A DNA stretch of 64,000 nt from Alphaproteobacteria bacterium (GCA_963665325.3 OZ224045.1:2272001-2336000); one strand, 5' to 3'. Numbered from the stretch's first letter, positions 1-64,000 are shown. Translations and numbers: made by a program. The notes: generated from the letters alone by a model not told the origin.

Positions 1-730
1 TCGACTACACTGAAGCGATTGCGACTTCCGGGCGAATGAGGGCCGCCCGCTGCCGACGCAAGGAGGGGCCGAACTGAGTAGCGAAACCGGGTGCGCCCGG
101 CACGCTCAAGAGGAGAACGGATTGACGATGACCACGCCGCCGATCTGCTGGCCTGCCTGGAGGTCTTCCGTCAACAGAGTTCCGCACCAGGCCTGCAGAG
201 CCGAGGCGACAATCAGCGGATCGTTCGGGAATAAAGAAAAAATTCTTCATTGAGGCTTGACCACAGGGAAATTGTGCTAGAATGGAGCATAAGGAAGCGG
301 CGTTCGCGGAGCCGGTTCCTCCTCTTTCGCGCCGGCGCGAAAAAAACCCGAAGAAACGCACGGGAAAGGTGCGCCCTGCGTCTGCCTCGCGCGCGGGCAA
401 TCAGGCGCGCGAACCGCGCCGGCGCTAACGGGCGCCCAGGCGCACGCGATACGCGCGAAACAGGGTCCGCGCCCCGCAGCGGCGAAGCGGCGGCGCGGAG
501 GAAACCGACGAACGGAAGGAGGCGCGATGGCCCGCGAGCGATGCCGAACGCAGATGGACGAAGCGAGGGGAAAGCCGCCTCATGACGAAACATGACATTT
601 CATGACACGGCGCGCGGGCGCGCCGGATGCAGGCAGAAACGGGATGGGGCATACGGAACGGCGCTGGCGGGCAAGGCTCCCGGATATCGCATCTGGAGAT
701 CGAAGCCGGCGCATGTCAGGCTCTACAGCC

Positions 731-1543
731 ATGACCTTCGTATCCAACGCCCGCATGTATGCCGTCAGCGCCGCGGCCGAGGCGGAGTGGAAGGACCTGA
801 TCGCCCATGTGGCGGAGGACGCCGGGGCGTCTTTCGATTACCTGGCCTACAAGGCGCCGCAGCCTCTCGAAGACCTGTGGCGCCGTCCCGATCTCGGCTG
901 CGTGCAGATGTGCGGCTACCCCATCGCGCTCGGCGTCGCCGAGGTCGTGCCGCTGGCGTCGCCCGTGCCCGCCGCGCCCTGGGCCGCGGGAAGGGCGGTT
1001 TACCGGAGCGACCTGATCGTTCGGAAGGATGCGCCTTACGAGGCTCTCGCCGACACGTTCGGCGGCGCGGTCGGCTGGACCGTCGAGCACTCGCATTCGG
1101 GCTTCAATGCGCTGCGCCATCATCTCCTGCCCTGGCGGGGCGAGGGCCGGACGCAGCTTTACCGGAACTCCGTCGGCCATCTCGTCACGGCGCGGCGCAT
1201 TCTCGACAGCGTGCTGGACGGCAGCATCGATATCGGGCCGCTGGACGCCTACTGGCACATGCTGATGCGGAAACACGAACCTGCACTCGCGGAGGGCGTC
1301 CGCATTCTGGTCTCGACCGCGACCGCGCCGATGCCGGCCTTCGTCGCCGCGCCGGCCTTGCCGGAGGAAACCGTCCGCCGCCTGCGCGAAGCCTTTGCGG
1401 CGGCGCATACGCGGTCCTGGTTCGAGCGGTTCCGCGACACGCTGCTCATCGAGGGATTCGAGATGGTCTCGCGGGAGACGTTCGCTCCGACCCTGGAATG
1501 GGACCGGGCAGCCCGCGCCGCGGGCTATGCCGTGCCGGCGTGA
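731..1543 (+). CDS. PhnD/SsuA-like phosphate/phosphonate-type substrate-binding protein
   Basis: Motifs QMCGYP, YRSDLIVR, HSHSGFNALR and GHLVTARRILDSVLDGSIDIGPLDAY are typical of the PhnD-like family. Start taken at ATG 731 (alternative 713). Confidence 0.7.
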   Translation: MTFVSNARMYAVSAAAEAEWKDLIAHVAEDAGASFDYLAYKAPQPLEDLWRRPDLGCVQMCGYPIALGVAEVVPLASPVPAAPWAAGRAVYRSDLIVRKDAPYEALADTFGGAVGWTVEHSHSGFNALRHHLLPWRGEGRTQLYRNSVGHLVTARRILDSVLDGSIDIGPLDAYWHMLMRKHEPALAEGVRILVSTATAPMPAFVAAPALPEETVRRLREAFAAAHTRSWFERFRDTLLIEGFEMVSRETFAPTLEWDRAARAAGYAVPA

Positions 1544-3216
1544 TGGCTGAAACCGGCGTGAGCTACGATTTCGATCTCGGGCCCTGGAAGCGCAGGGTTT
1601 CGACGAAGTCGGACGCGGCCCAACGCTGGTTCGACCGCGGGCTGAACTGGAACTTCGCCTTCAACCACGATGAGGCGGTCGCCTGCTACAGGCGGGCGGC
1701 GGAGGCGGACCCTTCCTGCGCCATGGCCCGGTGGGGGATCGCCAATGCGTCGGGCCCCTTCTACAACCGGGCGTGGATCCGCTACTCGGACGCTGAAATC
1801 GCCGAGGTGCTGCCGGCCTGCCATGAGGCGGTCGAAGTCGCGCTGGCGCTTGCCGGGGGCGCGGCGCCGGCCGAACGGACGCTCATCCAGGCCCTGGCGA
1901 GGCGCTACCGGAACGGCCACGAGAGGGACCGTGAGGTCCTGGACGCCTGGCACCGGGACTATGCCGATGCGATGCGCGAAGCCTGCCGGGCGCATCCGGA
2001 CGACCCGGACATCGCCGCCCTCTATGTCGAGGCCGCGATCACCTGCACGCCGCGCAGGCTCTGGAACCTGAAGACCGGGGACCCCGACCCCGACGCGCGC
2101 ACGATGGAGGCGATGCCGGTGCTGGAACGCTGGATGGACCGGATCGGGCAGGGCGGCCCGGTGCATCCGGGCATTCCGCACATGTATATCCACACCTTGG
2201 AAATGTCGCCGTTTCCGCAGCGCGCCTTGAAGGCCGCCGACATGTTGCGCGGTTACGCCCCTGATGCGGGCCACATGGAGCACATGCCGGCGCATATCTA
2301 TGTGCTCTGCGGTGACTATGCGCAGTCCGTCTCGCAAAGCGAACGCGCGGTCTCTGCCGACGACAAATATCTGGAATATGCCGGTGACGGGAACTTCTAC
2401 ACCACCGCCCGTTGCCACGACCTTCACCTGTTCATGTATGCGGCCATGTTCCTCGGCCAATACGGCAGGGCCTGCCACGCGGCGGAGCGGATTCGCAGGG
2501 TGGCGAGGCCCGCGCTGATTGCCCGGAGCGCGCCCTTCATGGCGTCCATCCTGGACGGCTATGCCGGCATGTGCATGCATGTCGCGGTGCGCTTCGGCCG
2601 CTGGCGCGAGCTTGCCGATGCGAGCGGCCCGGACGACGCGTCGCTGCGTCCCATCGGCACTGCCATGCATGCCTACGGGCAGGGCGTGGCGCACGCCGCG
2701 CTCGGCAATATCGACGAGGCGGAGGCGGCCAGATTGGCGTTCGCCAAGGCGGCGGCGGCCATTCCCGAGGATGCGATCTTCCTCAGCAACACGGTCCGCG
2801 ACATGCTCCGCGTGGGCGAGGCCATGCTGGAGGGCGAGCTGGAATACCGGAAGGGGAACCATGACCGCGCCTTCGCCGGCCTGCGGCTGGCGGTCGCGCG
2901 CGACGACGCGCTCAACTACACCGAGCCCTGGGCCTGGATGCATCCGCCGCGCCATGCGCTCGGCGCGCTGCTGGCCGAGCAGGGCCTGTTCCGGGAAGCC
3001 GAGGAGGTGTTCCGCGAAGACCTCGGCTACGGCGGGGACCTGCCGCGCTGCTGCCAGCATCCCGACAATGTCTGGGCGCTGCAGGGACTTGCCGAATGCG
3101 TGGAGCAGGCCGGCGATGCCAACGAACTCCGGCTGCTGCGCCAGAGGCTGGATTTCGCGAAGGCGCGCGCCGACATCCCGATAGAAAGCGCCTGCTTCTG
3201 CCGCGCTGCTGCGTAG
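1543..3216 (+). CDS. Tetratricopeptide-repeat protein
   Basis: 3' part of ORF 592..3216. ATG 1543 overlaps the upstream TGA. Motifs AQRWFDRGL..FAFNHDEA, HMPAHIY, YTEPWAWMHPPRHALGALL and HPDNVWAL match a conserved TPR family. Confidence 0.75.
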   Translation: MAETGVSYDFDLGPWKRRVSTKSDAAQRWFDRGLNWNFAFNHDEAVACYRRAAEADPSCAMARWGIANASGPFYNRAWIRYSDAEIAEVLPACHEAVEVALALAGGAAPAERTLIQALARRYRNGHERDREVLDAWHRDYADAMREACRAHPDDPDIAALYVEAAITCTPRRLWNLKTGDPDPDARTMEAMPVLERWMDRIGQGGPVHPGIPHMYIHTLEMSPFPQRALKAADMLRGYAPDAGHMEHMPAHIYVLCGDYAQSVSQSERAVSADDKYLEYAGDGNFYTTARCHDLHLFMYAAMFLGQYGRACHAAERIRRVARPALIARSAPFMASILDGYAGMCMHVAVRFGRWRELADASGPDDASLRPIGTAMHAYGQGVAHAALGNIDEAEAARLAFAKAAAAIPEDAIFLSNTVRDMLRVGEAMLEGELEYRKGNHDRAFAGLRLAVARDDALNYTEPWAWMHPPRHALGALLAEQGLFREAEEVFREDLGYGGDLPRCCQHPDNVWALQGLAECVEQAGDANELRLLRQRLDFAKARADIPIESACFCRAAA

Positions 3217-3222
3217 CGCGAA

Positions 3223-3933
3223 TCAGACTTCCAGGCCGAAGAGCTCCGTCACCTCCGCCGCCATCGCCTCCACCATCGCCGCAAGCGCGGCCTCGCCCTT
3301 CCGGGCCGTCGCACGGGTGGGGCGGCCGACGGTGCCGGAGCGGCTGTAGGCGGCGAGGCCTCTGACGGCGAGCAGGGGGCGTTCGGCGAGTTCGTCGGCG
3401 GCCTCTTCCATGCGGACAAGCTGCGGGCAGCAGTGGAGCAGGACGGAGGTCTCGTATTCGCCGGCATGCATGTCGTCATGCACGCTCGTCTTGATGCCGG
3501 CGGCGGCGAAGGCGGCCTCCTGGATATGCCGGCCGGGGCCGAGCCAGACGCGCGGCGCTTCCAGATTGGCTTCGCGCGCCAGATGCGCCAGCACCAGGTT
3601 GCCGCCATGCGCGTTGACGATGGCGAGCCGCTCGATGCCGGCATGCGCGAGGCTCGCGCGGATGTCCGCGATAACGGCCGCCAGCGTGTCCGCCGCCAGC
3701 CAGACCGTGCCGGGAAAGCCCGCATGCTCCTGCGAGCAGGAAACGGGCAGCACCGGCAGCAGCAGCCCGCCGACCCTCTCGGCCAGCCCGGCGGCGAGCG
3801 CGCCCGCGATCAGGCTGTCGGTCGCGAGCGGTAGGTGGGGCCCATGCTGCTCGAACGCTCCCACCGGCAGCACGGCGAGCGCCGGCTCGCCGACATCGGC
3901 GGCGGTGCGGGCGAGGAAGGCTTCCGGTAGCAT
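3223..3933 (-). CDS. Creatininase / creatinine amidohydrolase family protein
   Basis: Metal-binding motifs LPVGAFEQHGPHLPLATD, SQEHAGFPGT, NAHGGN and DMHAGEYETS. Start at 3933 or 3942. Confidence 0.85.
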   Translation of the reverse strand: MLPEAFLARTAADVGEPALAVLPVGAFEQHGPHLPLATDSLIAGALAAGLAERVGGLLLPVLPVSCSQEHAGFPGTVWLAADTLAAVIADIRASLAHAGIERLAIVNAHGGNLVLAHLAREANLEAPRVWLGPGRHIQEAAFAAAGIKTSVHDDMHAGEYETSVLLHCCPQLVRMEEAADELAERPLLAVRGLAAYSRSGTVGRPTRATARKGEAALAAMVEAMAAEVTELFGLEV

Positions 3934-3963
3934 GGCCGCCATCCTATCAGGAGGCGGCAAGCG

Positions 3964-4911
3964 ATGCTTCTGCCGACATCCACGCTCTTCGAAAGCGGCC
4001 CGCTCGATCTCGAGCGCGGCGGGCGGCTGGAGCGGCTCGCCGTCGCCTATGAGAGTTGGGGGCGCCTCGACGCGGACGGCGGCAACGCCATCCTGGTCGC
4101 CCACGGCTACACCTCGAACCCGCATGCCGCCGGCCCCGGCGGCTGGTGGGAGCCGCTGATCGGGCCGGGCCGGGCGATCGATACTGATCGCTGGTTCGTC
4201 GTCTGCTCGAACATGATCGGCTCCGCTTACGGCAGCAGCGGCCCGGTGCGCGGCCAGCCGTTCCCGGATATCGAGACGGGCGACATGGTGGCGGCCCAGC
4301 ACCGCCTGCTGGAGCATCTGGGCGTGGGACAGTTGGCGGCGGTGGTCGGCTTTTCCTATGGCGGCCACCTCACCTTCGAATGGGGCAGCCGGCACCCGGA
4401 GCGGATGCGCGCGCTTGTGCCGGTCGCGACGGGCATTGCGAGCCGCATGGGAGAGGAGCGCGCGCTGGCGCTGGAGGCGCGCTTCGCCGGCCTCGACGAT
4501 CCGACGGAGGAGCTGGAACGGCTACGGTTCGAGACGCTGGAACGATACGGGGATCTCGACTGGTTCTCCGACCGGCTCGGCTCCCGCGAGGCGGGCCGGC
4601 GGGAGGTGGAGGCGCTGGCGCGGAAATGGGCGCGGGAGTTCACGCCGGAATCGCTGATCGTGCTGGCGCGCGCGGCCGCCCGCTTCGATGCGCGCCCGCG
4701 CGCCGGCGCCATTCGTGCGCCGCTGCTCTATGTGCTTTCGCGCAGCGACGTGCTGTTCACACCGGCGCTGGCCGAGCCCACGCTGGCCCTGCTGGGGCCG
4801 TCGGCCTCATATTTCGAGATCGACAGCCCCTACGGCCATCGCGCCCCGAGCCATGACTGGGCGAGGTGGGCGACGCCGCTGGCGGAATTCCTGGCGGCTC
4901 ATGCGGGCTGA
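3964..4911 (+). CDS. Homoserine O-acetyltransferase (MetX)-like alpha/beta hydrolase
   Basis: AYESWGRL, NAILVAHG, GWWEPLIGPGRAIDTDRWFVVCSNMIGS, nucleophile GFSYGG and SPYGH. Confidence 0.8.
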   Translation: MLLPTSTLFESGPLDLERGGRLERLAVAYESWGRLDADGGNAILVAHGYTSNPHAAGPGGWWEPLIGPGRAIDTDRWFVVCSNMIGSAYGSSGPVRGQPFPDIETGDMVAAQHRLLEHLGVGQLAAVVGFSYGGHLTFEWGSRHPERMRALVPVATGIASRMGEERALALEARFAGLDDPTEELERLRFETLERYGDLDWFSDRLGSREAGRREVEALARKWAREFTPESLIVLARAAARFDARPRAGAIRAPLLYVLSRSDVLFTPALAEPTLALLGPSASYFEIDSPYGHRAPSHDWARWATPLAEFLAAHAG

Positions 4912-4917
4912 GAGTGC

Positions 4918-5682
4918 GTGGCGGACATGAAACCCGACTACGAACGCATTGCCGGGGACTACCGCAAGGCCCGGCCGCAATATCCGGAGCGGCTGGTCGC
5001 CATGATCGCGGACTGGGCGCCCGCCGGGCCGATCGAGGCGCTGGATGTAGGCGCCGGCACCGGCATCGGCACGCGCGCACTGGCCGGCGTTCTGGGTCCC
5101 CGCGCCTCCATTCTGGCCATCGAGCCGAGCCCGGCCATGCGGCGGGAGGCGGAGGCTGCACAGGGAATAAGCTGGCGCGACGGCAATGCCGAGGCGCTGC
5201 CTTCGGCCGACGGGACGGTCGATCTCGTGTTCTCGGCGCAGGCGCTCCACTGGTTCGACCGGCCGGCCTTCTGGCGGGAATGCGGGCGGGTGCTGAAGCC
5301 CGGCGGCGCCACCGCCATCCTCTACAACAACCGAGACTACCGGCGGGACGCCTTCGCCGCCGGATACGAAGTGCTGCTCGAACGCTACAGTCAGGGCTAC
5401 CGGCGGGATTACCGCGAATTCGACATCCGGGGCGAACTCGGCGCGCTCGGCTGGACTGCCCGCACGCATGAGGAAAGCGAGGCCTGGCGGCGGCCCATGC
5501 GCCCGGAGGCCTTCATGGCGATGTCCCGCTCGTCGTCGCGGGCGCAGGCCGCGCGGGAGGCCGCCGGCGCCGAGACCTTCGACCGCGAGGTCGAGGCGCT
5601 GGTGGACCGGCACGCGGACGCAAACGGCTTTGTCGAGATCGTCTATCGCTGCGTGCTGACGCTTGCCGCAAAGCGGCCCTGA
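4918..5682 (+). CDS. Class I SAM-dependent methyltransferase
   Basis: Motif I LDVGAGTG, AEALP and AQALHWFD. Alternative start ATG 4927. Confidence 0.85.
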   Translation: MADMKPDYERIAGDYRKARPQYPERLVAMIADWAPAGPIEALDVGAGTGIGTRALAGVLGPRASILAIEPSPAMRREAEAAQGISWRDGNAEALPSADGTVDLVFSAQALHWFDRPAFWRECGRVLKPGGATAILYNNRDYRRDAFAAGYEVLLERYSQGYRRDYREFDIRGELGALGWTARTHEESEAWRRPMRPEAFMAMSRSSSRAQAAREAAGAETFDREVEALVDRHADANGFVEIVYRCVLTLAAKRP

Positions 5683-6530
5683 TCGATGCCGCGCAGGAAC
5701 TCGTCCAGCGCGGCGACACATTCGGGCTCGGTCAGGGTGGGGGCGTGGCCCGTGCGCGGCACGGTCACAAAACGCGCTTCGGGATATTCCCGGCCCATCC
5801 GCAGGAAGCACGCCTCGGGAAACACATCCGAGGCCTCGCCCCGGAACGCGAGCAGAGGGATCGGGCGCAGTCCGCGGAAATAGGGCCAGAGGTCCGGGGG
5901 CTCGGCCCGGTCTTCGGTAATCGGCCTGACGATATTCACGTCCCAGTCGAAGTGGAGCCGTCCGTCCGCGCCCTCCCGATAGGTATTGCTGACCATGGCC
6001 TCGAACATCGCCTCGGTCTGGAATACGGCGCCGGGCGGGTGCGTGCGGACCGCCTCCGCCGCGCTCTCCCAGTTGGGCTGCGGGCGGTCGGCGCCGATAT
6101 AGTCGAGCACGGCGTCCAGCCTCTCCCGCTCGACCTCCGGGCCTGCGTCGTTGAGCACCAGGCCCGCAAGACCAAACGGCATGAACGGCCCGAGCGCCAT
6201 CGCCAGCAAGCCGCCGAAGGAGGTCCCGACGGCGACGAACCGATGGACGTTGGCGAAGGCCAGCAGACGGGACAGGTCGTCGAGATAGATAGCAGGCCGG
6301 TAGTTGCGCCACTCGGCATCGTAGTCCGACCGTCCCCGCCCGCGCAGGTCCGGGCACAAAACCCGCCGCTCTTCCGCGAGTCTCTGCGCGACCGGATCGA
6401 AGTCGCGGGCGTTTCGGAACAGCCCGGCAAGGCAGAGCACGGGCGTTGCGACCGAGTCCGGGTCGCCATAGTCGCGGAAATAGAGGCTGAGACCGTCCTT
6501 GCTGTCGAAGCGGCGCTCCCGATACGCCAT
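5643..6530 (-). CDS. Alpha/beta fold hydrolase
   Basis: DGLSLYFRDYG, PDLRGRGRSD, nucleophile GTSFGG and GHAP. Confidence 0.85.
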   Translation of the reverse strand: MAYRERRFDSKDGLSLYFRDYGDPDSVATPVLCLAGLFRNARDFDPVAQRLAEERRVLCPDLRGRGRSDYDAEWRNYRPAIYLDDLSRLLAFANVHRFVAVGTSFGGLLAMALGPFMPFGLAGLVLNDAGPEVERERLDAVLDYIGADRPQPNWESAAEAVRTHPPGAVFQTEAMFEAMVSNTYREGADGRLHFDWDVNIVRPITEDRAEPPDLWPYFRGLRPIPLLAFRGEASDVFPEACFLRMGREYPEARFVTVPRTGHAPTLTEPECVAALDEFLRGIDQGRFAASVSTQR

Positions 6531-6536
6531 CGGCGC

Positions 6537-7124
6537 CTACAGCACCGTCACCGTCCAGCCGGCGGCCGTGCGGTCGAAGCGGAGTGGCAGGGCGTTGGGC
6601 GCGAACTCGTCGCGGAATGCGACGCCGAGGGCGGCCATGATGACACGCAGATTGCCGCCATGCGCCACGATGCAGGGAATGCCTGCGCCTTGCAGGGCAG
6701 TGGCGGCGGCGGATTTGGTGCGCGCCACGAAATCCGGCAGGGTCTCGCCGCCGGCCGGCTGCGCGCGCCAGTCGAGCTGCAGCGCACTCTGGCCGACGAG
6801 CTCGCCGAACAGCCGTTCCCCGAGCCGGGGCGTGGCGTTCATCGGCACGGCCAGTCGGCGGGTAACGGCCTGCGCGGTCTCGTAGGCGCGCGGATAACTG
6901 CTGGCCTCGATGCGCGTAATGTCTCCGGCGTCTGCCAGCCTCTCCGCGGCCCGCTCAGCCTGCGCTCGACCGGCGTGGTTCAGCGGTATGACCGGGCTTT
7001 GCACGATGAATGTGGCGTTGCCGGCAGTCTCACCGTGGCGAAGGAAGTAGAACCGCCGCGCCCCGGGCCGAAGCGCCGGCGGCGCGGCGGAAAGAGCTAT
7101 CAGCTCTTCGCCGCCCCTTATCAT
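6537..7124 (-). CDS. Histidine phosphatase (phosphoglycerate mutase-like) family protein
   Basis: LRHGET, RAYETA, L.ER.FG and VAHGG. Start uncertain. Confidence 0.8.
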   Translation of the reverse strand: MIRGGEELIALSAAPPALRPGARRFYFLRHGETAGNATFIVQSPVIPLNHAGRAQAERAAERLADAGDITRIEASSYPRAYETAQAVTRRLAVPMNATPRLGERLFGELVGQSALQLDWRAQPAGGETLPDFVARTKSAAATALQGAGIPCIVAHGGNLRVIMAALGVAFRDEFAPNALPLRFDRTAAGWTVTVL

Positions 7125-7134
7125 CGCAGCCGCA

Positions 7135-8343
7135 TCAAAGCGCGCCGGCCTGCTTGAGGTCCGCCACCTCCGAGGGCGGCATGTCGAGCAGCTCGCCCAG
7201 CACCGCCTCGTTGTGCTCGCCGAGCAGCGGCGCCCGCGCCACGTCCATTGCCTCGCCGCCGAAGCGTACCGGCCAGGCCGGCACCACCACCGCGCCCCGG
7301 TCCGGATGCTCGACGGTCTGCATGATGCCTCGCCGGTGCATGTCCTCGCTGGAGATCAGGTCCTTGATGTCGAACACCGCGCCTGCGGGCACGCCCGCGC
7401 CGCCAATGGCCTCCATCACCTCCTGCTTGGTGCGCAGGCGTGTCCAGGCGGCGAGATTTTCCTCGATCTCGGCCTTGTGCTCGATGCGCTTTTGCCCGTC
7501 GCAGAAGCGTGGGTCCGCCAGCATGTCTTCGCGCCCGATGGCCTTGCAGACGCGCTCCCAATGGGCGGTCAGGTCGCGGGCGACGAAGATGAAGCAATAG
7601 TCGTTCGGCCCGCCGCCCTTGCAAGGAAACAGCCCGCCCGGCGCGCCCGAAGCCACGGAATTGCCAAGGCGCGGCGCCGGTTCCTGCATCATCGGCTGGC
7701 GCGAGAAGGTAACGCGGCAATAGTTCGTCATCGCGTCCTGCATCGCGACCTGGAGATGCTGGCCGTGACCCGTGCGCTCGCGCTGGAAGAGCGCGGAGAG
7801 GATCGAGACGCACATGTGCAGGCCCGTGCCCGTGTCGCCGATGGTGGCGCCGGGGCGGATTGGTACGCCGTCCGGCATGCCCGTGATGCTCATCACGCCG
7901 CCGGTGGCCTGGGCGATCATGTCGAAGGAGAGGTATTTGGCGTAGGGGCCGTCGGTGGCGAAGCCCTTGACCTGCGCGAAGACGAGGCGCGGATTGAGTT
8001 TCTGTAGTTCGTCCCAGCCGAAGCCCAGCCGCTCGATGGCGCCGGGCGCGAAATTCTCGATCAGCACATCCGCCTTGGCGATCAGGCGGCGCAGCAGTTC
8101 CTTGCCGCTCTCCTCCTTGAGGTTGCAGGTGATCGAGCGCTTGTTACAGTTGAGCAGGATGAAATAGAGCGAATCCATGTCCGGCCGCTCGGAAATGGCG
8201 AGCCGACCCTGGTCGCCGCGCCGGGGCTCCTCGACCTTGATGACATTGGCGCCGTGCCAAGCCAGCGCCTCCGTGCAGGACGGCCCGGCTTCGAATTGGG
8301 TCAGGTCGAGAACGGTAATGCCCGACAGCGGCGCATCGCCCAT
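7135..8343 (-). CDS. CaiB/BaiF class III CoA-transferase (formyl-CoA transferase-like)
   Basis: LSGITVLDLTQFEAGPSCT, LNCNKRSIT, ADVLIENFAPG and IGDTGTG. GGAGG RBS precedes ATG 8343. Confidence 0.88.
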   Translation of the reverse strand: MGDAPLSGITVLDLTQFEAGPSCTEALAWHGANVIKVEEPRRGDQGRLAISERPDMDSLYFILLNCNKRSITCNLKEESGKELLRRLIAKADVLIENFAPGAIERLGFGWDELQKLNPRLVFAQVKGFATDGPYAKYLSFDMIAQATGGVMSITGMPDGVPIRPGATIGDTGTGLHMCVSILSALFQRERTGHGQHLQVAMQDAMTNYCRVTFSRQPMMQEPAPRLGNSVASGAPGGLFPCKGGGPNDYCFIFVARDLTAHWERVCKAIGREDMLADPRFCDGQKRIEHKAEIEENLAAWTRLRTKQEVMEAIGGAGVPAGAVFDIKDLISSEDMHRRGIMQTVEHPDRGAVVVPAWPVRFGGEAMDVARAPLLGEHNEAVLGELLDMPPSEVADLKQAGAL

Positions 8344-8370
8344 CTGTTTCCTCCTTGCTATGCTTGCCGG

Positions 8371-9711
8371 ATGATACATCAAGCCATTCGGAATGTTCTA
8401 CTGACCGGGCTCGACCCGGTCTTCCCGACGCCCTACCGCATCGGCGAAGCAGGCGCTGTCGCCATTGCTGCCTCCGCGCAGGCCGCCGCCGATTTCTGGG
8501 AGCTGCGCACGGGTGAGCGCCAGTCGGTGACGGTGGACCGCCGCCATGCGGCCGCGGCCATGCGCTCCGCCACCTATCTGAAGATAGACGGCGTTGCGCC
8601 ATCCTCGCTGTGGGACCCATTCTCGGGCCTTTACCCGACCGGCGACGGGCGCCATGTCTTCCTGCATTGCAACTTCCCCCACCACCGCAACGGCATGCTG
8701 GCGCTGCTCGGCGCGAAGGCGGAAAAGGAGGCGTTCGCGGAAGCGGTCGCGGCGCGCGGCGGGCAGGAGTTCGAGGACGCCATCGCCGCCGCCGGCCTCT
8801 GCGGCGCGATGACGCGCACGCCCGAGGAATGGGCCGCTCACCCGCACGGCCGGGCGCTTGCGGCGCTGCCGCCGGTCACGATCGAACGGATCGGCGACGG
8901 TCCGAAGATCGTGCCGCGCGGCGGCGACCGGCCGCTCGCGGGCATTCGCGTGCTGGACCTGACGCGTGTGCTGGCCGGGCCGACCTGCGGGCGCACGCTC
9001 GCCGAGCACGGCGCCGATGTAATGCGCATTGCCGGGGCCCATCTGCCTTTCGCGCCCACGCTCGTGATGGACACGGGCCACGGCAAGCTCTCCGCCTTCG
9101 TCGATCTGCGCGACGAGCGCGGCCGGGCGCAGCTTCGCACACTTGCTGCCGAGGCCGACGTGTTCGTGCAGGGCTACCGGCCGGGCACGCTCGCCGCGCG
9201 CGGCTTCGGCCCCGGCGATATCGGCCCCGGCAAGGTCTACGTCTCGCTGTCGGCCTACGGCCATGAAGGGCCGTTCGCCTCGCGCCGGGGGTTCGACAGC
9301 ATCCTGCAGAACGTCTCCGGCATGTCCACGGTGCAGGGTAGCCCGGAGGCCCCGCGCAACCTTCCCGTGCAGCCGCTGGACTATTGCGCCGGCTACCTGG
9401 CCGCATGGGGCGTCGCGACGGCCCTGCTGCGCCGTGCGGAAGAGGGCGGAAGCTGGCATGTGCAGCTCTCGCTCGCCGGCATGGCGGAATGGATCAAGGG
9501 CATGGGGCTCGTCGTAGGCTGGCAGGATGCGCCGGCGGACCTGGCGCCGGAGGAACTCGCGGCGATCGCGATGGAGAGCGACACCCCGCACGGCCGCCTG
9601 ACGCATCTGGCGCCGGTCGCGCAGATGTCCCGCACGCGGCCTTACTGGGCGCGGCCTTCCGTGCCGCTCGGCTCCAACGATCCCGTTTGGCCGGAGACGC
9701 TCGCCGCATGA
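8371..9711 (+). CDS. CaiB/BaiF CoA-transferase family protein (extended N-terminus)
   Basis: PLAGIRVLDLTRVLAGPTCGRTLAEHGADV, DTGHGK, QGYRPG and RRGFDS. Start ATG 8371. Confidence 0.85.
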   Translation: MIHQAIRNVLLTGLDPVFPTPYRIGEAGAVAIAASAQAAADFWELRTGERQSVTVDRRHAAAAMRSATYLKIDGVAPSSLWDPFSGLYPTGDGRHVFLHCNFPHHRNGMLALLGAKAEKEAFAEAVAARGGQEFEDAIAAAGLCGAMTRTPEEWAAHPHGRALAALPPVTIERIGDGPKIVPRGGDRPLAGIRVLDLTRVLAGPTCGRTLAEHGADVMRIAGAHLPFAPTLVMDTGHGKLSAFVDLRDERGRAQLRTLAAEADVFVQGYRPGTLAARGFGPGDIGPGKVYVSLSAYGHEGPFASRRGFDSILQNVSGMSTVQGSPEAPRNLPVQPLDYCAGYLAAWGVATALLRRAEEGGSWHVQLSLAGMAEWIKGMGLVVGWQDAPADLAPEELAAIAMESDTPHGRLTHLAPVAQMSRTRPYWARPSVPLGSNDPVWPETLAA

Positions 9712-10463
9712 GCCGCCTTTGCCGCGGCCCCGGCGCCGCGATCCACTATGAGACGCACGGGCACGGGCCAGCCGTGCTGCTGACCCACGGCTTCGGGCTG
9801 ACCGCGCGCATGTGGACAGGCCAGGTCGAGGCGCTTGCGGCTTCCAACCGGCTCATCCTCTGGGACCTGCGCGGGCACGGCCGCAGCGACTCGCCTGAGG
9901 ACAACGGCCTGTACGACCCCGAAGCCTGTGTCGCCGACATGCTGGCGCTTTTCGATGCAGAGGGAGTTGAGCAGGCGGTCGTTGGCGGCCTCTCGCTCGG
10001 CGGCTATCTCTCGCTGGCCTTCCACCTCCGCCACCCCGAGCGGGTGCGCGCGCTGATGCTGTTCGACTGCGGCCCTGGCTTCCGCCGCGACGAGCCGCGC
10101 GACGCTTGGAACGAGCGGGCGAAGGAGCGAGGCGAGCGGATCGCCGCCCGGGAACCGCGCGCCTTGCAGAGCCTTGAGCCGGACGGTCACCGCGACCTCG
10201 CCGGCGTCGCCCGCGCGGCTCGATACATGATGCACCACCATGACGGCAGCGTGCTGGAATCGCTGCCGTCGATCCGGGTGCCGGCCCTGGTGCTGGCCGG
10301 TGAGCGCGATATCCCCTTCCTGGCCGGCATCGACTACATGGCGCGCAAGATCCCGGACGCCCGGAAGGTTGTGCTCCCCGACGCCGGCCACATTACCAAT
10401 CTCGACAATCCCGCGGCATTCAACGCCGCAGTTTCCGGATTCCTCGCCCGACTGCCTGCATGA
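9708..10463 (+). CDS. Alpha/beta fold hydrolase
   Basis: THGFG, WDLRGHGRS, GLSLGG and DAGH. ATGA overlap with the upstream gene. Confidence 0.85.
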   Translation: MSRLCRGPGAAIHYETHGHGPAVLLTHGFGLTARMWTGQVEALAASNRLILWDLRGHGRSDSPEDNGLYDPEACVADMLALFDAEGVEQAVVGGLSLGGYLSLAFHLRHPERVRALMLFDCGPGFRRDEPRDAWNERAKERGERIAAREPRALQSLEPDGHRDLAGVARAARYMMHHHDGSVLESLPSIRVPALVLAGERDIPFLAGIDYMARKIPDARKVVLPDAGHITNLDNPAAFNAAVSGFLARLPA

Positions 10464-11674
10464 CCACACCTGTCGACAGCTTCTCCCGCGATGCGCGGGT
10501 CATCGGCCTCGTGGCCGCCGGGCACACGATGAGCCACATGTTCGTGTTCATGCTCCTGCCGCTTTCGGTCCGTATGCACGACGAGCTCGGGTTCAGCTAT
10601 CTGGATATCGGCATTCTGGCAGGCGCCTTCTCGGTGGGCGCGGCAATCTGCCAGACCGGCATCGGGTTCGTCGTGGACCGCATCGGCGGCCGTGCGCCGC
10701 TCATCCTGGGGGTCGCCGTGCTGTCCGGGGCTGTCATGGGGTTCGGGCTGGTCTCTTCCTTCTGGGCCATGCTGCCGCTCGCGGTCTTGGGCGGCATCGC
10801 CAATTCCGTCTTCCACCCCGCCGACTACGCCATCCTCTCGGCCTCCGTCGCCGAGCACCGCATGGGACGTGCCTTCTCCATCCACGCAGTCGCCGGCAAT
10901 ACCGGCTGGATCCTGGCCTTGCTCGGTCCCGACCTCGCAGACATCGTTGGCCTGAAGAACGTCTTCCTCATCGCAGGCGGCATCGGCGTCGCCGTGTCCT
11001 TCGCTCTCCTGCTCCAGTCCCGCCATCTGGAAAGCGCCGACGGCGAGGTGCAGCGGCGCGAGCAGGGCGGCTCGACCTCGGACGGGATCGCGCTGCTGCT
11101 GACCGTGCCGGTCGTGCTGCTGTTCCTGTTCCAGATGTTCCATTCCATGTCGCTTGGCGGCATACGCACCTTCGGCATCCCGGCGCTGCACGACTTGCGC
11201 GGCTTCGAGGACACGGTCCTCGCGAAGGCGCTGATCGCCTATATGGTGGCGGCCTCGGTCGGCAATCTCGCGGGCGGCTGGCTGGTGGACCGCACCGGAC
11301 GACCGCAGCTCGTATTTTTCGGTGCCATCGGCACGGTCTTCCTCACGGTCAACGTCATCGGCGCTGTCCCGCTGCCGCTCTACGGCATTGTGGCTCTGCT
11401 TCTGGTCGCCGGGGTCATGCACGGCGCGATCATGCCGACTCGCGACCTGCTGGTGCGCCGTATCTCGCCGCCGGGGCAGATGGGCAAGGTGTTCGGCTTC
11501 ACCTCCACCGGGCTGTCCATAGGAGGCTTCATGACTCCGGTCTTGTTCGGGTGGGTGATGGATATGGGCGACCCGCGCTGGGTGTTCTTCGGCAGCGCGG
11601 CGGTCATGCTGCTCGCTGTCGCCACCTTCGTCGAAACCAGCCGCAATGCGGGCAGAGCAAGGGTAACGGCATGA
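10460..11674 (+). CDS. MFS transporter
   Basis: About 12 hydrophobic segments, GFVVDRIGGR and GGWLVDRTGR motif A, NSVFHPADYAILS. Confidence 0.88.
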   Translation: MTTPVDSFSRDARVIGLVAAGHTMSHMFVFMLLPLSVRMHDELGFSYLDIGILAGAFSVGAAICQTGIGFVVDRIGGRAPLILGVAVLSGAVMGFGLVSSFWAMLPLAVLGGIANSVFHPADYAILSASVAEHRMGRAFSIHAVAGNTGWILALLGPDLADIVGLKNVFLIAGGIGVAVSFALLLQSRHLESADGEVQRREQGGSTSDGIALLLTVPVVLLFLFQMFHSMSLGGIRTFGIPALHDLRGFEDTVLAKALIAYMVAASVGNLAGGWLVDRTGRPQLVFFGAIGTVFLTVNVIGAVPLPLYGIVALLLVAGVMHGAIMPTRDLLVRRISPPGQMGKVFGFTSTGLSIGGFMTPVLFGWVMDMGDPRWVFFGSAAVMLLAVATFVETSRNAGRARVTA

Positions 11675-12546
11675 AACAGCTTCCGTCAGGCGACGATCTT
11701 TTCCTGGATCATGTCGGCTATTTCCTCACCGACCTCGAAGGGGCGGCGACGCGATTCGAGCGGCTGGGCTTCACCGTGTCGCCGATCAACATCCACTACA
11801 ACAGCGCCGACGGCGAGCTGGTGCGCTCGGGTACCGCCAACCGGCTCATCACCTTCGAGGCGGGCTATATCGAGGCGCTCGGCCAGGTCACCGATACGCC
11901 GCTCGGCGCGGAACTTGCCTCGGGCGTGGCGCGCTATGAAGGACTGCACCTGATCGCGCTCGCGCATGGACGGGTCGCGGAGCACAATGTCGGCGGCACG
12001 GCGATGCGCCCGACGGTCTTTCTGCGCCGCCCGCTGGAGGACGGACGCATCGTGCGGGCCACCGTGCGCCGGGCGACGGCCGGGGCGATGCCGGAAGGCC
12101 GCGTGCAGCTCCTGACGCACGAGACGCCAGAGTTGATCTGGCTGCCGGGAATGGACCGCCACGCCAATGCCGCGCGCGCGCTCACCGGCTACCTGCAAAT
12201 GGTCGCCGACCCGGAAGAGGCCGCTGAGCGCTACGCCCGCTTCGCGGGCCGCCCTGCCCGCAAGCTGGGGCCGGTGTTCGAGATCGCGCTCGACCGGGGA
12301 TGCTTCGCGCTCGCCGGCCCAGATGCGCTCGGCGCGCTATTGCCGGATACGACGCACCCGCCACCGCCCTTCGGCGCCGCAGTCGGCATAGAAAGCGCCG
12401 ATCTGGATCGCACGCGCTTCCTCCTCGCAAACGCGGGCATCACCATCCATGGGCGGCCGGACCGCCTGTTGGTCCCGCCGCAGGAGGGGCTGGGCGCCTG
12501 GATCGACTTCCACCGCCCCGGCGCCCCACCGCTGTGGGCTGCATGA
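11671..12546 (+). CDS. VOC / glyoxalase-like family protein
   Basis: LDHVG..., RLGFTVSP, GTANRLI...GYIE and HANAARAL. Start ATG 11671 overlaps the MFS stop. Confidence 0.75.
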   Translation: MKQLPSGDDLFLDHVGYFLTDLEGAATRFERLGFTVSPINIHYNSADGELVRSGTANRLITFEAGYIEALGQVTDTPLGAELASGVARYEGLHLIALAHGRVAEHNVGGTAMRPTVFLRRPLEDGRIVRATVRRATAGAMPEGRVQLLTHETPELIWLPGMDRHANAARALTGYLQMVADPEEAAERYARFAGRPARKLGPVFEIALDRGCFALAGPDALGALLPDTTHPPPPFGAAVGIESADLDRTRFLLANAGITIHGRPDRLLVPPQEGLGAWIDFHRPGAPPLWAA

Positions 12547-13141
12547 CCGGTCCAATGGCCGCAGGAGCATTCGTTCGCTAGTTATGAAAATTTTCTGATT
12601 TTAGACTTGACCTCACTGGACCTGTAGTGCCAGTGTGTTCATCCCGCTCCGCATGTCCGTCACACGCGTCGCAAGCCAGACCCGCGCCCCGCTCGGCACC
12701 GGGATCGTCGCCGCTCCAGAGCCCCCCAGAACACGCGACTGCGTGGCCGCGTCCACATCCCGGTCGACTTTCACGCGCGAGCCGTCCGCCAGGGTAATTT
12801 AGATCCGCCCGGAGGCAGACGGTTCGATATCCGGCGGCGCCGGCAGCAGCTTCACCGGCGACGCCCTTTCCGTTGAAGAGACAACCACCGGGGCGAAGCC
12901 GCCCAACACGCGCACTCTCCCCGATCCCCGACAAAAGCCACAGGAGGCCTACCTCGGAGACTTACGGCGAAGACGCAGATCGTGTCCCGGGGAGAGGGTA
13001 ACCACCCGGTGAAGGCCGCAGGCTATACGGCCTCCATCGGATGCTCGCCCCGAATTTGCCATCGGCACCGCTTTGCCGGTATCTATCGGGCAAATCGGCG
13101 ATTGGGAAAAACCTGAGGTCAGTACAGGCGGGAAGGGCGCG

Positions 13142-15217
13142 ATGCCGCAGAACACTGTAGCCCCCGATGCTTTGGCCTCCCCGACAGCGGATGTAGCAAG
13201 GACGACAGAGCCTTCCTTCCGGAACGCCCTGCCCCATTTCCTGCCGCTCGCGATCTTTCCGCTGATTTTTCTGGCCCTGCTCCACGGCGGCTGGTGGATC
13301 GTCGCCCCCTTCGTCTTCTTCATGCTCGCGGGGCCGCTGGACATTGCATTCGGCGACGACGAACGGAACATGGACCCCTTCAAGACGCCTGAGAAGCGCT
13401 TGTTCTGGCACAATCTGCCGGTCTGGTTCTGGGCCTTCCTCTGGCCGCCGATTCTCGTGTTCGGGCTCTGGCAGATCCTCGTCGCCGGCCAATTCTCGCT
13501 CTGGGAGTGCATTTTGCTGGCGGTCGTGCTGACGGGCGAGGCGCAGGCTGTCTTCATCGTCGGCCACGAATTGATCCACCGGCGCTCGACATGGGAGCGC
13601 CGCCTCGGCGAGTTCCTGCTCGCGTCCGCCTCCTATCCGCAATACGCCACGGAGCACATCTATATCCATCACGCCATGGTCGGAACGCCGATGGATGTTG
13701 GGTCCGCACCCAAGGGCATGAGTTTCTGGCGTTATTTCCCGAGGGAAGTAGCGAGCAACCTGACGGGCTCGTGGCGCGTTGCCCGCGAGCGGCTGGCGCG
13801 CCGCGGACTGCCGGCCTGGCACTATGACAACCAGTTCTGGCGCTACGGTCTGGAGACCTTGTTCTGGTATGGGCTGGTGTTCTGGATGGGCGGCCCGTGG
13901 GCGGTTCTGGCTTACGCCGTGCTCTGCCTCGGCACCGTTTTCTCAATGAAAATCAGCAACTACATGCAGCATTACGGGTTGCGCCGGGTCCGCCGGCCCA
14001 ACGGGCGGTTCGAGAAAGTCCAGCCCCGGCATTCGTGGAATGCCAACTACAAGTTCGGCAACTGGATGTTCTACAACATGCAGCGGCATCCCGATCACCA
14101 TGCAGCGGCCAGCCGGCAGTATCCGCTGCTGCAGCAGCGCGGCGCCGATGAGTCGCCACAGCTTCCCGGCAGCTATGCCCAGATGTTCAACCTAGCTGTG
14201 CGTCCGCGGCGCTGGTTCGAGAAGATGGACCCGCTCGTCGACGAATGGCGGGCGCAGTTCTATCCCGATATCGACGACTGGAGCGCCTATGACAGCCCGG
14301 TCTCGGCGGCGCGCCCGGAAGCGTTCGACGCGATTGTCGAGATTTTCGGCGCTGCGCCGCGCCTCGCCGCATGGATCGAACGCAACCCGGAGCTGCTGGA
14401 CAGTCTGAAGGATCGGGAGTTCACCGATCTCGACCTGCCGAAAGGCTTCGGACCCGACTCCCGATCCGAGGCGGTTGCGCGGCGCGGTCTGACGCGCCTC
14501 TACTGGACGCGCGAGTTCGGCGCCGCCGAAATGAAGGAGCGGCTTGCCGAAATCCCCGCCCAGGACGCCGCCGACACTGCGGAGACCGTGCGCAACTGGT
14601 CGAACGACAAGGCCTTCCAGGTCGGAATGCACATCTTGCGGGGCAACCTGTCTCCGGCCGAAGCGGGCGTTGCGCTGTCCAGCCTTGCCGAAGCCTCGAT
14701 CTCGACGGTGCTTGCCGCGGTCGCAGATGAGTTCGCCGACCGGCGCAGCCGGGACGGCGATAGCGGCGTCGCAGCGGTCCTGGTCGGCGATTTGGCGAGC
14801 GGGGAAGCGGCGCCCGGCGCGTGTATCGATATCCTGTTCGTTTACGATGGCGGCCGCCCGGCCGACCATGAGACGTTATGCGGACGTTTCAATGCGGCGC
14901 TGGCGGGGCTTTCGAACGACAGCCTGCTTTTTGCGGCGCCGCCGCACGACTGGCAAGGGGGCGTTGCGCTACCGCTTTGCGACCTGGAGGACTATTGCGG
15001 GCAGGCCATCTCTTCCAGCGAAGGGTCGGACCTAGACCGGGTTCGTTGCATATTCGAGACTGGTGAAATCGGGCTCGGCGTCCGCGTTCGGGACATCCAT
15101 AGCCGTGTTCTGGCCGAATGCGGCGCGGAGGCTGTGCAAAGCGTCGGTTTGCGAATTCCGGCTCAATCATTCGGCAGGCCCACGCCGCAAATTGGAAGGC
15201 GCGCTGGGCCGCGGTGA
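13142..15217 (+). CDS. alkB: AlkB-like membrane di-iron alkane monooxygenase/desaturase fused to a degenerate GlnE-like nucleotidyltransferase region
   Basis: His boxes GHELIH, EHIYIHH, NYMQHYG and QRHPDHH, plus PQLPGSY. The C-terminal ~300 aa resemble GlnE (APRLAAWIERNPELLDSL; GDLASGE...IDILFVYD). Confidence 0.7.
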   Translation: MPQNTVAPDALASPTADVARTTEPSFRNALPHFLPLAIFPLIFLALLHGGWWIVAPFVFFMLAGPLDIAFGDDERNMDPFKTPEKRLFWHNLPVWFWAFLWPPILVFGLWQILVAGQFSLWECILLAVVLTGEAQAVFIVGHELIHRRSTWERRLGEFLLASASYPQYATEHIYIHHAMVGTPMDVGSAPKGMSFWRYFPREVASNLTGSWRVARERLARRGLPAWHYDNQFWRYGLETLFWYGLVFWMGGPWAVLAYAVLCLGTVFSMKISNYMQHYGLRRVRRPNGRFEKVQPRHSWNANYKFGNWMFYNMQRHPDHHAAASRQYPLLQQRGADESPQLPGSYAQMFNLAVRPRRWFEKMDPLVDEWRAQFYPDIDDWSAYDSPVSAARPEAFDAIVEIFGAAPRLAAWIERNPELLDSLKDREFTDLDLPKGFGPDSRSEAVARRGLTRLYWTREFGAAEMKERLAEIPAQDAADTAETVRNWSNDKAFQVGMHILRGNLSPAEAGVALSSLAEASISTVLAAVADEFADRRSRDGDSGVAAVLVGDLASGEAAPGACIDILFVYDGGRPADHETLCGRFNAALAGLSNDSLLFAAPPHDWQGGVALPLCDLEDYCGQAISSSEGSDLDRVRCIFETGEIGLGVRVRDIHSRVLAECGAEAVQSVGLRIPAQSFGRPTPQIGRRAGPR

Positions 15218-15301
15218 TGCGGGCAGCACCCGATCTGTCCGTTCACCAGCGCTTCGTCGCCAGGTTCCCCCGCGCTGTTATGGACCCCGGTTCTGAAATG
15301 A

Positions 15302-15412
15302 GCCATGACGGCGGCGGTTGCGTTCGAGACCCGTCTTGAGGCCTCACGCCACGATGCCGCCAACGACAATGCCGAACACCGCATCGGCCTCACCCTGACC
15401 GCGCGATGGTGA
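15302..15412 (+). pseudogene. Orphan 3' end of a type-B autotransporter barrel (...AVAFETRLEASRHDAANDNAEHRIGLTLTARW*)
   Basis: Near-identical to the 3' end of gene 48440..53263. Confidence 0.8.
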
Positions 15413-15590
15413 CCTGCCGGCGGCCATAGCGGTTGTCGCGGGCGGCGCGGATCGCTGGCCGGGTCGCCGGAACGAAGCGTCCATTCGCCCGAGCAATCTC
15501 GCCCGCACGAGCAAAATCCCTTTACCAGCCCGAATTCGACAAATTTTCCCCCCCATTTCCTCCCGTTTGGGAGGCTCACTGATATTCAAA
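15413..15590 (+). repeat. Conserved intergenic leader, copy 1 (partial)
   Basis: GGCCATAGCGGTTGTCGCGGGCGGCGCGGA...GGAACGAAGCG...CGACAAATT...CCTCCCGTTTGGGAGG, shared with copies at 26448, 30040, 48201 and 53617. Confidence 0.85.
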
Positions 15591-15649
15591 AATTACATAA
15601 ATTGCGCCCCGACAACAAGAGTTGTCGCGAGGCAAATGGGGGCTTCGAG

Positions 15650-18595
15650 ATGGGGATTTCCTGGTTCGGCCTGCGTTCTCTCGCAGCCGTGCTGCTGCTC
15701 GTTTACGCCGCGCTGGTCGCGGCGCCGACGCCTGTCCGAGCGCAGAACACCTGCCCCGAGCCCGACGACATCTGGTGCGCCACCCTGACGGTGGCGGAAC
15801 TGGAAGTTGGTTCACTTACGTTTGGGTTTGGATACAACATAAATATAGGAGGGGCATTGTCGCACGACGAGTTCAGGTATGAAGGCACGGACTATACGGT
15901 TGCCCTCGTAAATATCACGCGTTTTGTAAATCCCTCTCTGCAAATTCAGTTTGCCCCAACCGGCGAGACGGTTTTCGGCACGGATGGCCTCCTTCTCTAC
16001 GTCGACGGGACGCCGTTCGCGTTTGACGACGCGGAATTTACAAGCAATCAGTTCATATGGGGCAATTCCGGCCTGAGCTGGGCCGTCGGCGCCACCGTCG
16101 AGGTCAGGCTGACCAAGGCGCCCGAGCCCGGCGGATCCCTCCAGGGTCAGCCGCAGATCGTGTTCGCCGCGAACTCGGGCTCGTCGGAGCCGGCGGCGCG
16201 TTGTCTCGGCGCTCCCTATGAGTTCAGGCGTTGGGCAAACCGGCCGGGAGGGATACCCGGGACGACGTGGACCCTGGACGTCGTGGAGCCGTCGGGCGGG
16301 TTTCGCAACGGAGCCAGCTTCACCGCGGACGACTTCGAAATCTCCGACGGCCAGGTCAAGACCATAGCGGAGGTGAACTATCCGAATCAGGAAAACACCT
16401 CGAACGTTCAGCCATTCGAGATGGTCATCACCGCTGTGGGCGAAGGTGTAACCAGGAGCCGTACGGTACGGGTGTACATCCTCAAGTCGGATCGCACGGA
16501 TCATTCCTCGCTCAACGTCTGCGGCCAGGCCGCGGGGGAGGGGGCCAAACGACCGCGATTGTCGGTGGCGGACGCTGAGGCGTATGAGGGTATCGACTCA
16601 CATTTGAAATTCCGGCTGCGCCTCAACAGGCCGGCACCCGTGCCGATAAGCGTGGCCTACTGGACGTACCAAGGCACGGCGACCCGTGGGACTGACTACA
16701 ACGAGGTCCCCAAGAAGACAGTGACCTTCGAGGTGGACGAGCAGTTCAAGGAGGTCCTCGTGGCGATCCTCGCTGACGACGAGGCAGACGACGGCGAGAC
16801 GGTGATTCTCGAACTGGCCGAACTGAGTGAGAATGCGAACTATGGCCGGTCCCGTGCCACAGGCACCATTCGCGATGCGCCGACCGGTCCGTCGACACTC
16901 TACGTGAGAAATACCAGAGCGGAAGAATTCGACGAGAAAATGGAATTCGTTGTCAGCTTGTACCCGCCATCGAATGGGGTAGTCACGGTGAATTATACTA
17001 CCGCCGACGGCACCGCCGAAGCAGGCTTCGACTACACGACCAGATCGGGCACGTTGACTTTCGGAGTGGGCGAGACGCACAAGACAATTACTGTGCCGAT
17101 CACAGACGATACACTCGAAGAATCCGACCCCTTCGAGTTTTTCTTTTTGAACCTGACCGATCCGAGTGGCGCCACATTTGAGCGCGGCGTTACTTCCTGG
17201 ACAGCCAATGGCATCATTGAAAATCATGAAACCGAAGAGAACTCCTCCGCTGTCTCGTCCGAAATCGCGGACGAACCGCTGACGGCGGAATTCACCGGCG
17301 TGCCGGACGAGCATGACGGCTCAAGCGCGTTCACCTTCCGGATCGCCTTCAGCGAGGACATCCGCAATAGCTACCGCAGGGTCCGCGACGACCTGCTTGC
17401 GGCCACCGGCGGAACGGTCACCGGCGCACGCCGCGTGGACGGGCGACGCGACCTGTGGGAGATCGAGGTAGATCCGTCCGGCAGCGACGGCGTGACGGTG
17501 ACGCTTGCCGCGGGGGACAGTTGCGCGACGGCGCCCTGCACAAGCGACGGCCGAACGCTTTCGCAGGCAATCACGGCCACCATCGAGGGCCCGCCCCTTC
17601 CCGGGCTCTCGGTGGCGGATGCGCAGGTCGAGGAAGGCCCGGGCGCGAAGCTCGGCTTTGCAATCACGCTCGATCGTGCGGTCGCGTGGACGGTGACGGT
17701 GCAGGCGGCGACGTCGGACGGGACAGCCGTCGCAGGCGAGGACTATCGGGCGAAGACCCTGACCAAGACCTTCGCCCCGGGCGAGACGAGGAAGGTTGCG
17801 GTGATACGGGTGCTCGAGGACGGCCATGACGACGACGGCGAGACGCTGACGCTGACGCTGTCGAACCCGTCGGGGGCCTTTATCTCCGACGGCACGGCGA
17901 CGGGGACCATCACGAACTCGGATCCGCTCCAGAAGATGTGGCTCGCGCGGTTCGGGCGCACGGTGGCCCTCCAGACCGTCAAGGCTCTGGAGGGGCGCTT
18001 CGCCATCGGGTCGGACGCCTCGCCGCGCATGACGATGACGGTGGCAGGCCAGAGCATGGACCTCTCGCGGATCGGCGACGACAAGGCGCTGGCGGAGACG
18101 ATAACGGGGCTTGCGCAGGCGTTCGGCGCGCCGGGTGCGCCGGCGGCGAACGACAACGATCCGTTTGCGCGGCACGGCTTCGGCGAGGCCGGCAACGGGG
18201 CCGTCGCCTCGGCGCCGGCGCAGCCGGTTACGGGGCGCGATCTTCTGCTCGGGAGTTCGTTCCACTTCACGACCGGCGAGGCGTCGGGCCTGGGGGGCGC
18301 GATGACCGGCTGGGGCAAGGTGCTGTCGGGCGGGTCGAGCAGTTCGTTTGGCGGCGGGCTGTCGTTTACGAGCGAGACGGCGACCGGCGTGCTCGGCATG
18401 GACTGGGAGCGGGACAGGCTCCTGGTCGGAGTGGCGCTGTCGCGGAGTGTCGAGAAGGGCAGCGCGGCGTTCGATCGGACGGGTCTGCAATATGACATCG
18501 AGGGCTCGCTCTCGATGGTGACGCCCTATATGCGCGTGCGCGCCGGCGAGCGGCTGTCGTTCTGGAGCGCGGTCGGTTCGGGCAGCGGCTCCATG
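15650..18595 (+). pseudogene. Large secreted Calx-beta-domain autotransporter-like protein 1, 5' part (interrupted by transposon)
   Basis: Signal peptide (..PVRAQ), three Calx-beta-like repeats (LSVADA.., TADGTAEAGFDY) and the start of a type-A barrel. The frame stops at the transposon's TGA and resumes at 25059. Confidence 0.85.
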
Positions 18596-18872
18596 TGAGT
18601 GTGCTCTCGGTATCTGATGGCGGGATGGTCACGTTGTTCGATGGTTTTCAGGCGTCGGGCCGGGCGTGACGGCGGGGGTGTCGGACGGCCGTCGGCGCGT
18701 CAAGCCGCTTCGCGGCTCCTGCGCTGCGCTCCGGCCCTTCGGGTGACCCGCCGCCGTCCCTCCGACGGAGTGCATCCATGGCCGTAAGCAAGCTTCCGGC
18801 CACGGGCCGGCCGCTTTACGCAGTGTGACAATGGGAGCGGTGTTACCCGTTACCGTTACCCTCTCTCCCTAG

Positions 18873-20942
18873 CCCAAGTTTAACAGAGCATTTTGAAGAT
18901 CATTGATTATCAATGCCTTACGGAGCAATAATTTCGCGTCTGGCACTACATTTCGGTTATTTCGCCCGGTTCGGGATCAGACGATCATTTTCCTGATGCC
19001 TCCAGGGGCGGGGTCGATGCCGAGCGCGCGATAGATTTCTTGCTGTTCGGGCTCGGCCCGTGTGGCCTTGCGGACATGCAAGGTGCGTCCGTCCTTGCGC
19101 CTGAAGGTCGCGGTGACCCGCTGCTGGCCTTCGAGGATGGCTCGCAGGCTGGCCCAGCTGGCGTGTTCGCCGTGCTCGGCGAGGCGCCGGCGGATGGTCT
19201 GCACCATCTGGTAGGCGATCACGGTGATGAACAGGTGGCCGTCGGAGCGCCTCTGGGTCTGGTGGAAGATGGGGCGCAGGCCGAGTTCCGACTTGAGCGA
19301 TCGGAACACCGCCTCCACATCGGTGAGCGAGGTATAGGTCCGCCACAGCGCCTCCTCGTCCCAGTCCTCGACGTTGGTGCGCAGGCAGTAAACGCCGGGA
19401 TGGGTGGCCATGGTGCCGGCGAGCGGGCGGCGCTCCCATGTGACGGCCCGGGCCTTCTCGCCGCTTTCGTCGGCGATGACGTCGATGTCGTAGTGGGCCG
19501 CGGCGCCGCGGCTCTTCTCCCTGATCCGGCCGATCCGCTGCCAGACATGGTCGAGCCGCTTGCGGGTGCGCGGCCGCTTGAGGCCGTCGTGGAGCTTCTG
19601 CATCTCGCCCTCGAAGCGCGCGGCGAAGCGGTTTGCGATGCCCTGTTCCTTCTTCGCCCGCGCCTCGGAGTAGCAGTAGAGCCGCGCCTCTCCAGCTTCG
19701 GCGTCGACCGCCTTGTGGACATGGACCGTCTGGCGCGACCGGGTCTCGATGGCCAGCGCCAGCTCGGGATCGAAGCGGCGGGTGCGTTCCCGGCTGACCG
19801 CGAGATAGCGGTAGCCGTTCGCGCGCAGCCAGGCGATGTTGGCCTCGGTGGCGATCCCCGCATCCATCACCACCAGCGCGTCCGCCGGCGCGCCCAGGGC
19901 GCCGAGCATCGACGCCAGGGTCCTGTCTTCGTTGACCGCGCCCGAGAACACCTCGGAGCGGCGCACGAAGCCCGAGCCGTCGAGCACCAGCCCCAGGGTC
20001 AAGAGCGGGCAATCCGAGCGCTTCTCCTTGGAATGGCCGCGTTCGGCCTTGGCCTGGGCCGCCGCCGCGCCCTCGAAGAAGGTGTTGGTCAGGTCGTACA
20101 GCGTCACCGTGTGGCGCAGGCCGAACAGATCCGTCGCCCGATCGAACAGATGCGCCTCGATCGCCGCGCGCTGCGCCATCAGGGCGTCGGAGGCGCGGTA
20201 CAGGCGCATCATGCTCATGCGCTCGAAGTCCACCCCCAGCAACTCGCCGAGCGCCGAACGCTCGCACAGCCAGCGCCAGGAGGCGCGCTCCGAGCCCGGC
20301 GCCGCCATGCGCGCGATCACGGTGGCCATGGCGAGCGCGCGCTGCGTGCCGTTGAAGCCCAGGCGCTCCAGCAAAGCCTCCAGGCCGAGCCGCTCCATGG
20401 CCCACAGCCCGACATGCTCGACGCCGACCGAACGCGGGCGGATCAGCTCCAGGGAGCCGACATCCACCGTCTGCAGGTCAGGGCGCCCGGTCCCGCCGGA
20501 CGGCGCGCTGTTGAGCAATTGCGCGGCGATGCGCTGGGCGTGCCGCTCGACCTCCTCCGGACAGGACAGCGAAACCAGCTCGGCCTGGCGGTCGAGCTGC
20601 TGCTGGATCCGGCTGCACAGCACCGCCCAGTGCCGCCGCTCGACAGGGAAGTCGCTCCCCAGGTTGAGCAGGGTGCGCTGGCGGATCTTCCCGCCGTCGC
20701 GCTCCGAGCGAACAAGGCGATGGGAATAATAGACCTCGCCGCGCTCGCCGGTTCCGGTCCTGGTGCGGCGAATGAACATGGCGCACAGCATAGGAGCGGG
20801 CGCAAGGTCTCGAAATCCCCAAGTGAAAATATTATGGCACTACATTGCGCCCCCGGAAACCTCAATCCAGCAATATCAATGGCTTGATGACACCGCGCCG
20901 GCCAACCTCGACAAAATCGGCCACCAAAACGTTAAACTTGGG
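18873..20942 (-). mobile_element. IS1634-family insertion sequence
   Basis: 12-bp TIR CCCAAGTTTAAC/GTTAAACTTGGG. CTAG is duplicated at 18869-18872 and 20943-20946. The IS is absent from transposon copy 2 (60515). Confidence 0.92.
18977..20779 (-). CDS. IS1634-family DDE transposase
   Basis: MFIRRT...RLVRSER...KIRQRTLLNLG, LYDLTNTFFEG, GHSKEKRSDCP, VVMDAGI and VEAVFRSLKSELGLRPIFHQ. Confidence 0.92.
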   Translation of the reverse strand: MFIRRTRTGTGERGEVYYSHRLVRSERDGGKIRQRTLLNLGSDFPVERRHWAVLCSRIQQQLDRQAELVSLSCPEEVERHAQRIAAQLLNSAPSGGTGRPDLQTVDVGSLELIRPRSVGVEHVGLWAMERLGLEALLERLGFNGTQRALAMATVIARMAAPGSERASWRWLCERSALGELLGVDFERMSMMRLYRASDALMAQRAAIEAHLFDRATDLFGLRHTVTLYDLTNTFFEGAAAAQAKAERGHSKEKRSDCPLLTLGLVLDGSGFVRRSEVFSGAVNEDRTLASMLGALGAPADALVVMDAGIATEANIAWLRANGYRYLAVSRERTRRFDPELALAIETRSRQTVHVHKAVDAEAGEARLYCYSEARAKKEQGIANRFAARFEGEMQKLHDGLKRPRTRKRLDHVWQRIGRIREKSRGAAAHYDIDVIADESGEKARAVTWERRPLAGTMATHPGVYCLRTNVEDWDEEALWRTYTSLTDVEAVFRSLKSELGLRPIFHQTQRRSDGHLFITVIAYQMVQTIRRRLAEHGEHASWASLRAILEGQQRVTATFRRKDGRTLHVRKATRAEPEQQEIYRALGIDPAPGGIRKMIV

Positions 20943-21941
20943 CTAGGGGTTCGAGGCGGTAACGGTTTTCGGTAACGTGTCCCTGCGGTCGTTGCCGTTG
21001 AGGGCGGCGAGGCGGTATCCGCCTTCGGATGCGCGCTCGACGCGTCCTTCGCGGACGAGCCTGTGCAGCGCCTCGGCGACGGTTGCGGGCCGGGTTGCCG
21101 CGCGCTCGCGGATCCGGCGCTGGGAGAGCGGCGCGTCGGCGTCGGCGAGGGCCTGCAGGATGCGCCGTTCGGGGGTATCCGGCTCCGGCGCCTGGTCTTC
21201 CGGCGTCTCGCGCAACCGCAGGGCGGGGCGCTCGTCGTCGTCGGCGAGTTCGATCTCGAGGTCTTCGAGGCCAGGGGCGTCGCGATGCTCGACGGTCATG
21301 AGGATCTGGCGGTCTCGCCGGCGCAGGTACAGATTCGAATCGCCCCAGGCGTGAAGTTCGCTGCTGCCGCGCAGCGCCTGCCCGGGCCGGGAGCCGCCGC
21401 TCTTTCGTGCGTGATGGACGAGGAGGACGGCGGTTTCGAAGCGGCGCTGTATGTCGCGCAGGAAGCCCAGCATGGGGGCGACCTCGGCGACGGTATTTTC
21501 GTCGACGCCGTGCAGGCGCACGAGGGGGTCGAGGACGACGAGGCGGGGTGAGACGCGCTCCACCGTCTCGACCAGGCGCTGGCGATCGGCGCGATGGTCG
21601 AGACGCAGCGTGGGCACGTCGATGACGGCGATGTCGAGGGTCTCGAACGCGGTGCCTGCCGCCTTTGCGATGCCCTGGAGGCGTGCGCGCACGATATGGC
21701 CGGCGTCCTCGGCGGCGAACAGCAGCACGGGGCCGCTTGCGGCGGGACGGAAGTGGCGCAGGCAGGGGACGCCGGCGGCGACCGCGACGGCGATGTCGAG
21801 TGCGAGGAAGGATTTGCCGCACTTGGGCTCGCCGCCGACGATGCCGACGCCCTGCTCGGACCACAACGCCTCGACCATCCAGCGGCGCGCCTGGGGGCGC
21901 TCTTCGAGCTCCGCCGGCGCCCGTGTCGGGAAGCCCTTCAC
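20943..21941 (-). CDS. AAA_25 / RepA-like RecA-fold ATPase with C-terminal winged HTH (transposon gene 4)
   Basis: Walker A GGEPKCGKS, FAAED, LVVLDPLVRLHGVDEN, LVHHARK and LRGSSEL. GTG start at 21941 overlaps the upstream TGA. Confidence 0.82.
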   Translation of the reverse strand: MKGFPTRAPAELEERPQARRWMVEALWSEQGVGIVGGEPKCGKSFLALDIAVAVAAGVPCLRHFRPAASGPVLLFAAEDAGHIVRARLQGIAKAAGTAFETLDIAVIDVPTLRLDHRADRQRLVETVERVSPRLVVLDPLVRLHGVDENTVAEVAPMLGFLRDIQRRFETAVLLVHHARKSGGSRPGQALRGSSELHAWGDSNLYLRRRDRQILMTVEHRDAPGLEDLEIELADDDERPALRLRETPEDQAPEPDTPERRILQALADADAPLSQRRIRERAATRPATVAEALHRLVREGRVERASEGGYRLAALNGNDRRDTLPKTVTASNP

Positions 21942-22771
21942 CGCCGCGCCCTCCTCGGCTTGGCGGGTTCGCCCAGGGTCTCGATGAAGAGCTTCTCGTC
22001 GAGGACCTCGCGCTCCTTCTCGGCGGCGGCGGCGAGCAGGGCGTCGGCCATGACGGTGAGCGCCCGCGGGTTGCCGTCGGCATGGGCGACCAGGGTGTCC
22101 TTGAGGCCCGCGGTCATGAGGCCGGGATTGCCGGCCTGCTCGATCAGATGGTCGAGCAGGGCCGCGAGGTCGCCGGCCTCGGCCTTGGTCATGACCAGGC
22201 GCTGGCGGATGCGCGAGGCGATGGGCTGCAGATCGGGCTGGCGGAGCTTGTCGAGCAGGCGCGTGTCGCCGGCGAGGACGACCGAGAGGATGGCGCGCGA
22301 GTCGAAGTCGGTCGAAGCCAGCAGGCGGATCTCGGAGAACACCGAGGGCAGCAGCTCCTGGGCCTCGTCGACGAGCACGACGGGGCGCATGCGGGTATCG
22401 TCGACATGGGCGAGCCAGCGCTCGCGCAGGCTTTTGAAGCTGGCCCAGCGGTTGTTGTACATCAGGTCGACGCCGAACATCTCGCCGATCTCGCGGTAGA
22501 AGTCGGACAGCCGGGAGGAGGGATGGGTGATGGCGGCGATGCTGAGCCCCTCGCAGCGGCCGAGACGGTCGGCGAGCAGGCGCAACGCCACACTCTTTCC
22601 GGCGCCGGGCTCGCCGGCGATCAAGGCGAAGCCGCCCTGGCGCACCAGGTGGCGCTCGATCCTGAGGCAGAAGCTGTCGACGGCAGGCGTCGCCATGAGA
22701 CTGTCGACCGGCAGGTCGGTGGCGAAGGGGTTCCACTTGAGCCCGTAGAAGGTGAGCAGTTCCCGGTTCAT
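21938..22771 (-). CDS. ExeA-family / MuB-TnsC-like AAA+ ATPase (transposon gene 3)
   Basis: FYGLKWNPF, Walker A GEPGAGKS, Walker B VLVDEAQ and GNPR. Confidence 0.88.
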   Translation of the reverse strand: MNRELLTFYGLKWNPFATDLPVDSLMATPAVDSFCLRIERHLVRQGGFALIAGEPGAGKSVALRLLADRLGRCEGLSIAAITHPSSRLSDFYREIGEMFGVDLMYNNRWASFKSLRERWLAHVDDTRMRPVVLVDEAQELLPSVFSEIRLLASTDFDSRAILSVVLAGDTRLLDKLRQPDLQPIASRIRQRLVMTKAEAGDLAALLDHLIEQAGNPGLMTAGLKDTLVAHADGNPRALTVMADALLAAAAEKEREVLDEKLFIETLGEPAKPRRARR

Positions 22772-24243
22772 GGCGCATCTCCCCGATCTTCGTCCTCGCC
22801 CGGACCGGGCGTCTTGTCATGGGGCAGCCAGGCCGGCGGCAGGCCGGTTGCGGCCTGGGCGTCGAGCATGCCCTTGAGCAGCGGCGGAAGTTCCCCCGTC
22901 CCCGCGCCGCCATTGCCATCGTTGCCGCCGGGGCCGGCGGGACGGCGCACGCCATCGGCGTTGCCGCGCTTGTCGAGGGGGTACAGCGTGCACAGGCGCT
23001 CGCCGCCTCGACCGTCGATCAGATCGACGCTGGCGAGGTTCCAGCGCGCGTAACGGATCCAGGCCTCGCGCAGGTGGCGCCACGGCTGTGGCACCTGGTA
23101 GCGGATGCCCTCGACCGAGACGGTGCCGTCCGAGCGCCTGAGCGTGCGCTTCCTGGTGATGCGGAAGGCCGCCTTGAGCTCGGCCGAGCCGGGGCAGGAT
23201 CTCGACGCGTCGACGCTCCCGGCCAGGCGTTGATGCGGCGTCATGCCGAGCTCGCGGTGCTTGCGGCGGTGATAGTCCTGCTCCAGCCAGGCGATGGTGG
23301 CGTCGTTGAGCATCTTCAAGGTAAGCGCGTCGACGCCTTCGAGCTGAGCCATCAGGCGCGATTCGACCGTGCCCCAGAACGACTCGATCTTGCCGTTCTG
23401 ATGGGGGCTGTAAGCGAGCGTCGTGACCCCCGCGATGCCGAGCCGGTGCAACCCCTCCTCGACCTCGCCCGCGGTCATCGCCGCGCCGTTGTCGGTCAGC
23501 AGGGACCTCGGCAGACCGCGCTTCATGAAGGCCTGGCAAAGGCCGTGGACGAACACCTCGGCGGTCTCGGCGAGGTACCACTGAAGGTGGCAGCCGAGGC
23601 GCGAGTGGTCGTCGAGGAAGCCGAGCAGGATCGGCGTCTTCCACTCGCCCGAGGCGGTCAGCACGCGACGCTTGGCGCTGTGCATGTCGGCGTGCCACAG
23701 GGCGTGAGAGCGCGAGACCTCGTAGCTCAATACCTCGCGGGCTTCGACCGCCGGCCTGGCCTCGCTCTCATGCCACTTGCGCCGGCGCTTGCGTACCAGC
23801 CCGCGAGCCCGCATCGCCCGGGTCAGCGTCGCGTAGGACGGTATCGGGCCGAGCTCGGGATCGGCCTCGACCCGCGCGGCCAGATTCTCGTGATGAAGCT
23901 GCGCCGACCACGACGGATGCGCCCGGTACTGCTCGTGCAGCGCCTCGATCAGCGTCGGCGACATCGCGCGCGGGCGCCCGGCATCGGCGCGCGGGCGCCG
24001 CTTGAGCGCCCCCACCGGATCGTTGTCCGCCGCCCGCGCCTGGTAGTACCAGCGCTCGATCGTGGACACCGCGAAGCGCACCCGGCCCTTGCCGGACGGG
24101 TGATCCCACTCGCGTTCGGCAAGCCGCTCAAGCTCGGCGTGCAGCCGCCCCGCCGGCGGCGGCGAGGCCAGAAGCGGCCCGACCACCGCGAAGCGCAACC
24201 GCGCCCACCGGTCGCGACGCTCGCTCCCGTCGTTGCTGTTCAT
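22768..24243 (-). CDS. DDE integrase/transposase (rve core, Mu-transposase C-terminal-like; transposon gene 2)
   Basis: LWHADMH, FLDDHSR, LLTDNGAAM, QNGKIESFW and RRSDGTVSVEGIRY. Confidence 0.9.
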   Translation of the reverse strand: MNSNDGSERRDRWARLRFAVVGPLLASPPPAGRLHAELERLAEREWDHPSGKGRVRFAVSTIERWYYQARAADNDPVGALKRRPRADAGRPRAMSPTLIEALHEQYRAHPSWSAQLHHENLAARVEADPELGPIPSYATLTRAMRARGLVRKRRRKWHESEARPAVEAREVLSYEVSRSHALWHADMHSAKRRVLTASGEWKTPILLGFLDDHSRLGCHLQWYLAETAEVFVHGLCQAFMKRGLPRSLLTDNGAAMTAGEVEEGLHRLGIAGVTTLAYSPHQNGKIESFWGTVESRLMAQLEGVDALTLKMLNDATIAWLEQDYHRRKHRELGMTPHQRLAGSVDASRSCPGSAELKAAFRITRKRTLRRSDGTVSVEGIRYQVPQPWRHLREAWIRYARWNLASVDLIDGRGGERLCTLYPLDKRGNADGVRRPAGPGGNDGNGGAGTGELPPLLKGMLDAQAATGLPPAWLPHDKTPGPGEDEDRGDAP

Positions 24244-24291
24244 TCCGGCATCCCCCTCGCTGCTTCGTGGAGGTGCCGATGATGCGGTGCC

Positions 24292-24906
24292 CTATCCGTG
24301 CATCATAGAAACGCTTTCTGCGGGCGAAGCCGGACCTGCGCCGAGCGCGCAAAAGCCGGTCCACGGCATCAGCCAGACCAGGCTCCGCAGCAGCCGCGAG
24401 CGGAAGCCACGGCCCCGCATGATGCGCAGCAGCCGGCGCAGCGGCGCCTCTTCGGGCGGCGCCGCCAGCTCGCCCCGTCTCGCCTGCCACTCCCGGGTCA
24501 GCGGGAAGGCTTCCAGCCACCAGCGCCGCCAGCGCTTCAGCGTCGAGGCCGGAACCCCGCACCGCCGCGCGATCGTCTGCAACCGCGCGCCGCCGGCCAC
24601 AGCCAGCGCACTCACCACAAGGAACAGCGCCCCGACGTAAAAGCGCCTGCCGAAGAAACGCACCGACGGCGGCTTCACGCGGCGTCGGCACACCGAACAG
24701 CACAGGCTGAAGCGCCGAACGTCGTTCCGAAGATTCGCCGCCAGACCGTGCGGCTTGCGCGGGTAGCTCGCGCTGTGAAGCGCGCCGCCGCAGCGCGGGC
24801 AACCCGCCGCCCGGCACGCCTCCGCCTCGGCCGCGTCGACCTGCTTCAGAAAATCCCAAACCCGGGCGTTGGAGAGATTGGAGTGCCGGAACAGCTTGTG
24901 CGACAT
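24292..24906 (-). CDS. Small Zn-ribbon/HTH protein (transposon gene 1)
   Basis: CPRCGG...CCSVCRRR, PPSVRFFGRR and an HTH-like ASTLKRWRRWW. First gene of the element. Confidence 0.7.
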   Translation of the reverse strand: MSHKLFRHSNLSNARVWDFLKQVDAAEAEACRAAGCPRCGGALHSASYPRKPHGLAANLRNDVRRFSLCCSVCRRRVKPPSVRFFGRRFYVGALFLVVSALAVAGGARLQTIARRCGVPASTLKRWRRWWLEAFPLTREWQARRGELAAPPEEAPLRRLLRIMRGRGFRSRLLRSLVWLMPWTGFCALGAGPASPAESVSMMHG

Positions 24907-25058
24907 TGGGGCCGTCTCAGGTTGATGTCACTGTCACCGAGACAAGCCCTCCGGCGGCCTTCTTGCAAGATCGCCGGGGGGCACCCAATCCAAAACCTCG
25001 ATTAATCCGAGCCGATCAGCCCCTGATCGCCGCTGAAAGCCTGCGCCCGCTCACCATG

Positions 25059-25904
25059 TCGCTTTCGCAGGGCGGCGGATGGCAGACGGCGGACATCGCC
25101 ATGCAGCTTGCGGCTGCGGGCGGGCGCGCCGAGTTGCTGCGTCCCGGGGCCGATGGCGGGCTTGCGCTGGCGCTGAAGACGGATGCGTTCTTCGTGCGGA
25201 GCGAGTCGGCGCGGGTATCGACGCCCGGCGTCGGCAATCTCGGGGCTGCGACGGGCGATGCAAGCCGCGTGCGGGCCGTATTGGAAGGATCGCGGGCGTT
25301 CGCGCTGGCTGGCGGCGGGGCGCTGGCGCCGTCGCTGTCGCTCGGGCTGCGCCATGACGGCGGCGATGCGGAGACGGGTTCGGGCGTGGAGGTCGGCGCC
25401 GGGCTCACATGGTCCGCGCCGGCAGCCGGGCTGACCTCGGAGCTGCGCCTCTACGGCCTGGCGGCGCATGAGGCGGGCGGCTACGACGAATGGGGGGCGA
25501 GCGGTTCGCTGCGGATGGTTCCGGGTCCGTCAGGCCGCGGGCTGTCGCTGTCGATGACGCCGTCATGGGGCGCCCGGGACCAGGCCGGGCGGCTGTGGGA
25601 TGCGGCGCCCGGCGGGTTGGCCGGGGACGGCGACAGGGAGCAGCCGGGCGTGCGCCTCGACACGGAACTCGGCTATGGCCTCTCCCTGTCGGACGGCCTG
25701 ACCGGCACGCCCTATGCGGGCTTCGGGTTCGGCGAGGCCGGCGCCCGGGACTACCGCCTCGGCTGGCGGCTCTCATCGGACCGGTTGCAATCGTTCTCTC
25801 TGGGCATCGAGGCGACCCGCCGCGAGGCCGCAAACGCTAACGGATCGGGGGAGGGCGGCAAGCCGGAGCACAGCGTGACGCTGCGCGGCGCGGTGCGCTG
25901 GTAG
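25059..25904 (+). pseudogene. Autotransporter-like protein 1, 3' part (type-A beta-barrel)
   Basis: Resumes SLSQGGGWQTADIAM after the TSD. Contains LRHDGGDAETGSGVEVG, ends ..GAVRW and is near-identical to 34266-35102. Confidence 0.88.
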
Positions 25905-25923
25905 GGCCATCCGGGGCGTGAAC

Positions 25924-26447
25924 GCGCGCGGGGTCTTCTGATGCATGAGGACGGGGAGTTCGACGACCGCGGGTTTGCGGGCCAGCTCGCCTGGGACCCG
26001 GAGCCTTCGTCCGACCGGGGTCCGTCGCTGACGCTGAGCCAGACGGTGGGCTCGTCTGCGACGGGCGGTGCGGACGCGCTGCTGCGCCCCGATACCGCGC
26101 GCCTGTTCGAGGCGGCGAACCCCGGATCGGGGTCCGGGGCAGGCTCCGGGGACGAGCTTGACCGGCGGCGTTTCGAGGCGCGGCTCGGCTATGGCTGGGC
26201 ATCCTTCGGCGGTCGCTACACGACGGTGCCGGCGATCGGGGTCGGGCTGACGGAGGCGGTGCGGGAGTATATCCACTCCTGGCGTCTGGCGGAGACCGGG
26301 AGCGCGGGTCTGGTGCTCGGGCTCGGCTGGCGGCTCGAGGGCGCGCAGGCGGTTGCGTTCGAGACCCGTCTCGAGGCCTCACGCCACGATGCCGCCAACG
26401 ACAATGCCGAACACCGCATCGGCCTCACCCTGACCGCGCGATGGTGA
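25924..26447 (+). pseudogene. Orphan 3' fragment of a type-B barrel
   Basis: HEDGEFDDRGFAGQLAWDPEP...TLTARW matches 52700-53263 with an internal deletion. Confidence 0.82.
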
Positions 26448-26695
26448 CCGGCCGGCGGCGGCCATAGCGGTTGTCGCGGGCGGCGCGGACCGCTGGGGGG
26501 AACGCCGGAACGAAGCGCCCGTCCGCCCGTGCAAACGCGCTCCGGGCGTCAAAAAGTCTCGCTGTTTGCCCGGTTTCCGACAAATTAATTTTCATTTCCC
26601 TCCCGTCTGGGAGGCGCGGCGACATTCGGAAACGGCATAGATTCCGCCCCTGTCGAGTGAGCGGCATCCGCCACTACCGGGGGGCCGGGGGGCGT
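26448..26695 (+). repeat. Conserved intergenic leader, copy 2
   Basis: Same blocks as the other copies, including CCTCCCGTCTGGGAGG and GGAAACGGCATAG...CTGTCGAGTGA. Confidence 0.88.
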
Positions 26696-26860
26696 ATGAG
26701 GGGTTCAGGACGCTTTGCGTTTTTCGAATCCAGGCCAGAACGGAAACCGGGAGCCTGCCGCTCCGTAACCCGGCGTCCCGCGTGCGCTGCCGGTGGAGGG
26801 TCCGGGCGTTGGCGGCGCTGGTCCTGGCGGCCGGGCCGTCGATGTCGTTGTCGCCCGCAT
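26696..26860 (+). pseudogene. 5' stub of a sixth surface-protein gene
   Basis: MRGSGRFAFFESRPERKPGACRSVTRR matches the N-termini at 30279 and 48440, then frameshifts and ends. Confidence 0.75.
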
Positions 26861-26949
26861 CGGGCATTCAGCTCGCACTGTCCACGAGCACCGGAAAGCT
26901 TCCGGGTGCACGGAAAAGACCCGGAAGTTCGATGGGCGTTAACACCGGT

Positions 26950-27650
26950 TATCGCCCGTCGCCTCAAGAAGTCGGCGATGGGCATTCCTCGGCTCGGACG
27001 ATGGGCCGCCGTGGTGCTGATCGGTCCGCGACAGGTCGGCAAGACCACACTCGTGGCGGAGCTCGCGCGATCGCGTGACGCATCCTGTCTCGACCTCGAA
27101 GATCGCACCCGGCTGGCCGAACCCGCCCTCTTCCTCGACAGCGTGGAAGATCGGCTCGTCATCCTCGAGGAGATTCACCGCATTCCGGAACTCTTCCAGG
27201 CCTTGCGCGGAGTCGTCGACAGAGGCCGTCGCCGTGGGAAAGGCAAGGGCCGGTTTCTCATCCTGGGGTCGGCATCGGTCGACTTGTTGCGGCAATCCGG
27301 CGAAACCCTTGCCGGGCGCATCGCATATATCGACATGGCGCCTCCTTCCGCTCTCGAAGTAGACGATACTCGCGCAACGCGCGAGCGGCTGTGGCTACGC
27401 GGCGGCTTTCCGGACAGCTATCTCGTCGAGAGCGATCGCGACAGCCTGATGCTGCGCCAGGATTTCATTCGCACCTATCTGGAACGTAACGTCGCGGTTC
27501 CCGGTCCGCGCATTCCCGTCACGACCGCGGAACGATTGTGGAACGATTGCGGACGATGCTCGCGCATCGCCAGGGAACCACGCTCAACGCATCCGAGCTC
27601 GCCAGAGGCCTGAAAGTGAGCACACGGTCGGTGATGCGGCGCTTACTTTT
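26950..27650 (+). pseudogene. Truncated AAA_14/DUF4143-type ATP-binding protein
   Basis: VVLIGPRQVGKTTL, VILEEIH, ILGSAS and LWLRGGFP. An 11-bp duplication (GGAACGATTG(T/C), 27529-27550) shifts the frame, and the C-terminal half is missing. Confidence 0.75.
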
Positions 27651-27700
27651 CGACTGCACATACAACCTCTCCGATCCACCCTGGAACCGAAAGGACCGCC

Positions 27701-29092
27701 ATGGGCCACACCAGACGGCAGTTTCTTGCTGCCGCCGCTGCTGCGGCGTCCACCCTAACCATGGCCGGCTGCGCCGGCCCGCACGTAGCTTCCCAGGGAC
27801 ATCGCTCGTCCTATGCAAGTCAAATCATAGAGCCACAGAACCGGAACACCGTGTTCCTCTGGGTCGATGCGGTCCTTCAGCAGGTGCGGGACCAGAGGGT
27901 TACGCCGCCGCGGGCCGCCTACAATTTCGGCCTCCCGATGGCGGCCGGTTTCCTTGCTGCGAATGGGGTCGTCCGAGCCTATGACGAGCCTTTCGGGATC
28001 GGCTCCGGCCCGCGCGGCGCAGACCCGGAGGTTGCCTATGGCATCGCCTTTGCAGTAGGCGCGGCGGAAGCATTCCAGCAACCCTTCCTGTTCGAGCGCA
28101 TGGCCTTCCTGAACCGCTTCCCCGACAGCGAGGCAAAGTCGCTCGGCGTCGAATGGGGCCGCAAGGTCGGCCACCGGGTGCTCGACCTGCGCACGGACGA
28201 CGGTTCGGAACCCAGCGAGGCCTTGTACTATCTCGGACGCTACAAGAGGCGAAGCGATGCGCTGCGGTGGCGCCCGACCGGCCCGTTTTACGGCGCAGCG
28301 CCTGGCCCGGCATTTGCCAGTTTCGACCGCGGCCTCTATCCGGGGCACGGCCGGATAAAGCCGTGGACGATGACGAGCGGCTCGCAGTTCAGGACGGCCG
28401 GGTTTTACGATCCGGCGAGCCCCGAGTTCGCCGAAGAGTTCGACACCATCCGCCGACTCGGAGGGATGGACAGCGAAATCAGGAGCGAAGAGCAGGCGGA
28501 GATCGCGCTCTTCTGGGAAGACGGACCCTGGGGCGTCACCCCGCCGGGCCACATGGTTTATATCGCGATGCAGATCCTGCAGGGCCGGGGGTTCTCCTTC
28601 ATCGAGCTTGCGCGTGCCTTCGCGCTGATCGGCATGACGCAGTGCGACGCCTCCATTTCCGCCTGGGACAGCAAATACCATTACGACATCGTCCGTCCGG
28701 AAAGCGCGATTCGCGTGCGCGCGCCGGCATTCGGCAATCCGGACCCGCGCGTGGTCCGGCAGGCAGGCTGGCAAAGCTATATCCCCACACCGGAATTTCC
28801 GGCCTATCCGGCGGGACATTCCACCTTCGGCGCCGTCGCCGCGGAGCTGCTGGCGCTGTTCGTCGGAAGCGACCATGTCGCATTTTCAGGGCGGGCTCCG
28901 GACGAGGTGCTCTGGCCACAACTGCGTGGCGTTACACGGAGCTGGACGAGTCTCAGCCACATGGCCGAAGAAAACGGCATGAGCCGGCTCTATGGCGGCG
29001 TGCACTGGGAACTCGACCATAGGGCCGGGATGAAGGCCGGCCAGGCGATCGCGCGGCAGGCCTTCTATTCCACCTTTCCAGCAAAGGCGTAA
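27701..29092 (+). CDS. Vanadium-dependent haloperoxidase (PAP2 superfamily), Tat-exported
   Basis: Tat motif TRRQFL, WDSKYHYDIVRP, TPEFPAYPAGHS and SRLYGGVHW. Confidence 0.85.
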   Translation: MGHTRRQFLAAAAAAASTLTMAGCAGPHVASQGHRSSYASQIIEPQNRNTVFLWVDAVLQQVRDQRVTPPRAAYNFGLPMAAGFLAANGVVRAYDEPFGIGSGPRGADPEVAYGIAFAVGAAEAFQQPFLFERMAFLNRFPDSEAKSLGVEWGRKVGHRVLDLRTDDGSEPSEALYYLGRYKRRSDALRWRPTGPFYGAAPGPAFASFDRGLYPGHGRIKPWTMTSGSQFRTAGFYDPASPEFAEEFDTIRRLGGMDSEIRSEEQAEIALFWEDGPWGVTPPGHMVYIAMQILQGRGFSFIELARAFALIGMTQCDASISAWDSKYHYDIVRPESAIRVRAPAFGNPDPRVVRQAGWQSYIPTPEFPAYPAGHSTFGAVAAELLALFVGSDHVAFSGRAPDEVLWPQLRGVTRSWTSLSHMAEENGMSRLYGGVHWELDHRAGMKAGQAIARQAFYSTFPAKA

Positions 29093-29162
29093 AGCCGTGG
29101 CAGCAAAGCGGATTCGGCGGGCGCTGCTTCCCGCCGCGATCGTCGCTGCTGGCGGCGGCGCC

Positions 29163-30039
29163 TGCGGAGGGCGGGCTGGAGCTTTCGACGGTGTCGGACA
29201 TGCTGCTGGTGCGCACGACGTCGGAGGAGATCCGCGACAACGAGAACAAGCAGAGCCTTGCATCCTCGGATGCGGAGGTGACGCGGGTGAGGGTCGGTCT
29301 CGAGGGCGCGTGGCGGGGTCTCGGGTCGCTCGAGCCCTCCTTCGGGATCGGGATGCGCCATGACGGGGGCGATGCGGAGACGGGTCTGGGCGCGGACATC
29401 GGGGCTGGCCTTGCGTGGACGGACCCGGGCCTGGGGATCGAGGCGGAGTTCAGGGCGCGGGGTCTTCTGACGCATGAGGCGAGCGGGTTCCGTGAGCGGG
29501 GGTTTGCGGGCTCGCTGGCCTGGGACCCGGAGCCATCGTCCGACCGGGGCCCGCGGTTCACGTTGAGCCAGACGGTGGGCGGGCCCGCTGCGGGCGGGGT
29601 GGAGGCGCTGCTGCGGCCGGAGACGGCGCGGGTGCTGGAGGCGGCGAACGACCCCGGATCGGGGTCCGGGGCAGGCAACAGCGGGCAGAGCCGGCTCGAG
29701 GCGAGGTTCGGTTACGGCTGGCGTTCGTTCGGCGGGCGCTATGTGACGGTGCCGGAGGTGGGGCTCGGCGTCTCGGAGACGGCGCGCGAATATATCCATG
29801 GCTGGCGCCTGGTGGAGGCGAAGCGCGGGGGGCTTGCGTTCGGGCTGGATGTGGAGGCGGCGCGGCGCGAACAGATGGCGGGCAATGCGGCGCCGGAGCA
29901 CCGGCTCGGGTTCGGGCTCGGCTGGCGGCGCGAGGACGCCACATTCGAGTTCCGTCTGGAAGGCTCGCGTCTGCAGCCGGTCAACGGCAACCGCGCGCCC
30001 GAACACCGCATCGGCCTCACCCTGACCGCGCGATGGTGA
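29163..30039 (+). pseudogene. Orphan 3' half of a type-B barrel
   Basis: VRTTSEE...VTRVRVGLEG...MRHDGGDAETG...PEHRIGLTLTARW, with no 5' part. Confidence 0.82.
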
Positions 30040-30278
30040 CCGGGCGGCACGGGCCATAGCGGTTGTCGCGGACGGCGCGGACCGCCGGCCGGATCGCCGG
30101 AACGAAGCGCCCGTCCGCCCGTGCAAGCGCGCTCCGGGCGTACAAAAAGCCCGCTGCCGAGCGGTTTTCGACAAATTAATTCTCATTTCCCTCCCGTCTG
30201 GGAGGCTCACCGATATTCCGAAACGGCATAGAATCTGTCCCTGTCGAGTGAACGGTATTCGCCGGTACGGGGGGCCGT
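30040..30278 (+). repeat. Conserved intergenic leader, copy 3
   Basis: Near-identical to 48201-48439. Confidence 0.9.
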
Positions 30279-33200
30279 ATGAGGGATCCGGGACGCTTTG
30301 TATTTTTCGATTCCACGCCAGAACGGAAACCGGGAGCCGGGCGCTCCGTAACCCGGCGGCGGGTCCGGCCGCTCGTGGCCCCGGTCCTGGCGGCCGGGCT
30401 GTCGATGGCGTTGGCAGCGTTCTTCGCCACCGTTGCCCAGGCGCAGACGGATGTAACATTGGTCAGTAACTTCGACGCAGATACGCCGCCCGTCCATGGC
30501 CGAACGCAGGCGATGTTGCAGCGTGTCACCACGGGGTCGGAGACCTATGGATACGTGCTCAAGTCGGTGGTGGTCGCCTACGGTGACAGTGAGCGCGACA
30601 GCGTTTCCGCGAAGGTGTGCGCGGTCAACGACACCGACCAGCCGACCTCCACATGCACGGACTTCACCGCGCCGTCGGTGCTTGATGGCGGGGACAGAAC
30701 CTTCACGGCGCCGGGCAATGGCATGTATCTGGCGCCAGAGACGAAATACGCGGTGGTGCTGACGCAAGACAATCCCGGCACGCAAATCACCTACAGAACG
30801 GCCGGTACCGGCCAGGAGGATTCCGATAGCCTTCGCGGGTGGAACATTGCGAACACATACCGTATCTACGACGGGACCTCGTGGGTAACTATCCAATTCA
30901 ACCACAGGTCAATCGTGCTTCGTCTCACGGGCCGCATTATCAGACCCGCCAGCCCCGACGACGCCAACGCCACGGGGGCGCCTGGAATCACGGGCCCGGC
31001 GCAGGTCGGCAGGACGCTGACAGCCCAAATAGGCGACATCACCGACCCGGACGGGCTGCCGTCGGGCAGGTTCCCGGACGGCTACTTCTTCCAGTGGATC
31101 GGCGTTGTGAAAGGCACCTACACCGACATGGTGTTCAACATACCGGGCGCCACGTCGGCGACTTACACGCCGGTCGACAACGACGAAATGCTCGGGGTCA
31201 AGTTCAAGGTGCGGGTGCGGTTCGTCGACCGCTCCCTCACGCTGGAAACGCGGACCAGCGCTGAGACCAATCTGGTGGTGCCCGACGCCGCGCCCTGCCC
31301 GGAGGTGTCGGTGTGGTGCACGCAGCTGACGTCGGGCCGCAAGTCCGGTGGACGATTCGTCGGGTTCGACCTGGGCGAAATCGGCAGCCTCGGCAACGAT
31401 ACCTTCACCTTTGACGGGACCACCTACACGGTCACCTACCTCGTTTCCGCCGCCACCTCCAACATCTACCTGGCGACCACGCCGGACCTTCCCGCCGACG
31501 GCGGCGGACTGACGCTGCACGTCCAGCGGGTCACCGGCACCCCCCGGGACCTGCCGCTGAGCGGCGCGACCCTGGAGCACCAGACCGGCGTCGGCGGCAA
31601 TGCCTGGGAGTTCTTCGGCGTCACCACGGGCGGGCAGACAAACCCACTGCTGCTGCGCAGACTCGACAGATCCAACGATCGCTACCAAAACGGGACCGAC
31701 GCCGGCACGCGCGTCACGGTGAGGCTGAGCCGGCAGCCGGGTGTGAGCTTCGATGCGCCGGCCTACTCGGCGTACGAAGCCGGCGAGGGCGCGCCGGTGA
31801 CGGTGACGCTGACCCCGGCGCCGAGCATGTCGGTGACGATCCCGATCACGGCGACCGGCCAGGACGGGGCGACGTCCGCGGACTGGACCGGCGTCATCCC
31901 GTCGAGCCTGACCTTCGCCGCGGGCGAGTCGAGCAAGACGTTCACGGTGACGGCGGTGGAGGATGCCTTCGCCGATGAGGGCGAGAGCGTGCTGCTCGAG
32001 TTCGGAACGCTGCCCTCCGAGGTGTCGGCGGGCTACCGGACGACAACGGAGGTGCATTTCTTCGACAGGGCGAGCCCGGGCGATGTTCGCCTGGTGGGAG
32101 GGAACGGCCTGCCGACGGCCGACGGCAGGGGCCGCCTGCAGGTGTTCTACCAGAGGCAGTGGGGCACGGTGTGCGACGACCGCATGGAGGGCAGCTTCAA
32201 TATCTACGGCAACAGGGGCAACGTGCTTCGGACCGTGCCCAACCACGCGCCGGCGCTCGCTTGCCAGCTCATGGGCTACGAGACCGGCGAGGACATCCCC
32301 CTCGGCCCCTTCCGGAAAAGAAGCAGCGTCCCCGAGCCCATCTGGCTCGACGACCTGCGCTGCGAGGAGCGCAACGTGATGATGTACGGCGAGGAGAGCG
32401 GCAGGCACTGGACGGGGGAGCTGCCGACACAGCTCGACCACTGCTTCCATGCCGGGATCGGGCGCGACAACTGCACACACGACGAGGACGTGGCGCTGCA
32501 GTGCACCGGCGTGAACCCGAATATCGGGAACCAGGTCGTGGCCGAGCCGCTGCGGGTGGCGTTTGTGGACGTTCCGAAGACGGGCCATGACGGCGAGACG
32601 GCGTTCACGTTCGGGCTCGACTTCAGCGAGGCGGTGGCGATCACGGCCGAGGACATGCGCGACCACGCGCTCGATGTGAGCGGGGCGACGGTGACCTCTG
32701 CGGCGCTGGCGGACGGACGCGACGACCTGTGGGAGTTCACGCTCGAGCCCTCGGGCACCGATAACGTGGTCATCACGGTGGCGGGGAAGGACAGTTGCTC
32801 GGACACCGGGGCGCTGTGCACCGCGCTCGGAGCGGGGCTGGAGAACCGGCTTTCGACGGTGATTCCCTACGTGCCGGCGCCGGCGGAGGCGGGTCTGACG
32901 GCGGAGTTCCTGGACGTGCCCGACAAGCATGACGGCTCGAGCGCGTTCACGGTGCGCCTGGTGTACAGCGAACCCGTGTTCGACGGCACCGAGACGTTCA
33001 ACAGGAACCGGTCGGTACGCGACGCCCTGTCGGTGAGCGGCGGCAGCGCCACGGAAGCAGTCCGGGTCGACAACGACAGCTACGACCAGTGGACGATCAC
33101 GATCCGTCCGACCGACCACAACCCGGTCACGGTGACACTGCCGGCCGGCGGCGACTGCGCGACGGCGCCGTGCACCGACGACGGGCAAACGCTCTCGCAG

Positions 33201-35102
33201 GAAGTCAGCGCCACCATCGAGGGCCCGCCGGGGCTGTCGGTTGCCGATGCGGAAGTCGAGGAAGGCCCGGACGCGAAGCTCGCCTTCGTCATCACACTCG
33301 ATCGTGCGGTCTCGTGGACGGTGACGGTGCAGGCCTCGACCTCCGACGGCACCGCGGTGGCGGGCGAGGACTATCGCGCGAAGACCCTGACCAAGACCTT
33401 CGCCCCGGGCGAGACCAGGAAGGTTGCGGTGATACGGGTGCTCGAGGACGGCCATGACGACGACGGCGAGACGATGACGCTCACGCTCTCGAACCCGACC
33501 GGTGCCTATATCGCGGACGGCACGGCGACGGGGACCATCACGAACTCGGATCCGCTCCAGAAGATATGGCTGGCGCGGTTCGGGCGCACGGTGGCCCTCC
33601 AGACCGTCAAGGCTCTGGAGGGGCGCTTCGCCATCGGGTTGGAGGCCTCGCCGCGCATGACGATGACGGTGGCAGGCCAGAGCATGGACCTCTCGCGGAT
33701 CGGCGACGACAAGGCGCTGGCGCAGACGATGACGGGGCTTGCGCGGGCGTTCGGCGCGCCGGGTGCGAACCCCGGATCGGGGGGAGCCAGCCCCGGCCTT
33801 CGAGCCGGGGGGGCAGGCTCCGGCGACGACCTGTTCGCACGGCACGGTATCGGCGGATCCTGGAACGAGGGCGGATCCTCGGCGCCGGCGCAGCCGGTTA
33901 CGAAGCGCGATCTTCTGCTCGGGAGTTCGTTCCACTTCACGACCGGCGAGGCGTCGGGCCTGGGGGGCGCGATGACCGGCTGGGGCAAGGTGCTGTCGGG
34001 CGGGTCGAGCAGTTCGTTTGGCGGCGGGCTGTCGTTTACGAGCGAGACGGCAACCGGCGTACTCGGAATGGACTGGGAGCGGGACAGGCTCCTGGTCGGA
34101 GTGGCGCTGTCGCGGAGCGTCGAGAAGGGTAGCGCGGCGTTCGATCGGACGGGTCTGCAATATGACATCGAGGGCGCGCTCTCGATGGTGGCGCCCTATC
34201 TGCGCGTGCAGGCCGGCGAGCGGCTGTCGTTCTGGAGCGCGGTCGGTTCGGGCAGCGGCTCCATGTCGCTTTCGCGGGGCCGCGGATGGCAGACGGCGGA
34301 CATCGCCATGCAGCTTGCGGCTGCGGGCGGGCGCGCAGAGCTGCTGCGTCCCGGGGCCGATGGCGGGCTTGCGCTGGCGCTGAAGACGGATGCGTTCTTC
34401 GTGCGGGCGGAGTCGGCGCGGGTATCGACGCCCGGCGTCGGCAATCTCGGGGCTGCGACGGGCGATGCAAGCCGCGTGCGGGCCGTATTGGAAGGGTCGC
34501 GGGCGTTCGCGCTGGCTGGCGGCGGGGCGCTGGCGCCGTCGCTGTCGCTCGGGCTGCGCCATGACGGCGGCGATGCGGAGACGGGTTCAGGTGTGGAGGT
34601 CGGCGCCGGGCTCACATGGTCCGCGCCGGCAGCCGGGCTGACCTCGGACCTGCGCCTCTACGGCCTTGCGGCGCATGAGGCGGGCGGCTACGACGAATGG
34701 GGGGCGAGCGGTTCGCTGCGGATGGTTCCGGGCGCGTCAGGCCGCGGCCTGTCGCTGTCGATGACGCCGTCATGGGGCGCCCGGGACCAGGCCGGGCGGC
34801 TGTGGAATGCGGCGCCCGGCGGGTTGGCCGGGGACGGCGGGAGCGAACAGCCGAGCATACGCCTCGACACGGAACTCGGCTACGGGCTGCCGCTGTCGGA
34901 CGGCCTGACCGGCACGCCGTATGCGGGCTTCGGGTTCGGCGACGCCGGCGCCCGGGACTACCGCCTCGGCTGGCGGCTCGCGTCGGACCGGTTGCGATCG
35001 CTCACCCTGGGCGTCGAGGCGACCCGCCGCGAGGCCGCGAACGACAATGGAGCGGGGTCCGCGGAGCACGGCATGACGCTGCGCGCCGGGCTGCGCTGGT
35101 AG
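30279..35102 (+). CDS. Autotransporter-like surface protein 2 (SRCR + Calx-beta, type-A barrel), 1607 aa
   Basis: Extended signal peptide ..AQAQ. SRCR domain at ~32085-32504 (VRLVGG..GRLQV..WGTVCDD..IWLDDLRC..NCTHDEDVALQC), Calx-beta domain and C-terminal ..GLRW. Confidence 0.88.
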   Translation: MRDPGRFVFFDSTPERKPGAGRSVTRRRVRPLVAPVLAAGLSMALAAFFATVAQAQTDVTLVSNFDADTPPVHGRTQAMLQRVTTGSETYGYVLKSVVVAYGDSERDSVSAKVCAVNDTDQPTSTCTDFTAPSVLDGGDRTFTAPGNGMYLAPETKYAVVLTQDNPGTQITYRTAGTGQEDSDSLRGWNIANTYRIYDGTSWVTIQFNHRSIVLRLTGRIIRPASPDDANATGAPGITGPAQVGRTLTAQIGDITDPDGLPSGRFPDGYFFQWIGVVKGTYTDMVFNIPGATSATYTPVDNDEMLGVKFKVRVRFVDRSLTLETRTSAETNLVVPDAAPCPEVSVWCTQLTSGRKSGGRFVGFDLGEIGSLGNDTFTFDGTTYTVTYLVSAATSNIYLATTPDLPADGGGLTLHVQRVTGTPRDLPLSGATLEHQTGVGGNAWEFFGVTTGGQTNPLLLRRLDRSNDRYQNGTDAGTRVTVRLSRQPGVSFDAPAYSAYEAGEGAPVTVTLTPAPSMSVTIPITATGQDGATSADWTGVIPSSLTFAAGESSKTFTVTAVEDAFADEGESVLLEFGTLPSEVSAGYRTTTEVHFFDRASPGDVRLVGGNGLPTADGRGRLQVFYQRQWGTVCDDRMEGSFNIYGNRGNVLRTVPNHAPALACQLMGYETGEDIPLGPFRKRSSVPEPIWLDDLRCEERNVMMYGEESGRHWTGELPTQLDHCFHAGIGRDNCTHDEDVALQCTGVNPNIGNQVVAEPLRVAFVDVPKTGHDGETAFTFGLDFSEAVAITAEDMRDHALDVSGATVTSAALADGRDDLWEFTLEPSGTDNVVITVAGKDSCSDTGALCTALGAGLENRLSTVIPYVPAPAEAGLTAEFLDVPDKHDGSSAFTVRLVYSEPVFDGTETFNRNRSVRDALSVSGGSATEAVRVDNDSYDQWTITIRPTDHNPVTVTLPAGGDCATAPCTDDGQTLSQEVSATIEGPPGLSVADAEVEEGPDAKLAFVITLDRAVSWTVTVQASTSDGTAVAGEDYRAKTLTKTFAPGETRKVAVIRVLEDGHDDDGETMTLTLSNPTGAYIADGTATGTITNSDPLQKIWLARFGRTVALQTVKALEGRFAIGLEASPRMTMTVAGQSMDLSRIGDDKALAQTMTGLARAFGAPGANPGSGGASPGLRAGGAGSGDDLFARHGIGGSWNEGGSSAPAQPVTKRDLLLGSSFHFTTGEASGLGGAMTGWGKVLSGGSSSSFGGGLSFTSETATGVLGMDWERDRLLVGVALSRSVEKGSAAFDRTGLQYDIEGALSMVAPYLRVQAGERLSFWSAVGSGSGSMSLSRGRGWQTADIAMQLAAAGGRAELLRPGADGGLALALKTDAFFVRAESARVSTPGVGNLGAATGDASRVRAVLEGSRAFALAGGGALAPSLSLGLRHDGGDAETGSGVEVGAGLTWSAPAAGLTSDLRLYGLAAHEAGGYDEWGASGSLRMVPGASGRGLSLSMTPSWGARDQAGRLWNAAPGGLAGDGGSEQPSIRLDTELGYGLPLSDGLTGTPYAGFGFGDAGARDYRLGWRLASDRLRSLTLGVEATRREAANDNGAGSAEHGMTLRAGLRW

Positions 35103-35132
35103 GGCCGACACCCGGGGCGTGAACGTGCGCGG

Positions 35133-35255
35133 GGGATCGAGGCGCAGCTGAGCGCGCGGGCGGTTGCGTTCGAGACCCGTCTCGAGGCCTCGCGCCACGA
35201 TGCCGCCAACGACAATGCCGAACACCGCATCGGCCTCACCCTGACCGCGCGGTGA
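35133..35255 (+). pseudogene. Orphan type-B barrel 3' fragments
   Basis: GIEAQLSAR is joined directly to AVAFETRLEASRHDAANDNAEHRIGLTLTAR*. Confidence 0.78.
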
Positions 35256-35383
35256 TAGAGGGGTCGATTCCGGAAAAGGGCAGAATCACACTCCAGGCCC
35301 GGTTGGCCTCTTCACGGCAGCCGTGACGGGACTCTGCCCCGCCGGCGCGCGATTTCCCCGTCCGCTCACCCGGCGCCCCCGGA

Positions 35384-35671
35384 TCAGGTCCGGGGCAGGC
35401 AGTTCACATGATCGCGCAGCGTCTTGCCCGGCTTGAACGCCGGCACGGTCGACGCGGCGATCTCTACGCTCTCGCCGGTCCGCGGATTGCGGCCGGTGCG
35501 GGCCGGACGGTCCCTGGTGGCGAAGGTCCCGAAGCCCGAAAGGCTGACGGCCTCGCCGCGCCCGAGAGAGCCCGCAATACCGGAGAGCATCGCGTTCACC
35601 GCGGCTGCGGCCGTCACCTGGGTCACTCCCGCTTCCTCGGCAACATGGCGAACGAGATCGGTCTTTTTCAT
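35384..35671 (-). CDS. hup: HU-family DNA-binding protein
   Basis: MKKTDLV..VA, LSGFGTF, ARTGRNPRTGE and VPAFKPGKTLRD. Confidence 0.92.
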   Translation of the reverse strand: MKKTDLVRHVAEEAGVTQVTAAAAVNAMLSGIAGSLGRGEAVSLSGFGTFATRDRPARTGRNPRTGESVEIAASTVPAFKPGKTLRDHVNCLPRT

Positions 35672-35772
35672 CTGAAATGTCTCCCTTCAGGCCTGTCCGT
35701 GACAGGCGGTTTTCGTCTGTCTTCGCCCATACGCCCGGTATAGGAACGGCGGGAAATTGCCGCCGGATCGAG

Positions 35773-36117
35773 CTACCGGCCGAGGACAATGTCGAGGCCG
35801 GCGAGCAGCAAATCGACCTTCGCCGGCGGGATCCGGCCTGTGCGTTCGTCGAGAAGCTCCCGGTCGAGAGCGACGACCTGCGACACGTTCGCGACAGAGT
35901 CCTTCGGCAAACCCGTTATTCCCGCGGTCAACAGCACGTTTCCCGGGGCGTCTCCCCATCGCAGATTGCTTGTGAGCGGCACGCAGACCGCTGTGGCCAG
36001 CCGACTTCGATTCAGGGCGTCTCCCTGGACGACGACGACCGGGCGCCGGAACCCCGGCCCGGAACCTGTGGGCTCGGGCAATTCGGCCCAGCACACATCG
36101 CCTTGGGAGATCACCAT
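35773..36117 (-). CDS. mazF: PemK/MazF-family toxin
   Basis: QGDVCWAELPEPTGSGPGFRRPVVVVQGDALN, VPLTSN and GLPKDSVANVSQ. Confidence 0.9.
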   Translation of the reverse strand: MVISQGDVCWAELPEPTGSGPGFRRPVVVVQGDALNRSRLATAVCVPLTSNLRWGDAPGNVLLTAGITGLPKDSVANVSQVVALDRELLDERTGRIPPAKVDLLLAGLDIVLGR

Positions 36118-36347
36118 TCAACGCGATCGAGCACCTGCCGGCCTGCTGCGGCGAGGAAGGCGTCATCGGTCTCGCCAATCCGGTCGCACACGCGGTTCAT
36201 CGTGTCGGTGACCTCCTCGCGCTCATGGCGCGCGAGATATTCGCCGAGCGCCGTCGCATAGATTTCGCTTCGGGACCGCCGCTCCTGTGCAGCCAGGCGT
36301 TCCGCGCGTTCGAAAATGCCGTTGGGAATCGATACCGCTGTCTTCAT
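36111..36347 (-). CDS. RHH/CopG-type antitoxin (ChpI-like) of the MazF module
   Basis: MKTAVSIPNGIFERAERLA...SRSEIYATALGEYL, overlapping the toxin start. Confidence 0.85.
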   Translation of the reverse strand: MKTAVSIPNGIFERAERLAAQERRSRSEIYATALGEYLARHEREEVTDTMNRVCDRIGETDDAFLAAAGRQVLDRVEW

Positions 36348-36409
36348 ACCAATAGTATAACCATCCCGTGCCACCCCTTGTCAAAGCGGATAGCAGCAGG
36401 CGCGGTCGT

Positions 36410-36694
36410 TCATTCCGCTGCGGTGACGCGGCCGCGGTCCTCTATCCGGCGGAGGATATGGATGCGGCGGCGCTCGGGCGACCACCCCTCGCGCTCGAAC
36501 ATCTCGAACATGGAGACCTCTTCCGCCGTGAGGGGATCGCTCTCGATCGCCTGCAGGTGCGCAGCCTCCGCCAGTCGGCCGTTCGCCGCAGCGCCCTGCA
36601 ACCTCTTGCCCCCGATGGCGAGGGCCTCAAGAGCCGCTGCGGCGTCCTTGATCGCGTCGGGGTTCGGATCGCGGCGAAGCTGGCTGGCCAGCAT
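36410..36694 (-). CDS. Small hypothetical protein, possibly an antitoxin
   Basis: HLQAIESDPLTAEEVSMFEMFEREGWSPERRR resembles small proteins I recall beside Fic genes. No Fic gene is present here. Confidence 0.45.
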   Translation of the reverse strand: MLASQLRRDPNPDAIKDAAAALEALAIGGKRLQGAAANGRLAEAAHLQAIESDPLTAEEVSMFEMFEREGWSPERRRIHILRRIEDRGRVTAAE

Positions 36695-36907
36695 GCGCAG
36701 GGCGTCAGGGCCATCACAGCGCCTCCAGGCTGTCTCAGGAGTCCGCCAGACGTCGATAGACGCCCGGGCGCCGGTCCATGTCGTCCTCGAGGGCCTGCAT
36801 CATCGCGTCGGAGATCGCCCGGCGCCGCGAGGTCCGCGATGACGGCCGCTCCTCTCCGCTCTTCGGCTCCGGTTCGCGCGGAACCCGCCTGCTCTTCCCG
36901 ATGTCCA

Positions 36908-37494
36908 TCATTTCGTGGCCTCGCTCCCGAGCAGCTTCTGCCCAGGCTCCTTCGGCGTGCCGTCGCCGTTCACATACATGTAGAGCGTCGTGGTCGTGAT
37001 GCCGAGCCGGCGCGCCAGGTCCTGGGCGTTGGTCTCGCGCGACGCCATGGCGTTCATCGCCATCCGGAGCATGGGCAGGTCCATCTTGCGCGGCCGGCCG
37101 CCCAGGCGGCCTCGGGCTCGCGCTGCGACCAGGCCGGCCCGGGTGCGTTCGGCGATGAGTTCGCGCTCGAACTCGGCGAGCGAGGCGAAAATGCCGAACA
37201 CCAGGCGACCGTTCGCCGTCGTGGTGTCGATCTCGGCCCCGGCGCCGGCAAGCACCCGGAATCCAACTTCCCGGGCGCGCAGCTCGTCCACCGTGTTCAC
37301 GAGGTGCTTCAGGTCGCGGCCCAAACGGTCGAGTTTCCACACGACCATCGTGTTGCCCGGCTGAAGCGCCTTCAGGCAGGACTCCAGGCCCGGACGATGG
37401 TCCTTGCGCCCCGAGGCCCTGTCCTCGTAGATCCGCTGCGCCTCGACGCCGGCGCCGATGAGCGCGTCGCGCTGCAGGTCGAGCAGCTGGCTGC
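36908..37494 (-). pseudogene. Serine recombinase (resolvase/invertase), 5' end removed by IS21
   Basis: QLLDLQRDAL..IYEDRASG..RPGL, VVWKLDRLGR, FASLAEFERELIAERTRAGL and a C-terminal HTH. The catalytic N-terminal GYARVS motif is absent and the IS21 end abuts at 37495. Confidence 0.85.
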
Positions 37495-37604
37495 TGTTAA
37501 CGGCGGCGGAATAATGCTCCACAGGAAGCGCCCGTTTGGTCGGGTCGCGGCGGCGCAAAATTGCGCCAGTGATGCCCCCTTGTCCGTTTGGTCGGGGGCG
37601 GGGG

Positions 37605-39107
37605 ATGTATGGGGTGGAGCTTTACGCAGCGGTACGACTTGCGGTTGTCGAGGAGGGTCTGAGCCATCATGAGGCCGGTCGGCGGTTCGGGATCGACCGT
37701 CGCACGGTGAAGAAGATGCTGAGCTATTCGGCGCCTCCGGGCTATCGGCGCCGGAAGCCGGTGCGTCGTCCGAAGCTGGACGGGTTCACCGGGATCGTCG
37801 ATGCGATCCTGGAGGGGGACCGGGCGCCGGAGGTGCCGGTCAAGCAGCGGCACACGGCGCACCGGATTTTCGAACGGCTGCGTGACGAGCACGGGTTCAC
37901 GGGTGGCTACACCATCGTGAAGGACTATGTGCGCTCGCGGCGGCAGTCGACGCGCGAGGCCTTCGTGCCGCTGCATCATCCGCCGGGCCATGCGCAGGTC
38001 GACTTCGGCGAGGCGGTGGTCGAGGTCGGGGGCCGGCGCGAGAAGGTCGCTGTCTTCTGCCTGATCCTGCCGCATAGCGACCTGTGGTTCGTGAAGGCCT
38101 ATCCGAGGGAGACGACGGAGGCGTTCCTGGACGGCCATGTCAGCGCCTTCGCCTTCCTCGGCGGGGTTCCGCTTTCGGTGCTTTACGACAACACGACCCT
38201 GGCAGTGGCGCGGATCCTGGGCGACGGCACGCGTCAGCGCACGCGGGCGTTCACGCATCTGCAGTCGCACTACCTGTTCCGCGACCGCTTCGGTCGTCCC
38301 GGCAAGGGCAACGACAAGGGCAAGGTGGAGGCGCTGGTGAAGACGGCGCGGCGCAAGTTCATGGTGCCGATCCCAAAGGTGCCCGATCTGGATGTTCTGA
38401 ACGAGCGGCTTCTGGCGCGCTGCCTGGAGCGGCTCGACGCGCTGCAGCAGAGCGCGCAGGCGGCGGCGTTGCTCGCCGATCTCGACACCCTGCGCGATCT
38501 TCCGGGCGCGCCCTTCGAGGCGTGCGAGCATGTGCCGGCCCGCGTGTCCTCGACGGCGCTGGTGCGCTACCGGTCGGTGGACTACTCGGCCCCGGCGGTG
38601 CACGCCCACAAGAAGGTGACGATCAAGGGCTATGTCGACCGGGTCGAGATCGCGCTCGGCGCCGGGATCGTCGCCCGCCACCGGCGTTCCTATGTCCGCG
38701 GCGACGTCGTTTACGACCCGCTGCACTATCTCTCGCTGCTGGAGAAGAAGCCGGGGGCGCTGGACCAGGCGGCGCCGTTGCGGGGCTGGAAGCTCGATCC
38801 AGCCTTCGACGCGTTGCGCCGCCTGCTCGAGGCGCGCTTCGGGCCGCGCGGCAAGCGGGACTACATCCAGACCCTGCGCCTGCTGGAGGACTTTCCGGAG
38901 CGCCAGGTGACGGCCGCGGTGCGGGACGCGGTGGCGCGCCGGCTGGTCGGCTTCGACGCCGTCAAGCACCTGCTGCTGGCGCGCATCGAGAAGCGCCCGG
39001 CCCATCTCGACCTGACGCGCTACCCGCACCTGCCGCAGCCCCTCGTCGCCGCCACCCGGGCCGGCGACTATGCCTCCCTGCTGGCCGGAGGGGGCAGTCG
39101 TGGTTGA
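37605..39107 (+). CDS. istA: IS21 transposase IstA
   Basis: HTAHRIFERLRDEHGFTGGYTIVKDYV, AQVDFGE, LYDNT and KGKVE. Confidence 0.92.
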   Translation: MYGVELYAAVRLAVVEEGLSHHEAGRRFGIDRRTVKKMLSYSAPPGYRRRKPVRRPKLDGFTGIVDAILEGDRAPEVPVKQRHTAHRIFERLRDEHGFTGGYTIVKDYVRSRRQSTREAFVPLHHPPGHAQVDFGEAVVEVGGRREKVAVFCLILPHSDLWFVKAYPRETTEAFLDGHVSAFAFLGGVPLSVLYDNTTLAVARILGDGTRQRTRAFTHLQSHYLFRDRFGRPGKGNDKGKVEALVKTARRKFMVPIPKVPDLDVLNERLLARCLERLDALQQSAQAAALLADLDTLRDLPGAPFEACEHVPARVSSTALVRYRSVDYSAPAVHAHKKVTIKGYVDRVEIALGAGIVARHRRSYVRGDVVYDPLHYLSLLEKKPGALDQAAPLRGWKLDPAFDALRRLLEARFGPRGKRDYIQTLRLLEDFPERQVTAAVRDAVARRLVGFDAVKHLLLARIEKRPAHLDLTRYPHLPQPLVAATRAGDYASLLAGGGSRG

Positions 39108-39864
39108 GGCGCCCCGCATCCTGCTCGAACACCACCTGAAGAAGCTCAAGCTGCCGACCGTCCTGCGGGAATACGAGAAGCTGGCCCGCCAGTGCGCGGC
39201 CGAGGGGCTGGATCATGTGCAGTTCCTCGCCCGGCTGGTGGAGATGGAGACGATCGACCGCGAGCGCCGCCTGGTCGAGCGCCGCATCCGGCAGGCCCGG
39301 TTCCCGGTCGTCAAGCAGCTCGAGAGCTTCGACTTCAAGGCCATCCCCAGCCTCAACAAGATGCTGGTGCTGGACCTCGCGCGCGGCGACTACATCGAGC
39401 GGCGCGAGAACGCGATCCTGCTCGGCCCGAGCGGTGTGGGGAAGACGCACATCGCTCTGGCCCTCGGCCTCGCCGCCTGCCAGAAGGGCCTCGCCGTGCG
39501 CTTCACCACCGCCTCCCAGCTCGTCCACGAGATGATCGAGGCGCGCGACGAGAAGAGGCTGCTCCGCCTCCAGGACCAGCTCGCCAGGGCCAGCCTGCTG
39601 ATCGTCGACGAACTCGGCTACGTGCCCCTCTCACAGAGCGGAAGCGAGCTGCTGTTCGACATCTTCAGCCGCCGCTACGAAAACGGCGCCACCATCGTCA
39701 CCTCGAACCTGCCCTTCCAGGAATGGACCTCGGTCTTCGCCAGCGAGCGCCTCACCGGCGCGCTGCTCGACCGCATCACCCACCATGTCCACATCCTGGA
39801 GATGAACGGCGAAAGCTACAGGCTCAAGCAAAGCCGGTCGCGACGACGGCCCCCCTCCGAATAA
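39100..39864 (+). CDS. istB: IS21 helper ATPase IstB
   Basis: GPSGVGKTH, LLIVDELGYVP, TSNLPF and ALLDRITHH. Confidence 0.93.
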   Translation: MVEAPRILLEHHLKKLKLPTVLREYEKLARQCAAEGLDHVQFLARLVEMETIDRERRLVERRIRQARFPVVKQLESFDFKAIPSLNKMLVLDLARGDYIERRENAILLGPSGVGKTHIALALGLAACQKGLAVRFTTASQLVHEMIEARDEKRLLRLQDQLARASLLIVDELGYVPLSQSGSELLFDIFSRRYENGATIVTSNLPFQEWTSVFASERLTGALLDRITHHVHILEMNGESYRLKQSRSRRRPPSE

Positions 39865-40040
39865 CCCGCTTGCCCCCATAGACCACAGGTCCCTCCCACG
39901 CGCGGGTCGACGCCAGCCACGTGGAGGGCGAGCCGCCCCGCGCGCGGGGCCCTCCCATGGACTATGGGGACAAGCTACCGCCAAGCCCGTGGTACATTTT
40001 TACGCCGCCGCGCCGGTACATTTTTGCTCCGCCGTTGACA

Positions 40041-43000
40041 GACTACGATTGGTGTACCGAGATGACGGTGGGATACGGAATGATCTTTCCAAATCATTAC
40101 TACGGTTTCACTCCCAATTGGATTGAAGGTGGACATTGGGGAAGACTCAGCAACAGGGATATTGCCTATGAAGATAAAATCTTTAGATTCCAGCGGATAG
40201 GGTTCACCGCAGATGTTTACGGTGGCAGATTGGTATATGTGTACTTCACCAAGAACGAGCAACTGCCGGATGGGATGGTCTTGAATTTGGGCGGGGCCAG
40301 ATTCGTGGCGGATGGCAATAGCTGGTTTGACGATGTGAGTACTGGGAAGCATATCTTTGTTTACCCCAACGGGTTTAGCATGGTTGAAGGACAGAAAATG
40401 ACCCTGAGCGCGAAGTTTCCCGACGACACCAACACGACGGGACAACCATCGATTACGGGCACACCGCAAGTAGGGGAGACCCTGACTGCAAACACTGGCG
40501 ACATTATGGACAGCGATGGCCTGGGCGCATTCAGCTACCAGTGGATCCGGGTGGACGGGCTTACCGAAACGACCATCGCTGGCGCCACCAGTAATACGTA
40601 TGCCCCAATAACGGCCGATGTGGGGAAACGTATCAAGGTAAAGGTCAGCTTTACCGACGGCGACGGTACCGAAGAGTCTGTCACCGGTGACGCTTATCCC
40701 TCAAGAGGTTATCCGTCGAGTGCCATTGGCATCGCAGCGGCAAAGACGGCCTGTCCCGCTGACAATGATTGGTGCGCAGAATTGACCGTGGGATACGGAG
40801 AACACGGTGACCCTGTTGTGGAATTCTACTATGGATTTACACCCTTGAACGTATACAGGTCCGATGGCGGTGGTGGATTTACGGGAACACTTAGTAATAG
40901 GGAACTCAGCTACAATTCCACAAATGTGACCTTTCAAAGGCTCGGGATTACCGATAAGGAATTTACCTTTGTGTACGCAGGTTTTGCAAACAGTGAACGC
41001 GTACCGGATGGCACGGTTTTCAATTACGGCGGGACCACATTCACCGCGGACAGTGAGAACTTTAGTTATGACACGTTCGGCATAGGGCAGTACGTCTTTA
41101 ATCATCGCTCTGGCTTGAGCATGGTTGAAGGCCAGAAGATGACGGTGAGTGTTACGTTCCCCGAGAGTACTAACTCTGCCACGGGCCAACCATCGATCAC
41201 GGGTACGCCGCAGGTAGGCCAGACCTTGAGCGTCAGCACCGCCGACATCGTGGATGCCGACGGCAAGACCAAGGCCGAGAATGATGACGTCGGCTACGCG
41301 TATACCTACCAGTGGCTCCGGCTGGACGAGGGCACGGAGACAGAGATTTCGGATGCGACCGCGGATTCCTACACCCTGAGTGACGACGACGAGGGCGCGA
41401 CGGTCAAGGTCCGGGTGAGCTTTACCGACGATCGGGACAATCCGGAGGGACCGCTCGAGAGCGCGGCCACTGCCACGGTGACGGCGCCGGCGGTGGCGGG
41501 GCTGACGGCCGAGTTCCTGGACGTGCCGGACGAGCACGACAGCTCGAGCGCGTTCACGTTCCGGCTCGCCTTCAGCGAGGACATCCGCAATGGCTACCGC
41601 AGGGTCCGCGACGACCTGCTTTCGACCACCGGCGGAACGGTCACCGGCGCACGCCGCGTGGAAAAGCGCCGCGACCTGTGGGAGATCGAGGTGGAGCCTT
41701 CGGGCAGCGACGCCGTGACGGTGACGCTGGCCGCAGGCGAGGACTGCGCGACGGCGCCCTGCACAAACGACCGCCGCACGCTGTCGGAGGAGATCTCCGC
41801 CACGATCGCGGGCCCGTCCCTGCCCGGGCTCTCGATCGCGGACGCCGAGGTCGAGGAAGGCCCGGGGGCGAAGCTGGCCTTCGCGATCACGCTCGACCGC
41901 GCGGCTTCGGGCACGGTGACCGTGCAGGCCTCGACCTCCGACGGCACGGCGGTGGCGGGCGAGGACTATCGCGCGAAGACCCTGACCAAGACCTTCGCCC
42001 CGGGCGAGACCAGGAAGATTGCGGTGATACGGGTGCTCGAGGACGGCCATGACGACGACGGCGAGACGATGACGCTCACGCTCTCGAACCCGACCGGTGC
42101 CTATATCGCGGACGGCACGGCGACGGGGACCATCACGAACTCGGATCCGCTCCAGAAGATGTGGCTCTCGCGCTTCGGGCGCACTGTGGCCCTCCAGACG
42201 ATCCAGGCTCTGGAGGGGCGCTTCGCCATCGGGTCGGACGCTTCGCCGCGCATGACGATGACGGTGGCAGGCCAGAGCATGGACCTCTCGCGGATCGGCG
42301 ACGACGAGGCGCTGGCGGAGACGATGACGGGGCTTGCGCGGGCGTTCGGCGCGCCGGGTGCGCCGGCGGCGAACCCCGGATCGGGGTCCGGGGCAGGCTC
42401 CGGCGACGACCCGTTCGCGCGGCACGGTATCGGCGGATCCTGGAACGAGGCCGACTCCCCGGCGCCGGCGCAGCCGGTTACGGGGCGCGATCTCCTGCTC
42501 GGGAGTTCGTTCCACTTCACGACCGGCGAGGCGTCGGGCCTGGGGGGCGCGATGACCGGCTGGGGCAAGGTGCTGTCGGGCGGGTCGAGCAGTTCGTTTG
42601 GCGGCGGGCTGTCGTTTACGAGCGAGACGGCGACCGGCGTGCTCGGCATGGACTGGGAGCGGGACAGGCTTCTGGTCGGGGTGGCGCTGTCGCGGAGCGT
42701 CGAGAAGGGTAGCGCGGCGTTCGATCGGACGGGTCTGCAATACGACATTGAGGGCTCGCTCTCGATGGTCACGCCCTATCTGCACGTGCAGGCAGGCGAG
42801 CGGCTGTCGTTCTGGAGCGCGGTCGGTTCGGGCAGCGGCTCGATGTCGCTCTCGCAGGGCGGCGGATGGCAGACGGCGGACATCGCCGTGCAGCTTGCGG
42901 CTGCGGGCGGGCGCGCCGAGCTGCTGCGTCCCGGGGCCGATGGCGGACTTGCGCTGGCGCTGAAGACGGATGCGTTCTTCGTGCGGAGCGAGTCGGCGCG

Positions 43001-43691
43001 GGTATCGACGCCCGGCGTCGGCAATCTCACGGCTGCGACGGGCGATGCAAGCCGCGTGCGGGCCGTATTGGAAGGGTCGCGGGCGTTCGCGCTGGCGGGC
43101 GGCGGGGCGCTGGCGCCGTCGCTGTCGCTCGGGCTGCGCCATGACGGCGGCGATGCGGAGACGGGCTCTGGCGTGGAGGTCGGCGCCGGGCTCACATGGT
43201 CCGCGCCGGCAGCCGGTCTGACCTCGGACCTTCGCCTCTACGGCCTGGCGGCGCATGAGGCGGGCGGCTACGACGAATGGGGAGCGAGCGGTTCGCTGCG
43301 GATGGTTCCGGGTGCGTCGGGCCGCGGGATGTCGCTGTCGATGACGCCGTCATGGGGCGCCCGGGACCAGGCCGGGCGGCTGTGGGATGCGGCGCCCGGC
43401 GGGTTGGCCGGGGACGGCGACAGGGAGCAGCCGGGCATGCGCCTCGACACGGAACTCGGCTATGGCCTGCCCCTGTCGGACGGCCTGACCGGCACGCCGT
43501 ATGCGGGCTTCGGGTTCGGCGAGGCCGGCGCCCGGGACTACCGCCTCGGCTGGCGGCTCGCGTCGGACCGGTTGCAATCGTTCTCTCTGGGCGTCGAGGC
43601 GACCCGCCGCGAGGCCGCGAACGACAACGGATCGGGGGAGGGCGGCAAGCCGGAGCACGGCATGACGCTGCGCGCCGGGCTGCGTTGGTAG
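40041..43691 (+). pseudogene. Autotransporter-like surface protein 3, 5'-truncated by IS21 (type-A barrel intact)
   Basis: No signal peptide; the native sequence starts mid-module (DYDWCTEMTVGYG) right at the IS end. Two AT-rich WC modules, Calx-beta and a barrel ending GLRW follow. Confidence 0.82.
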
Positions 43692-43724
43692 GGCCGGCAT
43701 CCGGGGCGTGACCGCGCCCCGGCC

Positions 43725-43847
43725 GGCTCTGTTGCGAAGTTGGTTTGGACTGATGAAGAGTCCGCGCTGTCCAGGGCGAAGGGCAGCGGCATGAACGATT
43801 TCAAGGGGCGTCGCTTCGAGGGAGAGATCGTGCTCTGGGCCGTGCGC
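43725..43847 (+). mobile_element. IS6-family left-end remnant
   Basis: GGCTCTGTTGCGAAG terminus, then ATG 43791 MNDFKGRRFEGEIVLWAVR (IS6 transposase N-terminus), truncated. Confidence 0.8.
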
Positions 43848-43930
43848 ATTGGCACGATGATCGTCTCCGGGGACGGCGGCCGGTATCCCAGGCTGCTGTG
43901 CGGGCGCACGGCGTTGTAGTGGTGTCGCCA
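43846..43930 (-). mobile_element. IS3-family transposase C-terminal remnant
   Basis: The minus strand encodes WRHHYNAVRPHSSLGYRPPSPE. Confidence 0.78.
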
Positions 43931-43965
43931 GGATTCGATCAGAACCTGGGCTTCCTGGTATTATT

Positions 43966-44907
43966 TTAATCCGTAGGATCGATGACCAGCGAAGCGTAGT
44001 CAGATTCGTAGAGTTTTTGGTTTTCGACCACGGCAAGGCGTTGGAGACAATATAGCTGCCAATAACCCTGCCATATCTCGGACCGGTGGTCGAGATGCTC
44101 GACCACCAGTCCGAGACCGCTGGCATCCTCCCATGAGATCATCTGTGAGTGCGACAGCCACCGTGTCGTGTCGAGAAGCTCGCTCGCCGTCGCTGACCAA
44201 TTGCCGTCCGGCCGAATACTGTCCGGCCGAAACATACCAGACCGCAGTAGAGATTCGGCGGACTGACGCGCGCGGTGCCTGGCCGCTTCACACAGTTTGA
44301 TAGTGGCTGGATCGATCTTACCAAGCATGATTTGAGCCGCGAGATTGTTGGGATCGTTCTGGAGTTCCTCCGCGTATGCATCGTAGGCATCAAGGTAGTT
44401 CTGTACGGACCGCCATCCGCCGGGGAGAAATATCTGCGGGTCAATCGGCCCGAGTTCAGACGTGTCGCTCATTACGACACTGTCGGCGCCGAGCACCATG
44501 ACCGTGCCAGCACTTTTGGCAAAATCCGGAACGATGATACGAAACGCTGCTTGCCCAATCCTACTCCTCGTCAATCGGATTATCTTCTCGGCAGCATCGA
44601 CGCTACCCCCTCCGGTATGAAGTAGTAGATCCACGTCTACGTTCGGGGGCACATTATGAAGGAGATCCGCAAATGGCATAGTGTCATCGATGTCGATGTG
44701 ACGGTGAATGCCTGATACGTAGCAAATTAGCCGGCGAGAAGTGCTTTCCTGAATCTCTTTGATGATTGCCTGCCGCTGGTAGCGTGCAGCATTGCTTGCC
44801 TGGAACAACGGTGTTTTAGTCACTGGTAGTACGGCATGCTCGAGGACAGTGTCGGTTTGGTCTGGTAAAAGATCCCCGCCGTTTCCCGGCATAGACGGTT
44901 GTGTCAT
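43966..44907 (-). CDS. SDH-family ClpP-class serine protease
   Basis: DLLLHTGGGSVDAAE, IVPDFAKSAGT, SELGPIDPQ and SH near the C-terminus. Confidence 0.85.
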   Translation of the reverse strand: MTQPSMPGNGGDLLPDQTDTVLEHAVLPVTKTPLFQASNAARYQRQAIIKEIQESTSRRLICYVSGIHRHIDIDDTMPFADLLHNVPPNVDVDLLLHTGGGSVDAAEKIIRLTRSRIGQAAFRIIVPDFAKSAGTVMVLGADSVVMSDTSELGPIDPQIFLPGGWRSVQNYLDAYDAYAEELQNDPNNLAAQIMLGKIDPATIKLCEAARHRARQSAESLLRSGMFRPDSIRPDGNWSATASELLDTTRWLSHSQMISWEDASGLGLVVEHLDHRSEIWQGYWQLYCLQRLAVVENQKLYESDYASLVIDPTD

Positions 44908-45260
44908 TTATTCTCTCTCCGGCTATCGGCAGCCCATTTGATTTTGCCGTTGCGCAAGATGAAGTGGCAGCGGCGTTTAGGGGTGATGTCGTCAATGCTG
45001 GGCCGGATCGACAGTGGCTTCACAGAGTCGACACTCCAGTGGGGGTATCGAGACCTGTCCAAATTCACCATCAAGCGATGCCCTGTTCGGCAGGGACAGT
45101 CGAAAACGACCCAAGTCAGGCGCTCTGGCCTGCCAACGAGGACTACGCCCTTGTCGGGCAACCGATCGGGCACCTCATCGCCAGCGTTGACCAGTCCAAC
45201 GATCCGCCAAGGGCGCCATGGGATTGGTAGCCATCGCCACCAGGCAATCAGCTTCTTCAT
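44904..45260 (-). CDS. DUF6527-like Cys/His protein
   Basis: FDCPCRTGH..VNL....PHW....LSIRPSI.....CHFILRNGKIKW. Confidence 0.75.
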   Translation of the reverse strand: MKKLIAWWRWLPIPWRPWRIVGLVNAGDEVPDRLPDKGVVLVGRPERLTWVVFDCPCRTGHRLMVNLDRSRYPHWSVDSVKPLSIRPSIDDITPKRRCHFILRNGKIKWAADSRRENK

Positions 45261-46639
45261 CCCAACCATGTCTGCTCAAGGAATGGTTCTGTGACGCCGA
45301 GTCCCAGCTTGTCCGCCCCCGGGTGGCAGTAGTGACCGTCGCCTGGGCCCTGGTCGTTGGTGGACACCTCCCGTTCGTGCGTCCGTAGCAGTATCTCCGT
45401 GGGTACAGGCTCAGCGCCGTAGTGAATGAGCCGCTCGAGCAGTTCGCTCACCGCCACTGCCGCCACCTGTGTCGTAAACGCGACGACTGCAGGCTCAGCG
45501 CCTGGCAGTGCAGGGGCGTAGCCCTCATCAGCAAGCCGGCGGTACTCATCTGGGGCGAGCATCTCGGCGGCCGCTCGCTGCAGGTCAATGCGGTTGCGAC
45601 AGACCAGACATGCAGCACCGGGGGCAAGTACCGTCACGCGACCGTCAATTCCGGCGAGTTGGCCCCCAATACCACTGCTCAGCAGCACACCGCAGTCAAT
45701 AACGGGAGTCAAAAGGTACGAAGCGATGCGAGACAGCACGAGCCGACCCGCGTTGTCATCGGTGCAGCCGAAGATAATGTCGGCGTCGAGCAGCAATTTG
45801 GCCGTGGATTCCAACGTTATCTTGGCCTGCGTGGCCATCACTTCGGTATCGGGAGCGATCCGGCTCACGTGGGCGGCACTCAAACTTACTTTCGGCTCGC
45901 CGATGTCTTGGGGGAAGGATCCGTATACGCGGGTGAGGTTACCTTCTGTCAACGTGTCGGGATCAAATAAGTGGAGGTGCCGTACGCCCAGGCGCACGAG
46001 TTGCTCGATAACGGCCGACCCGATACCGCCGCAGCCAACGACGGCGACGCGTAGGTCACCGAGGACCCTTTGGATTTCGCCACCGAAGGCGCGAATATTC
46101 CGATCAAATTGGTTAGAAGATGGCATTGTTTCGTATAGCCAGTTCTGAACGAGCCTAAACCGCCGACCGGTTACCCACAGACGGTCAATCTCGGTGCGTC
46201 TGTTCTCGGATTCGATGTGGCCCGTGAAGCAGAGGCGCGCGCCTGTCCTGGCGACGACAATTGCTCCGTATAAAGAGCTTCCTGCACGGAGCCGGAAGAG
46301 ATCAGCAAGTTCTTCGTCGACTAGCTCATCACGCTTGCTCGGTCTGGGGGATGATTCGTTTCCAGGGTGCGTATGCAGCCAAATTGGGACAGACTGATCG
46401 GCCTCCGCTGCAGCGAGAGCAGGCACGTAGCCTTGGGAGGCAATGCTCATGGCCGTGGCGTTGCGCAGGCGGTAGGCGTCATCCGGTACCCAGTGCAGCT
46501 CACGGGCGAGCAAGCGGACATCTCCGTTAGGCGTCTCCACATGCCGCACCAGCAGAACACCAGCGGTCTCGATGTCAGCGTCGGCCGCCTCCAAGAGTTC
46601 GGCTGCAATCTGGTCCGGAAACACAACCGTGACTGTCAT
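45257..46639 (-). CDS. JAB/MPN metallopeptidase - ThiF/E1 adenylyltransferase fusion
   Basis: N-terminus has ETAG...HTHP..PSKRD (JAMM-like). C-terminus has VAVVGCGGIGS, DPD..TEGNLTR, GCTDDNAGR and ACLVC. Confidence 0.85.
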   Translation of the reverse strand: MTVTVVFPDQIAAELLEAADADIETAGVLLVRHVETPNGDVRLLARELHWVPDDAYRLRNATAMSIASQGYVPALAAAEADQSVPIWLHTHPGNESSPRPSKRDELVDEELADLFRLRAGSSLYGAIVVARTGARLCFTGHIESENRRTEIDRLWVTGRRFRLVQNWLYETMPSSNQFDRNIRAFGGEIQRVLGDLRVAVVGCGGIGSAVIEQLVRLGVRHLHLFDPDTLTEGNLTRVYGSFPQDIGEPKVSLSAAHVSRIAPDTEVMATQAKITLESTAKLLLDADIIFGCTDDNAGRLVLSRIASYLLTPVIDCGVLLSSGIGGQLAGIDGRVTVLAPGAACLVCRNRIDLQRAAAEMLAPDEYRRLADEGYAPALPGAEPAVVAFTTQVAAVAVSELLERLIHYGAEPVPTEILLRTHEREVSTNDQGPGDGHYCHPGADKLGLGVTEPFLEQTWLG

Positions 46640-47028
46640 GGGACCATCTCAGGCACACTGCGTTCCAAGTCTCGCCGGATCAGGGCAAGGAAACTCTCCA
46701 GACCATCGACTCCCGACTGCCACTGCCCGTTGCGGAAGTGTCTCGACCAGCGCTGCCATTTGCGTCCGAGATACGTTCCGACAGCATTGGTGGCCGGCAG
46801 AGCTTGGCCGTTGCTCAGATGAACTGGCGGAGAGAACCACCACATGTCAGGAGGGACATCTGGATAGCCGGGCTTGAGCCGAACCAGAAGGTCCGCCGCA
46901 TCGCGGTTAAACCCACTCGGCAGTGGCCACTGCGGCATTACGACGCATGTTATGCCCACCTCGACCGCGACTTCGTAGCCAGCACACCGTTCGTTCAGAT
47001 AAGTGATGTCGGATTGTGGAAGGGTCAT
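46636..47028 (-). CDS. Prokaryotic E2/UBC-like protein (Prok-E2 family E type)
   Basis: LPSGFN..ADLLVRLKPGYPDVPPDMWW and WQRWSRH..W.SGVDGL. Confidence 0.82.
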   Translation of the reverse strand: MTLPQSDITYLNERCAGYEVAVEVGITCVVMPQWPLPSGFNRDAADLLVRLKPGYPDVPPDMWWFSPPVHLSNGQALPATNAVGTYLGRKWQRWSRHFRNGQWQSGVDGLESFLALIRRDLERSVPEMVP

Positions 47029-47324
47029 TGCAGATGGTGCACCGTTCCGCAGCCGGCGCCAGGATTGATGGTGCCTGGCGCTGTGAAAAAGCGCAGGCCA
47101 TCATAAACCGCGACCGTGTCGTCATCCTTGATTTTGAGGTCAGGGCGCCCGGGAATGACTTGGAAAAGATCGCGATCGGTCGGAATTGGAGTCGGTGGAA
47201 CACGCCGGACTTGAGCTCCGGTGATCTTCTCATCCACCCACTCGTACTGCGCCCGGTCGATCCGGATCGTGAACGCTTTCTGCTCGGGATTGTCCTTGTC
47301 GGGAACTGGATTCTCTGCAGCCAT
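47025..47324 (-). CDS. Multi-ubiquitin-domain-family ubiquitin-like (beta-grasp) protein
   Basis: FTIRID..YE...ITGAQVR...DLF..IPG.PD..I.DDDTV...G.RFFTAPGTINPG. GGAGG RBS precedes ATG 47324. Confidence 0.78.
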   Translation of the reverse strand: MAAENPVPDKDNPEQKAFTIRIDRAQYEWVDEKITGAQVRRVPPTPIPTDRDLFQVIPGRPDLKIKDDDTVAVYDGLRFFTAPGTINPGAGCGTVHHLQ

Positions 47325-47344
47325 GATAGGCCTCCATATCGAAT

Positions 47345-47380
47345 GTGATACCACGATACCATGGTTTGATACCATTTGAC
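47345..47380. promoter_or_regulatory. Putative operator with three GATACCA repeats between the divergent Ubl operon and RHH gene
   Basis: GATACCA at 47347, 47355 and 47368, followed by TTGACA at 47376. Confidence 0.55.
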
Positions 47381-47411
47381 AACCGTCTGCCCCAATTGCA
47401 TCATCGGTAGC

Positions 47412-47627
47412 ATGAAACCATTCAAAGCGATGACGATTCGCCTGTCTGCCGACCAGTCAGATGAGTTGGATATGATCGCCGCTGTCGATGGTCGGCCGAT
47501 TTCGCAGGTAATCCGCTCGGCGATCGCGGGGCACATCGAGGAACGCAAACGCGACGCCTCGTTTCAAGACACCCTCCGTCAACGCATCGAGCGTGCACGG
47601 CGAATGCTGCCAAACGACGAGCAGTAG
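47412..47627 (+). CDS. Ribbon-helix-helix (CopG/Arc-like) regulator
   Basis: KAMTIRLSADQSDELDMIAAVDGRPISQVIRSAI. Confidence 0.78.
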   Translation: MKPFKAMTIRLSADQSDELDMIAAVDGRPISQVIRSAIAGHIEERKRDASFQDTLRQRIERARRMLPNDEQ

Positions 47628-47658
47628 GGTGAGCGAGTAGGACTTCGAGCGGGTGCAC

Positions 47659-48200
47659 GCGGGTTTGCGGGCTCGCTGGCCTGGGACCCGGAGCCTTCGT
47701 CCGACGGGGGTCCGCGGCTCACGCTGAGCCAGACGGTGGGCGGGTCCGCTGCGGGCGCGGTGGAGACGCTGCTGCGGCCGGAGACGGCGCGGGTGCTGGA
47801 GGCGGCGAACGACCCCGGATCGGGGTCCGGGGCAGGCAACAGCGGGCAGAGCCGGCTCGAGGCGCGGCTCGGTTATGGCTGGCCTTCGTTCGGCGGTCGT
47901 TATACGACGGTGCCGGCGATCGGGGTCGGGCTGACGGAGGCAACCCGGGAATATATCCACTCCTGGCGCCTGGCGGAGGCTGGGAGTGCGGGTCTGGTGC
48001 TCGGGCTTGACGTGGAGGCGGTACGGCTGGAGCGCGTGACGGGCGATGCGGCGCCGGAGCACCGGCTGGTGCTGGGGCTCGGCTGGCGGCGCGAGGACGC
48101 CACGTTCGAGTTCCGTCTCGAAGGCTCGCATCTGCAGCCGGTCAGCGGCAACCGGGCGCCCGAACACCGCATCGGCCTTACCCTGACCGCGCGATGGTGA
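47659..48200 (+). pseudogene. Orphan 3' fragment of a type-B barrel
   Basis: RGFAGSLAWDPEP...PEHRIGLTLTARW, a mosaic of the 29.5 kb and 52.7 kb versions. Confidence 0.82.
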
Positions 48201-48439
48201 CCGGGCGGCACAAGCCATTGCGGTTGTCGCGGGCGGCGCGGACCGCCGGCCGGATCGCCGGAACGAAGCGCCCGTTCGTCCGTGCAAGCGCGCTCCGGGC
48301 GTACAAAGAGCCCGCTGCCGAGCGGTTTTTGACAAATTAATTCTCATTTCCCTCCCGTCTGGGAGGCGCGCCGATATTCGGAAACGGCATAGATTCCATG
48401 CCTGTCGAGTGAACGGTATTCGCCGGTACGGGGGGTCGT
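48201..48439 (+). repeat. Conserved intergenic leader, copy 4
   Basis: Near-identical to 30040-30278. Confidence 0.9.
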
Positions 48440-51400
48440 ATGAGGGGTCCGGGACGCTTTGTGTTTTTCGATTCCACACCAGAACGGAAACCGGGAGCCG
48501 GGCGCTCCATAACCCGACTGTGGGTCCGGGCGTTTGCGGCCCCGGTCCTGGCGGCCGGGCTGTCGATGGCATCGGCCGCGTTCTTCGCCACCAGCGCCCA
48601 GGCGCAAACGAGCGATGTCACGCTGGTCTCGAACATCGGCCTATCTACCGCAGGGAACCACGGCCGGACGGAGCCGCTCGCGCAGCGTTTCAACACGGGG
48701 GCGGCGCCCCTTGGGTACATGCTCACGTCGGTTGTGGTCGAGTACATAAACAATGAGGCCGGCAGCGTTTCGGCGAAGGTGTGTACGGTCACCGGCGCCG
48801 ACCAGCCGACCTCCACATGCACGGACTTCACCGCGCCGTCGATACCTGATGGCGGGAACAGAACCTTCACGGCGCCGGGGGACGGCATGTTTCTGGCGCC
48901 GAGCATGAAATACACGGTGGTGCTGACGCCGGACGAGACCAACGCGCTCATCTATTACAGAACGACCGCTAATGACAATGAGGATTCCGGGAAGCTTCCC
49001 GGTTGGAACATCGCGGGCGAATACCGTGTCTACAACGGGACCTCGTGGGTAAGTGACGACGACTCGCACGCACTCAAGATTCGTCTCAGGGGCAGCATTG
49101 TCAGAACCGTCGGCCCCAACGCCAACGCCACGGGGGCGCCGGACATCACGGGCCCGGCGCAGGTCGGCCAGAGGCTGAGAGCCCAAATGGGCGACATCGC
49201 CGACCCGGACGGGCTGCCGTCAGGCACGTTCCCGGACGGCTACTCCTTCCAGTGGATCCGGGTGGACAGCTCGGACAACGAGACGGACATCGCGGGGGCG
49301 ACGTCGGACACCTACACGCCGGTCACGCCCGGCGACCTCGGCCATACGCTCAAGGTGCAGGTGTTCTTCTTTGACGGCGACTCCATGGGCGAGGCGCTGA
49401 CCAGCGCCGCGACCAATCCGGTGGTGCCGGGCGCCGCGCCATGCTCGGCGGAGTCGGTGTGGTGCACGGTGCTGACCTCGGGCACCCTTGCCGCGCTTGG
49501 CGGCGACCCCCCAACAGTCGGCTTCCGCGGAGGCGGCGCGTTCGGCGGCCTCGTCGACGATACCTTCACCTTCGGCGGGACGACCTACTCGGTCACCGAA
49601 CTCACCAGTAACGGCGCTTCTGCCATCAATCTGAATACCGCCCCGCTACTGCCCGCCGACGGCGGCGGGCTGACGCTGCACGTCCAGAAGCTCATGGGCA
49701 CGCTCGATCTGGCGCTGGCCGATGCTTTCGGTTCGCCCCACACAGGAGCCAGTTGGAACTGGAACGGGGTGGTCGGCACCGGCCCCGGCAACCCGGTGCT
49801 GCTGCGCATGTTCCGCCGGATCAACGAGCGCTACCAGGAGGGAACCGACCCCGGCACGCGCGTCACGGTGTGGCTGAGCCCGCCGCCGGGTGTGAGCTTC
49901 GAGGAGCCGACCTACCTGGCGTACGAGGCCGGCGAGGGCGCGCCGGTGACGGTGACGCTGACCCCGGCGCCGACCTCGCCGGTGACGATCCCGATCACGG
50001 CGACCGGCCAGGGCGGGGCGACGTCCGCGGACTGGGACGGCATTCCGTCGATTCTGACCTTCGCCGCGGGCGAGTCGAGCAAGACGTTCATGGTGAAGGC
50101 GGTGGAGGATGCCGCCGCCGAAGAGGGCGAGCGCGTGGAACTCGGGTTCGGGACGCTGCCCACCGGCACCCCGGAGGGCTACCGGACGACAACGGAGGTG
50201 CATTTCTTCGACAGGGCGAGCCCGGGCGATGTTCGCCTGGTGGGAGGGAACGGCCTGCCGACGGCCGACGGCAGGGGCCGCCTGCAGGTGTTCTACCAGA
50301 GGCAGTGGGGCACGGTGTGCGACGACCGCATGGAGGGCAGCTTCAATATCTACGGCAACAGGGGCAACGTGCTTCGGACCGTGCCCAACCACGCGCCGGC
50401 GCTCGCTTGCCAGCTCATGGGCTACGAGACCGGCGAGGACATCCCCCTCGGCCCCTTCCGGAAAAGAAGCAGCGTCCCCGAGCCCATCTGGCTCGACGAC
50501 CTGCGCTGCGAGGAGCGCAACGTGATGATGTACGGCGAGGAGAGCGGCAGGCACTGGACGGGGGAGCTGCCGACACAGCTCGACCACTGCTTCCATGCCG
50601 GGATCGGGCGCGACAACTGCACACACGACGAGGACGTGGCGCTGCAGTGCACCGGCGTGAACCCGAATATCGGGAACCAGGTCGTGGCCGAGCCGCTGCG
50701 GGTGGCGTTTGTGGACGTTCCGAAGACGGGCCATGACGGCGAGACGGCGTTCACGTTCGGGCTCGACTTCAGCGAGGCGGTGGCGATCACGGCCGAGGAC
50801 ATGCGCGACCACGCGCTCGATGTGAGCGGGGCGACGGTGACCTCTGCGGCGCTGGCGGACGGACGCGACGACCTGTGGGAGTTCACGCTCGAGCCCTCGG
50901 GCACCGATAACGTGGTCATCACGGTGGCGGGGAAGGACAGTTGCTCGGACACCGGGGCGCTGTGCACCGCGCTCGGAGCGGGGCTGGAGAACCGGCTTTC
51001 GACGGTGATTCCCTACGTGCCGGCGCCGGCGGAGGCGGGTCTGACGGCGGAGTTCCTGGACGTGCCCGACGAGCATGACGGCTCGAGCGCGTTCACGGTG
51101 CGCCTGGTGTACAGCGAACCGGTGTTCGACGGGACCGAACCGTTCCACAAGAACCGGTCGGTACGCGACGCGCTGTCGGTGAGTGGCGGCAGCGCCACGA
51201 AAGCAGTCCGGGTCGACGCCGACAGCTACGACCAGTGGACGATCACGATCCGTCCGACCGACCACAACCCGGTCACGGTGACACTGCCGGCGGGCGGCGA
51301 CTGCGCGACGGGGCCCTGCACCGACGACGGGCAAACGCTCTCGCAGGAGGTCAGCGCCACCATCGAGGGCCCGCCGGGGCTGTCGGTTGCCGATGCGGAA

Positions 51401-53263
51401 GTCGAGGAAGGCCCGGACGCGAAGCTCGCCTTCGTCATCACACTCGATCGTGCGGTCTCGTGGACGGTGACGGTGCAGGCCTCGACCTCCGACGGCACCG
51501 CGGTGGCGGGCGAGGACTATCGCGCGAAGACCCTGACCAAGACCTTGGCCCCGGGGGAGACGCGGAAGGTTGCGGTGATACGGGTGCTCGACGACAGCCA
51601 CGACGAGGGCACCGAGACGATGACGCTCACGCTCTCGAACCCGGTGGGGGCGTATATCGCGGACGGCGAGGCGGTTGGCACGATCACCAACTCCGACCTG
51701 ATGCCGCAGGCATGGCTGGCGCGCTTCGGGCGCACGGTTGCGGACCAGGTGATCGACGCGGTGGAGGGCCGGATGACGGCGGCGCGGTCACCGGGGACGG
51801 CGGTGACGGTTGCGGGCCGGCGGATCGGGTCCGGGGCAGACGCGGCGGCGCTGGAAGAGGACGAGGCGCGGGCGGGTCTCCAGGCGCTGTCGGACTGGTT
51901 CCGGGGGGTCGAGGAGGAAGAGAACCAGCCGGAGAGCCGAGCGCTGACGAACCGGGACCTGCTGGCGGGCTCGTCGTTCTCGCTCTCTGGCGGCTCGGCG
52001 GAGACCGGCTTTGGAGCCGTGTGGGGCCGGGGTGCGGTCTCGCGCTTTGACGGTCGCGAGGGCGACCTGACGCTGGACGGCGAGGTCGAGAGCGCGCTGC
52101 TGGGGACGGACTATGCGCGGGGCCGGGGGATGCTGGGGCTTGTGCTGTCGCACAGCCGCGGCGAGGGCGGCTACCGGGCGCCGTCGGGCGGCGGGGCGGT
52201 GGAATCGACGCTGACCGGGGTCTATCCCTGGGGCCGCTACGAGGTGAGCGAGCGGCTGTCGGCCTGGGGCCTGGTGGGCTACGGCGCGGGCACGCTGACG
52301 CTGAGGCCGGCAGGCCAGACGGCGATCGAGACCGACATGGACCTTTCGATGGCGGCGGTGGGCGCTCGCGGCGTGCTGGCCCGGGCGCCGGCCAGTGGCG
52401 GCCTCGAGATAGCGGCGACGTCGGATGCGATGGCGGTGCGCACGACCTCGGAGGAGGTGCGGGGGAGCCGCGGCAGCCTTGCGGCCTCGGAGGCCGACGT
52501 GACGCGGTTGCGTGTGGGCCTGGAGGGCGCGTGGCGCGGTCCCGGGACGGAAGGCGGCGGCTCGTTCGTGCCGAGCGTCGAGATCGGGATGCGCCATGAC
52601 GGGGGCGATGCGGAGACGGGGTTCGGCGCGGACATAGGCGCGGGCCTTGCGTGGACGGACCCGGGTCTGGGGATCGAGGCGCAGCTGAGCGCGCGGGGTC
52701 TGCTGACGCATGAGGACGGGGACTTCGACGACCGCGGGTTTGCGGGTTCGCTGGCCTGGGACCCGGAGCCTTCGTCCGAGCGGGGTCCGTCGCTGACGCT
52801 GAGCCAGACGGTGGGCGGGTCCGCGACAGGCGGTGCGGACGCGCTGCTGCGCCCCGATACCGCGCGCCTGTTCGAGGCGGCCAACGAGGACGACGATGAG
52901 CTTGACCGGCGGCGTTTCGAGGCGCGGCTCGGCTATGGCTGGGCGTCCTTCGGCGGTCGCTACACGACGGTGCCGGCGATCGGGGTCGGGCTGACGGAGG
53001 CGGTGCGGGAATATATCCACTCCTGGCGCCTGGTGGAGGCGGGGAGCGCGGGTCTGAAGCTCGGGCTCGACGTGGAGGCGGTCCGGCTGGAGCGCGTGAC
53101 GGGCGATGCGGCGCCGGAGCACCGGCTGGTGCTGGGGCTCGGCTGGCGGCTCGAGGGCGCGCGGGCGGTTGCGTTCGAGACCCGTCTCGAGGCCTCGCGT
53201 CACGATCCCGCCAACGACAATGCCGAGCACCGCATCGGCCTCACGCTGACCGCGCGGTGGTAG
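48440..53263 (+). CDS. Autotransporter-like surface protein 4 (SRCR + Calx-beta, type-B barrel), 1607 aa
   Basis: Signal peptide ..AQAQ, SRCR at ~50231-50650, Calx-beta, MPQAWLARFGRTVADQV linker and a barrel ending TLTARW. Confidence 0.88.
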   Translation: MRGPGRFVFFDSTPERKPGAGRSITRLWVRAFAAPVLAAGLSMASAAFFATSAQAQTSDVTLVSNIGLSTAGNHGRTEPLAQRFNTGAAPLGYMLTSVVVEYINNEAGSVSAKVCTVTGADQPTSTCTDFTAPSIPDGGNRTFTAPGDGMFLAPSMKYTVVLTPDETNALIYYRTTANDNEDSGKLPGWNIAGEYRVYNGTSWVSDDDSHALKIRLRGSIVRTVGPNANATGAPDITGPAQVGQRLRAQMGDIADPDGLPSGTFPDGYSFQWIRVDSSDNETDIAGATSDTYTPVTPGDLGHTLKVQVFFFDGDSMGEALTSAATNPVVPGAAPCSAESVWCTVLTSGTLAALGGDPPTVGFRGGGAFGGLVDDTFTFGGTTYSVTELTSNGASAINLNTAPLLPADGGGLTLHVQKLMGTLDLALADAFGSPHTGASWNWNGVVGTGPGNPVLLRMFRRINERYQEGTDPGTRVTVWLSPPPGVSFEEPTYLAYEAGEGAPVTVTLTPAPTSPVTIPITATGQGGATSADWDGIPSILTFAAGESSKTFMVKAVEDAAAEEGERVELGFGTLPTGTPEGYRTTTEVHFFDRASPGDVRLVGGNGLPTADGRGRLQVFYQRQWGTVCDDRMEGSFNIYGNRGNVLRTVPNHAPALACQLMGYETGEDIPLGPFRKRSSVPEPIWLDDLRCEERNVMMYGEESGRHWTGELPTQLDHCFHAGIGRDNCTHDEDVALQCTGVNPNIGNQVVAEPLRVAFVDVPKTGHDGETAFTFGLDFSEAVAITAEDMRDHALDVSGATVTSAALADGRDDLWEFTLEPSGTDNVVITVAGKDSCSDTGALCTALGAGLENRLSTVIPYVPAPAEAGLTAEFLDVPDEHDGSSAFTVRLVYSEPVFDGTEPFHKNRSVRDALSVSGGSATKAVRVDADSYDQWTITIRPTDHNPVTVTLPAGGDCATGPCTDDGQTLSQEVSATIEGPPGLSVADAEVEEGPDAKLAFVITLDRAVSWTVTVQASTSDGTAVAGEDYRAKTLTKTLAPGETRKVAVIRVLDDSHDEGTETMTLTLSNPVGAYIADGEAVGTITNSDLMPQAWLARFGRTVADQVIDAVEGRMTAARSPGTAVTVAGRRIGSGADAAALEEDEARAGLQALSDWFRGVEEEENQPESRALTNRDLLAGSSFSLSGGSAETGFGAVWGRGAVSRFDGREGDLTLDGEVESALLGTDYARGRGMLGLVLSHSRGEGGYRAPSGGGAVESTLTGVYPWGRYEVSERLSAWGLVGYGAGTLTLRPAGQTAIETDMDLSMAAVGARGVLARAPASGGLEIAATSDAMAVRTTSEEVRGSRGSLAASEADVTRLRVGLEGAWRGPGTEGGGSFVPSVEIGMRHDGGDAETGFGADIGAGLAWTDPGLGIEAQLSARGLLTHEDGDFDDRGFAGSLAWDPEPSSERGPSLTLSQTVGGSATGGADALLRPDTARLFEAANEDDDELDRRRFEARLGYGWASFGGRYTTVPAIGVGLTEAVREYIHSWRLVEAGSAGLKLGLDVEAVRLERVTGDAAPEHRLVLGLGWRLEGARAVAFETRLEASRHDPANDNAEHRIGLTLTARW

Positions 53264-53599
53264 AGGGGGTGCGGGGATTGTCCGCAACGTCCCGCACTGC
53301 CGTGCCTGGCCTGCCGGAATCGACCCCGATAAGACTGAATTCCGGCCCGGCGACCGTGAACCGGCCCGGAACGGGCGCGGCCAGAGGGAGCACAAACCGC
53401 CGAAAACCCGGCGTTTTCTTCCCATAAAGCCCCTTATCCAACACGAAGAACCCCCGCCAGAGCGAGGGAGGGGGTGAAGGTGACTGCTTTACCGAGCTGC
53501 TTCAGCTCGTGGCTTCATTGGAGACCTCCATTCGGGGACGTGTGCAGCGCCGGACGTGTGCAGCGCCAGACCCTTGCACTGCCGTGCGGGTCCCTTCAA

Positions 53600-53835
53600 T
53601 GACCGCGCGATGGTGACCGGCCAGCGGCCATAGCGGCTGTCGCGGGCGGCGCGGATCGTCGGCCGGGTCGCCGGAACGAAGCGCCCGTCGGCCCGTGCAA
53701 ACTCGCTCCGGGCGTTCAAAAGTCCCTCTACCTGCCCGAATTCGACAAATTTTCTTCCATTTCCTCCCGTTTGGGAGGCGCGCCGATATTCGGAAACGGC
53801 ATAGTTTGCGCCTCTGTCGAGTGAACGGCATCGGT
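53600..53835 (+). repeat. Conserved intergenic leader, copy 5, starting with a TGACCGCGCGATGGTGA barrel-end scar
   Basis: Same blocks as the other copies; most similar to copy 1 around CCCGAATTCGACAAATTTT. Confidence 0.85.
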
Positions 53836-53890
53836 GTTTTCGCCTGCGAGAGTTCTGTCTGTCGCGAACGAAAAGACAAGGGGTGTAGCG

Positions 53891-56800
53891 ATGCGTTCCG
53901 GGGGGTGGGGACAAAAGACCGTCTGCGGCAAGCCGGTGGGGCGTCCGGCGCGCTGGCGGAGGGAGGGGATCGCCCGGCGTCGCCGCAAGCGCGCGGCAAG
54001 CATCCTCATGGCGGGCCTGCTGGCGGCGTTCGCGGTCCTGTTCGCCCCGCCCGCCCAGGCGCAGACCACGACCACGCTGGTCAGCAACACCGGCCAGTCG
54101 ACGAGCGCGAGCGAATTCATCGGCATCGGCGACCACGACAAGATCAGCACCCAGGGGTTTCGCACCGGGCCGAGCGCGGGCGGGTTCAGGCTCGATTCGG
54201 TGGGGGTCTTCGTCCACAACGAGGACCTCGAGTCGGGCGAGGAGATGATCGCCCACATCTACACCGCGAACGCGAGCGGCGGCGCGGACACGCTGGTGCA
54301 CACCCTGACCTCGCCGGCCAGCTACACCGACGCGGCGGTGAACACCTTCACCGCGCCGATGGGCGCGATGCTCGACGCGAACACCGACTACCTGGTGGTG
54401 TTCGAGGGGAAGGGCAGCGCAGGCAACGATTTCCAGCTGCGCCTGACCGACGCCGATGCGCAGGACTCCGGCGCCGCGATGCGCTGGAGCATCGAGAACG
54501 CGCGGCGGCGCAACGACAACCTGGTGAGCGCCGCCGACGCGTTCATGATCGCCGTGAACGGCGAGGCGCTCTGCGCCAGTACCGACGACGTCTGGTGCGC
54601 GACGTTGCGGCCGGTCACCATCGCGAGCGTGCTCGGCTGCGGCAACGACGTGTCGGGCTCGCACTGTACCAACAGCAACAGGCTGAGCGAGGACGAATTC
54701 GATTACGACGGCACCGACTTCGCGGTCCACACGATCTGGGACCGTCCCACCGGGCGATTGGAGTTCGAGATCAATCCCGGCCCGAGCGCCGCGGCTACCG
54801 CGGTCCTGGTGCTGGACATCGACGGGGAGTCCTTTGCCCTGAAGGACGCCTCGAAGTCCGGCGGCAACTTCCAGTGGGCCAACGCCGATCTGAGCTGGTC
54901 CACGGGCACCGACGTCGCCCTGTCGCTGCGCGAAGGGACAGGGACTCCTGCGTCCACCGACCCGACGCTGACCGCTCTGGCGCTCGAGGACACGGGCGGC
55001 AACACGGTCGCGCTCAGCCCGGCGTTCGCCACCAACACGGACACCTACCGGGCGAACGTGGCCGGCACGGTGAGCCGGATCACCATCGAGGCGACGCCGG
55101 CCAATTCCGCCGCGACGGTGGCGTATCTCGACGCCGATGACGCCGAGCTCACCGACGCGGCGTCGGCCACCGGGTTTCAGGTCGACCTCTCGCAGGGCGA
55201 GAACGTCATCAAGGCGGAGGTGACGGCCGGGGACACGGTGACCACCGAGGTCTACACGGTGACGGTGGTACGCGGGAACATCGCGGCCACCGGTGCGCCG
55301 GACATCACGGGGCGGGCTCGGGTGGGCGACACACTGGGGGCGAGCCCGGGCGACATCGCTGACAGCAACGGGTTGACGAAGGCCGAGGCGGACACCGCCG
55401 GCTACGCTTACACCTACCAGTGGATTCGGGTGGCCACCGACAGCACCGAAACCGACATCGCGGGCGAGACGGGGGCGGAATACACCGTGGTGGCGGCGGA
55501 CCTGGGCCTGACGCTCAAGGTGCGGGCGAGCTTCAAGGACGATGCGGACAACGCGGAGATGCGCACGAGCGCCGCGACCGCGACGGTGCAGCCGGCGACG
55601 GGCTGCCTGGCAGATACGGTGCGGCTGCGGGGCGGGAACGTCGAGAGCGAAGGCGAGGTGGAGTACTGCCGCGACAACGAGTGGCGCAACGTCTGCGACG
55701 ACATGTGGGACAAGAAGGACGCCAACGTAGCGTGCCGCATGGCGGGCTACCCGGATGGGGCGAAATCGGCCACGACCCGGTCGACCTTCATCTCGGCTCA
55801 CAATGTGAAGTTCTGGCTCGACGACGTCGACTGCGACGGCAGCGAGACTTCGCTCGCCGACTGCGGCCACGTCGGCTGGGGCGTGAGCGACTGCCGGTTC
55901 AGCGAGCGCGCGGGGGTGCGCTGCAAGGTGCCGGCGTCGACCGACGCGACGCTGAGCGGGCTCACGCTTACCGACACCGATAGCAACACCGTCGCGCTCA
56001 ACGAGACCTTCGCCTCCGCCACCACGACCTACACGGCGAGCGTGACCAACGCGGTGAGCCGGGTGACGGTGGCGGCGACGACGAGCGATGCGAACGCGAC
56101 GGTGGCCTGGCTCGCCGGCAACGACGCGGCGCTGACCGACGCGGACACGGAAGCCACCGGTTTCCAGGTCGACCTTGGCCCGGGCGCGAACGTCATCAAG
56201 GCCAAGGTGACGGCCCAGGACACCATGGCCACGCAGACCTACCAGGTGACGGTGACGCGCGCGACGGCCGCCGGGTGCACGGACACCGACGCCATCTGGT
56301 GCGCTACGCTCACGGTGGGGGAGCAAGTGACTTCTGGCGTGACGGCCGGATACGGATTCGTTGATTTGGCCACCGACGTCGGCGCGCTCTCCGACACGGA
56401 CTTCACCTACGGCGGGACGCCGTACGCCATCAAAGCGTTAGGTATCGGTCCGGATACCAATCCGGAACTGTTTTTCCGGTTAGACCCGCACGGGCGGAGG
56501 GTCTTCGCCGACGCCAGGTTCACGCTGCATATCGGGACCGGTACGTTCTCCTTCGGAGACGCCACATTCGACAACGGTTCGATGCGGCGGAACTTCCAAT
56601 GGGACAGCACCGGCCTGAGCTGGTCCGTCGGCGACACGATCACGGTCAAGCTGACCGAGTCGGCGGCCGCCGACACGAGGCTGAGCGAGCTCACGGTTGC
56701 GGACACCGACGGCAACGCCATCGAGCTCACGCCCGCCTTCGCGCCGGACACGCTCGCCTACGCGGCCGAGTTGGCGAACACGGTGGCCACAGTGACGGTG

Positions 56801-59800
56801 ACGGCGGCGCCGACCGGCACGAACGCGACGCTCGAGTGGCTCGACGGCGACGACGCGGCGCTCACCGACGCGGACACCGCCGAGGGTTTCCAGGTCGACC
56901 TCGTGGTGGGCGACAACGTCGTCAAGGCGAAGGTGACGGCCGAGGACACCGTCAACATCAAGACCTACGAGTTGACGCTCACGCGCCTCGCGTCGGGCCC
57001 GGCGACGGGGGCGCCCGAGATAACCGGACCCGCGCAGGTGGGCCGCTCGCTCAAGGCGCTTGAGGGGACCATCGCAGACGGCGACGGCATCGAGGACGCG
57101 ACCTTCGCCTGGCAGTGGATCCGGGTGGACGCCTCGGACAATCCGACGGACATCACGGGGGCGACGTCTGACACCTACACGCCGGTGCAGGCCGACGAGG
57201 GTCAGACGCTCAAGGTGCGGGCGAGCTTCAGCGACGACGTCGGCAACCCCGAGACGCTCACCAGCGCCGCGACCTCACCGGTAGTGCCCGACGCGGCGCC
57301 CTGCCCGGCGGGGGCGGTGTGGTGCACGGTGCTGACGTCGGGCGGAGGCGATGACGAGAGTGCATCGTCCGGCTTCAGCACGGGCCGCGGCGGTCTCGGG
57401 GCCATCGGCAGCCTCGTCGACGACACCTTCACCTTTGATGGGACCGCCTATACGGTGACCGACGTCGTCGCAGTCGGCGGCCATGCCATCTATCTTGGAA
57501 CCGAGCCGGACCTTCCCGATGACGGCGGAGGACTGACCCTGCACGTTCAGCGGCTCACCGGCACCCTCGACCTGGTGCTGGCTGACGGGAGCCTGAGTTT
57601 TCAGGGCGGCTTGGTGGGCGGCAATGCCTGGGAATTCTCTGGCGCCACCGAGATCGGTGAGGGCAATCCGTCGCTCCTGCGTACAGTTTCCCGGGTTAAC
57701 GGCCGCTACTTCTTGAAAACCGACCCCGGCACCCGCATCATGGTGCGCCTGAGCTTACCCGTGGGGGCGAGTTTCGGGAGCGCGGAGTACACCGCGACAG
57801 AGGGCGGCGCGGACGCGACGGTGACGGTGACGCTGACCCCGCCGCCGACCTCCTCGGTGACGATACCCATCACGGCAACCGGCCAGGGCGGGGCGACTTC
57901 GGCGGACTGGACCGGCATCCCGCCGACCCTGCACTTCCTCGCGGGCCAGTCGAGCAATACGTTCACGGTGAGCGCGGTGAACGACACCGACGAGGACGAG
58001 GGCGAGAGCGTGCTGCTCGCCTTCGGCGCGCTGCCCTCAGGGGTGCCGGAAGGCCTCCGGCCGACGGCGGTGGTGCAGCTCGTGGACGACGACAGCGCCG
58101 TGCCGGGCGAGTTTCAGCTTATCGGCATGGACGGTATGCCGGCCACCGACGGCAGGGGTCTCGTGCAGGGGTTCTACCGGACGCAGGTGGGCACGGATGA
58201 GGAGCAAAGCGGGTGGGGCACGGTGTGCGACGACCGCATCGACCGCGGCTTCACGGACTATGACAGCGGGGACTGGGTGGACAAAAACTACGCGCCGACG
58301 CTCCTCTGCAAGCTGATGGACAAGGGCTACAACAAGGGCGAGCTGATCGACAGTGGTCCGTACCGCCTGGCGGACGACAACGACCCGCGGCCGATCTGGG
58401 TGGACGACCTGCGTTGCAAGGAGGGCGCGACGAAGCTCGACGACTGCTACCACGCCGGAATCGGGCTGAACAACTGCACGCACCGCGAGGACGTGGCGCT
58501 GTTCTGCTCAACCGTTGTGCTACAGACGGTGATCGAGCCGCTGCGGGTGGCGTTTGTGGACGTTCCGAAGACGGGCCATGACGGCGAGACGGCGTTCACG
58601 TTCGGGCTCGACTTCAGCGAGGCGGTGGCGATCACGGCCGAGGACATGCGCGACCACGCGCTGGAGGTGAGCGGGGCGACAGTGACCTCGGCGGCGCTGG
58701 CGGACGGGCGCGACGACCTGTGGGAGTTCACGCTCGAGCCCTCGGGCACCGATAACGTGGTCATCACGGTGTCGGGGAAGGACAGTTGCTCGGACACCGG
58801 GGCGCTGTGCACGTCGCTCGGGGCGGGGCTGGAGAACCGGCTTTCGACGGTGCTTCCCTACGTGCCGCCGGCGGAGGCGGGTCTGACGGCGGAGTTCCTG
58901 GACGTTCCGGAGAAGCACAGCGGCGACAGTGACTCGACGATCAGGCTGGAGCTGTTGTTCAGCGAGGACGTGAAGGTCTCGAACAACCGGATGCGCAGGC
59001 AGATCCTGAAGCTCCAGAACGCCACGCTTGAAGAGGCGCGCCGGATCGACCGCCGCAAGGACTACTGGGAGTTCAGGCTGCGGCCGACCTCGCACCGCGC
59101 GATCGTGCTGTCGCTCGCGTCTGCGGAGGAATGCGGGGCTCGGGACGTGATCTGCACGTTCGACGGGAACCCGCTCTCGGAGCCGGCCACGGCGACGATC
59201 GTCGGCCCGCCGGGCCTGTCGGTGGCGGACGCGGAGGTCGAGGAAGGCCCGGACGCGAAGCTCGCCTTCCCGATCACGCTCGACCGCGCGGTCTCGTGGA
59301 CGGTGACGGTGCAGGCCTCGACCTCGGACGGCACGGCGGTTGCGGGGGAGGACTATCGCGCGAAGACCCTGACCAAGACCTTCGCTCCGGGCGAGACGAG
59401 GAAGGTTGCGGTGATACGGGTGCTGGATGACAGCCACAACGAGGGAACCGAGACGATGACGCTCACGCTCTCGAACCCGGTGGGGGCGTATATTGCGGAC
59501 GGCGAGGCGGTGGGCACGATCACCAACTCCGACCACATGCCGCAGGCGTGGCTTGCGCGGTTCGGGCGCACGGTTGCGGACCAGGTGATCGATGCAGTGG
59601 AGGGCCGGATGACGGCGGCGCGGTCACCGGGGACGGCGGTGGCGGTTGCGGGCCAGCGGATCGGGTCCGGGGCAGACGCGGCGGCGCTGGAAGAGGACGA
59701 GGCGCGGGCGGGTCTCCAGGCGCTGTCGGACTGGTTCCGGGGGGTCGAGGAGGAAGAGAACGGGCCGGAGAGCCGTGCGCTGACGAACCGGGACCTGCTG

Positions 59801-60241
59801 GCGGGCACGTCGTTCTCGCTGACCGGCGGGACCGGGGAGACCGGCTTCGGTTCCGTGTGGGGCCGGGGCGCGGTCTCGCGCTTCGACGGGCGCGAGGGCG
59901 ATCTGACGCTGGACGGCGAGGTGGAGAGCGCGCTGCTGGGGACGGACTATGCGCGGGGCCGGGGGATGCTGGGGCTGGTGCTGTCGCACAGCCGCGGCGA
60001 GGGCGGCTACCGGGCGCCGTCTGGCGGCGGGGCTGTGGAATCGACGCTGACCGGGGTCTATCCCTGGGGCCGCTACGAGGTGAGCGAACGGCTGTCGGCC
60101 TGGGGGGTGGTGGGCTACGGCGCGGGCACGCTGACGCTGAGGCCGGCAGGCCAGACGGCGATCGAGACGGACATGGACCTTTCGATGGCGGCGGTGGGCG
60201 CTCGCGGCGTGCTGGCCGAGGCGCCGGCCGGTGGCGGCCTT
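53891..60241 (+). pseudogene. Autotransporter-like surface protein 5 (cadherin-like beta-sandwich repeats, two SRCR, Calx-beta, type-B barrel), interrupted by transposon
   Basis: Signal peptide ..PAQAQ and three DATLSGL/GFQVDL..G.NVIKA.VTA.D cadherin-like repeats. SRCR at ~55619-55924 and ~58112-58507. The frame ends at the transposon's TGA. Confidence 0.85.
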
Positions 60242-60514
60242 TGAGTGTGCTCTCGGTATCTGATGGCGGGATGGTCACGTTGTTCGATGGTTTTCAGGCG
60301 TCGGGCCGGGCGTGACGGCGGGGGTGTCGGACGGCCGTCGGCGCGTCAAGCCGCTTCGCGGCTCCTGCGCTGCGCTCCGGCCCTTCGGGTGACCCGCCGC
60401 CGTCCCTCCGACGGAGTGCATCCATGGCCGTAAGCAAGCTTCCGGCCACGGGCCGGCCGCTTTACGCAGTGTGACAATGGGAGCGGTGTTACCCGTTACC
60501 GTTACCCTCTCTCC

Positions 60515-61513
60515 CTAGGGGTTCGAGGCGGTAACGGTTTTCGGTAACGTGTCCCTGCGGTCGTTGCCGTTGAGGGCGGCGAGGCGGTATCCGCCTTCGG
60601 ATGCGCGCTCGACGCGTCCTTCGCGGACGAGCCTGTGCAGCGCCTCGGCGACGGTTGCGGGCCGGGTTGCCGCGCGCTCGCGGATCCGGCGCTGGGAGAG
60701 CGGCGCGTCGGCGTCGGCGAGGGCCTGCAGGATGCGCCGTTCGGGGGTATCCGGCTCCGGCGCCTGGTCTTCCGGCGTCTCGCGCAACCGCAGGGCGGGG
60801 CGCTCGTCGTCGTCGGCGAGTTCGATCTCGAGGTCTTCGAGGCCAGGGGCGTCGCGATGCTCGACGGTCATGAGGATCTGGCGGTCTCGCCGGCGCAGGT
60901 ACAGATTCGAATCGCCCCAGGCGTGAAGTTCGCTGCTGCCGCGCAGCGCCTGCCCGGGCCGGGAGCCGCCGCTCTTTCGTGCGTGATGGACGAGGAGGAC
61001 GGCGGTTTCGAAGCGGCGCTGTATGTCGCGCAGGAAGCCCAGCATGGGGGCGACCTCGGCGACGGTATTTTCGTCGACGCCGTGCAGGCGCACGAGGGGG
61101 TCGAGGACGACGAGGCGGGGTGAGACGCGCTCCACCGTCTCGACCAGGCGCTGGCGATCGGCGCGATGGTCGAGACGCAGCGTGGGCACGTCGATGACGG
61201 CGATGTCGAGGGTCTCGAACGCGGTGCCTGCCGCCTTTGCGATGCCCTGGAGGCGTGCGCGCACGATATGGCCGGCGTCCTCGGCGGCGAACAGCAGCAC
61301 GGGGCCGCTTGCGGCGGGACGGAAGTGGCGCAGGCAGGGGACGCCGGCGGCGACCGCGACGGCGATGTCGAGTGCGAGGAAGGATTTGCCGCACTTGGGC
61401 TCGCCGCCGACGATGCCGACGCCCTGCTCGGACCACAACGCCTCGACCATCCAGCGGCGCGCCTGGGGGCGCTCTTCGAGCTCCGCCGGCGCCCGTGTCG
61501 GGAAGCCCTTCAC
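60515..61513 (-). CDS. AAA_25 / RepA-like ATPase with wHTH (copy 2)
   Basis: Identical to 20943..21941. Confidence 0.82.
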   Translation of the reverse strand: MKGFPTRAPAELEERPQARRWMVEALWSEQGVGIVGGEPKCGKSFLALDIAVAVAAGVPCLRHFRPAASGPVLLFAAEDAGHIVRARLQGIAKAAGTAFETLDIAVIDVPTLRLDHRADRQRLVETVERVSPRLVVLDPLVRLHGVDENTVAEVAPMLGFLRDIQRRFETAVLLVHHARKSGGSRPGQALRGSSELHAWGDSNLYLRRRDRQILMTVEHRDAPGLEDLEIELADDDERPALRLRETPEDQAPEPDTPERRILQALADADAPLSQRRIRERAATRPATVAEALHRLVREGRVERASEGGYRLAALNGNDRRDTLPKTVTASNP

Positions 61514-62343
61514 CGCCGCGCCCTCCTCGGCTTGGCGGGTTCGCCCAGGGTCTCGATGAAGAGCTTCTCGTCGAGGACCTCGCGCTCCTTCTCGGCGGCG
61601 GCGGCGAGCAGGGCGTCGGCCATGACGGTGAGCGCCCGCGGGTTGCCGTCGGCATGGGCGACCAGGGTGTCCTTGAGGCCCGCGGTCATGAGGCCGGGAT
61701 TGCCGGCCTGCTCGATCAGATGGTCGAGCAGGGCCGCGAGGTCGCCGGCCTCGGCCTTGGTCATGACCAGGCGCTGGCGGATGCGCGAGGCGATGGGCTG
61801 CAGATCGGGCTGGCGGAGCTTGTCGAGCAGGCGCGTGTCGCCGGCGAGGACGACCGAGAGGATGGCGCGCGAGTCGAAGTCGGTCGAAGCCAGCAGGCGG
61901 ATCTCGGAGAACACCGAGGGCAGCAGCTCCTGGGCCTCGTCGACGAGCACGACGGGGCGCATGCGGGTATCGTCGACATGGGCGAGCCAGCGCTCGCGCA
62001 GGCTTTTGAAGCTGGCCCAGCGGTTGTTGTACATCAGGTCGACGCCGAACATCTCGCCGATCTCGCGGTAGAAGTCGGACAGCCGGGAGGAGGGATGGGT
62101 GATGGCGGCGATGCTGAGCCCCTCGCAGCGGCCGAGACGGTCGGCGAGCAGGCGCAACGCCACACTCTTTCCGGCGCCGGGCTCGCCGGCGATCAAGGCG
62201 AAGCCGCCCTGGCGCACCAGGTGGCGCTCGATCCTGAGGCAGAAGCTGTCGACGGCAGGCGTCGCCATGAGACTGTCGACCGGCAGGTCGGTGGCGAAGG
62301 GGTTCCACTTGAGCCCGTAGAAGGTGAGCAGTTCCCGGTTCAT
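61510..62343 (-). CDS. ExeA-family / MuB-TnsC-like AAA+ ATPase (copy 2)
   Basis: Identical to 21938..22771. Confidence 0.88.
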   Translation of the reverse strand: MNRELLTFYGLKWNPFATDLPVDSLMATPAVDSFCLRIERHLVRQGGFALIAGEPGAGKSVALRLLADRLGRCEGLSIAAITHPSSRLSDFYREIGEMFGVDLMYNNRWASFKSLRERWLAHVDDTRMRPVVLVDEAQELLPSVFSEIRLLASTDFDSRAILSVVLAGDTRLLDKLRQPDLQPIASRIRQRLVMTKAEAGDLAALLDHLIEQAGNPGLMTAGLKDTLVAHADGNPRALTVMADALLAAAAEKEREVLDEKLFIETLGEPAKPRRARR

Positions 62344-63815
62344 GGCGCATCTCCCCGATCTTCGTCCTCGCCCGGACCGGGCGTCTTGTCATGGGGCAGC
62401 CAGGCCGGCGGCAGGCCGGTTGCGGCCTGGGCGTCGAGCATGCCCTTGAGCAGCGGCGGAAGTTCCCCCGTCCCCGCGCCGCCATTGCCATCGTTGCCGC
62501 CGGGGCCGGCGGGACGGCGCACGCCATCGGCGTTGCCGCGCTTGTCGAGGGGGTACAGCGTGCACAGGCGCTCGCCGCCTCGACCGTCGATCAGATCGAC
62601 GCTGGCGAGGTTCCAGCGCGCGTAACGGATCCAGGCCTCGCGCAGGTGGCGCCACGGCTGTGGCACCTGGTAGCGGATGCCCTCGACCGAGACGGTGCCG
62701 TCCGAGCGCCTGAGCGTGCGCTTCCTGGTGATGCGGAAGGCCGCCTTGAGCTCGGCCGAGCCGGGGCAGGATCTCGACGCGTCGACGCTCCCGGCCAGGC
62801 GTTGATGCGGCGTCATGCCGAGCTCGCGGTGCTTGCGGCGGTGATAGTCCTGCTCCAGCCAGGCGATGGTGGCGTCGTTGAGCATCTTCAAGGTAAGCGC
62901 GTCGACGCCTTCGAGCTGAGCCATCAGGCGCGATTCGACCGTGCCCCAGAACGACTCGATCTTGCCGTTCTGATGGGGGCTGTAAGCGAGCGTCGTGACC
63001 CCCGCGATGCCGAGCCGGTGCAACCCCTCCTCGACCTCGCCCGCGGTCATCGCCGCGCCGTTGTCGGTCAGCAGGGACCTCGGCAGACCGCGCTTCATGA
63101 AGGCCTGGCAAAGGCCGTGGACGAACACCTCGGCGGTCTCGGCGAGGTACCACTGAAGGTGGCAGCCGAGGCGCGAGTGGTCGTCGAGGAAGCCGAGCAG
63201 GATCGGCGTCTTCCACTCGCCCGAGGCGGTCAGCACGCGACGCTTGGCGCTGTGCATGTCGGCGTGCCACAGGGCGTGAGAGCGCGAGACCTCGTAGCTC
63301 AATACCTCGCGGGCTTCGACCGCCGGCCTGGCCTCGCTCTCATGCCACTTGCGCCGGCGCTTGCGTACCAGCCCGCGAGCCCGCATCGCCCGGGTCAGCG
63401 TCGCGTAGGACGGTATCGGGCCGAGCTCGGGATCGGCCTCGACCCGCGCGGCCAGATTCTCGTGATGAAGCTGCGCCGACCACGACGGATGCGCCCGGTA
63501 CTGCTCGTGCAGCGCCTCGATCAGCGTCGGCGACATCGCGCGCGGGCGCCCGGCATCGGCGCGCGGGCGCCGCTTGAGCGCCCCCACCGGATCGTTGTCC
63601 GCCGCCCGCGCCTGGTAGTACCAGCGCTCGATCGTGGACACCGCGAAGCGCACCCGGCCCTTGCCGGACGGGTGATCCCACTCGCGTTCGGCAAGCCGCT
63701 CAAGCTCGGCGTGCAGCCGCCCCGCCGGCGGCGGCGAGGCCAGAAGCGGCCCGACCACCGCGAAGCGCAACCGCGCCCACCGGTCGCGACGCTCGCTCCC
63801 GTCGTTGCTGTTCAT
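62340..63815 (-). CDS. DDE integrase/transposase (copy 2)
   Basis: Identical to 22768..24243. Confidence 0.9.
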   Translation of the reverse strand: MNSNDGSERRDRWARLRFAVVGPLLASPPPAGRLHAELERLAEREWDHPSGKGRVRFAVSTIERWYYQARAADNDPVGALKRRPRADAGRPRAMSPTLIEALHEQYRAHPSWSAQLHHENLAARVEADPELGPIPSYATLTRAMRARGLVRKRRRKWHESEARPAVEAREVLSYEVSRSHALWHADMHSAKRRVLTASGEWKTPILLGFLDDHSRLGCHLQWYLAETAEVFVHGLCQAFMKRGLPRSLLTDNGAAMTAGEVEEGLHRLGIAGVTTLAYSPHQNGKIESFWGTVESRLMAQLEGVDALTLKMLNDATIAWLEQDYHRRKHRELGMTPHQRLAGSVDASRSCPGSAELKAAFRITRKRTLRRSDGTVSVEGIRYQVPQPWRHLREAWIRYARWNLASVDLIDGRGGERLCTLYPLDKRGNADGVRRPAGPGGNDGNGGAGTGELPPLLKGMLDAQAATGLPPAWLPHDKTPGPGEDEDRGDAP

Positions 63816-63863
63816 TCCGGCATCCCCCTCGCTGCTTCGTGGAGGTGCCGATGATGCGGTGCC

Positions 63864-64000
63864 CTATCCGTGCATCATAGAAACGCTTTCTGCGGGCGAA
63901 GCCGGACCTGCGCCGAGCGCGCAAAAGCCGGTCCACGGCATCAGCCAGACCAGGCTCCGCAGCAGCCGCGAGCGGAAGCCACGGCCCCGCATGATGCGCA
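63864..64000 (-). CDS. Zn-ribbon/HTH protein (copy 2, 3' part only)
   Basis: Identical to the 3' end of 24292..24906. Confidence 0.7.
   Translation of the reverse strand, partial: RIMRGRGFRSRLLRSLVWLMPWTGFCALGAGPASPAESVSMMHG

Follow-up and report, generated by a model that had tools for sequence, protein, structure and literature searches.

Organization of the locus

A stretch of 64,000 nucleotides from an alphaproteobacterial genome (GCA_963665325.3 OZ224045.1:2272001-2336000; hereafter the window) contains an operon in which a predicted ClpP-fold protease gene is joined to genes for the conjugation of a ubiquitin-like protein (Ubl). Does this protease belong to the conjugation system, and what could it contribute? 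ORF calling and inspection of the sequence gave five minus-strand genes, Ubl, E2, JAB-E1, DUF6527 and protease, with ATGA at all four junctions (47028-47025, 46639-46636, 45260-45257 and 44907-44904). A preliminary description of this DNA had proposed the same genes and overlaps, and both were verified. The features of the locus are:

43862..43955, no strand assigned: 3'-terminal remnant of a transposase gene (IS3 family) that bounds the island on the left (about 93 nt with 80-83% identity to plasmid regions annotated IS3 family transposase)
43966..44907, minus strand: fifth operon gene, predicted ClpP-fold SDH-family serine protease, 313 aa (PF01972, SDH_protease, 1.9e-16)
44904..45260, minus strand: bubE, predicted DUF6527 Ser-His protease, 118 aa (Pfam DUF6527, 2.8e-17)
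45257..46639, minus strand: bubCD, JAB/JAMM peptidase fused to a ThiF-type E1, 460 aa (ThiF 2.6e-37, Prok-JAB 6.5e-05)
46636..47028, minus strand: bubB, E2-like protein with serine active site, 130 aa (Pfam Prok-E2_E, 1e-37)
47025..47324, minus strand: bubA, Ubl with a single beta-grasp, 99 aa (Pfam Multi_ubiq, 4.1e-10)
47325..47411, no strand assigned: putative divergent promoter/operator region (repeats and conserved motifs)
47412..47627, plus strand: divergent ribbon-helix-helix (RHH; CopG/RelB-like) gene, putative operon repressor (Pfam/NCBIfam; alternative TTG start at 47376)
47736..48200, plus strand: C-terminal remnant of a giant surface protein paralogous to those in the flank, bounding the island on the right (71% identity, E 3e-65)

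The GC content was 0.52-0.62 over 44000-47499 as compared to 0.67-0.75 in the flanking DNA, which agrees with the low-GC block with a divergent RHH gene described before. The IS3 remnant begins about 12 nt past the protease stop codon; the remnant on the right aligns with residues 1458-1607, the last 150, of the neighbouring 1607-aa surface protein encoded by 48440-53263. The island edges suggested earlier thus stood for the IS3 scar and the surface-protein remnant and were not confirmed for an IS6 scar, which was absent among the matches listed (12 of 69 records); the short ORFs gave no Pfam match. Furthermore, the cassette also occurs on plasmids. Because of the low GC content, the IS3 scar, the disrupted host gene and the plasmid-borne copies, the six genes (Bub core, fifth gene and RHH gene) are a horizontally acquired cassette.

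The first four genes almost certainly encode a Type I Bub system

Type I Bub, comprising a Ubl, a serine E2, JAB-E1 and BubE, was characterised in Citrobacter sp. RHBSTW-00271 (Ye, Gong, Chambers & Corbett, bioRxiv 2024, PMC11601596). We are nearly certain that the first four genes of the window are an operon of this type (6E/DUF6527), because they match the respective Pfam families, the best PDB matches are Citrobacter BubCD and BubB, the catalytic residues are conserved, and the Ubl is a beta-grasp protein with an invariant terminal glycine. The conjugation operon seen in the preliminary description was therefore corroborated; that description knew of no characterised system with this gene set, but for the four-gene core one exists.

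The bubA start codon is preceded by GGAGG. The motif INPG of BubA ends at Gly89, which is invariant among 48 sequences. The 10 residues beyond it form a tail that would need removal; tails of relatives range from 0 to about 20 residues. The AlphaFold2 (AF2) model has a pLDDT >90 in the core and <50 in the tail. Among PDB entries it most resembles the solved structures of bacterial multi-ubiquitin proteins, with Citrobacter multi-ubiquitin 9d5a on top in Foldseek (rmsd 1.6 Å over 70 columns), and the beta-grasp fold expected for this product was thereby borne out. Ubl and E2 are separate genes in the window and fused in 3 of 55 relatives.

BubB carries the active-site motif WQRWSRH with Ser95 and His97, in addition to Asp61; all three residues are kept in at least 97% of 61 sequences, and in the top PDB sequence match, Citrobacter BubB (9eae_C, 2.5e-11), QRWSRH is aligned. 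BubCD matches Citrobacter BubCD best (9ea4_A, 3e-25, residues 24-408). Its Prok-JAB match reaches 23.2 bits, slightly below the 25-bit cut-off, and the identity of the E1 to other sampled Bub E1s is only about 30%. The JAMM residues E24, H89, H91, S101 and D104 as well as R237 and Y374 (EGYA) are conserved in at least 97% of 61-62 orthologs; Y374 and R237 were equated with Y370 and R227 of PMC11601596 by counting residues in a HMMER alignment with an assumed offset of 2.

DUF6527 had been suggested to be an E3-like adaptor. This assignment has to be replaced, since the protein is BubE, described in PMC11601596 as a Ser-His protease which removes Ubl conjugates. BubE of the window has a hydrophobic, tryptophan-rich N-terminal extension. 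S88, H99, C55 and C98 are kept in at least 97% of 62 sequences, and S88 and H99 align with the canonical PS...SH positions. The motif reads CxC..H...CH in the clade of the window as compared to CxCxC...CxSH in canonical DUF6527, and two of the four canonical C4 zinc-finger cysteines are retained (C55 and C57). The nearby His61 and Cys98 may stand in for the two lost cysteines.

The fifth gene is predicted to encode a ClpP-class serine protease

The fifth gene product matches PF01972 with 60.4 bits (cut-off 31.3), covering profile positions 68-159 only, and the NCBIfam equivalog NF047768 with 3.2e-22 and 79 bits, below the 250-bit cut-off. About 130 well-conserved residues lie outside the part matched by Pfam. 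The catalytic Ser132 within KSAGT and the motif SELGPIDPQ are invariant. The AF2 model (pLDDT 93.2, pTM 0.88) is closest to ClpP (Foldseek E 7.9e-5, VIA Z 13.9) and also resembles NfeD-type 1510-N (VIA Z 12.4) and SppA (Z 11.8); Foldseek TM values on the target were 0.59-0.67. Sequence and model agree with the initial assignment, and the product is predicted to be a ClpP-class serine protease.

The protease is linked to one clade of Bub operons

Genomic loci harboring relatives of the protease were compared. In 61 of 80 loci, belonging to eight named phyla, JAB-E1 and DUF6527 lie directly upstream; all five genes are present in 58 of these and a contig end cuts the other three. Every relative with at least 45% identity is among the 61 Bub-linked ones, and the 19 unlinked relatives have 35-44% identity and unrelated contexts. 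Stand-alone relatives occur in diverse, often mobile contexts and also on viral contigs. One branch of the protease tree with a support of 100 divides 53 Bub-linked from 12 stand-alone entries (FastTree; all trees were calculated with FastTree or "quick" IQ-TREE), and the Bub-linked proteases are, on this tree, a single clade. Additionally, the more similar the E1 of a locus is to that of the window, the more similar its protease tends to be (identity, Spearman 0.74, n=59).

An independent retrieval from metagenomes based on E1 yielded the protease in 49 of the 58 loci with sufficient downstream DNA. Retention beside homologous operons, on which the preliminary description had made its proposal depend, was thus found in both samples (61/80 and 49/58). 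The linkage is a trait of one Bub clade and not of Bub generally: in a sample of 401 genomes of the phylum of the window, the protease is missing within 1.5 kb of each of the 19 other DUF6527 loci. The gap between DUF6527 and protease genes in relatives has a median of -4 nt and is ≤0 in 41 and ≤30 nt in 55 of 59 cases, with start codons picked by a heuristic. Since short or overlapping gaps are kept across relatives, the tight coupling is not due to chance. Beyond the six genes, no gene family is common to more than 10 of the 80 loci, and no gene for an unfoldase or AAA+ partner is conserved. The upstream Bub linkage, the single clade, the co-variation with E1, the conserved overlap and the E1-based sample make it very probable that the protease is an integral, co-evolving member of the cassette.

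Deaminases occupy the fifth position in close relatives

Nine of the 58 loci of the E1-based sample are devoid of the protease. Six of them encode a protein of 519-554 aa directly after bubE on the same strand (gap -4 to 76 nt), and all six proteins contain a Pfam dCMP/cytidine deaminase domain. Three were scanned in PADLOC and hit the anti-phage dCTP deaminase model PDLC02373 with 1e-136 to 1e-138. Of the 58 Bub cores of the clade that could be judged, 55 thus have either protease or deaminase as fifth gene. The deaminase operons nest with eight protease operons in a well-supported clade, and a single origin was rejected (AU test, p 0.022) for a deaminase group that had been defined after inspection of the tree. 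A domain common to both enzymes, which could serve for docking, was not found by hhalign (probability 0.2%). Stand-alone dCTP deaminase genes exist too, and dCTP deaminase reportedly defends as a single gene.

The exchange of protease and deaminase at a conserved place leads us to interpret the cassette as defence-type and RHH-controlled, with its fifth position serving as an exchangeable slot for an output enzyme (effector). A known anti-phage enzyme in the same slot of close relatives hints at what the poorly understood Bub systems act through.

A divergent RHH gene and conserved motifs precede the operon

The RHH gene matched Pfam DUF6290 (3.4e-4) and RHH_1 (0.0023), each under the cut-off, and an NCBIfam RelB-like antitoxin family (8.7e-5); PGAP labels the ortholog on Phenylobacterium plasmid pA "ribbon-helix-helix protein, CopG family". 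Of the 61 loci combining Bub and protease, 52 have an ortholog at this place and in this divergent orientation, and the gene is absent from all nine protease-less loci of the E1-based sample. In six protease loci, grouped by clustering and confirmed with Pfam for L059 only, a pair of HTH and M78 peptidase genes replaces it.

The intergenic region, read on the operon strand, contains TTGTCAA followed by three tandem TGGTATC-type repeats and, ahead of the Ubl ATG, GGAGG. The tandem repeats at 47346-47374 read TGATACCA on the plus strand, and an 8-nt repeat is present in four copies. Of 52 orthologous intergenic regions including that of the window, 45 contain TGGTAT and 41 contain TGTCAA. These repeats may act as operator.

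Proposed function of the cassette

On balance, we favor by a small measure a reading of the locus as an acquired six-gene Bub cassette with an exchangeable output slot, here holding a ClpP-fold SDH-family protease, and a divergent RHH repressor. By binding the TGGTATC tandem repeats overlapping the promoter, RHH would silence the operon as long as no signal of stress or infection is received. BubCD would then use its JAB domain to remove the 10-residue tail of BubA and expose Gly89, as suggested by precursor cleavage of Citrobacter BubAB. The E1 domain would adenylate Gly89, and the Ubl would pass to Tyr374 and as an oxyester to Ser95 of the E2 and finally to target lysines; BubE (Ser88/His99) would strip it off again. 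This conjugation and deconjugation chemistry was shown for Bub of Citrobacter and E. coli and is predicted for the operon of the window from its residues.

The ClpP-fold protease would be the output enzyme, with its action coupled to Ubl conjugation. In the simplest case, tagging would be directed at the effector or at one of its partners, comparable to the priming of the CD-NTase by Cap2/Cap3 in Type II CBASS, and the phage would be damaged or the infected cell shut down. An effector or output role of the protease is somewhat better than an even guess, and an anti-phage purpose of the cassette appears reasonably probable. Phage defence has been shown for no Bub operon, as a recent study states explicitly, and the same study allows a general stress role (EMBO J 2026, PMC13373217). 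PADLOC had no model for Ubl, E2, BubE or protease of the window and gave generic E1/E1-E2 hits for the E1.

A protease beside a conjugation system could also recognize the Ubl mark itself and degrade or clip the marked protein, which would amount to ubiquitin-directed proteolysis in a minimal form that needs no ATPase. Such tagging for degradation is consistent with the strict co-inheritance of the protease with the conjugation genes and its translational coupling to them, with the invariance of Ser132 and SELGPIDPQ, and with the approximately 130 additional conserved residues, which could form a recognition surface. Nevertheless, we consider it unlikely because nested relatives have a dCTP deaminase in the slot, an enzyme incapable of acting on tagged proteins, and a general output slot fits this swap better; moreover, the cassette conserves no unfoldase gene, and a preprint (Gong et al.) argues that Ubl conjugation in bacteria probably does not mark proteins for degradation. 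The fifth gene might also act alone, merely sharing the regulated promoter of Bub, since dCTP deaminases and distant SDH proteases exist as stand-alone genes. The protease, like the deaminase, would then serve in defence or stress as a single gene with no need of Bub, in agreement with the varied, often mobile or viral contexts of its stand-alone relatives, the reported single-gene defence by dCTP deaminase and the lack of a shared docking domain in the hhalign comparison. Such independence seems improbable in view of the strict Bub linkage of the single clade formed by all 61 relatives with at least 45% identity, the presence of one of only two fifth genes in 55 of 58 cores, the conserved ATGA-type overlaps and the joint divergence of E1 and protease.

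Finally, the protease could serve the system itself, either as a third peptidase for Ubl processing or deconjugation or as a regulator cleaving the RHH repressor, like CapP acting on CapH. Protease and RHH genes do co-vary from opposite ends of the cassette, RHH accompanying the protease at 52 of 61 loci and also missing from the nine protease-less loci, and most Ubls have a tail that needs trimming. However, JAB and BubE, with intact catalytic residues, already cover processing and deconjugation; the protease is kept where the Ubl ends exactly at the terminal glycine (one locus) or has a tail of 1-3 residues (several); six protease loci use the HTH and M78 peptidase pair instead of RHH; and a deaminase could not replace a processing enzyme. 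We regard a role of this kind as very unlikely and retain the output slot as the preferred reading.

Comparison with known systems

Bil systems share with the window the set of Ubl, E1, E2 and JAB genes and mobile defence contexts. In Bil, according to PMC11601596, JAB is a protein of its own, the E1 combines tandem adenylation domains with a catalytic-Cys domain, the E2 uses Cys, and DUF6527 is missing. Identity with Bil was rejected because in the window JAB is fused to a 460-aa E1 with a single ThiF domain and serine is found at the E2 active site.

Type II CBASS likewise has ubiquitin-type conjugation and deconjugation enzymes (the Cap2 E2-E1 fusion and the JAB protein Cap3) beside an output enzyme, and conjugation primes the pathway (PMC11601596). 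In contrast, the window has no CD-NTase, has a free Ubl, and would use a serine/tyrosine oxyester instead of a thioester on cysteine; in the operon of the window, tagging is only inferred to be linked to the effector. With the anti-phage dCTP deaminase (PDLC02373) the protease shares the position after bubE, where 6 of the 58 close relatives that could be judged have the deaminase, whereas fold and chemistry are unrelated and the deaminase is absent from the window. Like ClpP, 1510-N and SppA, the protease has a predicted ClpP/crotonase fold with the nucleophilic serine in a G-x-S/A-x-S-A-G-type turn, but it is 11-18% identical to them, has an extra conserved C-terminal part and lacks a conserved AAA+ partner nearby.

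The closest system is Type I Bub. Common to both are the beta-grasp Ubl with terminal glycine, the E2 with Ser-x-His and Asp, the JAB-E1 fusion with the crossover-loop Tyr, the DUF6527 Ser-His protease and the gene order; furthermore, a member of the clade, Bradyrhizobium sp. BR 10303 (locus L030), is listed as Type I in Table S1 of PMC11601596. Unlike Citrobacter Bub, the window has separate genes for Ubl and E2 and a Ubl with a single beta-grasp; the same table labels fused and unfused Ubl-E2 forms both as Type I. The regulator is RHH instead of CapW, CapH+CapP or CapK+CapS, the zinc-site residues of BubE are altered, and the E1 is about 30% identical to other sampled Bub E1s. The terms "ClpP" and "SDH" do not occur in the main text and supplements of PMC11601596, and the protease gene goes unmentioned in the Bub texts consulted. 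The core is thus already known as Type I Bub, and the addition in the window is a fifth, translationally coupled gene for a ClpP-fold protease.

Organization of the operon and edges of the island

The Bub (bacterial ubiquitination-like) cassette and the surface-protein genes around it are arranged as follows; Pfam matches are given for the genes of the cassette.

47324-47025, minus strand: ORF, Ubl gene (bubA); Multi_ubiq, E = 4.1e-10
47028-46636, minus strand: ORF, E2 gene (bubB); Prok-E2_E, E = 1e-37
46639-45257, minus strand: ORF, JAB-E1 gene (bubCD); ThiF, E = 2.6e-37, and Prok-JAB, E = 6.5e-5 (23.2 bits, below the 25-bit cut-off)
45260-44904, minus strand: ORF, DUF6527 gene (bubE); DUF6527, E = 2.8e-17
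44907-43966, minus strand: ORF, protease gene (313 aa); SDH_protease, E = 1.9e-16
47412 (or TTG at 47376) to 47627, divergent from the operon: small RHH gene; weak RHH/CopG-type match
39921-43691, plus strand: giant surface-protein paralog (1256 aa)
48440-53263, plus strand: giant surface-protein paralog (1607 aa)
47736-48200, plus strand: 154-aa tail of a third surface-protein copy, located between the two giants and truncated by the Bub island

The same five ORFs of the minus-strand operon, with ATGA at all four gene junctions, had been reported in the preliminary description of this locus. The ATG at 47324 is preceded by GGAGG; therefore, the Ubl product comprises 99 aa. GC content across 44000-47499 was 0.52-0.62 as compared to 0.67-0.75 on either flank. 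At the right edge, the 154-aa remnant and the C-terminus (150 residues) of the neighboring 1607-aa surface protein were 71% identical (E = 3e-65); therefore, the island took the place of most of a surface-protein paralog. At the left edge, about 93 nt (43862-43955) just past the protease stop codon matched annotated IS3 family transposase genes at their 3' ends (80-83%). An IS6 scar, which had also been proposed, was not confirmed by a Pfam scan of short ORFs or among the 12 of 69 matching nucleotide records listed. The surface-protein array contains Calx-beta and Ig-like repeats and, in one member, an SRCR-like domain; the C-terminal ends of the two giant paralogs are alike.

Identity of the Bub core

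Ye, Gong, Chambers and Corbett gave the name Bub to the operons formerly called '6E' or 'DUF6527' (PMC11601596). According to the accessible text of this work and of a companion preprint (10.1101/2024.11.21.623966), Type I operons encode Ubl, E2, JAB fused to E1, and BubE (the DUF6527 protein); a tyrosine of E1 and a serine of E2 carry the oxyester intermediates of the pathway, the Ubl precursor is cleaved by the JAB domain, and BubE is a Ser-His protease taking conjugates off. An E3-like adaptor role, previously suggested for the DUF6527 product, was therefore rejected.

The core in the window is a Type I Bub core. The best PDB sequence matches of JAB-E1 and E2 were Citrobacter BubCD (9ea4_A, 3e-25, residues 24-408) and Citrobacter BubB (9eae_C, 2.5e-11), respectively; PADLOC and NCBIfam provided no specific name for Ubl, E2, BubE, or the protease. 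The catalytic residues of the core are intact. Ser95, His97 (WQRWSRH), and Asp61 of E2, the JAMM residues Glu24, His89, His91, Ser101, and Asp104, Arg237 and Tyr374 (in EGYA) of E1, and Ser88 and His99 of BubE were each kept in at least 97% of orthologs (n = 61-62). Tyr374 and Arg237 were equated with the published Y370 and R227 by counting residues manually in a HMMER alignment, an offset of 2 being assumed. By homology, the window system would also transfer Ubl via oxyesters. BubE of the window clade has the motif CxC..H...CH as compared to CxCxC...CxSH in canonical DUF6527, which suggests that its zinc site may be built in another way. The BubE of this clade (window 44904-45260, minus strand, and orthologs) has lost two cysteines of the canonical four-cysteine zinc site and has kept a tryptophan-rich hydrophobic N-terminal extension.

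All Ubl orthologs end in ...INPG (Gly89 invariant in 48 sequences), after which a tail of variable length follows (0 to about 20 residues). Since the window Ubl has a 10-residue tail past Gly89, this tail must be cleaved off, with the JAB domain as the presumed enzyme. An AF2 model of Ubl showed a core with pLDDT >90 and a disordered tail; its best structural matches were solved bacterial multi-ubiquitin proteins, namely 9d5a (rmsd 1.6 A, 70 columns), 8u38, 9cd2, and BubA in 9ea8. A Ubl-E2 fusion was found in 3 of 55 cases (L036, L045, and L079; L-numbers denote retrieved loci carrying relatives of the window's protease or E1). Two tandem beta-grasp domains were observed in the Ubl of L003 and L004, and an additional small Ubl-like ORF is located between the RHH and Ubl genes in L043, L049, and L050.

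Linkage of the protease to the Bub genes

Relatives of the protease were searched in one genome per species, and the best 80 of 497 stretches with relatives were analyzed. JAB-E1 and DUF6527 genes were located directly upstream on the same strand in 61 of these best 80; all five genes were present in 58 of the 61, the other three being cut by contig ends, and a divergent RHH gene was also present in 52. The 61 loci belong to Pseudomonadota (21), Actinomycetota (15), Acidobacteriota (9), Chloroflexota (7), Gemmatimonadota (3), Planctomycetota (2), Spirochaetota (2), and Ca. Eiseniibacteriota (1), with one unplaced. The bubE-to-protease gap had a median of -4 nt and was ≤0 in 41/59 and ≤30 nt in 55/59 loci. 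Furthermore, the identities of E1 and protease to those of the window co-vary (Spearman 0.74).

The remaining 19 loci carry the most distant proteases (35-44% identity), and three of them are cut upstream and not judgeable. Their contexts are unrelated (integrase, IS elements, one SMODS gene, housekeeping genes), and no common partner gene was found among the 55 of 135 candidate ORFs scanned, which were those closest to the protease. A FastTree phylogeny of 67 proteases (two of them unlabelled), built after removal of sequences with odd lengths or internal stops, contained a single branch with support 100 splitting 53 Bub-linked from 12 stand-alone proteases. Clustering of all ORFs revealed no family besides the six of the cassette that is common to >10 of the best 80 of 497 loci; the cassette borders are sharp.

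Additionally, metagenome contigs were searched with E1, and the best 80 of 393 relatives (E1 51-73% identical) were analyzed. Among loci with at least 800 nt after E1, the protease was present in 49/58 and absent in 9/58; its start was also visible in four shorter loci, and 18 loci had no room to judge. The preliminary description had made its reading depend on conservation of the protease beside homologous operons, and this was found by both routes, which are independent. In one Bub clade, the protease is an integral part of the cassette and is inherited together with it.

Among 401 sampled genomes of the window's phylum, 18 had a DUF6527 match, at 20 places. The protease was found within 1.5 kb of DUF6527 at the window locus only and at none of the other 19 places; an E1 was found in 10 of these 19 3-kb loci, and the E1s there are 27-32% identical. 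The protease therefore marks a single distinct Bub clade and is not a feature of Bub operons generally.

Fold and family of the protease

The model of the 313-aa protease (pLDDT 93.2, pTM 0.88) matched ClpP best (Foldseek E = 7.9e-5, TM 0.59 on target; VIA Z 13.9), followed by NfeD-type 1510-N (Z 12.4), SppA (Z 11.8), and crotonases (Z about 10). Ser132 (in KSAGT) and the motif SELGPIDPQ were invariant in protease relatives. A search yielded 1964 homologs at E ≤ 0.001, the best 120 of which are 60-87% identical; few names were given by the sources among these 120, either 'hypothetical protein' or 'ClpP protease subunit'. The protease belongs to a large, strongly conserved, and unstudied subfamily with 60-70% identity between members, brought out here from behind the label 'hypothetical protein' that annotation pipelines give its members.

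Exchange of the fifth gene

The nine protease-less loci of the E1 search all lack the RHH gene as well. In six of them (L108, L113, L114, L132, L155, L178) a same-strand gene follows directly after bubE at a distance of -4 to 76 nt. Its product has 519-554 aa and carries a cytidine/dCMP deaminase domain at the C-terminus (Pfam); the three of the six that were scanned hit PDLC02373, the PADLOC model for anti-phage dCTP deaminase, with E-values of 1e-136 to 1e-138. The E1s of these operons are 55-60% identical to that of the window, and their upstream regulators are not RHH proteins but an XRE-HTH protein with Panacea domain, a LexA/S24-like protein, and an HTH protein. Among the three protease-less loci without recognizable fifth gene, one has an HTH gene and an M78 peptidase gene. 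ORFs of 284 aa (L109, 5863-6714, plus strand) and 444 aa (L162/L163, 5359-6690, minus strand), both without Pfam match, were observed near the bubE end and could be further alternative fifth genes.

The six deaminase operons fall within the protease clade in a FastTree phylogeny of 130 E1 sequences and form a clade with 8 protease operons (support 97) in a 'quick' IQ-TREE of a 28-row subset. This best 28-row tree requires four changes of the fifth gene, and at least two changes are forced by well-supported branches. The AU test rejected a tree keeping the six deaminase operons together (p 0.022), a group that was named after the first tree was seen. From this nesting and rejection, it follows that the fifth slot has been swapped at least twice between two unrelated enzymes, protease and deaminase; a comparison of their profiles by hhalign revealed no shared domain. 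The slot is exchangeable with a known defense enzyme.

Regulation and mobility of the cassette

The 87-nt divergent region (47325-47411) contains three tandem TGGTATC-type repeats; on the operon strand, TTGTCAA is followed by about 15 nt, the repeats, and GGAGG. Among orthologous intergenic regions from many phyla (the window and 51 loci), TGGTAT was found in 45/52 and TGTCAA in 41/52. The putative promoter and the presumed RHH operator travel with the cassette, and the RHH protein would repress the operon. Horizontal movement of a whole regulatory region with its cassette is unusual.

RHH and protease genes co-vary although they are located at opposite ends of the cassette. Lineage might explain this, as might a functional link, for example if the protease acted on the repressor. 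Instead of the RHH gene, the protease operons of a more deeply branching lineage (L059, L069, L076, L078-L080) carry an HTH and M78-peptidase pair of the CapH/CapP kind; the six loci were grouped by clustering, with a Pfam check on L059.

The cassette is horizontally mobile. It was found on plasmids in seven records (46-48% protease identity over most of the protein), and the PGAP annotation of Phenylobacterium plasmid pA gives the order CopG-family RHH, multiubiquitin domain protein, E2/UBC, ThiF, DUF6527, and 'hypothetical protein'. No cassette was found on viral contigs; 28 of these (L182-L209) carry distant stand-alone protease relatives (about 30-37% identity, at most 37%, over long matches), and Bub genes occur at 0/28 of them. 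Such relatives might be proteases of the head-maturation type or of another kind. Just past the RHH gene, a subset of cassettes, namely L030 (3439-4014, minus strand), L101 (2612-3196), and about 10 alphaproteobacterial loci, contains a Fic/DOC-family gene preceded by a small ORF; the two may be a toxin-antitoxin pair carried along with the island.

Role of the fifth gene and comparison with known Bub systems

The preliminary description had suggested that the locus could be a tag-and-cleave or tag-and-degrade module. We favor the fifth position as an effector slot over tag-and-degrade, because the deaminase cannot act on tagged proteins and because the protease relatives of the linked clade never stand alone: 61 are Bub-linked (at least about 35% identical) and form one clade. 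The E1 search found protease or deaminase as fifth gene in 55/58 judgeable Bub cores, which argues against a mere passenger. As occupant of an effector slot, the protease would be an output enzyme whose action is coupled to tagging. Tentatively, the Bub core might be a portable module switching operon-encoded effectors by Ubl-tagging them or their inhibitors, with protease or deaminase plugged in repeatedly; in a bolder form, the protease would recognize the Ubl tag and degrade tagged proteins. We consider this proposal possible and rather unlikely. If the bolder form were true, bacteria would have an ATPase-free, ubiquitin-directed proteolysis. The fifth gene provides a defined candidate, open to experiment, for the target or the mediator of the tagging.

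Among the papers listed in literature searches, there was no description of a Bub gene set with a ClpP-like/SDH protease or a dCTP deaminase. The terms 'ClpP' and 'SDH' do not occur in main text and supplements of the Bub preprint (PMC11601596), and the final version (Nat Struct Mol Biol 2026) may mention the protease; 'deaminase' and 'effector' do not occur in the main text of the preprint. Its Table S1 has no fifth-gene column, yet lists Bradyrhizobium sp. BR 10303, in whose operon (L030) the protease adjoins the Bub genes. The accessible portion of Iyer et al. 2006 (PMC1779556) does not mention ClpP. The available text of a 2026 paper from the same laboratory as the Bub work describes CapK+CapS as a third regulator type and states that phage protection has not been shown so far (PMC13373217).

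The biochemistry of the Bub pathway is known, unlike its targets and purpose; according to the accessible text of its authors, what it targets and which biological role it has are still to be defined (PMC11601596). The clade described here ties the conjugation core obligatorily to an output enzyme, which is itself swapped with a known anti-phage dCTP deaminase. Genomically, this argues directly for a place of at least this Bub clade in anti-phage or stress defense. The Bub core had been described before. New are the clade with protease and presumed RHH control and the effector swap, and both are valuable for working out the purpose of Bub tagging.
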